Below, piece by piece: positions 1 to 64,000 of a stretch of DNA of 64,000 bases (position 1 is its first letter; every line of letters begins with the position of its first letter). The stretch comes from SAR86 cluster bacterium SAR86A (GTDB lineage: Bacteria > Pseudomonadota > Gammaproteobacteria > Magnimaribacterales > D2472), in assembly GCA_000252525.1 (NCBI GenBank), contig JH611157.1, positions 253,472 to 317,471 of the forward strand. Reading direction: 5' to 3'. Made by a program: the position numbers and the translations under genes. Below the pieces are notes generated by a model. The model saw only the letters and a program-made list of their open reading frames with translations, searched no databases and had not been told where the DNA came from.

Positions 1-620
1 GAAAGCTTCTCTTTAACAATTTTTTTTGCCAGATCTTCAGCTTCTTTTGAGTCCATTGATGCAAGTAGCTTGGCATGCCCTTTTTCTATCAATCCATCTG
101 AAAGCATATCTAGCACTGATGCTGGAAGGGATAAAATTCTTAATGAGTTTGCAATCGTGCTCCTTGCTTTCCCGGTTGAGCTAGCAACCTCATCTTGTGT
201 AAGGCCAAATTCTCTTTTAAGCCTGTCCAAGCCTCTGGCCTCTTCAACGGGGTTGAGGTCTTCTCTTTGGAGGTTTTCAATTAATGCAGATACCAAGGCA
301 TCTTGATCTTGTTTTTGGTCAACCAAACATGGAATAGATTCTAAACCAGCTCTTTTTGCAGCTCTAAGCCTTCTTTCGCCAGCTATAACCTCGAACTCAT
401 TAAGACCTAATTCTCTGACTAATATTGGAGATAAAACTCCTTGGTTTTTTATTGAGTTGGTAAGTTCTTGGAGTTTAACGTCATCAAAGTTTGATCTTGG
501 TTGAAATCGCCCTGGTTTTATTTTGTTTAAATTTATTTCCTTAACTGTTTTTTGGTTGTTTTGAGACTCACCGAGAAGCGCATCTAAGCCCTTGTTTAAA
601 ATTTTATTATCATCAGACAT
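1..620 (-). CDS. parB: Chromosome partitioning protein ParB (3' end runs off the window)
   Basis: Hand translation from ATG at 620: MSDDNKILNKGLDALLGE...KIKPGRFQPRSNFDDVKLQELTNSIKNQGVLSPILVRE...VIAGERRLRAA (ParB GERRxRA motif). Lies directly after parA. Not in the ORF track. Confidence 0.95.
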   Translation of the reverse strand, partial: MSDDNKILNKGLDALLGESQNNQKTVKEINLNKIKPGRFQPRSNFDDVKLQELTNSIKNQGVLSPILVRELGLNEFEVIAGERRLRAAKRAGLESIPCLVDQKQDQDALVSALIENLQREDLNPVEEARGLDRLKREFGLTQDEVASSTGKARSTIANSLRILSLPASVLDMLSDGLIEKGHAKLLASMDSKEAEDLAKKIVKEKL

Positions 621-1374
621 ATTCAACCCTTCTAATTAGTTCGCCTGCAAGAGCAAGATATGCTTTTGCACCATATGAATTTGGCATATATTTTATCCCA
701 GAAATTCCATGGCTTGGTGCCTCAGCAAGTTTTATGTTTCTTGGGATAAGCGTATTAAAGACTAGGTTTGAAAAATGCTTTTCAAGCTCTTCAGACACCT
801 CTTTTGCAAGATTATTTCTCATGTCAACCATTGTTCTTACAATACCTAAAACCCTATTAGAAGTCATGTTTTTATTAGAAAGGGTTTCAATGGTTTGCAT
901 CAGTCCGGCCACCCCCTCAAGAGAATAGTACTCACATTGAAGTGGTATAAGTGTTCCAGAAGCACAAAAAAGAGCTTCTATTGTTAATTGGTTTAGGGTT
1001 GGTGGGGTATCAATAATTGTATAGTCAAATTTGTTTTCAAAATCAGCCAAACTTTTTGTTAGAAAGCCTTGGTTGTTGTCATTTCTAATGGCCACCTCTA
1101 AGGCTATTAGCCCCTCGTCTCCTGGGATTATTTTATAATCATCTGTGGAGCTCTGTGTGCAATCTTCAAGCGAAACCTGGTCAAAATAGTGGTCGCAAAG
1201 CGTTTTTCTGTTTGCTCCTTCTATTCCGGCAGCTGTTGAAGCGTTGCCTTGGGGGTCTAGATCAATTAAAAGTATTTTTCTTTTGGTTGAGGCCAGGGAA
1301 GCAGCAAGATTAACCGCTGTTGTAGTTTTTCCTACTCCGCCTTTCTGGTTGGCTATTGCAATAATCTTATTCAT
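613..1374 (-). CDS. parA: Chromosome partitioning ATPase ParA/Soj
   Basis: NQKGGVGKTTT deviant Walker A, DLDPQGNA, IPRNIKLAEAPSHG. Confidence 0.96.
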   Translation of the reverse strand: MNKIIAIANQKGGVGKTTTAVNLAASLASTKRKILLIDLDPQGNASTAAGIEGANRKTLCDHYFDQVSLEDCTQSSTDDYKIIPGDEGLIALEVAIRNDNNQGFLTKSLADFENKFDYTIIDTPPTLNQLTIEALFCASGTLIPLQCEYYSLEGVAGLMQTIETLSNKNMTSNRVLGIVRTMVDMRNNLAKEVSEELEKHFSNLVFNTLIPRNIKLAEAPSHGISGIKYMPNSYGAKAYLALAGELIRRVEYV

Positions 1375-1987
1375 TTGGTTTTATTATTACTAAGTTCCTT
1401 TCTCCATTTTTTCCATCCAGCTTGATTATTTCATATGATAGTTGTTTTGTGTTTGTTGTTTCTATTTCGTCTTCTATTTTTTCTTTTTTTCCTTTAAGAA
1501 GAAGGTATTTTGATCTTTTATGAATGTTGTTTTTGGTAATGTTAAGTGTTTTTTTTATGTTAGCAAAAGCCCTGGTTGTTATATAGTCAAAAGAGTCGAG
1601 GTTGTTTTTTTGTATTAGGGTTTTGTTTATGACTTCAATATTATTAAGCTCTAGTGTGTTTATTGTGTTCTTTAAAAAATATGCTTTTTTTCTGCTGCTT
1701 TCGACGAGGTATATTTTGTTCTTGGGTTTTGATATTCCAATAACCATCCCCGGGAAGCCCCCACCAGAACCCAGGTCCATTACACTTTTATTTTCATAGA
1801 TGTGCTCTAAAACAGGTAAGCAGTCTAGTATGTCTTTATTAAAAACCTCTTTTTTGTTGCTTCTAGCAAATATATTGTGTGTCGCATTAAACTCAATTGC
1901 TAAATCGACGTATTTATTGATTTTATTCTTTGTGTTTTGATCAAGTCTTTCAAACAATGTTTTGTTATCAGGCATTTTGTGAAACAA
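1367..1987 (-). CDS. rsmG: 16S rRNA m7G527 methyltransferase RsmG (GidB); true start may be ATG at 1975
   Basis: DLGSGGGFPG SAM motif, ESSRKK, TTRAF; lies between mnmG and parA. Confidence 0.93.
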   Translation of the reverse strand: MFHKMPDNKTLFERLDQNTKNKINKYVDLAIEFNATHNIFARSNKKEVFNKDILDCLPVLEHIYENKSVMDLGSGGGFPGMVIGISKPKNKIYLVESSRKKAYFLKNTINTLELNNIEVINKTLIQKNNLDSFDYITTRAFANIKKTLNITKNNIHKRSKYLLLKGKKEKIEDEIETTNTKQLSYEIIKLDGKNGERNLVIIKPNE

Positions 1988-3815
1988 GTTCTTTCTTTTT
2001 TAAATGAATAAGGATGAGGTTTATTGCAGCTGGTGTAACTCCCTCTATTTGAGAAGCAGCCCCAATTGTTTGTGGCTGTGTTTTGATAAGTTTTTCTTTC
2101 ACCTCATTTGATAGTCCGTGTATTTCTTCATATTTTATGTTTGTTGGTATCTGTTTGTTGTTTTGTTTTTTGGTTTTGTTGATCTCACGAATTTGTTTTT
2201 TTATATAGCCCGAATACTTTATTTCTGTTATCGCTCTTTGGTAAAGTTTTGTGTCTTTTTTGTTGGGTTTGAATAGTTTTTTTTCGTCCACATCATTTCT
2301 GGATAGCAGGCTTGATATGCTTCTTTTTTCTTGGAGTCTAATTTTGGCTCCGTTTTTATCAATAAAAAAATCTTTTTTTAATTTAACAAGGTTGTTTGTA
2401 TAGAACTTTTTATATTCTTTTTCGTTGCTTAAGTATTTATCAACTCTTTCTTTTTTAACTATTCCAATTTCGTTGGCTTTTAAGATCAGTCTTTGTTCTG
2501 CGTTGTTTTGTGAAAGCAGAAGTCTGTGCTCAGCCCTGCTGGTGAACATTCTGTATGGTTCGGTTATACCATGAGATGTTAAATCATTAATTAATACCCC
2601 AATGTAAGCTTCGCTTCTCTCCAAAACAAAATCTTTTAGTTTTTTTATTGAGTTGCTAGCATTTATTCCTGCCATTAATCCTTGTGCTGCCGCTTCTTCG
2701 TATCCAGTTGTTCCATTAATTTGGCCAGCTAGATAAAGGTTTTCGAGATATTTTGTCTCTAGGTTTTGTTTTAGGGTTCTGGGGTCCACAAAGTCATACT
2801 CTACTGCATAGCCATATTCTGTGATTATAGATCTCTCAAGGCCTTTTATAGAAAAAATAAACTCTTGTTGTGCTTTTTTGGGTAGGCTTGTTGATATTCC
2901 GTTTGGATAAACTAAATCTTTGTTAATTCCCTCTGGTTCGATAAAAATTTGGTGGCTGTTTTTGTCTTGAAATTTTCGAACCTTGTCTTCTATTGAGGGG
3001 CAATACCTTGGGCCTATGCCTTTAATTTCACCGGAATACATAGCTGATAAATGAATGTTTTTATTTATTATTTCATGTGTTTTTTTATTAGTTCTAGTTA
3101 TATAACAAGAGAGTTGTTTTTGGTGTTTTTTTGGTGGTGATGCTAGTGACATCCAAGGGGTTGGTTTTTCACCTGGTTGCTCTTCCATATCTAGAAGGTT
3201 GATGCTTGAGAGTTTTATTCTTGCTGGGGTTCCGGTTTTTAATCTGCCCATTGGTAAGTTTAGGGAATATAATCTTTTTGATAGAGGTATGGATGACTCA
3301 TCGCCAATACGCCCTCCTGTTTTGATAATATTTCCTGTATACATTTTCCCATTCAAAAATGTTCCTGTTGTAAGTATTATCTTTTTTGATTTGTAGGTTT
3401 TTGATTTAGTAATTACGCCTTGTGCCTTCTTATTAGTTAATAAAAAATCAACAACTTCGTCTTGAATGATTTTAATGTTTGTTTCTTTGAGAATTTTTTG
3501 TACTGCTTTTTTATAAAGATCTCTATCGCATTGAACTCTCAGGGCTTGAACTGCGTCTCCCTTCCTAGTATTTAAAGTTCTGTATTGGATTCCAGATAGA
3601 TCTGTAGCTCTCCCCATCAAACCGCCCATTGCATCAATCTCTCTAACAATATGAGATTTACCTAATCCACCTATTGCAGGGTTGCATGACATTTGACCAA
3701 TTTTGGTTTGATCCATTGTTATAAGTGCACAAGATAGACCTGAGCGACTTACAGCGAATGCAGCTTCAGCCCCGGCATGACCGCCTCCTACAACTATAAC
3801 GTCAAACTTATCCAT
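1968..3815 (-). CDS. mnmG: tRNA uridine 5-carboxymethylaminomethyl modification enzyme MnmG (GidA)
   Basis: VVGGGHAG FAD motif, MSCNPAIGG, GPRYCPSIEDK, GQINGTTGYEEAAAQG. Confidence 0.98.
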   Translation of the reverse strand: MDKFDVIVVGGGHAGAEAAFAVSRSGLSCALITMDQTKIGQMSCNPAIGGLGKSHIVREIDAMGGLMGRATDLSGIQYRTLNTRKGDAVQALRVQCDRDLYKKAVQKILKETNIKIIQDEVVDFLLTNKKAQGVITKSKTYKSKKIILTTGTFLNGKMYTGNIIKTGGRIGDESSIPLSKRLYSLNLPMGRLKTGTPARIKLSSINLLDMEEQPGEKPTPWMSLASPPKKHQKQLSCYITRTNKKTHEIINKNIHLSAMYSGEIKGIGPRYCPSIEDKVRKFQDKNSHQIFIEPEGINKDLVYPNGISTSLPKKAQQEFIFSIKGLERSIITEYGYAVEYDFVDPRTLKQNLETKYLENLYLAGQINGTTGYEEAAAQGLMAGINASNSIKKLKDFVLERSEAYIGVLINDLTSHGITEPYRMFTSRAEHRLLLSQNNAEQRLILKANEIGIVKKERVDKYLSNEKEYKKFYTNNLVKLKKDFFIDKNGAKIRLQEKRSISSLLSRNDVDEKKLFKPNKKDTKLYQRAITEIKYSGYIKKQIREINKTKKQNNKQIPTNIKYEEIHGLSNEVKEKLIKTQPQTIGAASQIEGVTPAAINLILIHLKKKELVSQNA

Positions 3816-4026
3816 AATTTATTAAATAATAATATCTATATTATATACTTTCTGTTATTTCTATTAGGCTATGTTTTTTTGTTAATAAGGTTTGTTTTTA
3901 CTTAAATATCAATCAAAAAGACCACTAATAACTAACTTAAAAAACTATTTATACAAACACTTAAAAACATTGAACAAACTGTTAGCAATTTAAAAAGCAA
4001 AATATAAACAACAAGATATCTACAGT
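3816..4026. other. oriC: Putative replication origin oriC (mnmG-proximal)
   Basis: AT-rich DUE-like tract next to mnmG ending in TATTAGG; DnaA-box variants TGTTAATAA (3880-3888), TTATACAAA (3949-3957) and ATATCTACA (4016-4024); IHF-like ATCAA at 3908; the strand-composition switch is centred here. Confidence 0.7.
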
Positions 4027-5343
4027 TTATTTACCAATACAAAAAGAGCTAAATATATCGCCTAAAAGAGAGTCAGAAAATTTTTTGCCTAAAATCTCAT
4101 CCAGTCCTGACCTAGCATTTTTTAAATCTTCAGCTACCAACTCCAAGGATTTAGAGTCATTCAACCCTTTTAATGCAATATCGAGATCCTTGGTTACTTG
4201 GTTGAATAATTTTACATGCCTATCTCTAATAAGATATTGAGAGTTTTTATTGTTTTTTTTATTTCTTTCAAAAAAACTAACTACTAAATTTTTTAGAGAA
4301 TTAAATCCTTCCCCGGTTTTTGCAGAAACACAACAATCAAAAAAAGAAGTATCAGACGAATTTATATCTATCTTGTTTTGTATGATAAAAAAAGAACCCT
4401 TATCACACATCTTCTTAAAACTTGAAACAAGAGACGCATCTTTTTTTTCAAAAACACCCAAAACCAAATCCGCATCAGAAATTTTCTTTATAGAAGTTTC
4501 AATACCTTTTTTTTCGATAACATCTTCTGTTTCTCTTATTCCAGCAGAATCAAAGATAGAAAACTTATTTGATTGAAAAAAGACCTCAGAACTAATCATA
4601 TCTCTTGTGGTGCCGTGAGCATCTGTGACTATTGCTCTTTCATAACCAAGCAAACGGTTAAAGATAGATGATTTACCAGAATTAGTTGGGCCAACCAAAA
4701 CAATATTTTTATTATTACTATACTCCCTTTTGTTTATACAAAGAGAAACAAAAGAACCAAAGTCTTCAATAAGCAAAGAAAGATCATTAGATAAAGAGCC
4801 ATCCATAAAATCTTGCCCTTCATCAGAAAAATCAATCTCAGCCTCAACCCTAACCCTTAACGAGTTTATCCTTTCAGAAAAATCTGAGAGTTTTTTAGAT
4901 AGATCGCCAAACAAAGATGCTCCAGAGAGAAAAACCTCTCGCGACGAAGCGCTCTCAATAAAATCAGACAATGACTCGGCCTCGTTAAGGTTAATTTTGT
5001 CGTTTATAAAAGCTCTTTTTGTAAACTCCCCAGGACTTGCTTGATCAAAACCCTTACTATCAAACAAGTCAACAATTAATGACATAACACCAAGAGATCC
5101 ATGGGCATAAACCTCAAACGAGTCTTCACCAGTATAACTCTCTGGACCCTTAAACAAGATCAAACCAACCCTATCTATAAAAGTTTCATTGTTTTTCAAA
5201 TCACACAATAAAAACCTTCTTGGTTGAGGACTATCTAAACCAAAAATTTCAGATATATAATCGTGACAGCCTTCACCAGAGACCCTAAATATACAAATAG
5301 CAGACTTAACAGCTGGGGTAGCTAAAGCATAAACAACAGACAT
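4027..5343 (-). CDS. mnmE: tRNA modification GTPase MnmE (TrmE)
   Basis: GPESYTGED, GPTNSGKSS, GTTRD, DSAGIR, NKID and C-terminal FCIGK. Confidence 0.97.
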   Translation of the reverse strand: MSVVYALATPAVKSAICIFRVSGEGCHDYISEIFGLDSPQPRRFLLCDLKNNETFIDRVGLILFKGPESYTGEDSFEVYAHGSLGVMSLIVDLFDSKGFDQASPGEFTKRAFINDKINLNEAESLSDFIESASSREVFLSGASLFGDLSKKLSDFSERINSLRVRVEAEIDFSDEGQDFMDGSLSNDLSLLIEDFGSFVSLCINKREYSNNKNIVLVGPTNSGKSSIFNRLLGYERAIVTDAHGTTRDMISSEVFFQSNKFSIFDSAGIRETEDVIEKKGIETSIKKISDADLVLGVFEKKDASLVSSFKKMCDKGSFFIIQNKIDINSSDTSFFDCCVSAKTGEGFNSLKNLVVSFFERNKKNNKNSQYLIRDRHVKLFNQVTKDLDIALKGLNDSKSLELVAEDLKNARSGLDEILGKKFSDSLLGDIFSSFCIGK

Positions 5344-5345
5344 GT

Positions 5346-6878
5346 TTAGTCAGCCAACGCGCCACTTTTTTTGTACATATAAGCTTGTTGAATAAGTTGA
5401 ATACCAGTATTAACAACCATATACAAACCCAGCGCTGCCGGCATAACCACAAAAAACATAGAGAATATAACAGGCATATACTTCATAACCTGTGCTTGTG
5501 TTGGATCCATTCCAGCTGGTTGCGGATTCAGTCTTTGAGTCAAGGTCATTAAAATAGCAAATGTAATTGGAAAAATAAAATAAGGGTCTGGCACCGAAAG
5601 ATCAGACCAGATCACAAAATCACTGTGGCGCAGCTCAACCATTTCTCTCAACGCAAAAAAGAAACCTATAAAAAAAGGCATCTGTATTAACACTGGCAGA
5701 CAGCCACCAAGCGGATTCGCCCCATTTTTTTTAAATAGCTTGAGAGTTTCAGCTTGTGTTTTTTGTGGATCGTCTTTGTAACGCTCTTTAATTTCATTCA
5801 GCTCAGGCGTAAGCTTTCTCATTGCCGCCATAGAAGAAAAAGATTTTGCGGTAACAGGCCAAAAAACCAACTTTATTAAAATAGTAAAAATTACAATCGT
5901 TAAGCCCCAATTATCAACATACCCATTAATCCAATCCATTGCCAAAACCATTGGTTGCGCCAAAAACCAAAACCACCCCATTTCAATAGAAAGCTCTAGA
6001 CTATCTGCCTTCTGCATTAAATCTTTTCTAACTTTTGGCCCAACATACAGCCTGTGTTCATGTTCATATACCAGATTGTTTGCAGAGGTGTTCTCAACCG
6101 TGTAACCCATTCTGTATAACCCGCTTTCAGCAGGAAGGGCATAAAAGTTATAAATATAATCACCAGATCCAAGCAGGGCTGCAAAAAAGTATTTTTGAAC
6201 AAAAGCAATCCAACCAGATCTTGATAAATTTTGAACACCACCTTCTTCGATTTGGTTTAGTTTTGTTGTCTCATACGGGGCGCTGTCAGTGCTTATAGCC
6301 ACCCCAAGATAAGAGCCATTATTCATCATACCCCCACTGAGAACATCTGACTTTAGGTCGAGTGGGCGCCCAGCAGTTCTGTAAAGACCGGCAAAAGATT
6401 TTCCGCTTTCCCCGTTTTTTGAAGAATCAAGAATGTTTATTTCATAGTCTTGCGATGACAATGAAACCCTTTTTGTTAAATTTTTTTCAGGATCTTCAAG
6501 AACAACAAAACTATCCCCAACCTCTGACAAGAGATATACAGGATTCATTCCAGTGAAACCGCTTTTAAAGTAGTAATTGAACGCTGTTTCTGTTGAGCTT
6601 CCAAAAACACGAAAACCCAAAGACCCCTTTACATTTTCTACGGGGTACTCTTTTAGTCTTGTTTCTATAATTGAGCCCGTTCTTGTTGCAACCACAACAA
6701 AAAGCTTGTCATTTTCAATTATAGAATACCCGTCCCCATAACCTGAGGTATTAAAAAACTCTGCATAATCAAGGTGACTATCAATAGATTGTTCTCTTTT
6801 TTGTGACGTCCACTCAAAAAGCAACAAACCAGACAAGACAATTATTAGACCCCAGTATATATTTCTTATATTCATCAA
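5346..6878 (-). CDS. yidC: Membrane protein insertase YidC
   Basis: NWGLTIV, NPLGGCLPVLIQMP, WSDLSVPDPYFIFP; canonical position. Confidence 0.96.
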   Translation of the reverse strand: MMNIRNIYWGLIIVLSGLLLFEWTSQKREQSIDSHLDYAEFFNTSGYGDGYSIIENDKLFVVVATRTGSIIETRLKEYPVENVKGSLGFRVFGSSTETAFNYYFKSGFTGMNPVYLLSEVGDSFVVLEDPEKNLTKRVSLSSQDYEINILDSSKNGESGKSFAGLYRTAGRPLDLKSDVLSGGMMNNGSYLGVAISTDSAPYETTKLNQIEEGGVQNLSRSGWIAFVQKYFFAALLGSGDYIYNFYALPAESGLYRMGYTVENTSANNLVYEHEHRLYVGPKVRKDLMQKADSLELSIEMGWFWFLAQPMVLAMDWINGYVDNWGLTIVIFTILIKLVFWPVTAKSFSSMAAMRKLTPELNEIKERYKDDPQKTQAETLKLFKKNGANPLGGCLPVLIQMPFFIGFFFALREMVELRHSDFVIWSDLSVPDPYFIFPITFAILMTLTQRLNPQPAGMDPTQAQVMKYMPVIFSMFFVVMPAALGLYMVVNTGIQLIQQAYMYKKSGALAD

Positions 6879-7180
6879 GATATTTTTTTTATTTCCTCTA
6901 TAGCTTCTTGTATCTCTTTGTTTGCATTTTCATATGATAACTCTGCAAATGGCCTAAATACAGAAAAAACAAAGCCATTACTTAAAAAATCACTATAGCC
7001 ATTTTTTCTTATAATTTCTTTTATCCTCCTCTTTATTTTATTTCTATCAACAGCAAGCTTAAAATATTTTTTTGATATAGATACCTCAAAGCCATCACCA
7101 TTATCTTTTTTTAAAACACGGAAGCTCTTACAAGAAAACAATTTTGTAAGGTTTGGGTTTTTTTTCTTTGGATTTCGCAA
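6875..7180 (-). CDS. rnpA: Ribonuclease P protein component
   Basis: ISKK..LAVDRNKIKRRIKE (RNR-like motif); lies between rpmH and yidC; divergent N-terminus. Confidence 0.85.
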   Translation of the reverse strand: MRNPKKKNPNLTKLFSCKSFRVLKKDNGDGFEVSISKKYFKLAVDRNKIKRRIKEIIRKNGYSDFLSNGFVFSVFRPFAELSYENANKEIQEAIEEIKKIS

Positions 7181-7181
7181 T

Positions 7182-7316
7182 CTAGGCGCTTAAGACTTTG
7201 CGGCCTTTTTTTCTTCTGTTTGAAAGAACCGCTCTCCCTGCTTTTGTAGACATTCTTGCCCTAAAACCATGGGTTCTTTTTCTTTTCAAATTGCTCGGTT
7301 GAAATGTTCTTTTCAT
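7182..7316 (-). CDS. rpmH: 50S ribosomal protein L34
   Basis: Hand translation [44 protein letters not shown]; not in the ORF track. Confidence 0.98.
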
Positions 7317-7403
7317 AATATAGGCCTTAAAGTGGAAAGAATTATATCTTAATATGTTTTTAAGTACACATAAAAGCTGAACATTTTTATAATTTTTTTA
7401 TAT

Positions 7404-7452
7404 ACAAGTTATCCACAGAAAATTCTATAATTTATCCTGTAGATATCTTGTT
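7404..7452. promoter_or_regulatory. Inverted pair of DnaA boxes in the rpmH-dnaA intergenic region
   Basis: Perfect TTATCCACA at 7409-7417 and an oppositely oriented variant TGTAGATAT at 7438-7446, both within an ACAAG...ACAG extended context. Confidence 0.8.
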
Positions 7453-7493
7453 AATTTTTTAATAGACTATCAAAACTAACTAGGGAGAAAATA

Positions 7494-8789
7494 TTGGAAC
7501 TGTGGAACAAATGCTCTGAAAAGCTTGAAAATACGCTTTCTCAAGAAGATTTCAATACATGGATCAGACCCTTAAAAGCCTCGCAAGAAAAAAACACATT
7601 AGAATTGGTGGCCCCAAATGATTTCATCCTAAATTATATTGAAAAAAATTTTGCAAAAGAAATAAAAACTCTAGTCAAATCAAATTCAAAAAAAAACATT
7701 AATCTGGTTTTTAAAACCCTTACTAAAGAGACATTTGTCGATAAATATCAAAATACATCTAAAAATGCAGAAATAAAGCTTGTAGATGGCTACACTTTTG
7801 ATAATTTTGTTGAAGGTAAATCAAATCACCTTGCACTTGCGGCTGCAAAACAAGTAGCAGCAAACCCTAAGGGAGACTACAATCCTCTATTTATCTATGG
7901 CGGTGTTGGTCTTGGTAAGACCCATTTAATGCATGCTGTTGGCAATCAAATATTAAAAAACGAACCAAAGAAAAGAATTGTTTATGTGCACTCTGAGAAA
8001 TTTGTTTCTGATATGGTTAAGGCCCTTCAACTAGGCGCAATGAATGAGTTTAAGTCTTTTTATAGGAATGCTGACGCCCTTTTAATTGATGATATTCAAT
8101 TTTTTGCAGGCAAAGAGCAGTCTCAGGAAGAGTTTTTTCATACTTTTAACGCCCTCCTTGATAGAAACAACCAAATGATTTTAACTTGTGACAAATATCC
8201 AAAGGAAATTGATGGTCTTGAAGAAAGACTAAAATCAAGGCTTGGATGGGGTCTGCCGGTTGTAATAGACCCACCTGAACTTGAAACCAGGGCAGCGGTT
8301 TTATTAAATAAAGCCAATACAATGGGTGTTGTTTTACCGAATGACTGTGCGATTTATATAGCGCAAAGAATAAGATCAAACATAAGAGAGCTTGAAGGAG
8401 CTCTCAAGAGAGTGGTTGCCAATGCAAGATTTACCAATCAAGAAATTGATTTAGCCTTGGTTAAAGATGCTTTGAAAGACCTTTTTGTTATTTCTGCAAA
8501 AATGGTTAGCATTGAGAATATTCAAAAAACTGTTGCTGAGTATTACAATATAAAACTATCTGATTTACTTTCAAAAAGAAGAAGCAGGTCGATAACAAGA
8601 CCAAGACAAATGGCAATGGCTCTGACAAAACAACTAACAAACCACAGCTTACCCGAAATTGGTGAGGCCTTTAATGGTCGTGATCACACCACAGTTTTGC
8701 ACGCTTGTAAAAAAATAACCGATTTAAGAAAAGAAAGCCCCTCACATGAAGAGGATTACAGAAATCTTAATAGGGCGCTTACCAATTAA
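7494..8789 (+). CDS. dnaA: Chromosomal replication initiator DnaA (TTG start)
   Basis: [42 protein letters not shown]. Confidence 0.98.
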
Positions 8790-9892
8790 TGGATTTTTAT
8801 ATATTAAAAGAAGAGATTGTTAAATCTCTCAACCTTACCCTGGGCGTTGTTGAAAAAAGACAAACTCTACCCATATTGTCTAATGTTTTAATTGAGGTAG
8901 ATGAGTCATCCCTAAAACTAACCGCAACTGACCTAGAAAGCGAAATTTCAACAACTTCAACAATTTCGAACTTCAATAGTGGTGGCAAAACTACCGCGCC
9001 AGCAAGAAAACTTAGTGATTTATGTAGATTGTTGCCAGATATGGCTGAAATACACTTTTTTCTAGATGGAGATAATTTAAAAATTGAGTCAGGTTCTGGT
9101 AAATATAATCTATCAACTCTTCCAAGTGATGACTTCCCAGTGTTTGAGTTTGAGGATTCACAAGGACAGATAAACATCTCTTCAGAAAACTTAAAAACTA
9201 TAATAATGAAGACATCTTTTGCAATGGGCAACCAAGACTGGCGGCATTATTTAAATGGTTTATTCATATCAATTGATGATAAAAATATTACATCAGTTGC
9301 AACAGATGCCCACAGACTGGCTTTAGCTTCTTCCACCCTCAATGAAGCGTCTATGGAAACTACTGACGGAATCGTTCCAAGAAAATCGATTAATGAAATC
9401 GGAAAGTTAGTAGGTGACAACTCTGAAAATGTTCTTATTAAAATTTCGCAATCATCTATTTTGGTTGAGGCGGCTGGAACAAAATTTGTAAGTAAATTAA
9501 TTGAGGGCAAATTCCCAGACTATGAACAAGTTATACCAACTGGTGAAAGCTCACTTCTTGTAATAGATAGAAAAAACTTTTCAGATAGTCTTAGCAGGGT
9601 AAGTGTATTGTCAAGTGAAAAATATAAAGGGGTAAGGATAATAACAAAGAAAAATTCGCTCAATATTTCTGCCAATAATCCTGAGAAGGAGCAAGGCGAA
9701 GAAGTTGTTGCGTGTGAATATAGTGGTGAAGAAATTGATATAGCTTTTAATGTCAATTATCTGCAGGAAATTTTATCCACCATAGACTCTGAAAAAATTG
9801 AAATTAATTTTTTTGGTTCTGAAAAAAGTTGTTTGATAACAGATCCAAATTCAGAAAATTTAAAATATGTTGTAATGCCACTACTAATATAA
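8789..9892 (+). CDS. dnaN: DNA polymerase III beta clamp
   Basis: QTLPILSN, ATDAHRLA, KLIEGKFPDY, YVVMPL. Confidence 0.98.
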   Translation: MDFYILKEEIVKSLNLTLGVVEKRQTLPILSNVLIEVDESSLKLTATDLESEISTTSTISNFNSGGKTTAPARKLSDLCRLLPDMAEIHFFLDGDNLKIESGSGKYNLSTLPSDDFPVFEFEDSQGQINISSENLKTIIMKTSFAMGNQDWRHYLNGLFISIDDKNITSVATDAHRLALASSTLNEASMETTDGIVPRKSINEIGKLVGDNSENVLIKISQSSILVEAAGTKFVSKLIEGKFPDYEQVIPTGESSLLVIDRKNFSDSLSRVSVLSSEKYKGVRIITKKNSLNISANNPEKEQGEEVVACEYSGEEIDIAFNVNYLQEILSTIDSEKIEINFFGSEKSCLITDPNSENLKYVVMPLLI

Positions 9893-9893
9893 A

Positions 9894-10973
9894 GTGCCCA
9901 TAACAAAAATCTCTTTAAACAACTTTAGATGCTTTAAAAATTTAGAATTGTCTCTTTCACCAGGAATAAATTTTTTTTTCGGATCTAATGGTTCTGGTAA
10001 AACAAGCATCCTTGAATCGGTATTTATTTTCTCAAGTGGCAAATCATTTAAGAGCTCAAATCTAACATCACTAATAAATTATGATAACGACAAATTTATC
10101 CTAAAAGGCTTTGATAATAAAAAAGGATATATTGTTGAAATTGAAAAAAGTAAGAATAAAACAATTTCAATTTCTTTAAATAACAACAAAACTAACACAA
10201 GCAAATTAGTAAAAGAGTTTCCGTGTACACCAATCCACAACAACACATTTTCTTTTGCTGACGCATCTCCAGACTTTAGACGCAAACTTGTTGACCGCTC
10301 AATTTTTATTGCTGAGGATAACTTCTCTAAGGTATGGTTTTCTTTTTATAGGTCATTGCGACAAAGAAATTTTTTACTAAAAAATAACCGTATATCAGAT
10401 ATATACAACTGGAATACCAAACTCGCTGATGAAGCAGAGAAGCTAACCAAATACAGGAAAGACTTTTTTGAAAAAACTTTAAATGAGTTTTATCTTTTGA
10501 TTAATTTACTTAAACCAGAAGATGTTTTTGATTTTTTTAACTTTATCAAAATTGAGTTTTCTCAAGGATGGGCTCCAGAGAAAAGCTACCTTGATGTTCT
10601 AAATGAGAACAAAGATATTGATATAAAAAGAAGATCAACAACATCTGGTCCACACAAATCAGATATTAAATTTTTTATAAATGATATTGATGCAAGACAA
10701 ATTCTATCCAGGGGCGAGCAAAAATTTTTTTCAATAATTTGGTCTTGCGCTCAACATGAAGTATTAAAAAAACATTATGAAATTGATGCAACGCTTTTGA
10801 TAGATGATATAAAGTCCGAACTTGATGAAAGAGTTTTTAAGCTCTTTAGTGATTTGTTAAATCATATAAATACACAAGTAATCTTTTCCTGTATAGATGA
10901 TTGTTTTAGTAGTAAAATAACATCTAGTTTTAATGAGTTTAAAAAGTTCCACGTGGAACAATTAGGAAAATAA
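9894..10973 (+). CDS. recF: DNA replication/repair protein RecF
   Basis: NFRC, GSNGSGKTSILE, GPHKSD, LSRGEQK, LLIDDIKSELD. Confidence 0.94.
   Translation: MPITKISLNNFRCFKNLELSLSPGINFFFGSNGSGKTSILESVFIFSSGKSFKSSNLTSLINYDNDKFILKGFDNKKGYIVEIEKSKNKTISISLNNNKTNTSKLVKEFPCTPIHNNTFSFADASPDFRRKLVDRSIFIAEDNFSKVWFSFYRSLRQRNFLLKNNRISDIYNWNTKLADEAEKLTKYRKDFFEKTLNEFYLLINLLKPEDVFDFFNFIKIEFSQGWAPEKSYLDVLNENKDIDIKRRSTTSGPHKSDIKFFINDIDARQILSRGEQKFFSIIWSCAQHEVLKKHYEIDATLLIDDIKSELDERVFKLFSDLLNHINTQVIFSCIDDCFSSKITSSFNEFKKFHVEQLGK
10945..10960. promoter_or_regulatory. parS: parS centromere site within the recF 3' end
   Basis: AGTTCCACGTGGAACA; 14-bp perfect palindromic core; one mismatch to TGTTCCACGTGGAACA; encodes FHVEQ. 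Confidence 0.88.
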
Positions 10974-13597
<2,624 letters not shown>

Positions 13598-13598
13598 C

Positions 13599-14942
13599 TT
13601 ATTTAATCTTATTTTTATAAATTTCAGCTAGTTCTGAAATCTGAACCCTTACCTGATCCATGGAGTCCCTATCCCTTATAGTAACAGTGCTATCTTCAAT
13701 TGATTCAAAATCAACAGTTATACATACAGGAGTACCTATTTCGTCATGTCTTCTGTAGCCTTTACCAATATTACCTGTGTTTTCGAGGATAACCCTACCT
13801 AAGCCTAATTTTTGTAAACTATTTTTAACCTCTTTAGACAAGGTTACTATTTCTTCATTATTTTTCTTTAACGGCAAAATTGCTGCTTTTATTGGCGATA
13901 AATGAGGTTTTAACTTTAAAACAACTCTTGTTTTACCATCACCAAGATCTTCTTCAACAAATGCTTCGTTTAATACAGCTAAAATACCTCTTTCAACACC
14001 AGCTGATGGTTCTATGACATACGGTACGATCCAATCACCTTTTTTATCTTGAACTGCCATCTTGCTATTGGAATGTTTATTTTTTTCAACATTGGATGTT
14101 ATATTAAGTTCATCTTGTTTTTTAGAATGTGAGGCTAAATCAAAATCTGTTCTATTAGCAATACCTTCTAATTCTTCTAATCCGTGAGGAAACATATACA
14201 TCAAATCCACAGTTTTCTTAGAGTAATGGGCTAGCTCATCTGTGGGTACATTGTATAACTCAATTTTTTCTATGGGTACACCCTGATCTCTCCACCAATT
14301 AAGACGTTTTTGTACCCATTCATCTAATGCTTGTTCATCATTTCCAGGCTCAACAAAATATTCTAATTCCATTTGTTCAAACTCTCTAACTCTAAATATA
14401 AAATTCCTAGGAGTTATTTCGTTCCTGAACGCTTTTCCTATTTGAGCTATACCAAATGGTATTTGCTTTGAAGTAGAATCAATAACATTTTTAAAATTTG
14501 TGAAAATTTGTTGAGCGGTCTCTGGTCTTAAATAAGCAAAAGATGACCCATCATCTATTGGCCCAACATTTGTTTTAAACATTAGATTGAATTGACGAGG
14601 TTCAGTCAAATCCTCTTTTTTACACTCTGGAGGCACCTGATCGGCTCTGAACCTTTTCTGACAAGATTTACAATCAACCATGGGGTCAGAAAATGTACTT
14701 TCATGTCCAGAGTATTTTAATACTAGTGGGTTTGTTAATATTGATGAATCTAAGCCTTCAATATCATCGTTTTCATAAACCATAGACTCCCACCAAGCAT
14801 TCTTAAGATTATTCTTAAGCTCAACACCTAGAGGACCAAAATCATAAACGCCTTGAAGACCGCCATATACCTCGTTTGATTGAAAAATGAACCCTCTTCT
14901 TTTGCAAAGAGCGACTAATTCGTCCATATTTTTTGCAGTCAA
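13599..14942 (-). CDS. glyQS: Glycine--tRNA ligase, single-subunit (alpha2) type
   Basis: [48 protein letters not shown] anticodon-binding domain. Confidence 0.95.
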
Positions 14943-15197
14943 AATAAATTTCCTTATATATTAGACAAATGTCTACTATTATGAGTAATACATAATAAAG
15001 CACTTTTCTAATTTGTGCTTTACATTAATAACATGATCACTTAACTTATGATTATAACAAGCAAATCTGAAAAAATAATGAAACTTCTACTTTATTTTCG
15101 TTCTATTATGCTGAATAGGTTGTTTGAGTATTTAGTTTGTATCTATATGTGTTTATGACGTTAAATATGTTTAATCTAACTTGAACATTAAAGAATA

Positions 15198-16055
15198 ATG
15201 AAATTTTTATTTTATCTCCTATCTTTAGTACCTAAGTCGCTATTTGAATACTTAATTGATATTTATTTAAGTTTAGGTGTTTATAAATATTCTTCTGGTT
15301 TTAAAGTGACTTCAAAAAATATTGAAATAGCCTTTCCTGATAGAAATAAAAAAGATGTTGCTCTACTAGCAAAAAGAAGTTTCAAAGAATCAATAATTTC
15401 TGGTTATGAGTCGATTTATACATGGGGAAGAAATGATGCGAAGGTAAATAGTAATATTCTAAGAATAGAAAATAATTATTTAATAAATAACTTAAAAGAA
15501 AATGGTTTGATTGCAGTATCTTTTCATAATAGAAGTGTTGATATGTTATTGACTTGGATGAACTCTCAACACACAACAACTAGCCTATTTAAAAAAATAA
15601 AAAATAATACTCTTAATACTTATGTAAAACAAAGAAGAGAATCAAAAAATTCGAAATGCTATGAGACAAATTTAAGCGGAGTTAAAGAGATCTTTAAGTC
15701 ATTAAAAAACAATAACATTGTATGCTTTGCAGCTGATCAAGTTCCAAAGAGGGGGTTCGGAGAATATATTGATTTTTTTAATGTAAAAGCATACACAACT
15801 ACGTTAGTTCAATCTCTTGTAAATAAAACTGAAGCTAATGTTATGTATTTCTTTATACAGACAAGCCCAAGTAACGATTTAAATATAATTTTAAAACATT
15901 GTAAAGAAAATATTCATAATGATAGTGGGCACTCACTATGGTTAAATAAAGACATTGAAAAATTTATAATGAATAGGCCTGCAGATTATTCCTGGGAGTA
16001 TAAAAGATTTAAGAGATCTAAAAATTTACCAAATAATTTTTATAAAGACACTTAA
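15198..16055 (+). CDS. Lipid A acyltransferase (LpxL/HtrB family), divergent
   Basis: NIEIAFP, H-x4-D (HNRSVD), ADQVP, YSWEYKRFK. Confidence 0.8.
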   Translation: MKFLFYLLSLVPKSLFEYLIDIYLSLGVYKYSSGFKVTSKNIEIAFPDRNKKDVALLAKRSFKESIISGYESIYTWGRNDAKVNSNILRIENNYLINNLKENGLIAVSFHNRSVDMLLTWMNSQHTTTSLFKKIKNNTLNTYVKQRRESKNSKCYETNLSGVKEIFKSLKNNNIVCFAADQVPKRGFGEYIDFFNVKAYTTTLVQSLVNKTEANVMYFFIQTSPSNDLNIILKHCKENIHNDSGHSLWLNKDIEKFIMNRPADYSWEYKRFKRSKNLPNNFYKDT

Positions 16056-17486
16056 TTATTTTGACCAAAACATTGGTGTCAGAATTACCAATAAAGTAAA
16101 TATTTCAAGTCTACCAAGAAGCATTGCAAATGCCAAAACCGTTTTGCTTAAGGTATTGATTGACGAATAATTTTCTGAAACAGCACCAAGTCCAGGACCT
16201 AAGTTATTTAAACATGCACCAACTGATGAAAAAGCTGTTTCAAAGTCAACTCCAGATGCGAGAATCAACATTAATAAAATTAAAAAAGACATTACATAAA
16301 TGGAGAAAAATCCCCATACAGAAGTTGCAACCTCATCATCTACATTTTTTGTTCCAATCTTTAATGATATAACTGAGTTAGGATGAATGATTTTCATAAT
16401 GTTTTTATAGGCATGATTAATCATTATCAAGACTCTCCATGATTTAACCCCACCACCCACAGAACCAGAACAAGCACCGATAAAAGCTCCAATTAATAAT
16501 AGAAATGAAATTGAAAATGGCCACTCAGATGAATCAGAAATAGAAAAGCCAGTTGTTGTAACCATAGAGACTGTATGAAAAGTAATTTCCCTAAAAGACA
16601 ATCCAGAACCACTAGCATATGATAAAAGTACTGCTAGAGACAAAATTACTACTAATATTGATAAAAAGAACTTTAATTCTGGATCATATAAATATTTAAG
16701 AGGTTTTTTCTTAAAAACAGCGAAATAATGAAGCGTAAAGCTTAAAGCAGAAAGAATCATAAACAATATACAAATAAACTCTATAAAAGCGCTATTAAAG
16801 TAACCAATACTTGCATCGTGTGTTGAGAATCCTCCTATAGCTACAGTTGACATTGCGTGTGATACGGCATCAAAAACTGACATGCCGCCTATGTAATAAA
16901 AAATACCACACAAAAAAGTAAGACCAAGATATATCAACCACAAAACCTGGGCAGTTTCTTTTATCCTTGGTGTTAGTCTTTGCTCACCCATTGCTCCAGG
17001 CACTTCTGTTCTATATATTTGGCCTCCACCAATGCCTAATAAAGGCATAACTGCAATTGCAAGAACAATAAGTCCCATTCCTCCCATCCATTGTAATAAT
17101 TGTCTATAAAATAAAATTGATTCAGGAAGCGCATCTAAATTTGAAATTACGGTTGCACCAGTAGTGGTTATTCCAGACATAGATTCAAAAATAGAATCTA
17201 TTACACTCATTCCACTCAGGTAAAAGGGTATTGATCCGGCAATAGACAGAACTATCCAAAAGAGCACTATTATGATGAAACCTTCTTTATTAGACATGTC
17301 GTTAGTTGAGCCTCTTGTAGAAAGAAATCCAATTAAACCAATTAACCCTATAACTATTAGCGCATATATAAATAAATGCATAGATCCATCATTAAAGATT
17401 GCAGAAACAATTATTGGAAAAATATAAGAAGCACTAAAAAAAAGAATTAGAATACTAAATAAGTTAATTATTGATTTTAAGTTCAT
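16056..17486 (-). CDS. trkH: Trk potassium uptake permease TrkH
   Basis: FESMSGITTTGA, GGFSTHD, TTTGF, NNLGPG, GRLEIF. Confidence 0.95.
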   Translation of the reverse strand: MNLKSIINLFSILILFFSASYIFPIIVSAIFNDGSMHLFIYALIVIGLIGLIGFLSTRGSTNDMSNKEGFIIIVLFWIVLSIAGSIPFYLSGMSVIDSIFESMSGITTTGATVISNLDALPESILFYRQLLQWMGGMGLIVLAIAVMPLLGIGGGQIYRTEVPGAMGEQRLTPRIKETAQVLWLIYLGLTFLCGIFYYIGGMSVFDAVSHAMSTVAIGGFSTHDASIGYFNSAFIEFICILFMILSALSFTLHYFAVFKKKPLKYLYDPELKFFLSILVVILSLAVLLSYASGSGLSFREITFHTVSMVTTTGFSISDSSEWPFSISFLLLIGAFIGACSGSVGGGVKSWRVLIMINHAYKNIMKIIHPNSVISLKIGTKNVDDEVATSVWGFFSIYVMSFLILLMLILASGVDFETAFSSVGACLNNLGPGLGAVSENYSSINTLSKTVLAFAMLLGRLEIFTLLVILTPMFWSK

Positions 17487-18841
17487 CAGTTTGTTTTGAA
17501 CAAAACCTCAACTTCTGACATCATATTTTTATTAGCTAAAAATATTATTAGATGATCATTTAAACAAAGCTCGACCTCCGACCTTGGCATTATTAACTCT
17601 CCATGTCTTATAACTGCTCCTATGGAAGCGCCCTCTGGTAGAGAAATCTCTTTGATAGATTTTCCAAAAAGCGATGAAGTATACTCATTTGCATGCACTA
17701 TGCCTTCAACAGCTTCAGCACCTGTATCCATTTTAAGCATTACGTCTTGTGTTACATCACTGTCTCGTAAGTCTTGTAAAACAGAAGAAACGGTAAGTCT
17801 ATATGGTGCAACATAGATGTCTATAAACCCTGGCACTAGACCCAAATAAGAGGGGTTGTTTAAGATAATCATTGTTTTTTTAGCTCCCATCTTCTTTGCG
17901 AGCAAGGATGACATTAAATTTGTTTCATCATCATCAGTAAGGGCGCAAAAAATATCTATATTCGAAATACTTTCACTCTTAAGCAAATCCTCATCTGTAG
18001 CAGATCCATGAAGAACAATAGCTTTATCCAGTTGTTTAGATAAACTTGCACATTTTTCTTCATCCGAATCTATTATTTTAGTTTTGTATTCTCCTTCAAT
18101 TTCTTTTGCAAGAGACATACCTATTTTTCCACCACCAACAATCATGACTCTAGAATAAGTTTCTTCATGATCTCTAAACTCATCTACAATTTGATCGGTA
18201 TTTTTTTCAGACGAGATGAAATATACCTCATCATTTTCTTTTATTATTGTTTCACCAGATGGAATAAATGGTTTACCTTTTCGGTATATTGAAGCAATAA
18301 ATGCATCTGTTTCTGGCATATCATCTTTAATACCCTTAAGCTCTCTTCCAACAAGCTTGCCTTTTTTTCTGGCCCTTACACTAACAAGATTAACTTTTCC
18401 ATCAGCAAATTTTTCGATTTGGTGAGCTCCAGGGTGAAGTATTAAATCTTTAAGATGATTTTTTACTTCGTTTTCTGGGCTTATGAGAATATCTATTGCA
18501 TTATCACCAAAAACTGTCAAATCATTTCCATATGCCGAATCAGTGATTCTGCAAATCGTTTTTTTAACATTAAACGATTTCTTGGCTATCTGACATGCGA
18601 TTATATTTACCTCGTCATCTGATGTAACAGCTATTACTGTTGTAGACTCGTCTGCACTAGATTTTTTTATTGATACAGGATGAGATGCATGACCTTCTAT
18701 TGTTAAAATATCTAGCTTTTCTTCTAGAGAATTAAGTGCATTTTTATCTTGATCAATAATTGCAACGTCATACCCGTTATTTACTAGAGCACGTGCAAGA
18801 CTACCACCAACACGACCAGCACCTAAAATTAGCACTTTCAT
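17486..18841 (-). CDS. trkA: Trk potassium uptake regulatory subunit TrkA
   Basis: Two RCK domains: ILGAGRVG and IVGGGKIG. Confidence 0.95.
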   Translation of the reverse strand: MKVLILGAGRVGGSLARALVNNGYDVAIIDQDKNALNSLEEKLDILTIEGHASHPVSIKKSSADESTTVIAVTSDDEVNIIACQIAKKSFNVKKTICRITDSAYGNDLTVFGDNAIDILISPENEVKNHLKDLILHPGAHQIEKFADGKVNLVSVRARKKGKLVGRELKGIKDDMPETDAFIASIYRKGKPFIPSGETIIKENDEVYFISSEKNTDQIVDEFRDHEETYSRVMIVGGGKIGMSLAKEIEGEYKTKIIDSDEEKCASLSKQLDKAIVLHGSATDEDLLKSESISNIDIFCALTDDDETNLMSSLLAKKMGAKKTMIILNNPSYLGLVPGFIDIYVAPYRLTVSSVLQDLRDSDVTQDVMLKMDTGAEAVEGIVHANEYTSSLFGKSIKEISLPEGASIGAVIRHGELIMPRSEVELCLNDHLIIFLANKNMMSEVEVLFKTN

Positions 18842-18896
18842 AGTGTGTAAATTAAACCTCTTTTTGCAGAATTAAAAGACTTATGTGAATTTTTTT

Positions 18897-19817
18897 TTAA
18901 ACAAAGAAATTTTTATAAGAATTAAAAGCATCTTTTGATGATATTATATTTTTATTAGGAAATTGTAAGTCAGTAATTACTATCACTTTATCACCAGTAT
19001 TTATATATATACCTGATGCATCAAATTTATGAAAAGATCCTGGTTTACCAGAAGACAAATCATTAGTTAGTTTTAAATTATGAATTTTAATAGTTGTATC
19101 TTTATGTACAAATGATGTTCCAGGCCAGCCATAATAAGCTCTAAATTTATTATGAATAGATGAACTATCCTCTCTGAAATCAATCAATCCATCTTCTTTA
19201 TTTATTTTATTACAATAAGTTTTTTTAGTTTCATCTTGGTCAACAAAAGATAACTCATCCTGATTTATATAGTCTAGAACTTCGATAAGCTTATTAATTG
19301 ATAACTCTGTAAGTTTCTTTTCAAGAGTATTTTTGTTATCTGAAGGATTTATATCACATGTGAATTGCTTAATAATTTTTCCTGAATCAAGTAACTTATT
19401 CATTTTTATATATGTTACTCCAGTCACCTTGTCGCCCATTAATAATGAGCTTTGGATAGGTGATGCGCCTCTATATTTAGGAAGTAAGGAGAAATGAATA
19501 TTTATTGGAAATAATTTTGGTAATTTCAGAAGCCACTCTGGAATTATTCTGCCATAAGCAACAACAAGCAGGATGTCTATATCCAGATCATTTAATGCTT
19601 TTTTAAACTCATTTTCATTCAAATCAGTCGGCATAAATACTGGAATTTTATGTTTTTTTGCCTCAATAGCCACGGGAGACTCAATAAGCTTATTCCCCCT
19701 TTTACCAATTTTATTATTTTGGGTTATTACTCCCTTAATGTTGATTTTTTTTGATAATGCTAAAAATTTAAGAATATCCGCGGAATTGGTTGGAGTGCCT
19801 GCATATAAAACATTCAT
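18897..19817 (-). CDS. fmt: Methionyl-tRNA formyltransferase
   Basis: YAGTP, VVAYG, NIHFSLLPKYRGASPI, LDSG. Confidence 0.96.
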   Translation of the reverse strand: MNVLYAGTPTNSADILKFLALSKKINIKGVITQNNKIGKRGNKLIESPVAIEAKKHKIPVFMPTDLNENEFKKALNDLDIDILLVVAYGRIIPEWLLKLPKLFPINIHFSLLPKYRGASPIQSSLLMGDKVTGVTYIKMNKLLDSGKIIKQFTCDINPSDNKNTLEKKLTELSINKLIEVLDYINQDELSFVDQDETKKTYCNKINKEDGLIDFREDSSSIHNKFRAYYGWPGTSFVHKDTTIKIHNLKLTNDLSSGKPGSFHKFDASGIYINTGDKVIVITDLQFPNKNIISSKDAFNSYKNFFV

Positions 19818-19834
19818 AATAACAATATCTTCTG

Positions 19835-20344
19835 TTATTTTCTTTTAAATTCTTTTAAAAGTCTCTTTCTAACTCTATCTCTCTTTAATGCACTTACATA
19901 ATCTACCATTAATTTGCCCTCTAAATGATCAATTTCATGTTGAATGCAAATTGATAACATGCCTTCAGGCTTTATTTCATGTTCTTTCCCTTTTAAATCT
20001 TGCCACTTAAGCTCAATATTGTCAGGTCTGGCAATATTATGATTAAAACCAGGTATAGATAGGCACCCTTCCTCAAATTCAACTAATTTATGCTCTTTTT
20101 GTACTTTATATTCAGGATTTACAAAAACCATTGGTTCATTTCTGTCTTCAGACAAATCCATTACTACCAGTCTTATATGTTCATCTACTTGTGTAGCCGC
20201 TAAACCAATTCCATTAGCATCATACATTGTATGTAACATGTTATCTGACAATTTTTCTAGACTTTTGTCGAATTTTGTAATCTTTTTGGCTACAGTTCTT
20301 AGTTTTGGATCTGGAAATACCAGAATTTTTAATTTTTTAGACAT
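19835..20344 (-). CDS. def: Peptide deformylase
   Basis: GIGLAATQ, EGCLSIP, QHEIDHLEG. Confidence 0.98.
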   Translation of the reverse strand: MSKKLKILVFPDPKLRTVAKKITKFDKSLEKLSDNMLHTMYDANGIGLAATQVDEHIRLVVMDLSEDRNEPMVFVNPEYKVQKEHKLVEFEEGCLSIPGFNHNIARPDNIELKWQDLKGKEHEIKPEGMLSICIQHEIDHLEGKLMVDYVSALKRDRVRKRLLKEFKRK

Positions 20345-20408
20345 ATTTGGTTAAATTTCATTATAATTTCTGAATTATAATCTAGATAACTATTAAGAGA
20401 ACAAAAAT

Positions 20409-20909
20409 ATGTCAAATTCAAGTTTACAGGTTGCCATAATCATGGGTTCAGATAGTGACTTGCCCGTTGTAGAGGCAAGTTTCTCTATTCTTGAGTCTTT
20501 TGGCGTTAAATATACTAAAAATGTAATGTCTGCTCACAGAACTCCGCATGATGTAATGGATCTTATTAAAAGATCTGAAGAGAACGGCTGTAAAGTATTC
20601 ATAGCTGCAGCTGGAATGGCTGCGCATCTAGCTGGAGCTGTAGCTGCACATTCAACAAAACCAGTTATTGGAATTCCAATTGAATCAGGTGGAATGGGAG
20701 GAATTGATTCATTACTTTCAACCGCTATGATGCCTCCTGGTGTTCCTGTTGCAACAGTTGCTGTTGGTAAAAGCGGTGCAAAGAATAGCGCTATTTTGGC
20801 TGTTCAAATTCTAGCAACATCTGATGATGAGCTTGCTCAAAAACTAAAAGATTATAAGTCAAATATGAGGGAAGAAGTTTTAGAGAAAGATAAGAAACTT
20901 AACTCGTAA
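20409..20909 (+). CDS. purE: N5-CAIR mutase PurE
   Basis: IMGSDSD, SAHRTP, AGMAAHL, MPPGVPVATV. Confidence 0.96.
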   Translation: MSNSSLQVAIIMGSDSDLPVVEASFSILESFGVKYTKNVMSAHRTPHDVMDLIKRSEENGCKVFIAAAGMAAHLAGAVAAHSTKPVIGIPIESGGMGGIDSLLSTAMMPPGVPVATVAVGKSGAKNSAILAVQILATSDDELAQKLKDYKSNMREEVLEKDKKLNS

Positions 20910-21470
20910 TTGAAAAATAAATCTTTAGATATTGCCTCATCAGTAGAGTGGATTAAATCGGGAAAAATACTTGTTCATCCAACAGAGGGTATTTGGGGTC
21001 TTGGCTGCGATGCTTTTAATGAAGATGCTGTCAATAAGATATTTAAAATAAAAAGAAGAAGTAAAAATAAGAGCTTCATACTTCTCTCAGAATCGTTAGA
21101 TTTTTTAAAAAAATATATACAAGATCTCAACAAAGAGGATGAAAAATTTTTAGAAAATTATTGGCCAGGACCAGTAACATTTCTTATAAAGTATAATCAA
21201 AACCTACCAAAGCATCTCCACACAGAAAATGAAAAGATTGCTGTAAGAGTAAGTAATCACTTACCTATAAAATCACTTTTAAAGCAATTTTCTGGACTTA
21301 TGGTTTCAACATCATCTAATCTTTCTGGTGATGGCATTATTCAAGATCCAATTAAAATTCTTGAGTTTTTTGAATCAAATGATTTGGCATATTATGATGA
21401 GCAACTTGGACAAACAAAGAAACCATCCAAGATAATAGACTTAGAGTCTAAGTCTGTAATTCGTGAATAA
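20910..21470 (+). CDS. tsaC: Threonylcarbamoyl-AMP synthase TsaC (YrdC/Sua5)
   Basis: PTEGIWGLGC, KRR, WPGPVT, STSSNLSG. Confidence 0.92.
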   Translation: MKNKSLDIASSVEWIKSGKILVHPTEGIWGLGCDAFNEDAVNKIFKIKRRSKNKSFILLSESLDFLKKYIQDLNKEDEKFLENYWPGPVTFLIKYNQNLPKHLHTENEKIAVRVSNHLPIKSLLKQFSGLMVSTSSNLSGDGIIQDPIKILEFFESNDLAYYDEQLGQTKKPSKIIDLESKSVIRE

Positions 21471-22377
21471 AATGAAGCATAAAATTGAAAATAATTTGAT
21501 AAAAATACAGTCGGATATTATTAATGCTTTTGAATCTCTTGAATCCGAAAACGGCTCAATTATTTCATTAGACGAGTGGAAGCGAGAAGAAGGTGGCGGC
21601 GGTAAAACATTTGTAATAGAAAATGGATCTTTCTTTGATAAATGTGCAGTAAATTTTTCATCTATCAAAGGAAATGAATTACCCAAAACTGCATTAGCTA
21701 ATAATCTTAATAAAGAAGTTAATTATGGATATAAGGCAATGGGAGTTTCTGTTATATCACATCCAAAAAATCCAAATGTTCCAACTAGTCATATGAATGT
21801 TAGGTTATTTGGAATTTTGGATAAAAACAGTGAAATAGATGAGTGGTGGATTGGTGGGGGATATGACTTAACTCCTTTTATAGTATTTGAAGACGATATT
21901 AAAGAATGGCATAGAAATGCAAAAGCGTGTCTAGATGGAATTAATAAAGATTATTACCCCTGCTTTTCTGACAATTGTAATAATTATTTCAAAATTCCAC
22001 ATAGGAACGAGAGAAGAGGAGTTGGAGGTATTTTTTTTGATAATGTTACAGATTTATCTTTAGAAAATAGTGTAAAAATGCTTGAATCTGTTGCAAATGC
22101 TTATCTAGGATCCTACATGGAAATTGCAAATAAAAGGAAAAACATTAAATTTTCAGATACAGAAAAAGATTTTCAGCTTATTAGAAGGGGAAGATACGTA
22201 GAATTTAACCTTATTTACGACCGAGGCACTTTATTTGGACTTCAATCAAATGGGAGAATAGAATCAATTCTGGCGTCTTTGCCAAATAATACTAAATGGC
22301 AGTATAAAAAAACAAAAGAGTACATCAGATTAGAAAAAGAGCTTTTATCAACAATTAATAAGGATTGGAATGTCTAA
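21463..22377 (+). CDS. hemF: Oxygen-dependent coproporphyrinogen III oxidase
   Basis: HPKNPNVPTSHMNVR, GGGYDLTP, RRGRYVEFNLIYDRGT. Confidence 0.96.
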   Translation: MNKMKHKIENNLIKIQSDIINAFESLESENGSIISLDEWKREEGGGGKTFVIENGSFFDKCAVNFSSIKGNELPKTALANNLNKEVNYGYKAMGVSVISHPKNPNVPTSHMNVRLFGILDKNSEIDEWWIGGGYDLTPFIVFEDDIKEWHRNAKACLDGINKDYYPCFSDNCNNYFKIPHRNERRGVGGIFFDNVTDLSLENSVKMLESVANAYLGSYMEIANKRKNIKFSDTEKDFQLIRRGRYVEFNLIYDRGTLFGLQSNGRIESILASLPNNTKWQYKKTKEYIRLEKELLSTINKDWNV

Positions 22378-23185
22378 ATTATATAAATTAGGTGTTGTTG
22401 GAGATCCAATTGAACATTCACTATCTCCTTTTATCCATTCAAGATTTTCAAGAGAAACGAATATCAATATTGAGTACTTGCCTTTTAAAGTAAAGCAAGA
22501 TGATTTTGCACCCTTCGTTTCTGAGTTTTTCAAAGACTCTTTGTCAAAGGGTCTTAACATAACGCTTCCTCATAAAAAAAATGCTTCAATGCTTGATGGA
22601 GTAATTTCAAAAGAAGCAAAGTATATAAATGCTGTAAATACTATTGTTAAAGATGAGAAGAAAATTTTTTTATACTCAACCGATGGCGTGGGCTTTATTG
22701 ATGATATTAAAAACAAAGGATTTATGTTTGAGGACAACAAAATTTTGATAATAGGCGCTGGCGGTGCTGCAGAAAGTATTCTATATACAGTTGCTCATAA
22801 TAAGCCTAAAGAAATAACTTTGTATAACCGGACTATTGAAAAGGCCGAAAAGTTATGTCGAAAATATTCTCATATTTCTAAAACAGAATCTGTCCTTGAT
22901 CATAACAGCCCATATGACATAGTTATTAATAGCAGCTCAGCTGGACTTACAGGTGAATTTAGACCGATTGAAGAATTAAATATATCAAAAAGTACCATTT
23001 TCTATGACTTAAATTATTCACTGACTGAAACTCCTTTTTGTAAATGGGCAAAAGGAATTTCTAATAATGTTTATGACGGAATTGGCATGTTGGTTCATCA
23101 AGCCGCACATTCTTATAATATGTGGTTCGGTATTTTTCCTGATACAAATAAAGTAATTCAAGATATTGAGGATATGAGAGGATGA
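22370..23185 (+). CDS. aroE: Shikimate dehydrogenase
   Basis: HSLSP, NITLPHK, AVNT, TDGVG, GAGGAA, GIGMLVHQA. Confidence 0.95.
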   Translation: MSKLYKLGVVGDPIEHSLSPFIHSRFSRETNINIEYLPFKVKQDDFAPFVSEFFKDSLSKGLNITLPHKKNASMLDGVISKEAKYINAVNTIVKDEKKIFLYSTDGVGFIDDIKNKGFMFEDNKILIIGAGGAAESILYTVAHNKPKEITLYNRTIEKAEKLCRKYSHISKTESVLDHNSPYDIVINSSSAGLTGEFRPIEELNISKSTIFYDLNYSLTETPFCKWAKGISNNVYDGIGMLVHQAAHSYNMWFGIFPDTNKVIQDIEDMRG

Positions 23186-23391
23186 AACGGTTTGTTCAAT
23201 TTATTGCTGGAGCAATTTGTCCAGATTGCAAAAGCAAAGATACAATCGCCCTTAATCCAACTAATGACGAAATCTATTGCGTTAAATGTAATTTTGTCGA
23301 AAAAAGACCAGAGACTAATGATCTAAAAAAAAATGAAGAAATAAAAGTTATAAACATCAAAGATTATAAAAAGAACAAAGACAACAAATAA
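23182..23391 (+). CDS. YheV-family small zinc-ribbon protein
   Basis: FIAGAICPDC...YCVKC double CxxC pattern. Confidence 0.75.
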   Translation: MKRFVQFIAGAICPDCKSKDTIALNPTNDEIYCVKCNFVEKRPETNDLKKNEEIKVINIKDYKKNKDNK

Positions 23392-23447
23392 TAGAAATTA
23401 GTCAATTAAAACGATATTATATTTCTCGAAAAATTTTGCGATTTCCT

Positions 23448-23476
23448 TTGTTGTATATATATAAATGACTTATAAT
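23448..23476 (+). promoter_or_regulatory. Putative sigma70 promoter of the cox operon
   Basis: TTGTTG (23448-23453), 17 bp spacer, TATAAT (23471-23476). Confidence 0.55.
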
Positions 23477-23526
23477 GCATCATAAGTAAATTTTATTATA
23501 AAGACACACTTGTTTTTGGGCGGATA

Positions 23527-24678
23527 ATGTTTTTTAGACTATTCTCAATCTTACAGAAGAAGGCATTCTTTGCTCTTCTTTTTATATTAAATACTCCTTT
23601 ACTGAACGCGGATTGGTTTGCTCTAAACATGACCAGAGGAATTACAGATATCAGCAACGAAGTATTTGAGCTTCATATGCTTATATTTTGGATTTGTGTA
23701 GCTATAGGTGTTTTAGTATTTTCCGTAATGTTCTATTCGATGTGGGCACATACCAAAAAGAAAAATCCAGTTCCTGCAAAATTCCATGAAAATCACAAAT
23801 TAGAAATTGCATGGACAATAATTCCTTTTCTTATTCTTATTGCAATGGCTGTTCCTGCATCAAAGACACTTGTAAAAATTTACGATGATGAGGCTGGCGA
23901 TATAAATATTCAGGTAACTGGATATCAATGGAAATGGCAATACAGGTATTTAGAGGATGATGTTAGTTTTTTCTCAAATCTTTCAACAGATTTAGATGAA
24001 ATTTATAACTTAGTTCCAAAAGGCGAAAACTATCTTCAAGAAGTTGATGAAATGGTTGTTATTCCTGCAGGTAAAAAAGTTAGATTTTTAATAACTGCAA
24101 ACGATGTAATCCATTCATGGTGGATGCCTGCTTTTGCTATTAAACAAGACGCTATACCAGGATTTGTAAATACCGCCTGGACTATTGTTGATGAGCCTGG
24201 GATTTACAGAGGAAAATGTACAGAGCTTTGTGGGAAAAACCATGGCTTTATGCCGATTGTCGTTAAAGTTGTTGAACAAGATGAGTATGACGAATGGGTA
24301 TATGGAAAAAAACAAGAAGCAATCAAACTTGCTGAACTAACAACTAAAGAATGGACAGCTGAGGAGCTGGTTACAAGAGGTGAGAGTATATATGAAGTAA
24401 ATTGTGTTGCATGTCATCAAACCTCAGGCGAAGGTATTACTGGAATTTTTCCAGCCCTTGCTGGTAGTGATATCGTTATGAATAATAAGGACAGAAATAT
24501 TGAGATTTTAATGGAAGGCGTTCAAGGTGCAGCAATGAACTCTTTTAGTTATTTATCAGAAGTAGAGCTCGCAGCAGTTATTACCTACACGAGACAATCC
24601 TGGGGTAATGCTGAAAAGGGCGATGGCGAAATAGTTGTCCCTAAAGATATTGTAGATTACAAAGAACCAAAAATTTAA
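23527..24678 (+). CDS. coxB: Cytochrome c oxidase subunit II with C-terminal cytochrome c domain
   Basis: DVIHSW, CuA motif CTELCGKNHGFM, C-terminal CVACH. Confidence 0.96.
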   Translation: MFFRLFSILQKKAFFALLFILNTPLLNADWFALNMTRGITDISNEVFELHMLIFWICVAIGVLVFSVMFYSMWAHTKKKNPVPAKFHENHKLEIAWTIIPFLILIAMAVPASKTLVKIYDDEAGDINIQVTGYQWKWQYRYLEDDVSFFSNLSTDLDEIYNLVPKGENYLQEVDEMVVIPAGKKVRFLITANDVIHSWWMPAFAIKQDAIPGFVNTAWTIVDEPGIYRGKCTELCGKNHGFMPIVVKVVEQDEYDEWVYGKKQEAIKLAELTTKEWTAEELVTRGESIYEVNCVACHQTSGEGITGIFPALAGSDIVMNNKDRNIEILMEGVQGAAMNSFSYLSEVELAAVITYTRQSWGNAEKGDGEIVVPKDIVDYKEPKI

Positions 24679-24692
24679 AATAGGAAATTATT

Positions 24693-26276
24693 ATGAGTGC
24701 AGTTATAGAAAATCATCATGACGACCACCATCACGGTCCTGCCAAAGGTATAACAAGGTGGTTGTACACAACCAACCATAAAGATATAGGAACACTCTAC
24801 TTATGGTTTAGTTTTGCCATGTTCTTAATTGGTGGAGCTATGGCTATGGTCATCAGAGCGGAGCTTTTCCAACCAGGCATGCAGATCGTTGAACCAGAAT
24901 TTTATAACCAAATGATTACATTGCATGGCTTGATTATGATTTTTGGTGGAGTCATGCCTGCTTTTGTTGGTTTGGCAAATTGGCTGGTTCCAATGATGAT
25001 TGGTGCGCCAGACATGGCACTACCTAGAATGAATAACTTAAGTTTTTGGATATTGCCTTTTGCGTTTTTTATTCTTTTATCTTCTTTATTTATGGAAGGA
25101 GGAGCACCCAATTTTGGCTGGACTTTTTATGCTCCACTTTCAACAACATATGCACCACCTAGTGTGACGTTCTTTATTTTTTCTGTTCATATAATGGGAG
25201 CTTCCTCAATAATGGGAGCGATAAATGTTGTTGTAACAATTATGAACATGAGAGCTCCAGGTGTTTCATTAATGAAAATGCCACTTTTTGTTTGGTCATG
25301 GTTAATCACTGCATACTTATTGATTGCTGTGATGCCTGTTTTGGCTGGTGCTGTGACAATGATGTTAATGGATATTCACTTTGGTACAAGCTTCTTTAAC
25401 GCAGCCGGAGGCGGAGATCCAGTTCTTTTTCAACATATATTTTGGTTCTTTGGGCACCCAGAAGTTTATATAATGATATTGCCGGCTTTTGGAATTGTTT
25501 CTCACATAATCGAAACTTTTTCTAGAAAACAACTCTTTGGATATTCCTCAATGGTTTGGGCTATGCTCTCTATTGCAATTCTCTCTTTTGTTGTTTGGGC
25601 ACATCATATGTTTACAGTAGGACTTCCTTTAGCTGCAGAAATATTTTTTATGTGGGCAACAATGCTTATTGCTGTTCCTACTGGTGTAAAAGTTTTTAAT
25701 TGGGTAGCTACAATGTTTAGAGGCTCATTAACTTTCGAAACTCCAATGTTGTTCGCGATAGCATTCGTCGTTCTATTTACAATCGGTGGATTATCAGGAT
25801 TAATGCTTGCTATTGTTCCAGCAGATTTTCAATATCATGATACTTATTTTGTTGTTGCGCACTTCCACTATGTATTAGTACCTGGAGCTATATTCTCCAT
25901 TATGGCAGCAGTTTATTATTGGATACCTAAATGGTCTGGAAACATGTATGACGAGAGATTAGGTAAACTTCATTTTTGGTTGTCATTCATTGGTGTTAAC
26001 GTGACTTTTTTCCCACAGCATTTTATCGGTTTGGCTGGCATGCCAAGAAGATATCCAGATTACGCTTTAGTTTTTGCTGATTGGAATATGGTTTCAAGTG
26101 TTGGAGCTTTCCTATTTGGCTTCTCTCAATTACTTTTCCTTTTTATTGTTATTAAAACTGTGATGGGTGGTAAAAAAGCAACTGATCAAGTTTGGGATGG
26201 AGCGAAAGGACTTGAATGGACAGTAGCTTCACCTGCTCCTTATCATACATTTTCTACTCCACCTAAGGTTGATTAA
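24693..26276 (+). CDS. coxA: Cytochrome c oxidase subunit I (A1 type)
   Basis: TNHKDIG, GHPEVY, WAHHM, AHFHY, GMPRR. Confidence 0.98.
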   Translation: MSAVIENHHDDHHHGPAKGITRWLYTTNHKDIGTLYLWFSFAMFLIGGAMAMVIRAELFQPGMQIVEPEFYNQMITLHGLIMIFGGVMPAFVGLANWLVPMMIGAPDMALPRMNNLSFWILPFAFFILLSSLFMEGGAPNFGWTFYAPLSTTYAPPSVTFFIFSVHIMGASSIMGAINVVVTIMNMRAPGVSLMKMPLFVWSWLITAYLLIAVMPVLAGAVTMMLMDIHFGTSFFNAAGGGDPVLFQHIFWFFGHPEVYIMILPAFGIVSHIIETFSRKQLFGYSSMVWAMLSIAILSFVVWAHHMFTVGLPLAAEIFFMWATMLIAVPTGVKVFNWVATMFRGSLTFETPMLFAIAFVVLFTIGGLSGLMLAIVPADFQYHDTYFVVAHFHYVLVPGAIFSIMAAVYYWIPKWSGNMYDERLGKLHFWLSFIGVNVTFFPQHFIGLAGMPRRYPDYALVFADWNMVSSVGAFLFGFSQLLFLFIVIKTVMGGKKATDQVWDGAKGLEWTVASPAPYHTFSTPPKVD

Positions 26277-26833
26277 TGAAAAAAGAAGCAAAAAAAACAT
26301 TAATTAGGCTAGTCGTAGCAGTTCCGTTAATGTTTGCTTTTGGTTTTGCTTTAGTGCCTTTGTATGATGTTTTTTGTGAAGTAACTGGCATTAACGGGAA
26401 GGTATTCCAGTCTGAACATTCCGAAGAATTAGTAACAGAAGATGGAAGACAGATAGCGCTTCAATTTATATCAACTAATAATGAAAACATGCCGTGGACA
26501 TTTAAACCATCTGAACAAGTTTTAAGTATCCAGACTGGTAAATATCACACTGCAACTTTTTATGTGAAAAATACTACGAATAAAACTATGATGGCTCAAG
26601 CAGTTCCAAGCGTCGCACCTTCAAATGCTGCAGAACACTTAAAAAAGCTTGAATGTTTTTGTTTCGAACAACAAGTCTTGAAGCCTGGTGAAGAAGCATT
26701 ATTGCCAGTAAAGCTATTGGTTTCAAATGAGTTACCATCAAATATAAAAAATATTATTCTGTCCTATACTATATTTGATATAACTGACTACAGTGAGAAA
26801 ACATTAGCCCATCATCAGATGGATATGGAGTAA
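26276..26833 (+). CDS. ctaG: Cytochrome c oxidase assembly protein CtaG/Cox11
   Basis: VPLYDVFCEVTG and ECFCF copper motif. Confidence 0.94.
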   Translation: MKKEAKKTLIRLVVAVPLMFAFGFALVPLYDVFCEVTGINGKVFQSEHSEELVTEDGRQIALQFISTNNENMPWTFKPSEQVLSIQTGKYHTATFYVKNTTNKTMMAQAVPSVAPSNAAEHLKKLECFCFEQQVLKPGEEALLPVKLLVSNELPSNIKNIILSYTIFDITDYSEKTLAHHQMDME

Positions 26834-26837
26834 AAAA

Positions 26838-27752
26838 ATGAGTGGGGGAAGCTATTACGTACCAGATCAAAGCAGATTTCCAATATTTATGGCTTTCTCT
26901 TTGTTTCTTCTTGTCATGGGCGCATCTAGCACAATTAATAATTTAGATGACCCAACTAGTAATTCGGTATACATACTATATACAGGTTTTGCATGTCTGT
27001 TTTTGACATTGTTTTTTTGGTTCAGACAAGTAATAAAAGAACATCTTGCTGGACTAGATTCAAATCAATTAAAACAATCTTATGTGTATGGCATGGCTTG
27101 GTTCATATTTTCTGAAGTAATGTTTTTTGCTGCTTTTTTTGGAGCTTTATTTTACGTAAGAACATTCGCAGTACCTTGGTTAGCTGGAGATGGAGCTAAG
27201 GGTGGAGCAATAACAGCAATTGAGTTATGGCCTGCGTTTGAATCTGCTTGGCCTGTTATGACAACCCCAGATCAGGGAAATGAATATGATTTAGCTAAGA
27301 AAAGCATGGCATGGCCAGGCTGGAATCATGCTCTACAGTGGTTACCACTTTGGAATACAATTGTGCTCCTAAGCTCTTCATGGACTGTTCATCTTGCTCA
27401 TCTTGGTTTAAAAAAAGGAAACAGGAAAAAGTTTAATGCTTATCTCGGAGTGACTGTATTATTGGCACTGATTTTTGTTGGACTCCAGGCTCTGGAATAT
27501 TATGAGGCTTACGCACATTATGGCCTTACATTGAACTCTGGTATCTATGGCTCAACCTTCTTTATGCTGACGGGTTTTCATGGTTTCCATGTAATGATGG
27601 GAGGCATCATGTTAGCTGTTATGCTTGCTAGATCAGTTTTTGCAGGTCATTTTGAACAACATGATCATTTTGGTTTCGAAGCTGCTTCTTGGTATTGGCA
27701 TTTTGTTGATGTAGTTTGGCTGATGCTTTTTTTATTTGTCTATATTCTATAA
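26838..27752 (+). CDS. coxC: Cytochrome c oxidase subunit III
   Basis: FIFSEVMFF, TGFHGFHV, WYWHFVDVVW. Confidence 0.97.
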   Translation: MSGGSYYVPDQSRFPIFMAFSLFLLVMGASSTINNLDDPTSNSVYILYTGFACLFLTLFFWFRQVIKEHLAGLDSNQLKQSYVYGMAWFIFSEVMFFAAFFGALFYVRTFAVPWLAGDGAKGGAITAIELWPAFESAWPVMTTPDQGNEYDLAKKSMAWPGWNHALQWLPLWNTIVLLSSSWTVHLAHLGLKKGNRKKFNAYLGVTVLLALIFVGLQALEYYEAYAHYGLTLNSGIYGSTFFMLTGFHGFHVMMGGIMLAVMLARSVFAGHFEQHDHFGFEAASWYWHFVDVVWLMLFLFVYIL

Positions 27753-27971
27753 TTAAGAGTCTTGCCAAGGAACGCTGTTACCTAGCTCGCCAGTGTAAAG
27801 ACCAATCGCAATCAATATGATTAAAACTGTAGCAAAGAAAACTCTAAGGCCTAGCAGATAAACAGTTCTTTTTCTTCCAGTCTCACCCTTATCTACGAGC
27901 AGAAAAAAAAGACCACCAGCAAGAGAGAGAAGCAAAAGAGGTATTACGATATAAATTAAAGTGGTAATCAT
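27753..27971 (-). CDS. Small twin-TM protein (DUF2909-like) of cox clusters
   Basis: Two hydrophobic helices around SLAGGLFFLLVDKG..KRTV..LGLRV; typical antisense position after coxC. Confidence 0.75.
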   Translation of the reverse strand: MITTLIYIVIPLLLLSLAGGLFFLLVDKGETGRKRTVYLLGLRVFFATVLIILIAIGLYTGELGNSVPWQDS

Positions 27972-28005
27972 AATAAAATTTTAAAGCATATATACTTTTA
28001 TAGAT

Positions 28006-28707
28006 ATGAAAAAAAATAAATTTAATCCAGGCGTAAGAATATCAATATTTTTTGTTTTTTTTGCTATTGTTTTTTTCTCCCTCGGACTTTGGCAGATCGA
28101 GAGAGGGCAATCGAAAACCGATCTTTTAAAAGAGTTTAAAAATAATACATTACAGGAACCTAACTATCTAACCGAAGCATCTAAGAAATGGGACAGAGTT
28201 TTTGTAGAAGGGAAATGGGATTCATCCCAGCAAATGTTGATTGATAACGTTATTAATAGGGGTGTAGCAGGTTATAAAGTTTTAACACCATTTAGGATTG
28301 CTGAAACTAACGAAGTTATTTTGATTGATCGAGGATGGATTAAAGGAAATAAATCTAGGGACGATCTTCCAAATGTTAATATGGTTGAAACCTTTGAAAA
28401 AGTTAGTGGAATTTTGGAGTATCCAGAACTTGGACTAGTTTTGTCCGATGAACTAATTTCTGATGCTTGGCCAAAAGTATCACAGACTAAAAACCTAGAA
28501 ATCATCACAAAAGAATACAATGAAAAAATTTATCCTCTAATTTTACTAGCGGACCCAACCAGTAAAAATAGTCTTGAATATATTAAAATTAACCCAACAA
28601 ATATGACACCAGTAAAGCATTATGGATATTCAGCTCAGTGGTTTTTAATGTTTATAGTTCTATGTGTCATGTATGTATGGTTCGGATTTAAAAAAAATGA
28701 AAAGTAA
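28006..28707 (+). CDS. SURF1 family oxidase assembly protein
   Basis: LGLWQIER, GYKVLTP, IDRGW, HYGYSAQWF. Confidence 0.93.
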   Translation: MKKNKFNPGVRISIFFVFFAIVFFSLGLWQIERGQSKTDLLKEFKNNTLQEPNYLTEASKKWDRVFVEGKWDSSQQMLIDNVINRGVAGYKVLTPFRIAETNEVILIDRGWIKGNKSRDDLPNVNMVETFEKVSGILEYPELGLVLSDELISDAWPKVSQTKNLEIITKEYNEKIYPLILLADPTSKNSLEYIKINPTNMTPVKHYGYSAQWFLMFIVLCVMYVWFGFKKNEK

Positions 28708-29248
28708 GTTTTTCTTAGCAGTATTATTGTTAACACCAATTTTGGTGGTTACATTTTCTACTTTATATTTTCTGATGGGAATGTCGCCAGAAGGTACAAA
28801 AAATAATGGAGTTTTTTTCAAGAGTTATTTTGATTTAAATGACTTTAAAAACGGTGAAGGAAAACAAGATTTATTAAAATTCGATGATGGTAAATGGATA
28901 TTATCAGTTTATGTTACAGACATAGAGGCAAGCAAAGAATCTATATATTTAGCCAGACAACTAAATGTTGCATTAAATAGAGACATCAACAAATTAAAAA
29001 GAGTTATGTTTTATTCGAATAAATTGTTACAAGATGATCTTGAAGAAATTAAGTCGCTATATCCTCGCTTAGAAATTGTAGAAGATAGTAACGGAGTTTT
29101 ACTAAATGTATTACAAAGAAACTCAATGCTGGACTTTAATTCCGAAAATCCAATATTTGTAATTGATCCGTATGGAAGGGCTGTGATGTATTTTTTGCCT
29201 GATACTGATCCCAAGTTAATTCTTAAAGACCTAAAGGTGCTAATCTAA
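28664..29248 (+). CDS. Conserved cox-cluster membrane-anchored protein (thioredoxin-like); likely start ATG at 28697
   Basis: N-terminal TM helix, NNG, RQL..AL.RD..KLKR, VIDPYGRAVM.., KDLK; lies between SURF1 and ctaA. Confidence 0.7.
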   Translation: MSCMYGSDLKKMKSKFFLAVLLLTPILVVTFSTLYFLMGMSPEGTKNNGVFFKSYFDLNDFKNGEGKQDLLKFDDGKWILSVYVTDIEASKESIYLARQLNVALNRDINKLKRVMFYSNKLLQDDLEEIKSLYPRLEIVEDSNGVLLNVLQRNSMLDFNSENPIFVIDPYGRAVMYFLPDTDPKLILKDLKVLI

Positions 29249-30222
29249 TGAATCAAATAAAAAATCTTTCTTTAATAGGTATATTCATGGCTTTCGTTGT
29301 GATTGCTCTGGGAGCATGGACCAGACTGGTAGACGCTGGATTAGGTTGTCCAGATTGGCCTGGATGTTATGGCTTTGTATTTTGGCCAAATGATGAGGCA
29401 GAGATAGCTTTAGCAGAAAGTAGATTCCCTATGTTTCCATACGATATTAATAAAGCGATACCTGAACAAGTCCATAGATTATTTGCAGCATCACTTGGTT
29501 TATTAGCAATAATTTTGGTTTACCTATCTTTTAATAAAACAAATAATAAATCTATGCAAAGATGGTCAGCCTTTCTTCTATTGCTAATCTGTTGTCAGGG
29601 TTTATTCGGGTACTTAACTGTAAGCCTCAAACTATTGCCGATAATTGTGACTATTCATCTGTTCGGTGGTTTTGCTACATTAACGCTTTTATATTTTATC
29701 TACTTGAAGTCTAGAAATTTTGAAATATTAAACCAAATGAATATATCAGGTCTCAAAACTATAGCTGCGATAGCTATGCTTGTATTAATTCTTCAGATAT
29801 TTTTAGGGGTTTGGACGAGCACTAATTACGCATCATTAGCTTGTGCTGATTTTCCTACATGTCAAGGCAGCTATATACCTGAAATGGATTTCAAGAGTGG
29901 ATTTAATCTAAATCAAGAAGTTGGACCTAATTATTTGTATGGGCTTCTTGATAATCCTGCAAGAGTAGCTATTCACTATTCACATAGAATATCAGCCCTG
30001 TTTGTTACATTAATATTTTTAATTTTAATGTCGAGATTATGGTTTTCAGATGCAGCACCTCTTGCATCAACATTAGGGATTTTATTGCTAACTCAAATAA
30101 CTTTAGGAATTATTAATGTTGTTTACGTTCTGCCATTGTATGTAGCGATTGCTCATAACTTAGTTGCAGCATGTCTATTATTGGCAATGTTTACAGTTAA
30201 TTATTTAGCTTGGAAAAAATGA
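29248..30222 (+). CDS. ctaA: Heme A synthase (COX15/CtaA)
   Basis: AGLGCPDWPGC, EQVHR, ACADFPTC, HYSHR, AHNL. Confidence 0.93.
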   Translation: MNQIKNLSLIGIFMAFVVIALGAWTRLVDAGLGCPDWPGCYGFVFWPNDEAEIALAESRFPMFPYDINKAIPEQVHRLFAASLGLLAIILVYLSFNKTNNKSMQRWSAFLLLLICCQGLFGYLTVSLKLLPIIVTIHLFGGFATLTLLYFIYLKSRNFEILNQMNISGLKTIAAIAMLVLILQIFLGVWTSTNYASLACADFPTCQGSYIPEMDFKSGFNLNQEVGPNYLYGLLDNPARVAIHYSHRISALFVTLIFLILMSRLWFSDAAPLASTLGILLLTQITLGIINVVYVLPLYVAIAHNLVAACLLLAMFTVNYLAWKK

Positions 30223-31085
30223 CACTCTTAAAAAGCTATTACGCTTTATGTAAACCAAATGTTGTTTATATGATGTTGATATGTGCTTTTGTTGGAATGT
30301 TGCTTGCTGAAGAAGCTGTATCTTCATTTTCTTATCTTTGTATTTCTTTGTTTGGTATTGCATTGTGTGCTTCATCTGCTGCAGCAATCAATCAAGTTAT
30401 TGACAGAAAAACTGATGCATCAATGACCAGAACTGATCAAAGACCATTACCAAAAGGAGAGCTCTCTGTAATGCATGCTTCTATTTTTGCTATGACCATA
30501 GGTGTCATTGGAGCTTTGATTTTATTTTTTTATGTAAACACTTTAACAATGTTGTTAACCATTGGATCCCTCATAGGCTATGCATTTATTTATACGGTCT
30601 ACCTTAAAAGAGCTACTCCACAAAATATTGTTATTGGTGGCCTAGCAGGAGCTGCACCACCTTTACTTGGATGGTCATCTGTAACAAACACAATAGATCC
30701 ATATGCCTTGTTGTTAGTTTTAATAATATTTGTTTGGACTCCTCCTCATTTTTGGGCTTTAGCAATTTATAGAAAAGATGAATATGCAAAGGAGTCAATT
30801 CCCATGATGCCAGTAACTCATGGAGTGTCTTTTACTAAGCTTCAAATAGTCTTATATACAATAATATTATTTATAGTTAGTGTCTTGCCATATATTGTTT
30901 TAATGTCAGGCGTTATATATTTAATTTCAGCGTTAATTCTTAGCTCAGTTTTCTTATATTACTCATTGAAACTTTTTTATAGCGACAATGACGAGGATGC
31001 CATGAGAACTTTCCAATTCTCAATATATTATATTTTTTTAATTTTCTTGGCTTTACTTGCAGACCATTACATAATTATTGATTAA
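30210..31085 (+). CDS. cyoE: Protoheme IX farnesyltransferase; likely start ATG at 30219
   Basis: DRKTDASMTRT..RPLP, LKRATPQNIVIGG, WTPPHFWAL. Confidence 0.96.
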   Translation: MEKMTLLKSYYALCKPNVVYMMLICAFVGMLLAEEAVSSFSYLCISLFGIALCASSAAAINQVIDRKTDASMTRTDQRPLPKGELSVMHASIFAMTIGVIGALILFFYVNTLTMLLTIGSLIGYAFIYTVYLKRATPQNIVIGGLAGAAPPLLGWSSVTNTIDPYALLLVLIIFVWTPPHFWALAIYRKDEYAKESIPMMPVTHGVSFTKLQIVLYTIILFIVSVLPYIVLMSGVIYLISALILSSVFLYYSLKLFYSDNDEDAMRTFQFSIYYIFLIFLALLADHYIIID

Positions 31086-31720
31086 TGACGGTTAAGAAAA
31101 ATATTTTACTGATAGTAATATTTATTTTTGCTGTATTAACTTTATTTATTAATAAATTAACTTCACCGAGAGTTTTAAGCACAAATGAATTATTAATAAA
31201 TGGCCTCTTTTTATACGAAGCCCCAAAAGAAATTTCTGACTTTACTTTTTTTTCCTCAAATAAGAAAGAATTCAGTAAATCAGATCTTCAAGGAAAGTGG
31301 ACATTAATGTATTTTGGTTTTACAAAGTGTCCAGATGAATGCCCAACGACAATGTATCAAATATCAAAACTTATAAAAGTTCTCAGAGAAAAAAACTATC
31401 CTCTTGACGATAAGCAGTGGATTTTAGTTTCTATTGATCCCGAGAGGGATACTCCTGAACAGATTGATAAATATGCCAAAGGATTTGATGAGGCATTTGT
31501 GGGAATTGTTAACAACAGACCAATGTTATTGAGTCTAGCAACTCAGTTATCTGTTAATAATGTTATGCCAAGCTCAGATAAATCAGACCACTCTCATTTA
31601 GATAATCACGTTAACAATATCATTCTACTTAATCCAAATGGAGAGTTTGCTGGAATATTTAGGCCACCCTTTGATTTACCCAGACTTTCTTTGACGTATC
31701 AATCAGTTACTAGTAAGTAA
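31085..31720 (+). CDS. SCO1/SenC copper chaperone
   Basis: FGFTKCPDECP, SIDPERDT. Confidence 0.93.
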   Translation: MTVKKNILLIVIFIFAVLTLFINKLTSPRVLSTNELLINGLFLYEAPKEISDFTFFSSNKKEFSKSDLQGKWTLMYFGFTKCPDECPTTMYQISKLIKVLREKNYPLDDKQWILVSIDPERDTPEQIDKYAKGFDEAFVGIVNNRPMLLSLATQLSVNNVMPSSDKSDHSHLDNHVNNIILLNPNGEFAGIFRPPFDLPRLSLTYQSVTSK

Positions 31721-31724
31721 TTAA

Positions 31725-32519
31725 TTAAAGTTTCTTAAATAAAAGCGTCATTCTGTCGCTTTCACCAATATTAAGATATTTCTCTTTATCTTGTTCTTTC
31801 AATCTTAAAACTGGTGGTAAAGTCCATACGCCTCTTGGGTGATCTTTTGTATCTTTGGGATTTGCATTTATTTCAGATTTTGATATCAATGTAAATCCAT
31901 GCTTTTGTGCAATATTAATTGCATATTCTTCTGTTACATAGCCTGTCTTTCTCATGTCCTCAAGACTCGTACCCGGATTAGCTCTATGCTCAACAACTCC
32001 AAGTATGCCATTTTGCTTAAGTGCCTTATGCGCATTTGAAAAAATTAGATCTATTTGAGGCCCAATCCAATTGTGAAGATTACGAAATGTTAAGACAGCA
32101 TCTACCGAACCTTCATCGGCTAATTTTGAGCTAAGATCAACAACTTTCACATTTTTATACATTGGATTTTGGTTAACTTTATTTTCAAAGTTGTTCCTCA
32201 TTCTTATGTAGAAATCTCTATCAGAGTCCTTATCAAAATGTGCAGCAATAACTACTCCAGGACTATGAATATAGTTGGCAAGAATTTCAGTATACCAGCC
32301 ACCACCTGGCGAAAGTTCTACGACTTTCATGTCTTGTTTAATTTCAAAAAAACTCAATGTTTCGTATGGATTTCTATACTTATCTCTTGAGACGTTTTTT
32401 GAACTACGATCTTTGCTATTAATAGCATTCTCTAGGCTATGAGCATGATTATAGGATGAGAATAAAACTGCTGAAGTAATAAAAAGCAGATAGTGTAAGT
32501 AAAATTTGTTAGTCTTCAT
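31725..32519 (-). CDS. Predicted SAM-dependent methyltransferase with signal peptide
   Basis: Hydrophobic leader ending NHA-H, RDKYRNP, VVELSPGGGWYT, TFRNLHN, GESDRMTL. Confidence 0.8.
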   Translation of the reverse strand: MKTNKFYLHYLLFITSAVLFSSYNHAHSLENAINSKDRSSKNVSRDKYRNPYETLSFFEIKQDMKVVELSPGGGWYTEILANYIHSPGVVIAAHFDKDSDRDFYIRMRNNFENKVNQNPMYKNVKVVDLSSKLADEGSVDAVLTFRNLHNWIGPQIDLIFSNAHKALKQNGILGVVEHRANPGTSLEDMRKTGYVTEEYAINIAQKHGFTLISKSEINANPKDTKDHPRGVWTLPPVLRLKEQDKEKYLNIGESDRMTLLFKKL

Positions 32520-32520
32520 A

Positions 32521-33519
32521 TTATATTTTAATTATAACTTTTCCCTTTGCTTTTCTGTCCATTAGGTGAGCAATTGCTAATGCACCATCATTTAAACTAA
32601 ACGAATCAGATACCTCTGGATTAATTTTTCCTTCTGAATGAAGTTTAAAAAGCTCCTCAAAGTTGTTTCTATTTTCATCTGGATGCATTCCAACCCATGC
32701 CCCCCAGAAAACACCTACGATTTTCATACCCTTTAAAAGTGCAAGATTGATCGGTATTTTTGGGATCTCACCAGCAGCAAAACCTATAACGAGGTATCTG
32801 CCGTCCCAAGCAGTTGCTCTTATGCATGGTTCTGAATAATTGTCTCCAATTGGATCATAGACGACATTAGCTCCCATACCTCCCGTCAATTCTTTAATTT
32901 TTGAAGAAAGTTCTTTTTGTTGATTCTTATCAAGCTTTCCACTTTCATATATGAAACCTTCGTCTGCACCATGTGCAATACATAAATCAATCTTGTCTTG
33001 TGTTGACGCAGCTGCGATAACTCTTGCCCCCATGGCTTTACCAAGCTCGACTGTTGCAAGTCCAACGCCTCCTGCAGCTCCTAGAACAAGTAAAGTTTCA
33101 CCTTCTTTTAACTCAGCTCTTTGTTTTAAAGCATACAGTGAAGTTCCATAAGTCATCGGAAGAGCAGCAGCAGTTTCAAAATCCATAGTATCAGGTATTT
33201 TCATCACAGTATTTTCGTGAACAACAATTTTTTCTGCAAAAGCCCCTAGGCCTGTCATTGCAAAAACCCTATCTCCAACTTGAATATCTTTTACATCATC
33301 TCCGATGGCTAAGACTTCTCCTGCAGATTCGCCACCAGGTGTGAATGGTAATTCGGGTTGAAATTGATATAGGCCCTGTATCATCAGAACATCTGGAAAA
33401 TTCACACTTGCAGCTTTGTTTTCAATTAGAACATGACCTGGAAGTAATTCTGGATCAGCTATTTCATTTACTTTTAGCTTGTCTGGTAATCCAAGCTCAA
33501 CACATTGCAGCGCTTTCAT
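32521..33519 (-). CDS. NADPH:quinone oxidoreductase (zeta-crystallin/MDR family)
   Basis: VNFPD, PGGE, GAAGGVG, IGFAAG. Confidence 0.9.
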   Translation of the reverse strand: MKALQCVELGLPDKLKVNEIADPELLPGHVLIENKAASVNFPDVLMIQGLYQFQPELPFTPGGESAGEVLAIGDDVKDIQVGDRVFAMTGLGAFAEKIVVHENTVMKIPDTMDFETAAALPMTYGTSLYALKQRAELKEGETLLVLGAAGGVGLATVELGKAMGARVIAAASTQDKIDLCIAHGADEGFIYESGKLDKNQQKELSSKIKELTGGMGANVVYDPIGDNYSEPCIRATAWDGRYLVIGFAAGEIPKIPINLALLKGMKIVGVFWGAWVGMHPDENRNNFEELFKLHSEGKINPEVSDSFSLNDGALAIAHLMDRKAKGKVIIKI

Positions 33520-33528
33520 AATTTCTCC

Positions 33529-35034
33529 TCAAAGATTAATATTATAGTTTTTTACGTATTCATTCATCTCTTCGCTTGAATTTTTTTGTAAGCTATTAAG
33601 TTTATCTATGGATAGTTCTGCTTCCATTTTTATGCTTTCAGCATACTTGTCGTTGGCTTTTTTAAAAAATTCAACCACTTCTTTTGCTTTATTAAGACCA
33701 TGTTCATGATAAGAGGTTTTTGGTAGTATGCCTCTTGAATAAGTTTTCACAAAATTAATAGCATCTATTAGGCTTTCACTATTTTCAAAGCAACATGCTA
33801 ACTTAATTAAGTCAGAGTAAATTTTTTCTCTGGCATCACCCAAAGTTTCTTCGACAGAATTAATTGAAAGCTTTATTCCATAATCTCTTCCGTCGTAAAC
33901 AGTTTTCTTATCGTTTTCATCAATTCTGATCTTTTCTTCATTAGAAATATCTTTGCTGGGACAAATTAGGCAATAAATTAAAATCATATCTAAAAATTTA
34001 ATATGATTTTTAGAAATTCCAGTTGGCTCATTTGGATCGATATCAATACCTCTAATTTCCAGATACTCTATGCCAAATTTCTTAAGTTGATTATAAGGCC
34101 TCAGGTTTTCCTCTGAGGCTCTTTTTGGCCTTATCGAATCATAGTATTCATTTTCAATTTGTATAATTCCATCTGATATTTGATGAAATTCACCATCATT
34201 ATCTATTAATCCTTTATTTTGAAAATCAGGATAAGGGTCAGTGATTGCACTTCTTATTTTCCTAAGAAATTCTTCTAGAGAGTTATATTTGATATTTAAA
34301 TTCTTTTGAGCATCACTAACGTAACCTATATCACTCATTCTTAAGGATGTTGCGTTTTTTTGATACATGTCGTTGTTAGATAGCTTTGACAGATTATTAA
34401 ATCTGCCATTTACAAAAGACTTATCAACTACATTTGTTTGTCCAAATTCGCTCAATACAAACCAAAAAATTCTTTTGAAATTTCTTATTAATCCAAGGTA
34501 TATCTCATCATAATCTTCCTGTGAATTATTTAGGCTTAATTTTGATAATGATTCGTTATTAATTGAGAAGTTATAGTGCATTCCAGAAACACACTGCATA
34601 GTCGAGCCATACCTGACCTTAAGTCCTTTTCTATAAACATGTTTAAGCAAGCCAGTATTGCTTTGATGATAATATCCTAGATTGATTTTTGATTCGTCTT
34701 TAATATGCGGTGGCATCGATAATGGCCACACTGTTTCATCTTCATTTATGTTATCTATAACAAAAATATGAAGACTGGTTAAAAATGCATGTAGCTCATC
34801 AATGTCATCAAAAGTTGGAGTAACTAATTCAAGCTGAGCTTCAGCAAAATCTGTTGTAATAAATTTATTGGTAAGTGCCGATCCAAGCGACTGAGGGTGC
34901 TCTCGTTCTGAGATATCACCTTTACGGTTAACTCTAAAAAATTCTTTCTCAATACCTCTATTAATGACTAAGTCATTAAAGAAATTCAGTTTACTTAATT
35001 CTTTGAGCCTTTTTTCTAAAAAATCATTATTCAT
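33529..35034 (-). CDS. gshA: Glutamate--cysteine ligase
   Basis: [49 protein letters not shown]. Confidence 0.95.
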
Positions 35035-36586
35035 TAAATCCAGGACCAGCTGAAACTATATCAGGATTTACATTAAATTTTTTAAAATTTTCTTGGAATT
35101 TATAAATAAGATCTTTTAAGTATTTTTGATACTCTTCATTGTCTTCCCAAGTTTTTTCTGGTGTAAGCAGGATAGATTCAACACCTTCTATTTCTAGAGG
35201 CACTTCTAGATTTAATCCAGGTATCATCTGTGTTTCTACATTATCCAATTCACCATCTTGGATGGCATTTACTATTCGTCTTGTAACAGGAATATCAAAC
35301 CTTGAACCTTTACCATAAGGTCCTCCTGTCCAACCTGTATTAACCAGAAAGACTTTTGATCCATAACCTTCAATTCTTTTCATAAGCAAATCTGCATATA
35401 CATCTGCTGGTCTAGGAAAAAATGGTGCGCCAAAACAAGTTGAGAATGTTGACGCTATATCAGATGTAGAACCCATTTCTGTAGATCCAACTTTTGCTGT
35501 ATAACCACTGAGAAAGTGATAAGCTGCTGCTTCTTTGGACAATATTGAAACCGGTGGAATAAGGCCTGTTAAATCACATGTAAGAAAAATTACAGTTTTG
35601 GGTTCCCCAGCTGCATTTGCTTCAACTGCATTTTCAATATGGGATCTTGGATAACAGCACCTGCCATTTTCTGACAGTGAAGTGTTTGAATAATCAGGTT
35701 CATTATTATTTAAAAAAACATTTTCAATAACACTTCCATGTTTTATAGCATTGAAGATTACTGGTTCATTTTCCTCAGAAAGATTAATTGTTTTTGCATA
35801 ACAACCGCCTTCAAAATTAAAAACTGATCCAGGGCTCCAACCATGTTCATCATCACCGATAAGAGAACATTTAGGGTCTGCTGACAAGGTAGTTTTACCA
35901 GTGCCAGATAATCCAAAAAACAATGCCACATTTCCATTTTTATTAACGTTCGCAGAGCAGTGCATAGGTAAAACATTTTTTTCAGGCAATAAAAAATTTT
36001 GAACAGAGAACATCGATTTCTTCATTTCACCTGCGTATTTCATGCCAGCAATAATTACTTTTCTTTGAGCAAAATTTATTACAACACAACTCTCAGAATT
36101 TGTACCATCAGATTCAGGATCACATTGAAAGTTTGCTGCCGATAAAATTTCCCATTCTTTTTTGTTATTTGGATTATAGTTTTCTGAGCAAACGAAAATC
36201 AGTCTTGCAAAAAATGAATGCCACGCAGTTTCAGTTGTAACTCGAACAGGTAAATAGTGCTCTGAATGAGATCCAACATGAACTCTTGAAACGTATCTAT
36301 CTTTTTCAGCAAGGTATGTTTCAACTTTGTCCCATAAAGAATTAAAGTTATCTTCCTCAAAAGGAATATTTACATCACCCCAATCAATTAGATTGCTTGA
36401 TCCAGGTTCCTTAACAATAAATCTATCATTAGGGCTTCTTCCTGTTCTTTCACCAGTTTCGGTCGAAAAAGCTCCATTATTTGCAATTACTCCTTCACCA
36501 TTATTAACAGCTGCGGTTATTAATTCTTCGTTTGTAAGCTCAAGAGCTTCTGAGGTTTGAGATGAAGTGTCCATGTTTACTAACAA
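35027..36586 (-). CDS. pckA: Phosphoenolpyruvate carboxykinase (ATP); likely start ATG at 36574
   Basis: [39 protein letters not shown]. Confidence 0.97.
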
Positions 36587-36651
36587 ATATTATAGGTACT
36601 TGGGGGGAATAATTATATATGTAGAGGTGATAATTATGTACCTATAATATT
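36586..36651 (-). ncRNA. Putative structured RNA / hairpin in the pckA 5' leader
   Basis: Perfect 14-bp inverted repeat AATATTATAGGTAC (36586-36599) / GTACCTATAATATT (36638-36651) plus an inner 8-bp stem. Confidence 0.5.
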
Positions 36652-36762
36652 AGCCTTGTTAGCAATAATTCGAATTACTATGTAGTGAAGTAAAATATAA
36701 CAGTAGTAGAAAGTCAATTATTTCATTAAATACTGTATTTTAAGCTTTTTCTGCCATGATTT

Positions 36763-36781
36763 TATGTAGTTATACTACATA
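36763..36781. promoter_or_regulatory. Palindromic operator, RccR/HexR (RpiR family)-like, upstream of pckA
   Basis: TATGTAGT-TAT-ACTACATA perfect inverted repeat; additional half-site ATGTAGTG at 36680-36687. Confidence 0.65.
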
Positions 36782-36799
36782 TTTTGGTAAAAAATGGCT

Positions 36800-37285
36800 T
36801 TATAATACTTTTTTTAAACTCAAAATAAAGTAAAACACAAAGAAAACAAGCCCCCATTCTGCAAAATTTAAGATAAAACGCATACCATCTTCTGCGCAGC
36901 TTGGGCCACCAGCAAGAGTTCTTGTTATCGCCTCGATTAAACCAAAATAATCAACCATAGTATGAAAAGGCATTCCGCATCCTGATAAAGATGATAATTC
37001 TTCAACTGTTAAGTTTTGAATATAAATTTGCTTTGAAGTTATAAAAATACCGAAACTGGATGAAAGAACCATTAGCAAGTAACTAAATTTAGATTTAAGC
37101 AGATAGCTTATTAATGAAGTTAAAATGATTAAACCAAACGCATACCTTGTAAGTATGCACATTGCACAAGCTTGTAAAAAGAATACTTTATCAAGAATAT
37201 AGGCTAGAACAATTACTAGCGATGCAAACATTGCTGAGGCTATTTCAAAATAGTTTTGATAAACTTCTTTAATAAGATTTAACAT
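36800..37285 (-). CDS. dsbB: Disulfide bond formation protein DsbB
   Basis: ACAMCILTR plus a second Cys pair (GCG...SCAE); four TM helices. Confidence 0.88.
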   Translation of the reverse strand: MLNLIKEVYQNYFEIASAMFASLVIVLAYILDKVFFLQACAMCILTRYAFGLIILTSLISYLLKSKFSYLLMVLSSSFGIFITSKQIYIQNLTVEELSSLSGCGMPFHTMVDYFGLIEAITRTLAGGPSCAEDGMRFILNFAEWGLVFFVFYFILSLKKVL

Positions 37286-37338
37286 TTTTATTAATTATAA
37301 AAAAACAACAGCAATAATACACTAAATTAATTTTTACA

Positions 37339-40011
37339 ATGAAAGACAGAATTTTTGTAATAGACGGCTCTTCATACCTTTATAGAGCTTATCATGCCAT
37401 GCCTCCTTTAAGCACCTCAAAAGGTCAGCCAACAGGAGCAGTAAAAGGCGTTACGAATATGTTAATGAATCTCAAGAAAGATAGCGAAGGCTCTCCAATA
37501 ATCGTAGTTTTTGATGCAAAAGGTAAGACATTTAGAAACGATATTTATTCAGAATATAAAGCAAATAGGCCACCTATGCCGGATGAACTTCGTCTTCAGC
37601 TACAGCCAGTAAAATCAATTTGTAAGGCCATTGGATTTCCTCTTATAGAAATTGAAGGTGTTGAAGCAGATGATGTTATAGCAACAATTACCAAAATGGC
37701 AAAAGATGCTAAATACAAATGTGTTGTTTCTTCTCTAGATAAAGATCTTATGCAATTGGTTGAAGATCCTGATACAACATTAATGAATACTATGAAGCAT
37801 GAGATATTTAATGAAGACAAGGTATTTGAAAAGTTTGGAGTGAAGCCAAGTCAAATCAGAGATATGCTTGCCTTAGTGGGTGATTCGTCTGACAACATTC
37901 CTGGCGTTTCAAAGGTTGGTCAAAAAACTGCTGCTAAGTGGTTAAACGAATATGGCAACCTTGAGGGAATTATCAGCAACGCCGATTCAATTAAAGGAGT
38001 TGTAGGGGATAATCTTAGAAATAGTTTAGATGATCTCGATAGAAATATTGAATTAGTTTCTCTTAAAGAAGATGTTGACTTGAATCTTAAATTTGAAGAT
38101 TTATTAATTTGCAATCCTGATGAAGAAGAGCTTGAGAAGATTTTTAATGAATTAGAATTTGCTGCGATAAATAATAATAAAGATGAGAAGTCACCAAAGA
38201 AGCTTGGCAAATATAAAACAGTTCTTGATAAAAAAGATCTTGATGATTGGATAAAAAAAATTAAAAATTCAAAAGCCTTTGCTATTGATACTGAAACTGA
38301 CTCGGTTGACACTGTTACTGCTAACCTCCTTGGCATTTCAATTTCAGTAAATGAAAATGAAGGTTGCTATATCCCCCTAGGCCATACCTATGAAGATTGT
38401 CCAAAACAATTATCAATGGACTATGTAATCAAAACTTTAGGAAGTGTCATAGAGGAAAACCAAAACAAAGCAGTAGGACAAAATTTAAAATTTGATATAC
38501 CCATACTATCAAGACATGGAATTAATATTACGAATTTTTTAGCAGATACGATGCTGATGTCCTATGTTTTAAATAGTACAGCAACTCGACATGGCATGGA
38601 TAGACTTGCTGAATATTATTTAAATTATACGACTACAAAATATACCGACGTGACAGGAACTGCTTCAAAACAAATAAGTTTTGCAGAAGTAAAACTGGAT
38701 GTTGCTACCAATTATGCCGCTGAGGATGCTGACATAACTTTACGTCTTTTTAATGTTTTTTCCCCACTGCTAAAAGATAAACCTGTTCAAAAAAAGCTAC
38801 TCGAGGATCTTGAGTATCCATTAGTCCATGTTCTAGCAAGAGTTGAACAAAATGGAGCAAAAATTGATAAGAAAAAACTAGCCAATCATTCTCAAGAGTT
38901 GAGTGAAAAAATTGATGAATTATCTAAGCAGGCATTTAAGATTGCAGGAGAAGAGTTCAATTTAGACTCTCCAAAACAGCTTTTAGAAATATTGTATGAA
39001 AAGCAAGGATTGCCAGTTCTCAAAAAGACACCCAAAGGCCAGCCTTCAACAAACGAGGATACACTTCAGAGATTATCAGAAGAATATGAGCTTCCAAGGA
39101 TAATTCTTCAATATAGAACACTTGCAAAGTTAAAATCTACTTATACAGACAGTTTAATTAACATTGAAAACCCTAAGACTAAAAGAATTCATACTTCATA
39201 TCAACAGGCTGTCACTTCAACAGGCAGACTCTCATCCACAGAACCCAATCTTCAAAATATTCCAATTAAAACTGCTGAAGGACGCAGAATAAGAGAAGCT
39301 TTTGTCCCTGAAAAAGGAAATGTTCTTATCTCTGCAGACTATTCTCAAATTGAATTAAGAATAATGGCTCATTTATCAAAAGATAAAAATTTAACTTATG
39401 CCTTTAACAATGATGTTGATGTTCATTCGTCAACTGCTGCTGAAGTTTTTGGTGTGTCAATTGACAATGTAAGCCAAGACCAAAGAAGAAGCGCCAAAGC
39501 TATTAACTTTGGATTAATGTACGGAATGTCCGCTTTTGGTTTAACAAGACAGTTAGGTATTCCAAGAGGGGAAGCTCAGGAATATTTAGATACTTATTTT
39601 GCAAGATATACAGGCGTTAGAGATTATATGAATAATATTAAAGCTCAAGCAAAAGAGGATAAATTTGTAGAGACAATCATGGGAAGACGTCTTTATTTAA
39701 ATGAAATTAATGCAGCAAATGGTTTAAGACGACAAGCTGCAGAAAGAGCTGCAATTAATGCTCCTCTTCAAGGATCAGCAGCAGACATAATTAAAAAAGC
39801 AATGCTCGACATTGATGAACTAATACTAAATGAGCTGTCAGAAGTCCAAATGATAATGCAGGTTCATGATGAATTAGTTTTTGAGTGTCCAAAAAGTAAA
39901 GCTGATGCAGTCATGGAAAAGATGAAAGATACCATGGAAAAAACCGTAGAGTTAAATATTCCTTTGATAGCTGAAGCAGCAATTGGATCAAACTGGAATG
40001 AAGCTCATTAG
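37339..40011 (+). CDS. polA: DNA polymerase I
   Basis: 5'-3' exonuclease (IDGSSYLYRAYH), 3'-5' exonuclease (AIDTET), SADYSQIELR, KAINFGLMYG, QVHDELV. Confidence 0.98.
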   Translation: MKDRIFVIDGSSYLYRAYHAMPPLSTSKGQPTGAVKGVTNMLMNLKKDSEGSPIIVVFDAKGKTFRNDIYSEYKANRPPMPDELRLQLQPVKSICKAIGFPLIEIEGVEADDVIATITKMAKDAKYKCVVSSLDKDLMQLVEDPDTTLMNTMKHEIFNEDKVFEKFGVKPSQIRDMLALVGDSSDNIPGVSKVGQKTAAKWLNEYGNLEGIISNADSIKGVVGDNLRNSLDDLDRNIELVSLKEDVDLNLKFEDLLICNPDEEELEKIFNELEFAAINNNKDEKSPKKLGKYKTVLDKKDLDDWIKKIKNSKAFAIDTETDSVDTVTANLLGISISVNENEGCYIPLGHTYEDCPKQLSMDYVIKTLGSVIEENQNKAVGQNLKFDIPILSRHGINITNFLADTMLMSYVLNSTATRHGMDRLAEYYLNYTTTKYTDVTGTASKQISFAEVKLDVATNYAAEDADITLRLFNVFSPLLKDKPVQKKLLEDLEYPLVHVLARVEQNGAKIDKKKLANHSQELSEKIDELSKQAFKIAGEEFNLDSPKQLLEILYEKQGLPVLKKTPKGQPSTNEDTLQRLSEEYELPRIILQYRTLAKLKSTYTDSLINIENPKTKRIHTSYQQAVTSTGRLSSTEPNLQNIPIKTAEGRRIREAFVPEKGNVLISADYSQIELRIMAHLSKDKNLTYAFNNDVDVHSSTAAEVFGVSIDNVSQDQRRSAKAINFGLMYGMSAFGLTRQLGIPRGEAQEYLDTYFARYTGVRDYMNNIKAQAKEDKFVETIMGRRLYLNEINAANGLRRQAAERAAINAPLQGSAADIIKKAMLDIDELILNELSEVQMIMQVHDELVFECPKSKADAVMEKMKDTMEKTVELNIPLIAEAAIGSNWNEAH

Positions 40012-40020
40012 AGCTTTTTT
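40001..40020 (+). terminator. Possible weak intrinsic terminator overlapping the polA stop
   Basis: AAGCTC-ATTA-GAGCTT followed by TTTT at a convergent gene junction. Confidence 0.35.
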
Positions 40021-40486
40021 ATAGCCATCTCCTCACATTGCATACATAATCTTTCCATTCTTGATCGAAAAGTTTTTCCATAGCAGATTCTTCAGGCTTA
40101 ATTTGAAATATTGTTATAAATAACATAAACAAGCCGGTGAAAATCAATCCACCTATTAAATTAAATTTTAAAGTCAAGCCAAGTAATATGAATGACATTC
40201 CTAAATACATTGGGTTTCTAGAGTATTTAAAAATTCCAGTTACAACTAGAGAGGAAGCTTTTTCTATTGATATTGGATTAATGGTGGTTTCATGGTTCTT
40301 AAATGAAATTATTGCTGTTACTAGAACAGATATTCCAACTATAAAGGAAATAATACTCAACGAGCTTAGTATAGAAAAACTAAATTCAGGAAAGAATGAC
40401 TTTGATAAGTAAATACAAAGCCCAAAGAATAAAGTTACGATTGGAGGTGGTATTTTATTATTCATGCTATTTCTTGATACTGTCAA
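40019..40486 (-). CDS. Isoprenylcysteine carboxyl methyltransferase (ICMT/PEMT) family membrane protein; likely start 40466
   Basis: LVVTGIFKYSRNPMYLG, QIKPEE, Y...VRRWL. Confidence 0.85.
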   Translation of the reverse strand: MTVSRNSMNNKIPPPIVTLFFGLCIYLSKSFFPEFSFSILSSLSIISFIVGISVLVTAIISFKNHETTINPISIEKASSLVVTGIFKYSRNPMYLGMSFILLGLTLKFNLIGGLIFTGLFMLFITIFQIKPEESAMEKLFDQEWKDYVCNVRRWL

Positions 40487-41375
40487 CGAAATCCTGGGCT
40501 ACTTGCTTTTCTATACCAGATGAAAAGAAATGACCTCCAGAATATTTTTTAACTATTGGATTATTGTAGCTTTTAATGGCCTCTTCAACTAGTTTCGAAT
40601 CTATTTCCAAATCATCTTCAGCATATGCGAAATAGCTTGGGATAGAGTTAGTGCCGATAATATTATGGTCGTTAAGTCTATTTCCCATAGCATTTCCTAA
40701 AAAGAATTTTTTAAAAAATCTCTCAGTTCCTTTAACCTCAAACTGCCCAACATAATGATCTAATAGCTTTTCACTCATTAAATCCTCATATTCTTCAATT
40801 CTTTTTAAAACATTTGGAACCAAAAGAACTCTAGATAATAAGTCGCCGTATAATGGTATTTTTACTATTGATAATAGTGGAACATTTGCAGAGTTGATAA
40901 GTGGAACTTGGTAACCTATAAAGCTAACGTTTTCTAGGTTATTTGAAGCATATTTAGCCGCAACTGCAGCACCAAAAGATACACCATAAAGTATTACGTT
41001 TTCAGCTTCACAATGCTCAATCAATTCTTTAAGTTGCTTTTCCATCAGCTCAATACTTATATGAGTATCAACTCTATCCGAGAAGCCTCTGCCATATTGA
41101 TCATAAGTTATAACTCTATAATTATTTTCAAGAAAGACATTTACATATTCCTCGTATGCAAGTGATCCAAAAGTAGCTCCATGGACAAGAACAATAACTT
41201 CGTTGTTTTTATCTCCGAGATCTTTATAAGAAGTCACACCTTCAGTTAATTTAAGTTCTTGATAGCCAGAATTTAATCTAAATTCATTTATGTCAACATT
41301 CTCTCTATCAAGGGAGAAATACAAAAAGATTGGGATAAATAAAAATATAAAAAGAAGACTGAGAACTTTTTTCAT
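40467..41375 (-). CDS. Alpha/beta hydrolase with N-terminal membrane anchor
   Basis: VLVHG, YDQYGRGFSD, GVSFG nucleophile elbow, GGHF. Confidence 0.85.
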   Translation of the reverse strand: MKKVLSLLFIFLFIPIFLYFSLDRENVDINEFRLNSGYQELKLTEGVTSYKDLGDKNNEVIVLVHGATFGSLAYEEYVNVFLENNYRVITYDQYGRGFSDRVDTHISIELMEKQLKELIEHCEAENVILYGVSFGAAVAAKYASNNLENVSFIGYQVPLINSANVPLLSIVKIPLYGDLLSRVLLVPNVLKRIEEYEDLMSEKLLDHYVGQFEVKGTERFFKKFFLGNAMGNRLNDHNIIGTNSIPSYFAYAEDDLEIDSKLVEEAIKSYNNPIVKKYSGGHFFSSGIEKQVAQDFVDSIKK

Positions 41376-41391
41376 TAATTAATATTTCGTT

Positions 41392-41889
41392 CTATCGCTC
41401 AATTGGAGTGTATTGTAATTCTTCTGGAAGAAGAATCTTTATGCCATGTTCTTCTCTTAAATCAGATATTTTCATTTTTAGATATTTCTCAGGCATCTTA
41501 AAAGGCCATTTTTTCTTCATTTTTAGAGCTCTAAACATAACTTTTCTTTTGATCCCTCCAAGTTTCCAAAAAATTTTTAAAAAGCCTAAAATACCAAATT
41601 CTTTATATAAATCTTTATAAAGTTGTTTTATTTGAGGAAGACTTTGATATCCCCAAATATATTTCAATTGCCATTTACTTCCCCATACAACCCAACTATC
41701 AAGAATTGATTCTTGCTCAATAGAGATATCAAGACCAAATATGACATGAGTACAATCATGATCTCTTAGAAGTGTTCCGGAGTTATCATCATCCTCAAAA
41801 ACTTCAGTCGTATCAGGAAAAGATCTGTAATAGCATTCCAAACCTTCTTCCAAAGTTAAATCACAGTCTTGCTTTTGGTATTCCAACAT
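41392..41889 (-). CDS. Hypothetical protein with Coq4-like HDxxH-x11-E metal motif
   Basis: HDCTHVIFGLDISIEQE; C-terminal KISDLREEHGI. Confidence 0.6.
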   Translation of the reverse strand: MLEYQKQDCDLTLEEGLECYYRSFPDTTEVFEDDDNSGTLLRDHDCTHVIFGLDISIEQESILDSWVVWGSKWQLKYIWGYQSLPQIKQLYKDLYKEFGILGFLKIFWKLGGIKRKVMFRALKMKKKWPFKMPEKYLKMKISDLREEHGIKILLPEELQYTPIER

Positions 41890-42470
41890 TATGCTAAAAA
41901 TTTTAGCATTTCTTTTGAAAGCTTATCAAAGCCAACAATGTCCTTTGAAGAAACAGCCATTGGGTTTGAATTAGGAATCTTATCCTTAACAAAATTTATG
42001 GCTTTAGAAATGTTGTTATTTGATAATTTATCACTTTTGGTAAGCACTGGAATACATGGAACATCAAAATCTTTGCATAAATGAATCATCTCCCAATCAC
42101 TCTCTTTTAAAGGATGACGAATATCCATAAAAATAATTACTGCAGCTAAAGCTTTCCTTTTTTGAAAGTACTGTCCTAATAAGGATCCCCAATCTTTCTT
42201 TTTTGATCTGCTTGATTTTGCAAATCCATAACCAGGTAGATCTAATAACATCAAATCATCATTAACTCTAAAAAAGTTTATTTCTGTGGTTCTGCCAGGA
42301 GTTTTGCTTATTCTTGCCAATTTTTTATTTTCAGTAAGAGCATTTAGAGCACTAGACTTGCCTGCATTCGATCTTCCTGCAAGCAAAATTTCATTGCCAA
42401 TATCTTTTGGTAGCTTTTTATAATCTGTTACACCAAAAACAAACTCGGTATTTTTAAAAAGGTTTTTCAT
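41889..42470 (-). CDS. engB: Ribosome biogenesis GTPase EngB (YihA)
   Basis: GRSNAGKSS, SKTPGRT, DLPGYG, TKSDK. Confidence 0.96.
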   Translation of the reverse strand: MKNLFKNTEFVFGVTDYKKLPKDIGNEILLAGRSNAGKSSALNALTENKKLARISKTPGRTTEINFFRVNDDLMLLDLPGYGFAKSSRSKKKDWGSLLGQYFQKRKALAAVIIFMDIRHPLKESDWEMIHLCKDFDVPCIPVLTKSDKLSNNNISKAINFVKDKIPNSNPMAVSSKDIVGFDKLSKEMLKFLA

Positions 42471-42536
42471 TTAAACGTTTATATCATATCAACCTATGTT
42501 TATAATACACATCAACAATACACACTTATATTTTCT

Positions 42537-43202
42537 ATGAAATATTTTTTAATATTTTTTATATTTTTAGGCTCTATTAATTTTTTATTTGCAGCTGAAG
42601 AAAGCTCAAAAAAAATAGAATTGCCTGATAATTTTGTTTCAGGAGATTCTGAAAGAGGATCACAATTAGTTGAATCATGTTCTGCATGTCATGGAACAGA
42701 CGGAAATAGTATAAGTAGTGATTGGCCTAAACTAGCTGGTCAAAACCAAAAGTATCTATATGAACAATTACAGTATTTTAAAGACGGCGTCAGAATGAAT
42801 GCGCTCATGATGTCAGTAACCCCATACCTTCAGACTCTAGATAATGAAGATCTTCTTGATATTGCTGCATTTTATTCGAATTATGAAACTTCAGTTGGAC
42901 AAGCCAAGAATGATGAAGAATTACTTAATGTTGGTACACAATTATATAGGTTTGGTAACATGAAAAAAGGTATACCTGCATGCACTTCTTGTCATGCGGT
43001 TTATGGTCAGGGGAATAGCTTGGCCGGTTTTCCAGCAGTTGCGGGACAACAGATCGGATACTTAACTTCAACGCTAAAAGCTTACAGATCAAAAGAAAGA
43101 AACACGGGCGAATTATCAGAAATGATGCAATCTATTGCACAAAATCTATCTGATGATGAAATAGACGCTTTAGCAAACTATATGCATGGGTTATATCAAT
43201 GA
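42537..43202 (+). CDS. Di-haem cytochrome c4
   Basis: Signal peptide, CSACH and CTSCH, WPKLAGQ; divergent from engB. Confidence 0.92.
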   Translation: MKYFLIFFIFLGSINFLFAAEESSKKIELPDNFVSGDSERGSQLVESCSACHGTDGNSISSDWPKLAGQNQKYLYEQLQYFKDGVRMNALMMSVTPYLQTLDNEDLLDIAAFYSNYETSVGQAKNDEELLNVGTQLYRFGNMKKGIPACTSCHAVYGQGNSLAGFPAVAGQQIGYLTSTLKAYRSKERNTGELSEMMQSIAQNLSDDEIDALANYMHGLYQ

Positions 43203-43822
43203 AGATACTATTTAATAATAAACTAGGATTAATTTTTATTCTTTTATTTTCTTTATCTGCCAAAGCTGAATTTAGACTTGGGGTAGACTATACGATGGTT
43301 AGCAACCCGATGCCTGTAAAACAAGATGGTGTTGTAGAAGTGATGGAATCATTTTGGTATGGATGCAATGCATGTTATTCATTTGAACCATCAATTAATG
43401 CATGGGCTGCGGAACAAGATTCAGATGTGAAACTCGTAAAGATGCCTATTACATGGTCTGGTATTCACCAATTACATGCAGCTTTATATTACACAATAGA
43501 ATCTTTGAAACTCGATCCCTCAACACACTCAGCAGTATTTGTGACAATTCATAAGGAAGGAAATTTTTTACAAAGCCCCGCAAAAATTCAGGAATTTCTC
43601 GAGAAATTTGGAGTTGCACCAGAGCTTACATCACAATATTTGAATTCTTTCACTGTCAAGCAAAGAGTTAATAGAGGAATAAAATATGCCAAACAATTAA
43701 AGATTGATGGAGTGCCAACAATAATTGTTGACGGAAAATATGTTGTTCAATCAAAAGGCTCTTTTGGAAGGATGCTTGAGGTTGTTGATTATTTAGTTGA
43801 ACTTCAAAAACCTGTTAGTTGA
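43199..43822 (+). CDS. dsbA: Thiol:disulfide interchange protein DsbA
   Basis: Signal peptide, FWYGCNAC, cis-Pro loop GVPT, VDGKY. Confidence 0.9.
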   Translation: MKILFNNKLGLIFILLFSLSAKAEFRLGVDYTMVSNPMPVKQDGVVEVMESFWYGCNACYSFEPSINAWAAEQDSDVKLVKMPITWSGIHQLHAALYYTIESLKLDPSTHSAVFVTIHKEGNFLQSPAKIQEFLEKFGVAPELTSQYLNSFTVKQRVNRGIKYAKQLKIDGVPTIIVDGKYVVQSKGSFGRMLEVVDYLVELQKPVS

Positions 43823-44418
43823 AAATTATGAATAAGAAAAAATTACTGTTTATCATTCCTCTATGTTTTTTAGTTCTTTTTAATGGCAAAAAATATGATG
43901 AAGCTGTCAAAGAAAGGTTATTTCTTCCAATTAAGTTGTGCTTAGAGGGTGAAGATTGCGGCACAGTCTCTCAAGCATCTCAAATGTCAGCCAACGTATC
44001 ACAATCTGAAGTAAAAAAAGTTGAATTGTCAGAAGGCTCAGAACATGTTGTAAAGATGTTGAACGTAGGTGAAGGAGGCCAAATGATTTTTGAGCCTGCA
44101 GTCATAAAAGTTTCAAAGGGAGATACAATTCATTTTAAAGCTACTGATATGTCTCATAATTCTGTTTCTGTTGATGGAATGGTTCCTAGCGGTGCATCGC
44201 CATGGGCAGGACAACTTAATCAAGACATAAGTGTTACATTCGATACTGAAGGTGTTTATGTTTATCAATGCGATCCGCACGTAATGATGGCAATGATTGG
44301 AGTTATTCAGGTTGGAGATCCAATTAATATGGAAGAAATAAAGAAAGCCTCTCAGGATTACAGATCAAAATTTGTTATGAATGCTGAAAGAATAGACAAC
44401 TATCTAAATCAGCTTTAA
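43819..44418 (+). CDS. Pseudoazurin-like blue copper protein with cytochrome-c5-like N-terminal extension; likely start ATG at 43828
   Basis: VKMLN..G.MIFEP, SHNS, EGVYVYQCDPHVMMAM (type-1 Cu ligands); N-terminal EAVKERL..PIKLCLEGEDC; no CXXCH. Confidence 0.85.
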   Translation: MKIMNKKKLLFIIPLCFLVLFNGKKYDEAVKERLFLPIKLCLEGEDCGTVSQASQMSANVSQSEVKKVELSEGSEHVVKMLNVGEGGQMIFEPAVIKVSKGDTIHFKATDMSHNSVSVDGMVPSGASPWAGQLNQDISVTFDTEGVYVYQCDPHVMMAMIGVIQVGDPINMEEIKKASQDYRSKFVMNAERIDNYLNQL

Positions 44419-44645
44419 TCTTTTTCAAGCTGACTAATTCTTTTTTCTAAATCATCCACAAGATCTTTAAGATTTTGATATTTAGATTTTTTTACAAATC
44501 CACTTTTTTCAATAATCTGGTCTATTTGAGGAGATATATTTTTTTCGATGTTATTAAGAGCTTCCTTAGGGACTAGTTTTGAAACTTTATTTATCTCTTT
44601 TTCAATAATACTCCTTATCGCGCTTGAAAGATCTTTATCACTCAT
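44415..44645 (-). CDS. UbiK/BMFP-like small coiled-coil protein
   Basis: 76 aa from ATG 44645 (the track ORF is over-extended); FVKKSKYQ..KDLVDDLEKRISQLE resembles the UbiK LVxREEF..LExRxxxLE pattern. Confidence 0.55.
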   Translation of the reverse strand: MSDKDLSSAIRSIIEKEINKVSKLVPKEALNNIEKNISPQIDQIIEKSGFVKKSKYQNLKDLVDDLEKRISQLEKD

Positions 44646-45369
44646 ATTTTTCTTTAATAATTTGGGGTAATTTATACCAAGAATCAAATTCATCTGGTTT
44701 TTTAAAACTTTGACTCCACACAGCATTAGTATTATTAAACCAAAGTGCCTCAATGCCAAGGTTGAATGCTCCAAACACGTCATTAATTTGATGATCTCCA
44801 ATATGTAACATATCGCTATAGTTAGAGCTATTTATTTTGTTTAACGCTTGATCAAAATGTGATCTATTAGGTTTGCTATCTTTTGCCTCAAGTGAGCTAA
44901 TTGAAAAATCAAAAAACTTACCAATTTCAAATTTAAATATATCTGCATTTCCATTTGTAAGAATCCCAAGAGTATATTTTTGAGATAACTGTTCTATCGA
45001 TTCCTCAACACCATCATAAAATTCTACTTCGTGTCTTTTTTGAATGAATATTTCAAAAGCCTTATCAACTAATTCGTTTCTGTAAGATTCTGGTTCTATA
45101 TGAATAAGTTTCTTTCTAAAAATTTCTTTTCTAAGTTTACTTATATCCCATGCAATACTTTCATCTTCTTTAATTAACTCTTCTCTAAGATTAAGAAAAT
45201 CATCAAAATCACCCCATTCAATCCTACCGACTTTATCTTCAATCCACTTCCTTGTATCTATCTCTGCTTTTCTTATAGTGGGCATGTTATCCCAAAGAGT
45301 ATCATCAAGATCAAAGGTAATGAGTTCAATTTTTTTATTCATTCTTTGCCCTTGGATGTGCTTCATCAT
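44638..45369 (-). CDS. HAD-superfamily hydrolase (YigB-like); likely start ATG at 45342
   Basis: FDLDDTLWD, LTNGNAD, KP, HIGDHQINDV; downstream of xerC. Confidence 0.9.
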   Translation of the reverse strand: MMKHIQGQRMNKKIELITFDLDDTLWDNMPTIRKAEIDTRKWIEDKVGRIEWGDFDDFLNLREELIKEDESIAWDISKLRKEIFRKKLIHIEPESYRNELVDKAFEIFIQKRHEVEFYDGVEESIEQLSQKYTLGILTNGNADIFKFEIGKFFDFSISSLEAKDSKPNRSHFDQALNKINSSNYSDMLHIGDHQINDVFGAFNLGIEALWFNNTNAVWSQSFKKPDEFDSWYKLPQIIKEKYE

Positions 45370-46234
45370 AGATTTTTGCTAGATGCTGATAATCTAATTT
45401 AGTGTAGATCTGAGTCGTAGATAAAGAACTATGACCTAATAACTCTTGAATGGTTCTCAAATCTCCACTTGATTCAAGCATATGTGTTGCAAAACTATGT
45501 CTCAACATATGAGGATGAATTGGAGGAAGCCCCTGTTTGATTGCCATCTTCTTAAGCCTTAATTGAACACTTCGGATTGACAGTCTGCTACCTTTCGAAT
45601 TAAGGAAAAGAGCTTCCGTATCATTAGATATTTTTTTTCTTTCATTTAACCAGTTTTCAACAGCTTTAATTGCAAACTTTCCTAAAGGCACAAGCCTTGT
45701 CTTAGAGCCCTTACCAAGCACTCTTAGAAACGCCATATCGTCTTCGAAATCAGTAATATTAATATTAATTGCCTCAGAAACTCTTAACCCAGAAGAGTAC
45801 ATTAATTCAACTATAGCCATGTCTCTTATCTCGATAACAGAGCTTGGTTTAAAATTTAGTAACTGTTCTACGTCTTCAGGAGACAAAACATCCGGCAGGG
45901 TGTTTGCAATTTTTGGCGCTGTAACTAAGTCAAGAGGAGAAGAAGAAATCAACCCATTTTTTTTTAAAAATCTAAAGAAACCTTTTGCAGAAGATAAATG
46001 TCTTTGTATGCTTCTAGGATTATTACCTGAAGTGTAGAGATCGCCAATCCATGCAGAACATACTTCATCATCTATTTGATTATATTGAGATATATTTAAA
46101 CTATTGATAAATGCAGCAAATTTTTTTAGGTCTCTTTCATAAGATAAGGATGTATTTTTAGATAGGTTTTTTACATCCGAAACATAAAGTATGTAATCTT
46201 TAATATTTTTATGGATAAACTTATCATTTTCCAT
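45335..46234 (-). CDS. xerC: Tyrosine recombinase XerC
   Basis: SSGLRVSE, GKGSK, HPHMLRHSFATH, LGHSSLSTTQIY; dapF-DUF484-xerC-HAD synteny. Confidence 0.94.
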   Translation of the reverse strand: MENDKFIHKNIKDYILYVSDVKNLSKNTSLSYERDLKKFAAFINSLNISQYNQIDDEVCSAWIGDLYTSGNNPRSIQRHLSSAKGFFRFLKKNGLISSSPLDLVTAPKIANTLPDVLSPEDVEQLLNFKPSSVIEIRDMAIVELMYSSGLRVSEAININITDFEDDMAFLRVLGKGSKTRLVPLGKFAIKAVENWLNERKKISNDTEALFLNSKGSRLSIRSVQLRLKKMAIKQGLPPIHPHMLRHSFATHMLESSGDLRTIQELLGHSSLSTTQIYTKLDYQHLAKIYDEAHPRAKNE

Positions 46235-46236
46235 AA

Positions 46237-46860
46237 TTATTTCATCAATTTTTTCTCAAGAACATCTCTTATATATTCTATAAATGTAGTATCTTCATCT
46301 CCTAGATATTTTGTTCTGTCATAGCTACCCAACTTTAATAAACCAATTTCTTCCTGCAAAACAATAACTGCAATAACTAGAGATTCAATTTTTTCATCTC
46401 CATTAAATAAATATGACATTTTCTCATTTGAAAAAGAACCACAATGAATTGCTCCTTTATGCATTGATAATTCTGTTTTTTTCTCAATTTCATCTATTTG
46501 TTTATTGTCAAAAAATTCCAAGAGACATTTATCAACATTAAAATCTTTTTTGAAACTTTCATTAACTTTGTTTATTACTTTTTTGTTTGAGCTCGATTCA
46601 AGTATTTTTAAAGTTAAATCTTTTGATTTGTTAAATAAATCTTCATTGATTGAGGCTGTATCAATATAAGATTTTAAAAGTTCAATTATATTTTTATGTT
46701 CTTCCCTAAGTTTTAAAACCTGCCTTTCCAATATAGAAGATGCAGAACTTTGAGAATGCTTGAAATTCATTTCACTCAAAAGAGACTCTCTTGTTTCAAA
46801 AAAATCTAAGTTTTCAAGAAGAAATATTTCTACTGCTTTTGGATCTAATTTTTCACTCAT
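46237..46860 (-). CDS. DUF484 (YigA-like) protein
   Basis: FL.EN.DFF, SILERQV..LR, LGS.D; position between dapF and xerC. Confidence 0.8.
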   Translation of the reverse strand: MSEKLDPKAVEIFLLENLDFFETRESLLSEMNFKHSQSSASSILERQVLKLREEHKNIIELLKSYIDTASINEDLFNKSKDLTLKILESSSNKKVINKVNESFKKDFNVDKCLLEFFDNKQIDEIEKKTELSMHKGAIHCGSFSNEKMSYLFNGDEKIESLVIAVIVLQEEIGLLKLGSYDRTKYLGDEDTTFIEYIRDVLEKKLMK

Positions 46861-47650
46861 TAATATTTCCTTTGTATATGAAAGTTGTAGGCCCTTTCAT
46901 TAATATAGCATCTTTAATCTTTTTAAAAATTATTTCACCGCCAAATGTTTTTACTGTAATTAAATCATCTTTTTTTGATAAAAAGTTTGATGCAACACAC
47001 AAAGATGCCGATCCACATGATAAAGTCTCACCAACTCCATTTTCATAAGTCCTCAAATCAATGATATTTTTTGTCTTTTTGAAAATTGATAGATTCATCT
47101 CATGTTTTTGTATATCGTTACTAAGTTCAGAATATATTCCATTTAAATCAATTTTCTCTATTGAATTAAATTTAATAAAAAGGTGATTATTACCAGTATT
47201 TAGAAGAAAAAAGTTTTTACTAATTTTTTTAGAAATTTTTCTCTCTAAGTTGGGGTGATTGATCTTTTCTGGAACAATTATTTCTACATTTACACTACTT
47301 TTTCCAACTGGTGAGCAGGTAAGCACCTTAGTTTTAGTTTTAATACAAATGTTATTTAAAGGCGCGAAACTATTATTCCATATATATCTTGCTGCACACC
47401 TAATGCCATTCAAACACATTCCAGCTTCAGAACCATCTGAGTTAAAAAATCGTATGAAGAAATCATGAGACTCTTTCGTGGGAAGAGTTACGAAAATAAG
47501 CTGATCAAATCCTATTCCTTTATTTCTATTAGCAGTTTTTTTAATGAAAGTTTTTGTAATCCTTATTTTTTTATCAATGGAATTTATGATTACAAAGTCA
47601 TTTCCATTTCCATGCCACTTTTCAAAATTAACCACTGAGGTCAACCTCAT
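46853..47650 (-). CDS. dapF: Diaminopimelate epimerase; likely start GTG near 47635
   Basis: KWHGNGNDF, GIGFDQ, NSDGSEAGMCLNG, ENGVGETLSCGS. Confidence 0.93.
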   Translation of the reverse strand: MRLTSVVNFEKWHGNGNDFVIINSIDKKIRITKTFIKKTANRNKGIGFDQLIFVTLPTKESHDFFIRFFNSDGSEAGMCLNGIRCAARYIWNNSFAPLNNICIKTKTKVLTCSPVGKSSVNVEIIVPEKINHPNLERKISKKISKNFFLLNTGNNHLFIKFNSIEKIDLNGIYSELSNDIQKHEMNLSIFKKTKNIIDLRTYENGVGETLSCGSASLCVASNFLSKKDDLITVKTFGGEIIFKKIKDAILMKGPTTFIYKGNINE

Positions 47651-48863
47651 TTTTTAAGAGATCTTCATAGGTTTCTCTCTTTCGTATTAATTCATACTTA
47701 TCATTGCTCACAAGAATTTCAGGCGGTTTTCTTCTTGAATTGTAATTTGAGGACATTACGTGCCCATATGCGCCGGCAGTTTCAACTGCAATAATGTCTC
47801 CTTCGGCAGCTTCCATTTCATAGTCTTTTGCCAATACATCAGAAGACTCACAAATGGGGCCAACTATTGTCCAGCTTCCATTATTTCCAGCACCTTTTGT
47901 TGTATTTATAACACTATGTTTTGCATTATAAAGAGCTGGTCTTATGAGATCATTCATTCCAGCATCAATAATTAGATAGTTCTCTTTGATGTATTCAATT
48001 TTTGAAATCATAATACCTGCATTACCTGAGATGCTTCTCCCAGGCTCTAATATAATTTTTTCATCTCTGTCTTGTAATTCGTTTTCAATTATTTTTAAAA
48101 GATCTTTTGGTGAAGGAAAATTAGAATCTGTATATGAAATACCTAGCCCACCACCTACATCAAGAAATTTTAGTTCAATATTCATTTTATTGACTTCTTC
48201 TGCAAGTTTCTTTGTAAAGTTTGCAGCAGCTTTAAAGTCATCTAGTTCAAATATTTGAGAACCAATATGACAAGATAATCCAATTAAATTTAGATGTTCT
48301 GAATTAGAAATATATTTTGCTAGTTTTAAAGTTTCACTTACGAGAATTCCAAATTTATCTTTCTTTCTTCCTGTTTTAATGTACTCATGACCACCCGCAT
48401 CTATTTCTGGATTAAATCTGATAGCCACATCAACAAGCTTTTTTTTATCTCTAGCTATTTTTTCAATTCTCATCATCTCTGATTTAGATTCAATATTGAA
48501 AGACAGAATATTTTTTTCGATACCAAAAAGAATTTCTTCATCAGTTTTTGCTATTCCTGTAAAGATGATTTTTTTTGGATCTGCTCCAGCAAGAAGAGTT
48601 CGCTCGAGTTCTCCACCAGATACAATATCGAATCCAGATCCTTTTTCACTTAGAAATTTAAGAATTGATAAATTACTCAATGACTTTACTGAAAAACATA
48701 TCAAGCCACTTTTTTTATCAAATGCATTAGCATAAGCATCAAAATTTTCAGAAAGTGTCTTTTTTGAATAAATGTATGCAGGAGTGCCATATTTATCCGC
48801 AATATCACTTATCTTAACTTTTTCGCAATAAAGAATATTATTTTTATAACTAAAATAACTCAT
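47628..48863 (-). CDS. lysA: Diaminopimelate decarboxylase
   Basis: GTPAYIY, FSVK, HIGSQ, DVGGG, EPGR, GPICESSD. Confidence 0.96.
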   Translation of the reverse strand: MSYFSYKNNILYCEKVKISDIADKYGTPAYIYSKKTLSENFDAYANAFDKKSGLICFSVKSLSNLSILKFLSEKGSGFDIVSGGELERTLLAGADPKKIIFTGIAKTDEEILFGIEKNILSFNIESKSEMMRIEKIARDKKKLVDVAIRFNPEIDAGGHEYIKTGRKKDKFGILVSETLKLAKYISNSEHLNLIGLSCHIGSQIFELDDFKAAANFTKKLAEEVNKMNIELKFLDVGGGLGISYTDSNFPSPKDLLKIIENELQDRDEKIILEPGRSISGNAGIMISKIEYIKENYLIIDAGMNDLIRPALYNAKHSVINTTKGAGNNGSWTIVGPICESSDVLAKDYEMEAAEGDIIAVETAGAYGHVMSSNYNSRRKPPEILVSNDKYELIRKRETYEDLLKNEVDLSG

Positions 48864-48882
48864 ATCAAAGTAAATTTTGTTT

Positions 48883-48963
48883 CTAGAATATCAAGGGACC
48901 TTTTACGCCACAACCAACCAAAATAAATAAAAAAGCTAAATAAAAAATTTTTTTGAAGTTCAT
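48883..48963 (-). CDS. lptM: Small lipoprotein LptM/LppL (YifL)
   Basis: Hand translation MNFKKIFYLAFLFILVG-CGVKGPLIF*; lipobox LVGC, CGxKGPL motif, canonical position upstream of lysA-dapF. Confidence 0.8.
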   Translation of the reverse strand: MNFKKIFYLAFLFILVGCGVKGPLIF

Positions 48964-49009
48964 AGATCATATTATGGATACAAATATCCATAATTGATAC
49001 TTATAAGAA

Positions 49010-50404
49010 TTAGTATTTGTAACTTTCTTCTTTGAATGGACCGTCTTGAGGTACATTAATGTAATCAGCTTGGTCTTTTGTGAGTTTTGTAACAGTTCCG
49101 CCAAATCCCTCTACCATTAAGCTTGCAACTTCCTCATCTAATTTTTTAGGTAAGACTTCTACAGTAATCATTTCAGCTCTTGTGTCCTCATCGTTTATGT
49201 TCGCAAAACCTTGCTTGTATAAATGTATTTGAGCTAAAACTTGATTAGCGAAAGAACCATCCATTATTCTGCTTGGGTGTCCTGTTGCATTTCCTAAATT
49301 AACCAGCCTTCCCTCTGCAAGAAGAATAATATAGTTTTTACTGGAAAGATCTGGAGTTCCATCAGGAGCAGTATCTCTAAAGATTCTGTGAACCTGAGGC
49401 TTTATTTCATCCCAATAATAATTTTCTCTCATGAAAGCAGTATCGATCTCATTATCAAAGTGACCAATATTACAAACCACTGCAGTGTTTTTTAGGGTAC
49501 TTAACATTGCAGAATCACAAACGTTAACGTTTCCAGTTGTGGTTACAACTAGATCAGTATCTCCCATAACCTGCATATTAATGTCTGCAGCATTTCTAGT
49601 AACCACACCATCTTTGTAGCACGAAACCACTGAAAAACCATCCATGCATGCTTGCATTGCACAAATTGGATCTGATTCTACAACACTCACAATCATTCCT
49701 TCTTGAGCAAGGCTAGCTGCAGAACCTTTACCAACATCTCCATAACCAATAACTAAACCTTTTTTACCAGAAAGCAACATATCTGTTCCTCTTTTCAAGG
49801 CATCATTAAGACTATGCCTGCAACCATATTTGTTATCATTTTTTGCTTTAGTTACTGAATCATTGACATTGATAGCAGGAACTTTTAGTTCTCCTTTTTC
49901 AAGCATTTCTTTAAGTCTGTGAACGCCAGTTGTAGTCTCTTCAGATACTCCATGGATCGTTTCAAGCATTTCTGGAAATTTTTCATGAACCATCGCTGTG
50001 AGATCACTTCCATCATCAAGAATCATATTTGCATCCCATGGTTTTCCGTCTTTACATATAGTTTGTTCAATACACCATTCAAACTCCTCTTCAGTTTCAC
50101 CCTTCCAAGCGAAAACAGGAACTCCTCTTGCTGCCATTGCAGCAGCCGCATGATCTTGCGTCGAGAAAATATTACATGATGACCATCTAAGCTCAGCTCC
50201 TAAATCGATAAGTGTTTCCATCAAAACAGCTGTTTGAATAGTCATATGGATACATCCCATAATTTTTGCTCCAGCTAGAGGCTGCTCAGACCTATATTTT
50301 TCTCTTAAGGCCATTAATGCGGGCATTTCATTTTCAGCAAGAGAAATTTCTCTCCTACCGAATTCAGCTAAATTAATATCTGCTACTTTATAATCATTTT
50401 CCAT
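49010..50404 (-). CDS. ahcY: Adenosylhomocysteinase
   Basis: [42 protein letters not shown]. Confidence 0.98.
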
Positions 50405-50427
50405 TTTATATTCCTTGTTAAAAAATT

Positions 50428-51582
50428 TTACTGCGAAATTTCTGAAGCTTTATCTGTTTTTTCCCATGATAAATCAATATCTGTTCTTCCGAAATGTCCA
50501 TAGGCAGCAGTTGGGAGGTATATAGGCCTCTTTAAATCAAGCATATTTATAAGGCTCTTTGGCCTCAAGTCAAAATGCTCCTCAACTATTTTCTCAATTG
50601 CATCTTTTGAAATTTTCTCACTATCAAAAGTATTAACATTAATTGACGTTGGCTTAGCTACTCCAATTGCATATGAAACTTGAATCTCACAATAGTCAGC
50701 TAGTCCAGCTGCAACTATATTTTTAGCAACATATCTTGCTGCATAAGCAGCAGATCTATCAACCTTTGAAGGATCTTTTCCAGAGAAAGCGCCACCTCCA
50801 TGACGCGCCATTCCTCCATAGGTATCAACAATAATTTTTCTGCCAGTAAGCCCACAATCTCCAACTGGACCACCAATTACAAATTTTCCTGTTGGATTGA
50901 TATATATTTTAGTTGAATCTAATATCCATTCACTTGGAACAATTGGCTTAATTATATGCTCCATTACACCTTCTTTTATGTCATCTTGAGTTACATCCTC
51001 ATCATGTTGTGTTGAAAGCACAATAGCTGAAAGTCCTTCTATAGTTTTTCCGTCATCTGAATATATTGCACTAACTTGACTCTTTGCATCTGGTCTTAAC
51101 CAAGACAGGCCGCCTTCTTTCATAACGTCAGCTTGTTTTTTTACTAGTCTATGAGATAAATCAATTGGAAGCGGCATTAAAGAATCAGTTTCTGTGCATG
51201 CGTATCCAAACATTAAACCTTGATCTCCAGCACCTTGTTCAAGATTTTCACCTTCTCCCTCTGTAACTCCTTGAGATATGTCTGGTGATTGCTCAAATAC
51301 TAAGTTGGTAAATTCACAAGTTTCTCCATTAAAACCATAATCATCTGTATCATAGCCAATATCACTAATAGTCTTTCTTACAATTGGTTCTAAATCTGGG
51401 CTGCCCGTAGATGTAATTTCACCAGCGATGTAAACCATATTGTTTTTGATCATAGTTTCACATGCAACTCTACTGTTTGGATCTTCCGTTAGATATGCAT
51501 CAAGGACAGCATCTGATATTTGATCACATACTTTGTCTGGATGACCTGCTGATACTGATTCCGAAGTAAATATATAACTCAT
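50428..51582 (-). CDS. metK: S-adenosylmethionine synthetase
   Basis: [26 protein letters not shown]. Confidence 0.98.
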
Positions 51583-51746
51583 AAACTCTCTCCCTGGGTG
51601 TGAATTTTATCTTAAAAAATTCAAAGAAACGTCTTTTTGTTAGACAAAGAACACAATTGAAATATTTTATAACAAAAAGTCATTTTATACCTATGCTTTT
51701 CCATACAAAAATATTATTATCGATAAAAATACTTGGGGAAATTTAA

Positions 51747-53735
51747 TTGCAGCAATCAGATCATATTAACGTACTAAGATTTTTGTCTGCTGATGCTGTA
51801 CAAAAAGCTAATTCAGGTCATCCTGGTATGCCAATGGGTATGGCAGAAATCGCCACCGCACTTTGGAGTAAACACTTAAGACATAATCCAAAAAATCCAA
51901 CTTGGTTCAATAGAGATAGATTTGTACTTTCAAATGGGCATGGCTCAATGCTTTTATACAGCTTACTGCACCTAACTGGTTATGATCTGTCAATTAATGA
52001 CATCAAGGACTTCAGAAAGCTCAAATCAAAAACACCTGGACATCCTGAATATGATATTGATATTGGTATTGAAACAACAACCGGTCCATTAGGACAAGGA
52101 ATTGCAAATGCAGTAGGAATGGCAGTTGCAGAAAAAATCTTAGCAGCAGAATTTAATAAGGATGATATTAAGCCTATTGATCATTTCACTTATGTTTTTC
52201 TTGGAGATGGATGTTTGATGGAAGGAATTTCTCATGAAGCTTGTTCATTTGCTGGAACTCATAATCTTGGCAAATTAATATGTTTTTATGATCAAAATGG
52301 AATTTCTATTGATGGAGAGATTGAACATTGGTTTACAGACGATTCTGTAAAAAGATTTGAAAGTTATGGTTGGCAAACGATATGTGTAGATGGTCATGAT
52401 ATTGAAGACATTGATGGAGCAATACATAAAGCAAAAGAGGAAGTGAATAAACCAACAATGATATTTTGTAAAACAACTATTGGCTATGGTTCGCCAAATA
52501 AGTCAGGTACAGCAGATGTTCATGGAGCGCCTCTTGGCGATGAAGAATTAAAAGAAACAAGAGAAGTGCTTGGTTGGAATTACAAACCCTTCGAAGTTCC
52601 TCAAGAGGTATACGATTTCTGGAACTTTAAAGAAGAAGGTGCATCATTCAATGATTCTTGGAATAAGCTTTTAAAAGATTATGAAAAAAAATATCCAAAT
52701 GACTCATTAGAACTTCATAGAAGAATTGATGGACACTTACCAAATAATTTTCAGGAAAGCTATGAAAGTTTTTTGAATGAATGCAACTCAAATAACTTAT
52801 CTATGGCAACTAGGAAAGCATCAAAAGCATGCCTAGACTTTTTTGTAAAAGAGATGCCAGAACTTATCGGAGGTTCTGCTGACCTAACACCCTCGAATAA
52901 CACTTTTTCATCATCTAGTTCGACATTTTCAAATGAAAACGCATCAGGAAATCACATCAATTATGGGGTAAGAGAGTTTGGAATGTCCGCAATTATGAAT
53001 GGAATGGTCCTTCATGGGGCAATTAAACCATATGGTGCTACATTTTTGGTCTTTACTGACTACGCAAGAAATGCGGTAAGGTTATCAGCGTTAATGAAGC
53101 TACCAAACATATTTGTCTATACTCATGATTCAGTTGCTTTGGGTGAGGATGGACCAACTCACCAACCTATTGAGCATATGGTGACTTTAAGATCCACTCC
53201 TAATTTAAATAACTGGCGTCCAGCTGATCTTGTAGAGACAGCTGTTTCATGGAAAAGTGCTGTTAGCTCTCAAAAGACGCCAACTTGTTTGATTTATAGC
53301 AGACAGGGAACCTCAGCGATAAAGAGGTCTCCTGACCAAATATCTATGATTGATATGGGAGGATATTTATTGGAGGAAAGTGATGACTTTGATTTAACAA
53401 TTGTCGCATCTGGAAGTGAAGTTCAGTTAGCTTTAGATGCTGCAAAAGAGTTGAAGAATGATTCAATTAATGCAAATGTTGTATCAATGCCCTGTCTAGA
53501 TATTTTCTTAGACCAAGATAAAGAGTATCAAAATAAGATCATTAATCCTGAAAAGCCTGTTTTAGTGGTTGAATGTGCTCATCCTAATTCTTGGTACAGG
53601 ATTTTAAACAGAAATGATAAAGTCATAGGTATTGAAACATTTGGGGAGTCCGCACCTGGCAGTGAGTTACTAAATCATTTTGGATTTAATACTGATAACG
53701 TTATCAAAACTGCAAAATCATTAATAAATGATTAA
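51747..53735 (+). CDS. tkt: Transketolase (TTG start)
   Basis: SGHPG, SNGHGSM, GDGCLMEG, THDSVALGEDGPTHQP. Confidence 0.97.
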   Translation: MQQSDHINVLRFLSADAVQKANSGHPGMPMGMAEIATALWSKHLRHNPKNPTWFNRDRFVLSNGHGSMLLYSLLHLTGYDLSINDIKDFRKLKSKTPGHPEYDIDIGIETTTGPLGQGIANAVGMAVAEKILAAEFNKDDIKPIDHFTYVFLGDGCLMEGISHEACSFAGTHNLGKLICFYDQNGISIDGEIEHWFTDDSVKRFESYGWQTICVDGHDIEDIDGAIHKAKEEVNKPTMIFCKTTIGYGSPNKSGTADVHGAPLGDEELKETREVLGWNYKPFEVPQEVYDFWNFKEEGASFNDSWNKLLKDYEKKYPNDSLELHRRIDGHLPNNFQESYESFLNECNSNNLSMATRKASKACLDFFVKEMPELIGGSADLTPSNNTFSSSSSTFSNENASGNHINYGVREFGMSAIMNGMVLHGAIKPYGATFLVFTDYARNAVRLSALMKLPNIFVYTHDSVALGEDGPTHQPIEHMVTLRSTPNLNNWRPADLVETAVSWKSAVSSQKTPTCLIYSRQGTSAIKRSPDQISMIDMGGYLLEESDDFDLTIVASGSEVQLALDAAKELKNDSINANVVSMPCLDIFLDQDKEYQNKIINPEKPVLVVECAHPNSWYRILNRNDKVIGIETFGESAPGSELLNHFGFNTDNVIKTAKSLIND

Positions 53736-54882
53736 TTTATCTTCTTTAGATATCGCAAATAAAAACCTAGTAATTAGGGTCGACATGAATGTACCTTTGA
53801 AAGATAGTGAGGTTCTTGATGCAACAAGAATAAAAGCCTGTTTGCCTACAATTGAACACGCTCTTAGTAACAATGCAAGAATCTTGTTAATTAGTCATCT
53901 TGGTAGGCCTTCTGAAGGAAATTTTGAGGAAAAATTCTCTTTGCAGCCTGTTGCAGAATATATAAGCAATCTTTTTAATGAAAAATGTGAGCTGATTAAT
54001 TCTCTAGAATCAAAAGATATTTTTAATGGCAAATTTAATGTACAGCTTTTAGAAAATATTAGATTTTTTGAAGGTGAAAAAAGTAATTCCGCAAAGCTTG
54101 GAAAAATATTAGCAAGTCTTGGTGATATTTATGTTTTTGATGCTTTTGGTACTGCACATAGAGAACAGGCATCTACGCACTCAGCAATAGAACAAGCAAA
54201 CATAGCATGCGCAGGCTTTTTGCTAGAGAGAGAAAACAGGAATCTAACGAAAGTCCTAAATAATTATGAAAATCCATATATTGCGGTTATTGGAGGAGCA
54301 AAAGTATCAACCAAGTTAGAATTAATAAAGTCTATTAATAATGAAGCACAAAATATAATTGTTGGTGGAGGTATAGCTAATACTTTTATCAAGGCTGCTG
54401 GATTTAAAATTGGACAGTCACTATATGAAGAATCTATGTTGGACATTGCTAAAAGCATTCTTGAGAAAAATAAAATTGTATTACCCGATAAAGTTATAAC
54501 TTCAGAGACTTTTGAGGGTAAAAATATTCAAAAAAAATCTCTTGATGAGATTGAAGATAATGAAATGATTTTAGATTTACTGCTTAAAGAGGAAACTTAT
54601 TCAATTTTGGATTCTGCTAAAACTATTCTTTGGAATGGTCCAATGGGTGTTTTTGAAAATAAATTATTCGAACAAGGAACAAGAGATTTATCTGAAACAA
54701 TAGCAAAATCTTCAGCATTTTCTATTGCAGGCGGTGGAGAAACACTATCAGCTATTAATAAGTATATTAATACAGATGATGTATCATATTGTTCTACGGG
54801 TGGAGGCGCTTTTTTAGAATTTATGGAAGGTAAGACTCTTCCATCAATAAGTGCTTTAAACGCTAAAAATACGGAGAGATAG
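53728..54882 (+). CDS. pgk: Phosphoglycerate kinase
   Basis: RVDMNVP, SHLGRP, DAFGTAHR, WNGPMG, STGGGA. Confidence 0.97.
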   Translation: MINLSSLDIANKNLVIRVDMNVPLKDSEVLDATRIKACLPTIEHALSNNARILLISHLGRPSEGNFEEKFSLQPVAEYISNLFNEKCELINSLESKDIFNGKFNVQLLENIRFFEGEKSNSAKLGKILASLGDIYVFDAFGTAHREQASTHSAIEQANIACAGFLLERENRNLTKVLNNYENPYIAVIGGAKVSTKLELIKSINNEAQNIIVGGGIANTFIKAAGFKIGQSLYEESMLDIAKSILEKNKIVLPDKVITSETFEGKNIQKKSLDEIEDNEMILDLLLKEETYSILDSAKTILWNGPMGVFENKLFEQGTRDLSETIAKSSAFSIAGGGETLSAINKYINTDDVSYCSTGGGAFLEFMEGKTLPSISALNAKNTER

Positions 54883-54883
54883 A

Positions 54884-55891
54884 ATGACACTAGAAGAAAT
54901 AGCAACCTACATAGTTTCAGATGGCAAAGGTATTTTGGCAGCTGATGAAAGTAATCCAACTTGTGGTAAAAGATTTGATTCAATTGGTGTTGAGTCCACT
55001 GAAGAAAATAGAAGAGATTATAGAGAAATGCTGTTTAGATCTGAGGGTATGAATGGAAATATTGGTGGAGTAATTTTGTTTGATGAAACAATTAGACAGT
55101 CTGCTTCAGATGGAACTCTATTAAGAGATTTAATATCGGATCAGGGTGCACTTCCAGGCATAAAAGTAGATAAAGGACTTCAACCAATAGAAGACTGTCC
55201 AGGCGAAACCGTTACAGTTGGATTAGATGGCTTAGATGACAGATTAAAAGAATATACTGAAATGGGTGCAAAATTTACTAAATGGAGAGCAGTTATAAAA
55301 ATTGGAGATGGAATTCCCACAGATGAATGTATTGACGCAAATATGGATGCTCTAGCTCAATATGCTAAATCTGCTCAAAACAACGGCATGGTACCAATTG
55401 TTGAACCAGAAGTTTTGATGGATGGAGATCATTCTATAGATGATTGCTATGATGCTACAGAAAGATCATTGAAATCACTTTTCAAACATTTAGAAAAATA
55501 TGAAGTAAATATAAAAGGAACTCTTCTGAAACCAAATATGGTAACGTCTGGTTCAGAACATGAAGTTCAGGCTGGTATTGACGAAGTAGCAAATAAAACC
55601 ATTGAATGTCTGGTAAAAAATGTTCCTCAAGATTTACCAGGAGTAGCATTTTTATCAGGTGGACAGTCTGATGTTTTAGCAACAGCTCATCTTGACGCAA
55701 TGAATAAGATAGGAGGATTTTCATGGAAACTAAGCTTTTCTTATGGCAGAGCTCTTCAAGCAGCTGCACTGAAGGCATGGGGTGGCAAGCCAGAAAATGT
55801 TTTTATAGCACAAGACGAACTCTCCCACAGAGCAGAGATGAATAAGTTAGCATCTCTAGGTCAATGGGAAAAAGATCTTGAAGAAAGATAA
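54884..55891 (+). CDS. Fructose-bisphosphate aldolase class I
   Basis: GKGILAADES, GIKVDKG, KWRAV, PIVEPEV, LKPNM, FLSGGQ, SYGRALQ. Confidence 0.95.
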   Translation: MTLEEIATYIVSDGKGILAADESNPTCGKRFDSIGVESTEENRRDYREMLFRSEGMNGNIGGVILFDETIRQSASDGTLLRDLISDQGALPGIKVDKGLQPIEDCPGETVTVGLDGLDDRLKEYTEMGAKFTKWRAVIKIGDGIPTDECIDANMDALAQYAKSAQNNGMVPIVEPEVLMDGDHSIDDCYDATERSLKSLFKHLEKYEVNIKGTLLKPNMVTSGSEHEVQAGIDEVANKTIECLVKNVPQDLPGVAFLSGGQSDVLATAHLDAMNKIGGFSWKLSFSYGRALQAAALKAWGGKPENVFIAQDELSHRAEMNKLASLGQWEKDLEER

Positions 55892-55894
55892 AAC

Positions 55895-56332
55895 TTGTTA
55901 GCTACCGTTCAAAGAGTATCTGAAGCTTCTGTAATCATTAATGACTTAGAATTTTCTTCAATCAAAAAAGGGGTTTTAATTTTTGTATGTGTTGAACAAC
56001 ACGATACTTCTCAAATTGTTAAAGAAATGATTAACAAAATTTATAACTTTAAAATGTTAGATGGATCAAAAGGAATAACTTCATCTTCTTTAAAAAATCA
56101 GAATGAAGATATATTAATAGTTAGTCAATTTACACTTGCTGCAATAACAAATAGAGGCAACAAACCAAGCTTTCATAAAGCTGCAAAGCCTGAAGATGCA
56201 AAATTGTTGTATGATGAATTTGTAACTGAATTTAAAAAAGTTTCTGATAAAGTTTCAGAGGGAAAATTTGGTGCTTTTATGGAAATAATGATTAAAAATT
56301 CAGGACCAGTAACGTTTAATTTTAGTATTTAA
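55895..56332 (+). CDS. dtd: D-aminoacyl-tRNA deacylase
   Basis: QRVSEA, SQFTL, FGAFM, NSGPVT. Confidence 0.94.
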   Translation: MLATVQRVSEASVIINDLEFSSIKKGVLIFVCVEQHDTSQIVKEMINKIYNFKMLDGSKGITSSSLKNQNEDILIVSQFTLAAITNRGNKPSFHKAAKPEDAKLLYDEFVTEFKKVSDKVSEGKFGAFMEIMIKNSGPVTFNFSI

Positions 56333-56338
56333 ATTATT

Positions 56339-56920
56339 ATGAAGAATATCTCTATATTTTGTGGAGCGCATAAGGGAAAAAATCCAAAATATGCAGAAGA
56401 AGCAAAACTTGTTGCAAAATTTATTGCTAAGAAAGGAATTAATGTTGTTTTTGGGGGAGGCAATGTAGGTCTTATGAAGATAATTTCTGATACTGCCCTA
56501 GACAATGGAGTTGAAGTTTTAGGAATTTCATTAAAGTCACTTCATGCACTTGAATTAGCAAATCCTAGACTTAAAGAAATTGTTGTTGCTGATACTTTGC
56601 TTGATAGGAAAGATGAATTCATGGCTAGATCTGATGCTTTTATAGTTTTGCCGGGTGGTGTTGGATCACTCGACGAATTAGCAGAAATTATGGCAAGCAA
56701 TCAACTAGGAATAATTAATAAACCAGTGGGAATATTAAATACTGATGGTTATTATGATTATTTATTAAAGTGGTTTGACAAAGCTGTTAGCGAAGGATTT
56801 ATATCATCTGCTAATTTAAAAGAATTGCTTATTTCAGATTCGCCAGAAGAATTGGTTGAAATGGTATCTAGTCATAAGAGACCATCTGACGACGATTGGA
56901 CTAACAGACTGGGATTGTAG
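56339..56920 (+). CDS. LOG-family nucleotide phosphoribohydrolase
   Basis: IFCG, GGGNVGLM, RK, LPGGVGSLDE. Confidence 0.88.
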   Translation: MKNISIFCGAHKGKNPKYAEEAKLVAKFIAKKGINVVFGGGNVGLMKIISDTALDNGVEVLGISLKSLHALELANPRLKEIVVADTLLDRKDEFMARSDAFIVLPGGVGSLDELAEIMASNQLGIINKPVGILNTDGYYDYLLKWFDKAVSEGFISSANLKELLISDSPEELVEMVSSHKRPSDDDWTNRLGL

Positions 56921-56923
56921 GCT

Positions 56924-57517
56924 TTGTCTTTTGAAGAGATACGTGTAATAACAATAGTCTACATTGCAGTTTTTTTACCCCTAATAATACTTTTTTTAAA
57001 AAAAACAAAACTTCCAGACTGGATCCCAACCTTATATATAGTTGGAATAGTAATTTGTGCATTAGGCTGGGAGTTATGGTTTACATATGGTTGGTTAGAT
57101 GGAGATGCTGTAGATATTAGAAGATCCGAGGGGTTAAATTTTTGGCTACCAAAAGATCTAAACTGGCTCATGAATTCAATGGGTGATGCTGGTACTGTCC
57201 TCTTAGGCGGTATTTGGTTAATGTGGATAACTCATAACAAAAACATATTGATTTTTAAACAATGGAAATGGAGTGCATTTTTTGTTTTATTGTTATGGTG
57301 CGTAAGCCAGAACATTTTTGTAGAAATGTTTTTGTACCATGACCAGTTGTCTGAAGGTAAGACACTATCATGGGCACCTCTTTCTCCTTTTGGCCCATAC
57401 TTTAATCCAACTTTATTTGAATTCAATGAAAGGACTATCATGCTTCAAACCCAGATACCTTGGATAGTCCTACCTTGGTTTTTTTATAAAACTGTAATCA
57501 ATTTGAATAAGAATTAG
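56924..57517 (+). CDS. Hypothetical Trp-rich integral membrane protein
   Basis: 197-aa ORF with about five hydrophobic segments, co-oriented and tightly spaced after LOG. Confidence 0.7.
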   Translation: MSFEEIRVITIVYIAVFLPLIILFLKKTKLPDWIPTLYIVGIVICALGWELWFTYGWLDGDAVDIRRSEGLNFWLPKDLNWLMNSMGDAGTVLLGGIWLMWITHNKNILIFKQWKWSAFFVLLLWCVSQNIFVEMFLYHDQLSEGKTLSWAPLSPFGPYFNPTLFEFNERTIMLQTQIPWIVLPWFFYKTVINLNKN

Positions 57518-57532
57518 TAGTTTAAAAATACT

Positions 57533-58261
57533 TTATGTTTTATCTTTTGAAATGATCAAGCCTATTTCGAAGAGTAACCACATTGGTATTGCTAGAAATA
57601 ATTGCGAAAAAACATCCGGAGGAGTTAAAAGCATTCCAACAAAAAGAAAAAATACAATCAAATAAGGTCTAGCACTTTTCATGGATTTTTTAGAAGCTAT
57701 TCCACTTCTTATTAAGAGCAGAGTAGCTATGGGAATCTCAAAAGCAATTCCAAAAGCAAAAACAAGTTTAAATACAAAACTGAGATATTGATTAATATCA
57801 GTCATTATTAGAATAGACTCGGGTGCCATTTCTATAAAAAATTTAAAGACTATTGGACAAACTATAAAAAAAGCAAAACTTATTCCAGAAAAAAACAAAA
57901 TAACTGTTGATATCATTAATGGAGCTGCAAAACCTTTCTCACTATCTAAAAGCCCAGGTGACATGTACATCCAGATTTGATAAAAAAGCCATGGCATTGA
58001 GAAAACTAAGGCAATGTAAATAACCAGCTTTATGGGAGCCATGAACGGTGAGGCAACTTCTGTTGCTATCATTGATGAACCAACTGGCATTAATTCTATA
58101 AGAGGAGTTGATACAAACGAATAAATTTGAGTGGCAAATGGCATACCAGCTATAGAAAATATTATAAAAAGATAAATTACTTTAAGTAATCTAGATCGTA
58201 GTTCTAATAAATGACTTGAGATAGAATTTTCACTCATCTTTCGATTGATTATTTTGGTCAA
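57533..58261 (-). CDS. tatC: Twin-arginine translocase TatC; likely start 58237
   Basis: HLLELRSR, FGIAFEIP, LTPPD. Confidence 0.95.
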   Translation of the reverse strand: MTKIINRKMSENSISSHLLELRSRLLKVIYLFIIFSIAGMPFATQIYSFVSTPLIELMPVGSSMIATEVASPFMAPIKLVIYIALVFSMPWLFYQIWMYMSPGLLDSEKGFAAPLMISTVILFFSGISFAFFIVCPIVFKFFIEMAPESILIMTDINQYLSFVFKLVFAFGIAFEIPIATLLLIRSGIASKKSMKSARPYLIVFFLFVGMLLTPPDVFSQLFLAIPMWLLFEIGLIISKDKT

Positions 58262-58475
58262 GCTCTTCCATCCTTAATTCATTAAAGACGTCTTTTTTTA
58301 ACTCTTCACTTCCAATGTCTGCTTCAAAATCACTTTTAAAGTTATTGAATTTAATCTCTAGCTTTTTATAAAGCTTAATAATTTTTTTTACTAGATCTGG
58401 AAGCTTATTAGGCCCAATAACAATTAGGCCAATTACAAAAATGATAAGAATTTCAAGGAAGCCTATTTGAAACAA
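58230..58475 (-). CDS. tatB: Twin-arginine translocase TatB (short)
   Basis: MFQIGFLEILII...IGPNKLP. Confidence 0.88.
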   Translation of the reverse strand: MFQIGFLEILIIFVIGLIVIGPNKLPDLVKKIIKLYKKLEIKFNNFKSDFEADIGSEELKKDVFNELRMEELDQNNQSKDE

Positions 58476-58477
58476 TT

Positions 58478-58642
58478 TTATTCTTCTTTTTCTTCAGTAT
58501 CTTCTTTAACAGCTTTTTTAAAGCCTTTTATGCTTGAACCTAAATCCGATCCGATAGACTTTAATTTTCCACTTCCGAAGATTAGCAAAACAACAACTAA
58601 AATAATTAATAATTGCCAAATACTTATACCACCAAAGCCCAT
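58478..58642 (-). CDS. tatA: Twin-arginine translocase TatA
   Basis: Hand translation [54 protein letters not shown]; not in the ORF track. Confidence 0.95.
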
Positions 58643-58650
58643 ATTTACTC

Positions 58651-60132
58651 CTATGAAACTATAAAAATAATAGTAATAGATACTATTATAGCAACTGCAA
58701 TTGCTCTATTGATGTATTTTTGTTTTGAAAGTTGATTTTCGAGTTCGATAATTCTTTGATTGCTAGCATTTTTATTTTTTGAAAAGCTCCTTATTTCATC
58801 TATAGCCTCAAATACTACCGAAGGGATTTCAGACGCTTTAATTAAAATGTCTTCTTTATTCTCAATTATGTAATTTTTAAGTTTAATTGGGCTAACTTGT
58901 TCTGCTAGCCAGTTATCTAAATATGGTTCTGCAATTCCCCAAAAATCTAAATCAGGGTATATCTGTCTACCCATGCCTTCAATGTGTATTAAAGTTTTTT
59001 GAAGAAGAACAAGTGAGGTCTGAAGTGATAACCCATATTGTCTTGTGCTCTGAAATAGATACAAAAGCAATTTTCCAAATTCGATTTCAGAAAGGGGTTT
59101 TTCAAATATTGGTTCGCAGCATGCTCTAAGAGTATTCTCAAGCTCAATATTATTTGTATTTGCATTTACCCAGCCAGAATTGATAAATAGATTTGCAAGA
59201 GATTTATAGTTTTGCTTGAGAACAGCTTGAAGCATTCTTGCAAGAGTATATCTTTCATCATTTGATAGTGATCCTGTAATGGCACAATCAACTGCAATGT
59301 ATCCAGGTTTTTCAGGGTTTTCTTTTGAAACAAAAATATTTCCAGGATGCATATCTGCATGAAAAAAATTATCTCGAAAAACTTGATTTAAAAAGATCAT
59401 AACACCATTTTCAGCTAGAGTTTTTTTATCTATTCCATATGATTCAATCTGATCAATATCAGTACAAGGTATTCCATCAATCTTTTCAAGCACCATTACA
59501 TTTGATGTAGTTAGATCCCAATACACCTCAGGAATATAAAGCTCTTCTGAATCTAAAAAGTTTTTTCTTGTTAAGTTTGTATTTGATGCTTCTAACTTAA
59601 GGTCTAATTCTTTTAAAATTGTTGATTCATAGTCTTTAACAACTTCATTTGGTTTTAATCTGTAACTCTCTTTATAAACATACGAAAAAATTTTTGCTGC
59701 TGATTTCAAAAGCCTGAGATTTTTTTTGACTTTCCTTTCAATGTTTGGTCTGAGAACTTTAATTACAACATCCTGACCGGTCTTAAGTCGAGCTGAATGA
59801 ACTTGTGCTAAAGAGGCGGCTGCCAAGGGTTCGTCATCAAAATATTCAAAAATATTTTCAATTTTATCATTGAGCTCTTTTTCGATTATTTTTTTAAGCT
59901 GAGAAACATTAAATGGTTTACAACTATCAGTAAGGCTCTCGAGTTCTTTAGCAGTTTCATAGTCTAGCACATCGGTTCTGGTTGAAAGCAGTTGACCAAA
60001 CTTTGTAAAAATAGGACCTAGAGACTCAAGATACGAAGATAATTTTTTGCCATTTGGATTTATAAAAATGCCCTTTTGTATACCTATGAAAAACATTTTT
60101 AATAATTCATATATAACAATAATAATGTTCAT
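58651..60132 (-). CDS. ubiB: Ubiquinone biosynthesis atypical kinase UbiB
   Basis: [41 protein letters not shown]. Confidence 0.95.
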
Positions 60133-60641
60133 ATGTCTCTCATTGCCTCAAGCCTATCCATTCTAATAGACAATTTTCTCAGCCTGTTTCTAATTTTCCT
60201 TTCTTCTTTATTCTGATGAGTTCTTTCATGATTAAAAATTATATTTAAAGCTTCTTTTGTCATGAGTGCAGGAATATCACCAAAATTCTTGTTGATTAAA
60301 TACAATATATCAATATCTAATTTAATTACTGCGTTAAAGAAAACTACAGCAAGCTCAGCATCACCTGTAATTAATTGTTTGTGTAATTTTCTAGTCGAAA
60401 GTGTTTTTATAAAATCTTTTATAGATCCTTTAATTTCAAATTGAGATGTGTTTTCCTCTTCAAAACCAATACTCGAAGCCTGATGATCCAATGAAATAAA
60501 AATTTTTTTGAAGCCCTCAATATTAATTGTAAATGTTATTGGATAAATCTCGGAAAGAGAGCTTGTGAAATTGGGAGAAGATTCCTCCAAATCACTTAGG
60601 AGCTTCAAAAGCGCATCATCTAAATTAATCATGATATCCAA
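60129..60641 (-). CDS. ubiJ: UbiJ-like SCP2-domain accessory protein (divergent)
   Basis: Lies between ubiE and ubiB; ITGDAELA, FGD, C-terminal RMDRLEA coiled coil. Confidence 0.7.
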   Translation of the reverse strand: MDIMINLDDALLKLLSDLEESSPNFTSSLSEIYPITFTINIEGFKKIFISLDHQASSIGFEEENTSQFEIKGSIKDFIKTLSTRKLHKQLITGDAELAVVFFNAVIKLDIDILYLINKNFGDIPALMTKEALNIIFNHERTHQNKEERKIRNRLRKLSIRMDRLEAMRDI

Positions 60642-61365
60642 TATGAATAGCTACAACACCATTTAGCAGGTTATGAAATCTGCATTCATTAAAACCAGCC
60701 GATTCCATCATCTGTTTTAATCTCTCTTGATCTGGATGCATTCTTATTGATTCTGCTAAATACTTATAACTATCAGAGTCATTTGCAAGCATTGATCCTA
60801 ATCTTGGTAGAATGTTAAATGAATACCAGTCATATAATTTAGAAAAAATTGGATTCATTGGTTTTGAAAATTCAAGTATCAAAAGTTTTCCATTTTTTTT
60901 AAGACATCGTCGCATTTCTTTTAATCCATACTCCTTGTTTGTGAAATTTCTTAAACCAAATCCAACTGTAATTAAATCAAACGTGTTGTCTTTAAAAGGT
61001 AGAGTTTCACCACTTAGCTGACAAAAATAGCAATTATCGTCAAAACTTTCATCAATAGCTCTGTTTCTGCCTTCATCTAACATTTCATAATTTATATCAC
61101 TCATAAAAACTTTAGTATTCGGATACTCTTTTGAGATTAATTTTGAAATATCACCTGTACCACTTGCCACATCTAAAATGACATCTTTTTCGCCTACTGA
61201 TGCCAATTCAACTAAGATTTTTTTCCACAGCCTATGCATACCAAATGACATTGCGTCATTCATAACATCATAATTTTTTGCTACAGATGTAAAAACATCT
61301 CCAACAAATTTACTTTTGTCAGCTTCATCTACTTCCTGAAAACCGAAATGAGTTTTTTTGTTCAT
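60625..61365 (-). CDS. ubiE: Ubiquinone/menaquinone C-methyltransferase UbiE
   Basis: THFGF, YDVMND.MSFGMHRLWK, LDVASGTGD, YLAESIR. Confidence 0.97.
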   Translation of the reverse strand: MNKKTHFGFQEVDEADKSKFVGDVFTSVAKNYDVMNDAMSFGMHRLWKKILVELASVGEKDVILDVASGTGDISKLISKEYPNTKVFMSDINYEMLDEGRNRAIDESFDDNCYFCQLSGETLPFKDNTFDLITVGFGLRNFTNKEYGLKEMRRCLKKNGKLLILEFSKPMNPIFSKLYDWYSFNILPRLGSMLANDSDSYKYLAESIRMHPDQERLKQMMESAGFNECRFHNLLNGVVAIHIGYHD

Positions 61366-62243
61366 TATTTGATATTTAAAAATTTAATAAAATTATTGTA
61401 TCTACTTTCATTAATTTCATCATTTAACAATTTTTTTGTTATGTTGCATCCTTCGTTATCTATATGGTTGCAGTTGTTAAATTTGCAATACTTAGAGGCA
61501 TTATGTATTTCTTCGAATCCATTGATAATCTCTCTTTCAGAATAATTTTCAATTGCAATATCTCGCATACCAGGTGAGTCAATAATTTTAATATTTGAAT
61601 CTATTTCATATAAAGAAGATACCGAGGTTGTATGAACGCCTTGATCATTAGATAGTGAGCTTATTTTTAAATTCTTACCAATAATCTTTGATGTAAGTGT
61701 AGATTTACCAGCGCCTGAGTTTCCAACAAATAGGACACATTTATCCGTCAAGAATTCTTTTAATTCAGAAATATTTTTATCGTATTTTGCAGAAGTATCT
61801 ATGATTTTTATATTTATGTTCTTATAAATGTCTAATTTTTCTAAATAATTTTTTTCTTGTTTCATATCAACCTTGTTATTAATCAAAAAAGGTTTGATAT
61901 TGGAAGCATTCGCTTTAACCAACCATTTATCAATGAATTCTGAACTTGTTTTAGGAATTTGAGTGACTAGTATTCCTACATGAGAAATATTTGCTGCAAA
62001 TAATTTGTTCTGATTTTTTATTCTCTTAGATATTTTAGAATCTCTTTGATTAACTTTTATAATTTTTCCTAGAGGTTTTTTGCTGTCTTGAATTATTTCA
62101 ACTTCTACGAAGTCACCTACCACAACATTTTTGATAGCTACACAATCAAATTTGCCGAATTTTGTTTTAACTAAACAGCTATTTGAATAAAACTCAATGA
62201 CCTGTCCAGTTTGAACTTTTTGCATAATAGGAACAAAATACAC
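61365..62243 (-). CDS. rsgA: Ribosome small subunit-dependent GTPase RsgA; likely start 62225
   Basis: Circularly permuted GTPase: NKVD, GNSGAGKST, GVHTT, DSPG, CKFNNCNH...C. Confidence 0.93.
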   Translation of the reverse strand: MYFVPIMQKVQTGQVIEFYSNSCLVKTKFGKFDCVAIKNVVVGDFVEVEIIQDSKKPLGKIIKVNQRDSKISKRIKNQNKLFAANISHVGILVTQIPKTSSEFIDKWLVKANASNIKPFLINNKVDMKQEKNYLEKLDIYKNINIKIIDTSAKYDKNISELKEFLTDKCVLFVGNSGAGKSTLTSKIIGKNLKISSLSNDQGVHTTSVSSLYEIDSNIKIIDSPGMRDIAIENYSEREIINGFEEIHNASKYCKFNNCNHIDNEGCNITKKLLNDEINESRYNNFIKFLNIK

Positions 62244-62266
62244 TAAAGAGACGATTATAAAAAGAC

Positions 62267-62815
62267 ATGAAGACTTTACAATCTAGAGATAATTTAGTTT
62301 GGATCGATTTGGAAATGACGGGTCTTGATCCAGAAAAGGAAAAGATCATTGAGATTGCAACCTTAGTAACGGATTCCGATTTACATATTATTGCTGAGGG
62401 ACCAAACCTTGTTATTTCCCAACCAAATGAAATTTTGGAATCTATGGATGAATGGAATTTAACTCATCATGGTTCATCTGGTTTAATTGAAGAAGTAAAA
62501 AAAAGTGATGTCACAGAACAGATTGCTGAAATCGAAACCCTCGAATTTATATCAAAATATGTGGGAGAGAAAGTTTCTCCAATGTGTGGAAATACTGTTT
62601 CACATGATAGAAGATTTTTATCTAAGTATATGCCAAGGCTAGAATCATACTTTAACTATAGACATATTGATGTCTCATCCTTCAAAGAGACCGCTGTTAG
62701 ATGGATGAATGAAGCTCAGGTGTATGAAAAAAAAGGCTCGCACAGAGCGCTAGGCGACATTAAAGAGTCTGTAGAGGAATTAAAGTTTTATAAGCAATTA
62801 TATATGCCTGATTAA
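62267..62815 (+). CDS. orn: Oligoribonuclease
   Basis: WIDLEMTGL, CGNTV..DRRFL, HRALGDI.ES. Confidence 0.97.
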   Translation: MKTLQSRDNLVWIDLEMTGLDPEKEKIIEIATLVTDSDLHIIAEGPNLVISQPNEILESMDEWNLTHHGSSGLIEEVKKSDVTEQIAEIETLEFISKYVGEKVSPMCGNTVSHDRRFLSKYMPRLESYFNYRHIDVSSFKETAVRWMNEAQVYEKKGSHRALGDIKESVEELKFYKQLYMPD

Positions 62816-62816
62816 T

Positions 62817-63143
62817 TTAGTCTTTTTTGCTAGATGGTTGAATATTTAATGGGAAAGGGCTTATTTTGTCTTTGTTTTCTTTTATTTTTGCTTCACCAGT
62901 TTCATTTACTTCGTCTATTCTAATCACAGAATTTATTGGTATATAGCTTCTTTGAACCTGATCAAATTCATTCTTGAGCTTTTCTGAACTCGGATCCACC
63001 ACTAGCTGTTTATCTTTATTGAAGATATACTCTTCCACCTCAATGAAACCATACATATCACTTTGGTAAATTTGTTTAGCAAAAACTTCATAAATTTCAC
63101 CAAGTTGGATGAAAATTATCTTGTAAACATTTTTTGTTTTCAT
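62817..63143 (-). CDS. DUF1820-like conserved protein
   Basis: YEVFAK.IYQSDMYGFIEVEE, DPSSEKLKNEF, SYIP..SVIRIDEV. Confidence 0.75.
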   Translation of the reverse strand: MKTKNVYKIIFIQLGEIYEVFAKQIYQSDMYGFIEVEEYIFNKDKQLVVDPSSEKLKNEFDQVQRSYIPINSVIRIDEVNETGEAKIKENKDKISPFPLNIQPSSKKD

Positions 63144-63199
63144 GATACTTATTATATGGGATCAAATTTTGAGAATTAAAGTTATTAAAAATAAGGTAA

Positions 63200-64000
63200 A
63201 TGACTAAAAAGCTATTTATAAAAACCCATGGATGTCAGATGAATGAATATGATTCTGCAAAAATGTTTGATCTTCTTGAAGAAAAAGAAGATTTTGAAAT
63301 TGCTGAATCCGAAGATCAGGCAGACCTTTTAATTCTAAATACTTGTTCAATACGAGAAAAAGCTCAAGAAAAGGTCTTTCATCAAATTGGGAGATGGAGA
63401 AAAATCAAAGACAAGAATCCTGATTTAAAAATTGCCATTGGTGGTTGTGTCGCTTCGCAAGAAGGTGAAAACATCATCAAAAGAGCTCCTGCTGTTGATA
63501 TTGTTTTTGGTCCACAAACCTTGCATAAACTTCCAGAGCTATATAAAGAAAAGAATAGAACTGATAACAATCAGGTTGATATTTCATTCCCTAAACTTGA
63601 GAAATTTAACCATTTACCAGTTCAAGGAAAGGGAGAGCCTTCTGCATTTGTTTCTATTATTGAAGGGTGTAATAAATATTGTTCATTTTGTGTAGTTCCA
63701 AAAACAAGGGGACACGAAGTATCAAGAAGCATAGAGGATATTCTGAACGAAGTTTCTATTTTGGCAGATAAGGGAACTAGAGAAATACATCTACTTGGGC
63801 AAAATGTTAATAATTTTAAGGGTACCCTAAATGGAGAAAAATCAACTTTGTCAAAGTTAATTGAGCTTACAGCGAAAATTGAAAATATTGATAGAATTAG
63901 GTTCACAACAAGCCACCCTCATGAATTTAAGGATGATCTTGTTGAAGTTTATGATAGAGTTCCTGAGCTCGTTAGTCATGTGCATCTTCCTGTACAAAGT
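63200..64000 (+). CDS. miaB: tRNA-2-methylthio-N6-dimethylallyladenosine synthase MiaB (runs off the window)
   Basis: Hand translation [19 protein letters not shown]...[10 protein letters not shown]...GGCVASQEG...[13 protein letters not shown] (radical SAM CxxxCxxC). Confidence 0.96.

Follow-up and report, generated by a model that had tools for sequence, protein, structure and literature searches.

In cyanobacteria and algae, plastocyanin and cytochrome c6 are a copper and a haem carrier that perform the same job and are chosen by metal supply, and in Neisseria the electron carrier Laz is a lipid-modified azurin. Rhodobacter cytochrome cy is reported to be a membrane-tethered carrier (PMC7876108). 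The closest described system is cytochrome c5 (CycB) of Pseudomonas aeruginosa (PDB 8SMR/8SNH): according to Di Trani et al. 2023 (PMC10556555), its 16-residue N-terminal tail touches both c4 and c1, and a mobile linker and haem head bridge c4 to the cbb3 oxidase. Here we describe a gene within a 64,000-nt stretch of the genome of the marine bacterium SAR86A (hereafter, the window) in which, as our analysis confirms, a c5-type tail is joined to a blue-copper pseudoazurin domain in place of the haem head.

The carrier gene (43828..44418, + strand) encodes 196 aa plus the stop and consists of a leader, a c5-type tail, a linker and a pseudoazurin head. The initial annotation had assigned it the span 43819..44418; the corresponding ORF, of 199 aa and starting from TTG at 43819 on the + strand, is present, but the start was set at the ATG at 43828 because the relatives begin at the same position. 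All strings that had been quoted from it, namely the leader, EAVKERLFLPIKLCLEGEDCG, the Ser/Gln/Ala-rich stretch and SHN...CDPHVMMAM, are found in the translation, which lacks CXXCH, as had been noted, and contains only four cysteines (C13, C38, C44 and C148). The hydrophobic leader, delineated from the sequence, covers residues 1-18 (43828..43881, + strand). In the family of the host it terminates in ...LFNG-KKY and an obvious signal-peptidase site is absent, so that the leader may be an uncleaved membrane anchor; relatives from family f2 have a leader with a ...LGA|SEA-type site. The putative docking tail (residues 19-45; 43882..43962, + strand) comprises a helix, the invariant Arg30 and Cys38-x5-Cys44, and in the AF2 model a single helix spans residues 4-31, running from the leader into the tail. 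The variable Ser/Ala/Gln-rich linker (residues 46-63; 43963..44016, + strand) differs in length and sequence among aligned relatives and was delimited by this variation together with pN and pLDDT: within the genus, pN is 0.345 in the linker, about three times that of the tail (0.124) or the head (0.115), and the AF2 model is of low confidence (pLDDT <50) across about residues 36-61, that is, the tail end and linker. The junction motif K-V-E-L-S-E-G-S-E-H and the pseudoazurin head make up residues 64-196 (44017..44415, + strand).

The homology of the N-terminal segment to c5 N-termini, which the initial annotation had claimed, is borne out: residues 1-54 of c5 from a relative (G028) match the 196-aa pseudoazurins with E values of 2.2e-9 to 1e-7, and a tail profile matches residues 22-42 of chain L, 'Cytochrome C5', of PDB 8SMR/8SNH (8SMR numbering; E 4.5e-6). 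The Arg and both Cys of the tail are invariant in sets of 26 and of 32 aligned tails, irrespective of the head that follows. With a 29-column tail profile, c5-type proteins were detected in 7 of 397 sampled genomes from other families of the class, along with two degenerate cases. Among 79 representatives with the tail and a length of 105 aa or more that were scanned, drawn from 150 matches listed of 161 significant ones, cytochrome c heads were found on 52 and copper heads on 2; the remaining 25 either matched unrelated Pfam domains (S7, Clp, TPR, NamZ and ephrin-like; n = 5) or had no Pfam match (n = 20). All 15 that were inspected of these 25 odd or unassigned sequences, considered as candidates for new head types, proved to be truncated, frameshifted or chimeric versions of known forms.

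The pseudoazurin fold is a cupredoxin beta-sandwich with two C-terminal helices. Consistently, the AF2 model of the head shows strands over residues 72-162, followed by one helix at 168-178 and another at 186-195, at a pLDDT of about 90. Pfam Copper-bind matches residues 79-165 (E 9.7e-18), the NCBIfam pseudoazurin model TIGR02375 scores 128.6 bits over residues 80-198 (numbering of the 199-aa form), exceeding its equivalog cut-off of 109.85, and the closest PDB match is the pseudoazurin 3TU6 (E 9.1e-30). The predicted copper ligands, assigned by alignment, are H110 (44155-44157), C148 (44269-44271), H151 (44278-44280) and M156 (44293-44295), all on the + strand; these residues, including the C-x2-H-x4-M loop, are unchanged in all 32 aligned long forms. 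By profile, ligands and modelled fold, the head would thus be a type-1 copper pseudoazurin. Since the carrier has no CXXCH and a Pfam scan found no match to the cytochrome c families PF13442 or PF00034, it is not a cytochrome c5. Ordinary pseudoazurins had been stated normally to lack the tail segment, and indeed it is missing from each of 27 cupredoxin loci that represent other families within the class, and solved pseudoazurins align to the carrier only from query residue 71-75 onward. A second, ordinary pseudoazurin is encoded in the SAR86A genome, so a unique role for the copper head is not required.

We tallied by eye the contents of the slot beside yigB-xerC in 201 genomes of the same order. 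As anticipated, c5 sits at exactly this slot in relatives: the tail is followed by the c5 haem domain in 72 of the 201 genomes, with five more having a decayed tail, and by pseudoazurin in at least 99; some genomes of the order carry the tail with another cytochrome c domain. Tail-bearing c5 and tail-bearing pseudoazurin never occur together (0/201). There is also an intermediate form, in which a tail-pseudoazurin gene is followed by a tail-less c5: such tail-less genes occur in 24 genomes, in every one directly downstream of the tail-pseudoazurin gene. Seven genera are polymorphic, split 7/7 in g15, 8/14 in g7, 4/2 in g20, 1/2 in g21, 3/2 in g13, 7/9 in g6 and 2/about 12 in g11. For g20, g7, g21, g15 and g11, the alleles share 72-88% DNA identity over the flanks and the first 31-45 codons; at the head the homology is lost, to be regained at or just beyond the gene end, and in g6 it returns precisely where the haem domain begins. 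The allele boundaries fall exactly between the tail/linker and the head. The fusion is old, and its polymorphism extends throughout the order; it is not peculiar to the SAR86A genome.

The proposal that a haem head was exchanged in situ for a copper head with the tail retained is supported by the homology of the tails, the occurrence of c5 at the same slot and the lack of the tail in ordinary pseudoazurins. The most likely course of events, we infer, was one insertion followed by differential loss and allele exchange. A pseudoazurin cassette with the junction motif K-(V/I)-x-L-S-E-G-S-E-H would have been inserted once into the c5 gene, between linker and haem domain, yielding the two-gene form with tail-bearing pseudoazurin and tail-less c5; later, either the c5 gene, as in SAR86A, or the copper cassette would have been lost in different lineages, and alleles would have been swapped among close relatives. 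The junction motif is common to the long forms (tail plus pseudoazurin) of three families, the f1 and f2 long forms constitute a starred clade (96/95), and the AU test does not reject monophyly of all 23 long forms (p-AU 0.288). As to whether the copper head moved laterally from one family to another, identities for the same genome pairs (67-72% for long and 59-63% for short forms) give no clear signal.

It is possible, if on balance doubtful, that copper and haem heads instead replaced each other repeatedly, by inter-lineage recombination that broke the gene within the linker. Such a process would fit the polymorphism of seven genera and the orthology of flank and tail DNA around heads that alone differ. 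The tail tracks taxonomy, whereas copper heads from different families share 65-75% identity beside neighbouring genes that share 35-50%, and a 132-aa metagenome protein (P0125) combines the first 24 residues of the carrier in the window with the cytochrome-headed form of another genus. However, P0125 is known from one 1300-nt contig that may be an assembly chimera, head trees broadly match taxonomy and follow families, and tail-less c5 genes cluster with the c5 of their own family. Furthermore, the similarity of long-form heads across families is explicable without transfer, since these heads change more slowly than short-form heads, within the genus as well.

In SAR86A, the carrier gene is the third of a run that starts with a dihaem cytochrome c4 (42537..43202, + strand), the predicted docking partner of the tail, and continues with a DsbA-like thiol:disulfide oxidoreductase (43199..43822, + strand), which overlaps c4 by 4 nt and ends 5 nt before the carrier ATG. 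The DsbA-like protein is a candidate that could form the Cys38-Cys44 disulfide of the tail. Downstream, a yigB-like HAD hydrolase gene and xerC (44638..46234, - strand) form the conserved right flank that marks the slot in relatives, and DUF484, dapF and lysA genes are also on the minus strand. The initial annotation had placed the gene between c4-dsbA and ubiK-yigB-xerC; these neighbours are as given except for 'ubiK', a label attached to a small minus-strand ORF (44415-44645) that matches no family above its cut-off. The similar setting that it gave for c5 in Pseudomonas was not found in the outgroups, where neither yigB, xerC, dsbA nor c4 lies within about 1.2-1.6 kb on each side of seven c5 loci. 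A promoter and terminator scan was uninformative, detecting 11 promoter-like sites where 17.8 would be expected and no terminator-like site. Fourteen metatranscriptome runs from eight studies contain at least 65% of the words sampled from positions 42500-44700 of the window, and in the four runs examined further contigs at least 95% alike cover the carrier gene partly or wholly, which indicates presence only, as DNA carry-over is possible; one 1908-nt metatranscriptome contig covers the c4 3' end, dsbA and the carrier gene.

The presumed electron acceptor is CoxB (COX2), the oxidase subunit II with a fused C-terminal cytochrome c domain (23527..24678, + strand), encoded next to CoxA (COX1; 24783..26114, + strand), the sole PF00115 match in the genome. 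No second haem-copper oxidase, of COX1/NorB or cbb3 type, was found in the genome (91.9% complete), leaving the caa3-type enzyme as the only terminal oxidase found. Cytochrome c1 is encoded elsewhere (G000:C1:139195-140031; PF02167, E 3.4e-17), and the c5 haem domain was not found in the SAR86A genome. Given this complement, the carrier is probably a tethered periplasmic electron shuttle, in which the c5 docking tail and linker hold a type-1 copper head. On the model of the P. aeruginosa bc1-c4-c5-cbb3 supercomplex, its tail would dock on cytochromes c4 and c1, and the copper head would swing on the linker, accept electrons from c4 and in turn reduce the caa3-type oxidase at its cytochrome c domain; as the oxidase is caa3-type and not cbb3, this delivery step is without structural precedent. 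One copper would take the place of one haem per shuttle, a putative saving of iron.

A complex of tail residues 19-60 with the organism's own c1, own c4 and three haems was predicted with scores of 0.81, 0.79 and 0.79, against 0.01, 0.01 and 0.55 for the controls. In the calibration set, which unlike our runs did not involve author-built alignments and ligand, the mark used is attained for 58 of the 80 complexes that have been solved but for 2 of the 110 pairs that are mismatched. At least 63% of contacts agree between runs, partner pLDDT is at least 66 and the interface involves both c1 and c4; because a similar complex has already been solved (8SMR/8SNH), the score may reflect likeness to that structure only. 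The c5-type module that the initial annotation called anchoring has indeed been kept, but it is probably not just an anchor, the corresponding P. aeruginosa segment being a c4/c1 docking tail (PMC10556555).

Several other roles have to be weighed against the tethered shuttle. The tail might be a membrane anchor or a relic, with the pseudoazurin diffusing between bc1 and the oxidase and no docking on c4 or c1. With no evident cleavage site in the leader in the host's family, the protein could be tethered by a membrane anchor alone, and tail and linker by themselves are modelled at low confidence. Genus g12 keeps the tail-pseudoazurin gene, with altered spacing of the tail Cys, and c4 was found in none of its five genomes, so possession of the tail does not strictly depend on c4. 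We nonetheless regard a mere anchor or relic as unlikely, given that the Arg and Cys pair are invariant, that tail pN equals that of the copper domain, that the homologous P. aeruginosa tail is observed bound to c4 and c1, and that the predicted complex outscores its controls, with the reservation stated above. More doubtful still is the idea that the copper head works with a partner that is not the terminal oxidase, such as the SO2930-family dihaem cytochrome encoded in the genome or another periplasmic redox enzyme, which would amount to a change of pathway instead of a metal substitution. Pseudoazurins elsewhere do feed several periplasmic enzymes, and the two-gene relatives retain both heads, suggesting non-identical roles. 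On the other side, neither nirK (Cu nitrite reductase) nor a second COX1/NorB-type gene was found in the genome, the carrier gene lies within the c4-dsbA run, and the mutual exclusion of tail-bearing c5 and tail-bearing pseudoazurin in 201 genomes is what one would expect for a single job. Finally, a copper chaperone or store for CuA/CuB assembly, which the periplasmic copper-binding fold and the copper requirement of the only oxidase might suggest, is hardly credible for a head that exceeds the pseudoazurin equivalog cut-off, has an invariant, complete His-Cys-His-Met type-1 site and takes an electron carrier's place on an electron-carrier tail.

On a broader scale, it is plausible, though we advance this tentatively, that a plug-in shuttle operates across the whole order, which consists of marine Gammaproteobacteria with small genomes: one docking tail on bc1-c4 would receive an exchangeable head (haem c5, copper, both in the two-gene form, or a second cytochrome c), sister lineages would have fixed different heads and one genus would also have dropped c4, the copper version would be the first natural blue-copper tethered shuttle in a bc1-linked assembly, and the haem/copper allele could mark the iron/copper regime. 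The locus offers a natural experiment in modular evolution of the respiratory chain, with the positioning part conserved, the metal centre swapped and the intermediates extant, and its polymorphism, confined to one easily recognised site, could be compared with iron and copper concentrations measured in the ocean. Should the copper head function as proposed, a cupredoxin can take over from the mobile cytochrome in an assembly of the bc1-c4-c5 type, the logic of the Pseudomonas supercomplex reaches caa3 oxidases, and abundant ocean bacteria shed respiratory haem iron lineage by lineage. Among the papers listed on cytochrome c5 with pseudoazurin, no title or abstract describes a c5-tail/pseudoazurin fusion; the matches listed on membrane-anchored c5, on pseudoazurin with a membrane anchor or iron limitation, and on SAR86 with cupredoxin terms included nothing relevant, and a search on SAR86 with pseudoazurin yielded no paper.

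Collectively, the carrier shares with P. aeruginosa c5 the tail Arg and Cys-x5-Cys and the succession of a flexible low-complexity linker and a small redox head, and SAR86A encodes both c4 and c1, which the tail is predicted to touch as in the P. aeruginosa assembly. It differs from that system in having a head predicted to be a type-1 copper pseudoazurin where c5 has a CXXCH haem domain, in being accompanied by a caa3-type and not a cbb3 oxidase, and in a leader that may remain as a membrane anchor. Like the pseudoazurins 3TU6 and 1BQK, to which it aligns at E 1e-22 to 9e-30, the head has the same ligands and two C-terminal helices; unlike solved pseudoazurins, the carrier has about 45 additional N-terminal residues (tail and linker), and the SAR86A genome yielded no Cu nitrite reductase gene. 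Rhodobacter cytochrome cy and Neisseria Laz likewise combine an anchor, a flexible linker and a small redox head beside respiratory complexes, but they are anchored by a transmembrane helix or by a lipid, unrelated to the c5 tail, and to our knowledge haem/copper polymorphism at one locus is known for neither. Plastocyanin and cytochrome c6 are separate, regulated genes, whereas here copper and haem heads form alternative cassettes attached to the same docking tail at a single locus, and different lineages have fixed different ones.

The open reading frame at window positions 43819-44418 (forward strand) is real, and we used the ATG at 43828, the start position shared by its relatives, which yields a protein of 196 aa. 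The protein consists of a hydrophobic leader (residues 1-18), a conserved segment, hereafter the tail (residues 19-45, with Arg30 and Cys38-x5-Cys44), a variable linker rich in Ser, Ala and Gln (residues 46-63), and a pseudoazurin domain (residues 64-196), and contains no CXXCH motif, which confirms the chimeric electron carrier seen in the initial annotation. It matches Pfam Copper-bind (E 9.7e-18) and the NCBIfam pseudoazurin model (128.6 bits; cut-off 109.85), and the copper ligands H110, C148, H151 and M156 show no variation across 32 aligned relatives. In the AF2 model based on that alignment (mean pLDDT 74.8), residues 4-31 form a helix, residues 36-40 and 42-61 fall below a pLDDT of 50, whereas the redox domain, or head, reaches ~90. 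A close homologue (81% identity) is a MAG protein labelled Gammaproteobacteria, many copies of the carrier come from ocean surveys, and the stretch containing it is also present in marine metatranscriptomes. Our literature search did not find a published description of a carrier combining this tail with pseudoazurin. On the 5′ side lie, overlapping or abutting, the genes for a dihaem cytochrome c4 and dsbA; on the 3′ side, a yigB-like gene, xerC, a DUF484 gene, dapF and lysA occupy the opposite strand. A small coiled-coil-like ORF (44415-44645, reverse strand; 76 aa from an internal Met) is located between the carrier gene and yigB, and is present in the window's family and missing from family f2. 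Its earlier label, ubiK, is unsupported because no family reaches its cut-off for this ORF.

The tail belongs to cytochrome c5. In G028, a relative from another family without a long (tail-bearing) pseudoazurin, the same chromosomal slot, adjoining yigB-xerC-DUF484-dapF-lysA, is occupied by a 138-aa gene whose product joins a similar leader and segment to a CXXCH haem domain (PF13442, E 1.1e-14). In a search across the order, residues 1-54 of this c5 matched the 196-aa pseudoazurins (E 2.2e-9 to ~1e-7), and the Arg and both Cys are invariant in 26 aligned tails, independent of the attached domain. A tail-profile search of 401 genomes of the class Gammaproteobacteria recovered the module in 4 genomes of the window's order and in 7 genomes of other families, with 2 more being degenerate; in those other-family matches, the attached domain is always of the c5 haem type. 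Outside the order, all pseudoazurin-domain matches start at query residue 47 or beyond, and the tail is absent from the 26 pseudoazurin loci inspected there (the unpublished genome G250 was left aside), which have plain signal peptides or lipoprotein-type linkers instead. Thus, the c5-like character of the N-terminus, the tail-less nature of ordinary pseudoazurins, and the expected c5 gene at the orthologous slot of relatives, all proposed or suggested for checking in the initial annotation, hold. A 33-column tail profile run against a library of 1.84 billion representatives gave 161 significant matches, of which 150 were listed. Among the matches listed, we scanned the heads of 79 tail proteins of at least 105 aa: 52 carry cytochrome c heads (a few with two haem domains), 2 copper heads, and 25 unrelated Pfam domains or none. 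All 15 of the latter that were inspected proved to be truncated, frameshifted or chimeric copies of known forms. In proteins P0190, P0200 and P0219 and at locus L097, all from other bacteria, the tail precedes a pair of cytochrome c domains (276-325 aa in total) and so carries dihaem heads as well.

To chart the forms at the slot, we compared two search results side by side for 201 genomes from the four families (f1-f4) of the order. The tail joined to a c5 haem domain is found in 72 genomes (f1, 17; f2, 23; f3, 7; f4, 25) and the tail joined to pseudoazurin in at least 99 (f1, 41; f2, 19; f3, 39; f4, 0 of 30), the two never co-occurring in any of the 201. Tail-less c5, comprising a leader and a haem domain (103-117 aa in the four inspected), is present in 24 genomes, in every case directly 3′ of the tail-pseudoazurin gene on the same strand (the two-gene form). 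A fourth form, in which the tail precedes a different class I cytochrome c domain, ~31% identical to a c4 domain, is encoded in three genera of the window's family (genomes G041, G068 and G209; loci L043:5059-5481, L047:5481-5927 and L050:5436-5840; PF00034/PF13442), with about a dozen further genomes, all from a single genus, matching in the same way. Polymorphism occurs in seven genera: g15 (7 haem, 7 copper), g7 (8 haem, 14 copper), g20 (4 haem, 2 copper), g21 (1 haem, 2 copper), g13 (3 haem, 2 two-gene), g6 (7 haem, 9 two-gene) and g11 (2 copper, about 12 second cytochrome). The window's genus has the copper form in 18 of 19 genomes, the remaining genome being 80% complete. Five further f4 genomes carry on the slot c5 a tail from which both Cys are gone (L051:5145-5540 in G030 and four others); the leader and the acidic start of the helix are kept in this type, which may represent natural decay of the docking tail.

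Comparison of alleles within genera by blastn located the points at which they diverge. In g20, g7, g21, g15 and g11, alleles share 72-88% identity over the upstream flank and the 31-45 codons that encode the leader and tail, after which homology ends, returning at the gene end or ~30-60 nt beyond. Between the haem and two-gene forms of g6, homology returns exactly at the haem-domain start (codon 70 of tail-c5, codon 26 of tail-less c5), and the linkers that precede the haem domain in one form and the copper head in the other match; the two-gene form therefore equals the haem form plus a ~490-nt cassette that comprises the copper domain with its junction motif, a stop and a new leader. Tails track taxonomy, not head type: that of the window shares 62% identity with the tail of a c5 from its own family and ~30% with tails of other families. 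The c5 homology of the tail and the haem/copper alternation at one slot support the core proposal of the initial annotation, that the c5 haem domain was swapped in situ for a copper domain with the anchoring module retained. One 132-aa protein from a 1300-nt metagenome contig (P0125) is identical to the window's carrier over its first 24 residues and thereafter resembles a cytochrome-headed allele of another genus; it may reflect genuine recombination within the tail or a chimera formed during assembly.

In three families, the long forms have a common junction motif, K-(V/I)-x-L-S-E-G-S-E-H, ahead of the copper domain. The long forms of f1 and f2 make up a well-supported clade (99/97 in one tree, 96/95 in another), and the AU test does not reject the grouping of all 23 long forms in one clade (p-AU 0.288). 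Short, ordinary pseudoazurins from the same genomes group according to family and share 53-67% identity with the long heads, and in the tree tail-less c5 genes cluster with c5 of their own family. Between families, long heads are 67-72% identical and short heads 59-63%; because long heads also evolve somewhat more slowly within the genus, these values provide no clear sign of lateral transfer. We read these data as one old insertion, repeated losses and exchange among close relatives: a pseudoazurin cassette would have entered the c5 gene once, long ago, after which lineages repeatedly lost one or the other, the c5 gene or the copper cassette, with alleles also exchanged among close relatives. 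Repeated recombinational replacement of heads is a possible alternative to the single insertion.

Comparison of 11 genomes of the window's genus (55 pairs) gives non-synonymous differences of 0.124 for the tail, 0.115 for the head and 0.345 for the linker, with synonymous sites saturated at ~0.7; selection has therefore continued to act on the tail since the haem head was lost. The window's genome (G000; 1.25 Mb, two contigs, 91.9% complete) encodes cytochromes c1 and c4, CoxB with a fused cytochrome c domain, and a single PF00115 oxidase subunit. CXXCH occurs in only 8 ORFs of at least 70 aa, including an SO2930-family dihaem cytochrome outside the window (G000:C2:223008-224045; 345 aa; TIGR03806, 366.9 bits). 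Neither a c5 haem domain nor a Cu nitrite reductase was found in this 91.9% complete genome. The second of its two pseudoazurins is an ordinary one (G000:C1:622588-623043, equivalent to L014:2589-3044; 151 aa with a plain signal peptide), sharing 57-58% identity with the long-form head and isolated from redox neighbours; most relatives also have one. Given these parts, we infer that the only place for a copper-headed shuttle in a known pathway is between bc1/c4 and the caa3-type oxidase, where it might act as the iron-sparing carrier proposed in the initial annotation. Genus g12 of the window's family has no c4 gene between engB and dsbA (L126, G084:C1:263000-273000, positions 3490-5350), nor was c4 found elsewhere in its five genomes (G084, G044, G092, G184 and G211; 80-93% complete), whereas the same query recovers c4 from all 5 genomes searched in two other families. 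The tail-pseudoazurin gene is kept in g12, with the Cys pair shifted and its spacing altered, and electron transfer from bc1 to the oxidase may proceed in these genomes with no soluble c-type cytochrome at all.

A solved structure now allows the role of the tail to be named by analogy: the tail profile matches chain L, "Cytochrome C5", of PDB 8SMR/8SNH (residues 22-42, E 4.5e-6). According to the report on this bc1-c4-c5-cbb3 supercomplex of P. aeruginosa, c4 rests on cytochrome c1, the 16-residue N-terminal tail of c5 touches both, and the linker and haem head are mobile, the head lying near c4 or near CcoP of cbb3 in sub-classes, so that c5 was interpreted as a tethered shuttle (PMC10556555). 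Judging from chain length, the 16 contacting residues would correspond approximately to residues 19-34, the Arg-bearing helix, ending before the Cys pair. We predicted a complex of c1 (residues 28-245) and c4 (20-221) from G000 with residues 19-60 of the carrier and three haems. The scores were 0.81, 0.79 and 0.79 in three runs, 0.01 in each of two controls with unrelated partners, and 0.55 in a control in which c1 was replaced. In the tool's calibration, the pass mark is attained by 58 of the 80 solved complexes and by 2 of the 110 mismatched pairs; unlike that calibration, our prediction used our own alignments and ligands. At least 63% of contacts agree between runs, with partner pLDDT of at least 66, and the predicted contacts connect tail residues 24-45 with c1 residues 53-95 and c4 residues 120-130, 155-156 and 215-221. 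Because 8SMR/8SNH is a like complex, the predicted assembly shows likeness to it rather than proof of binding.
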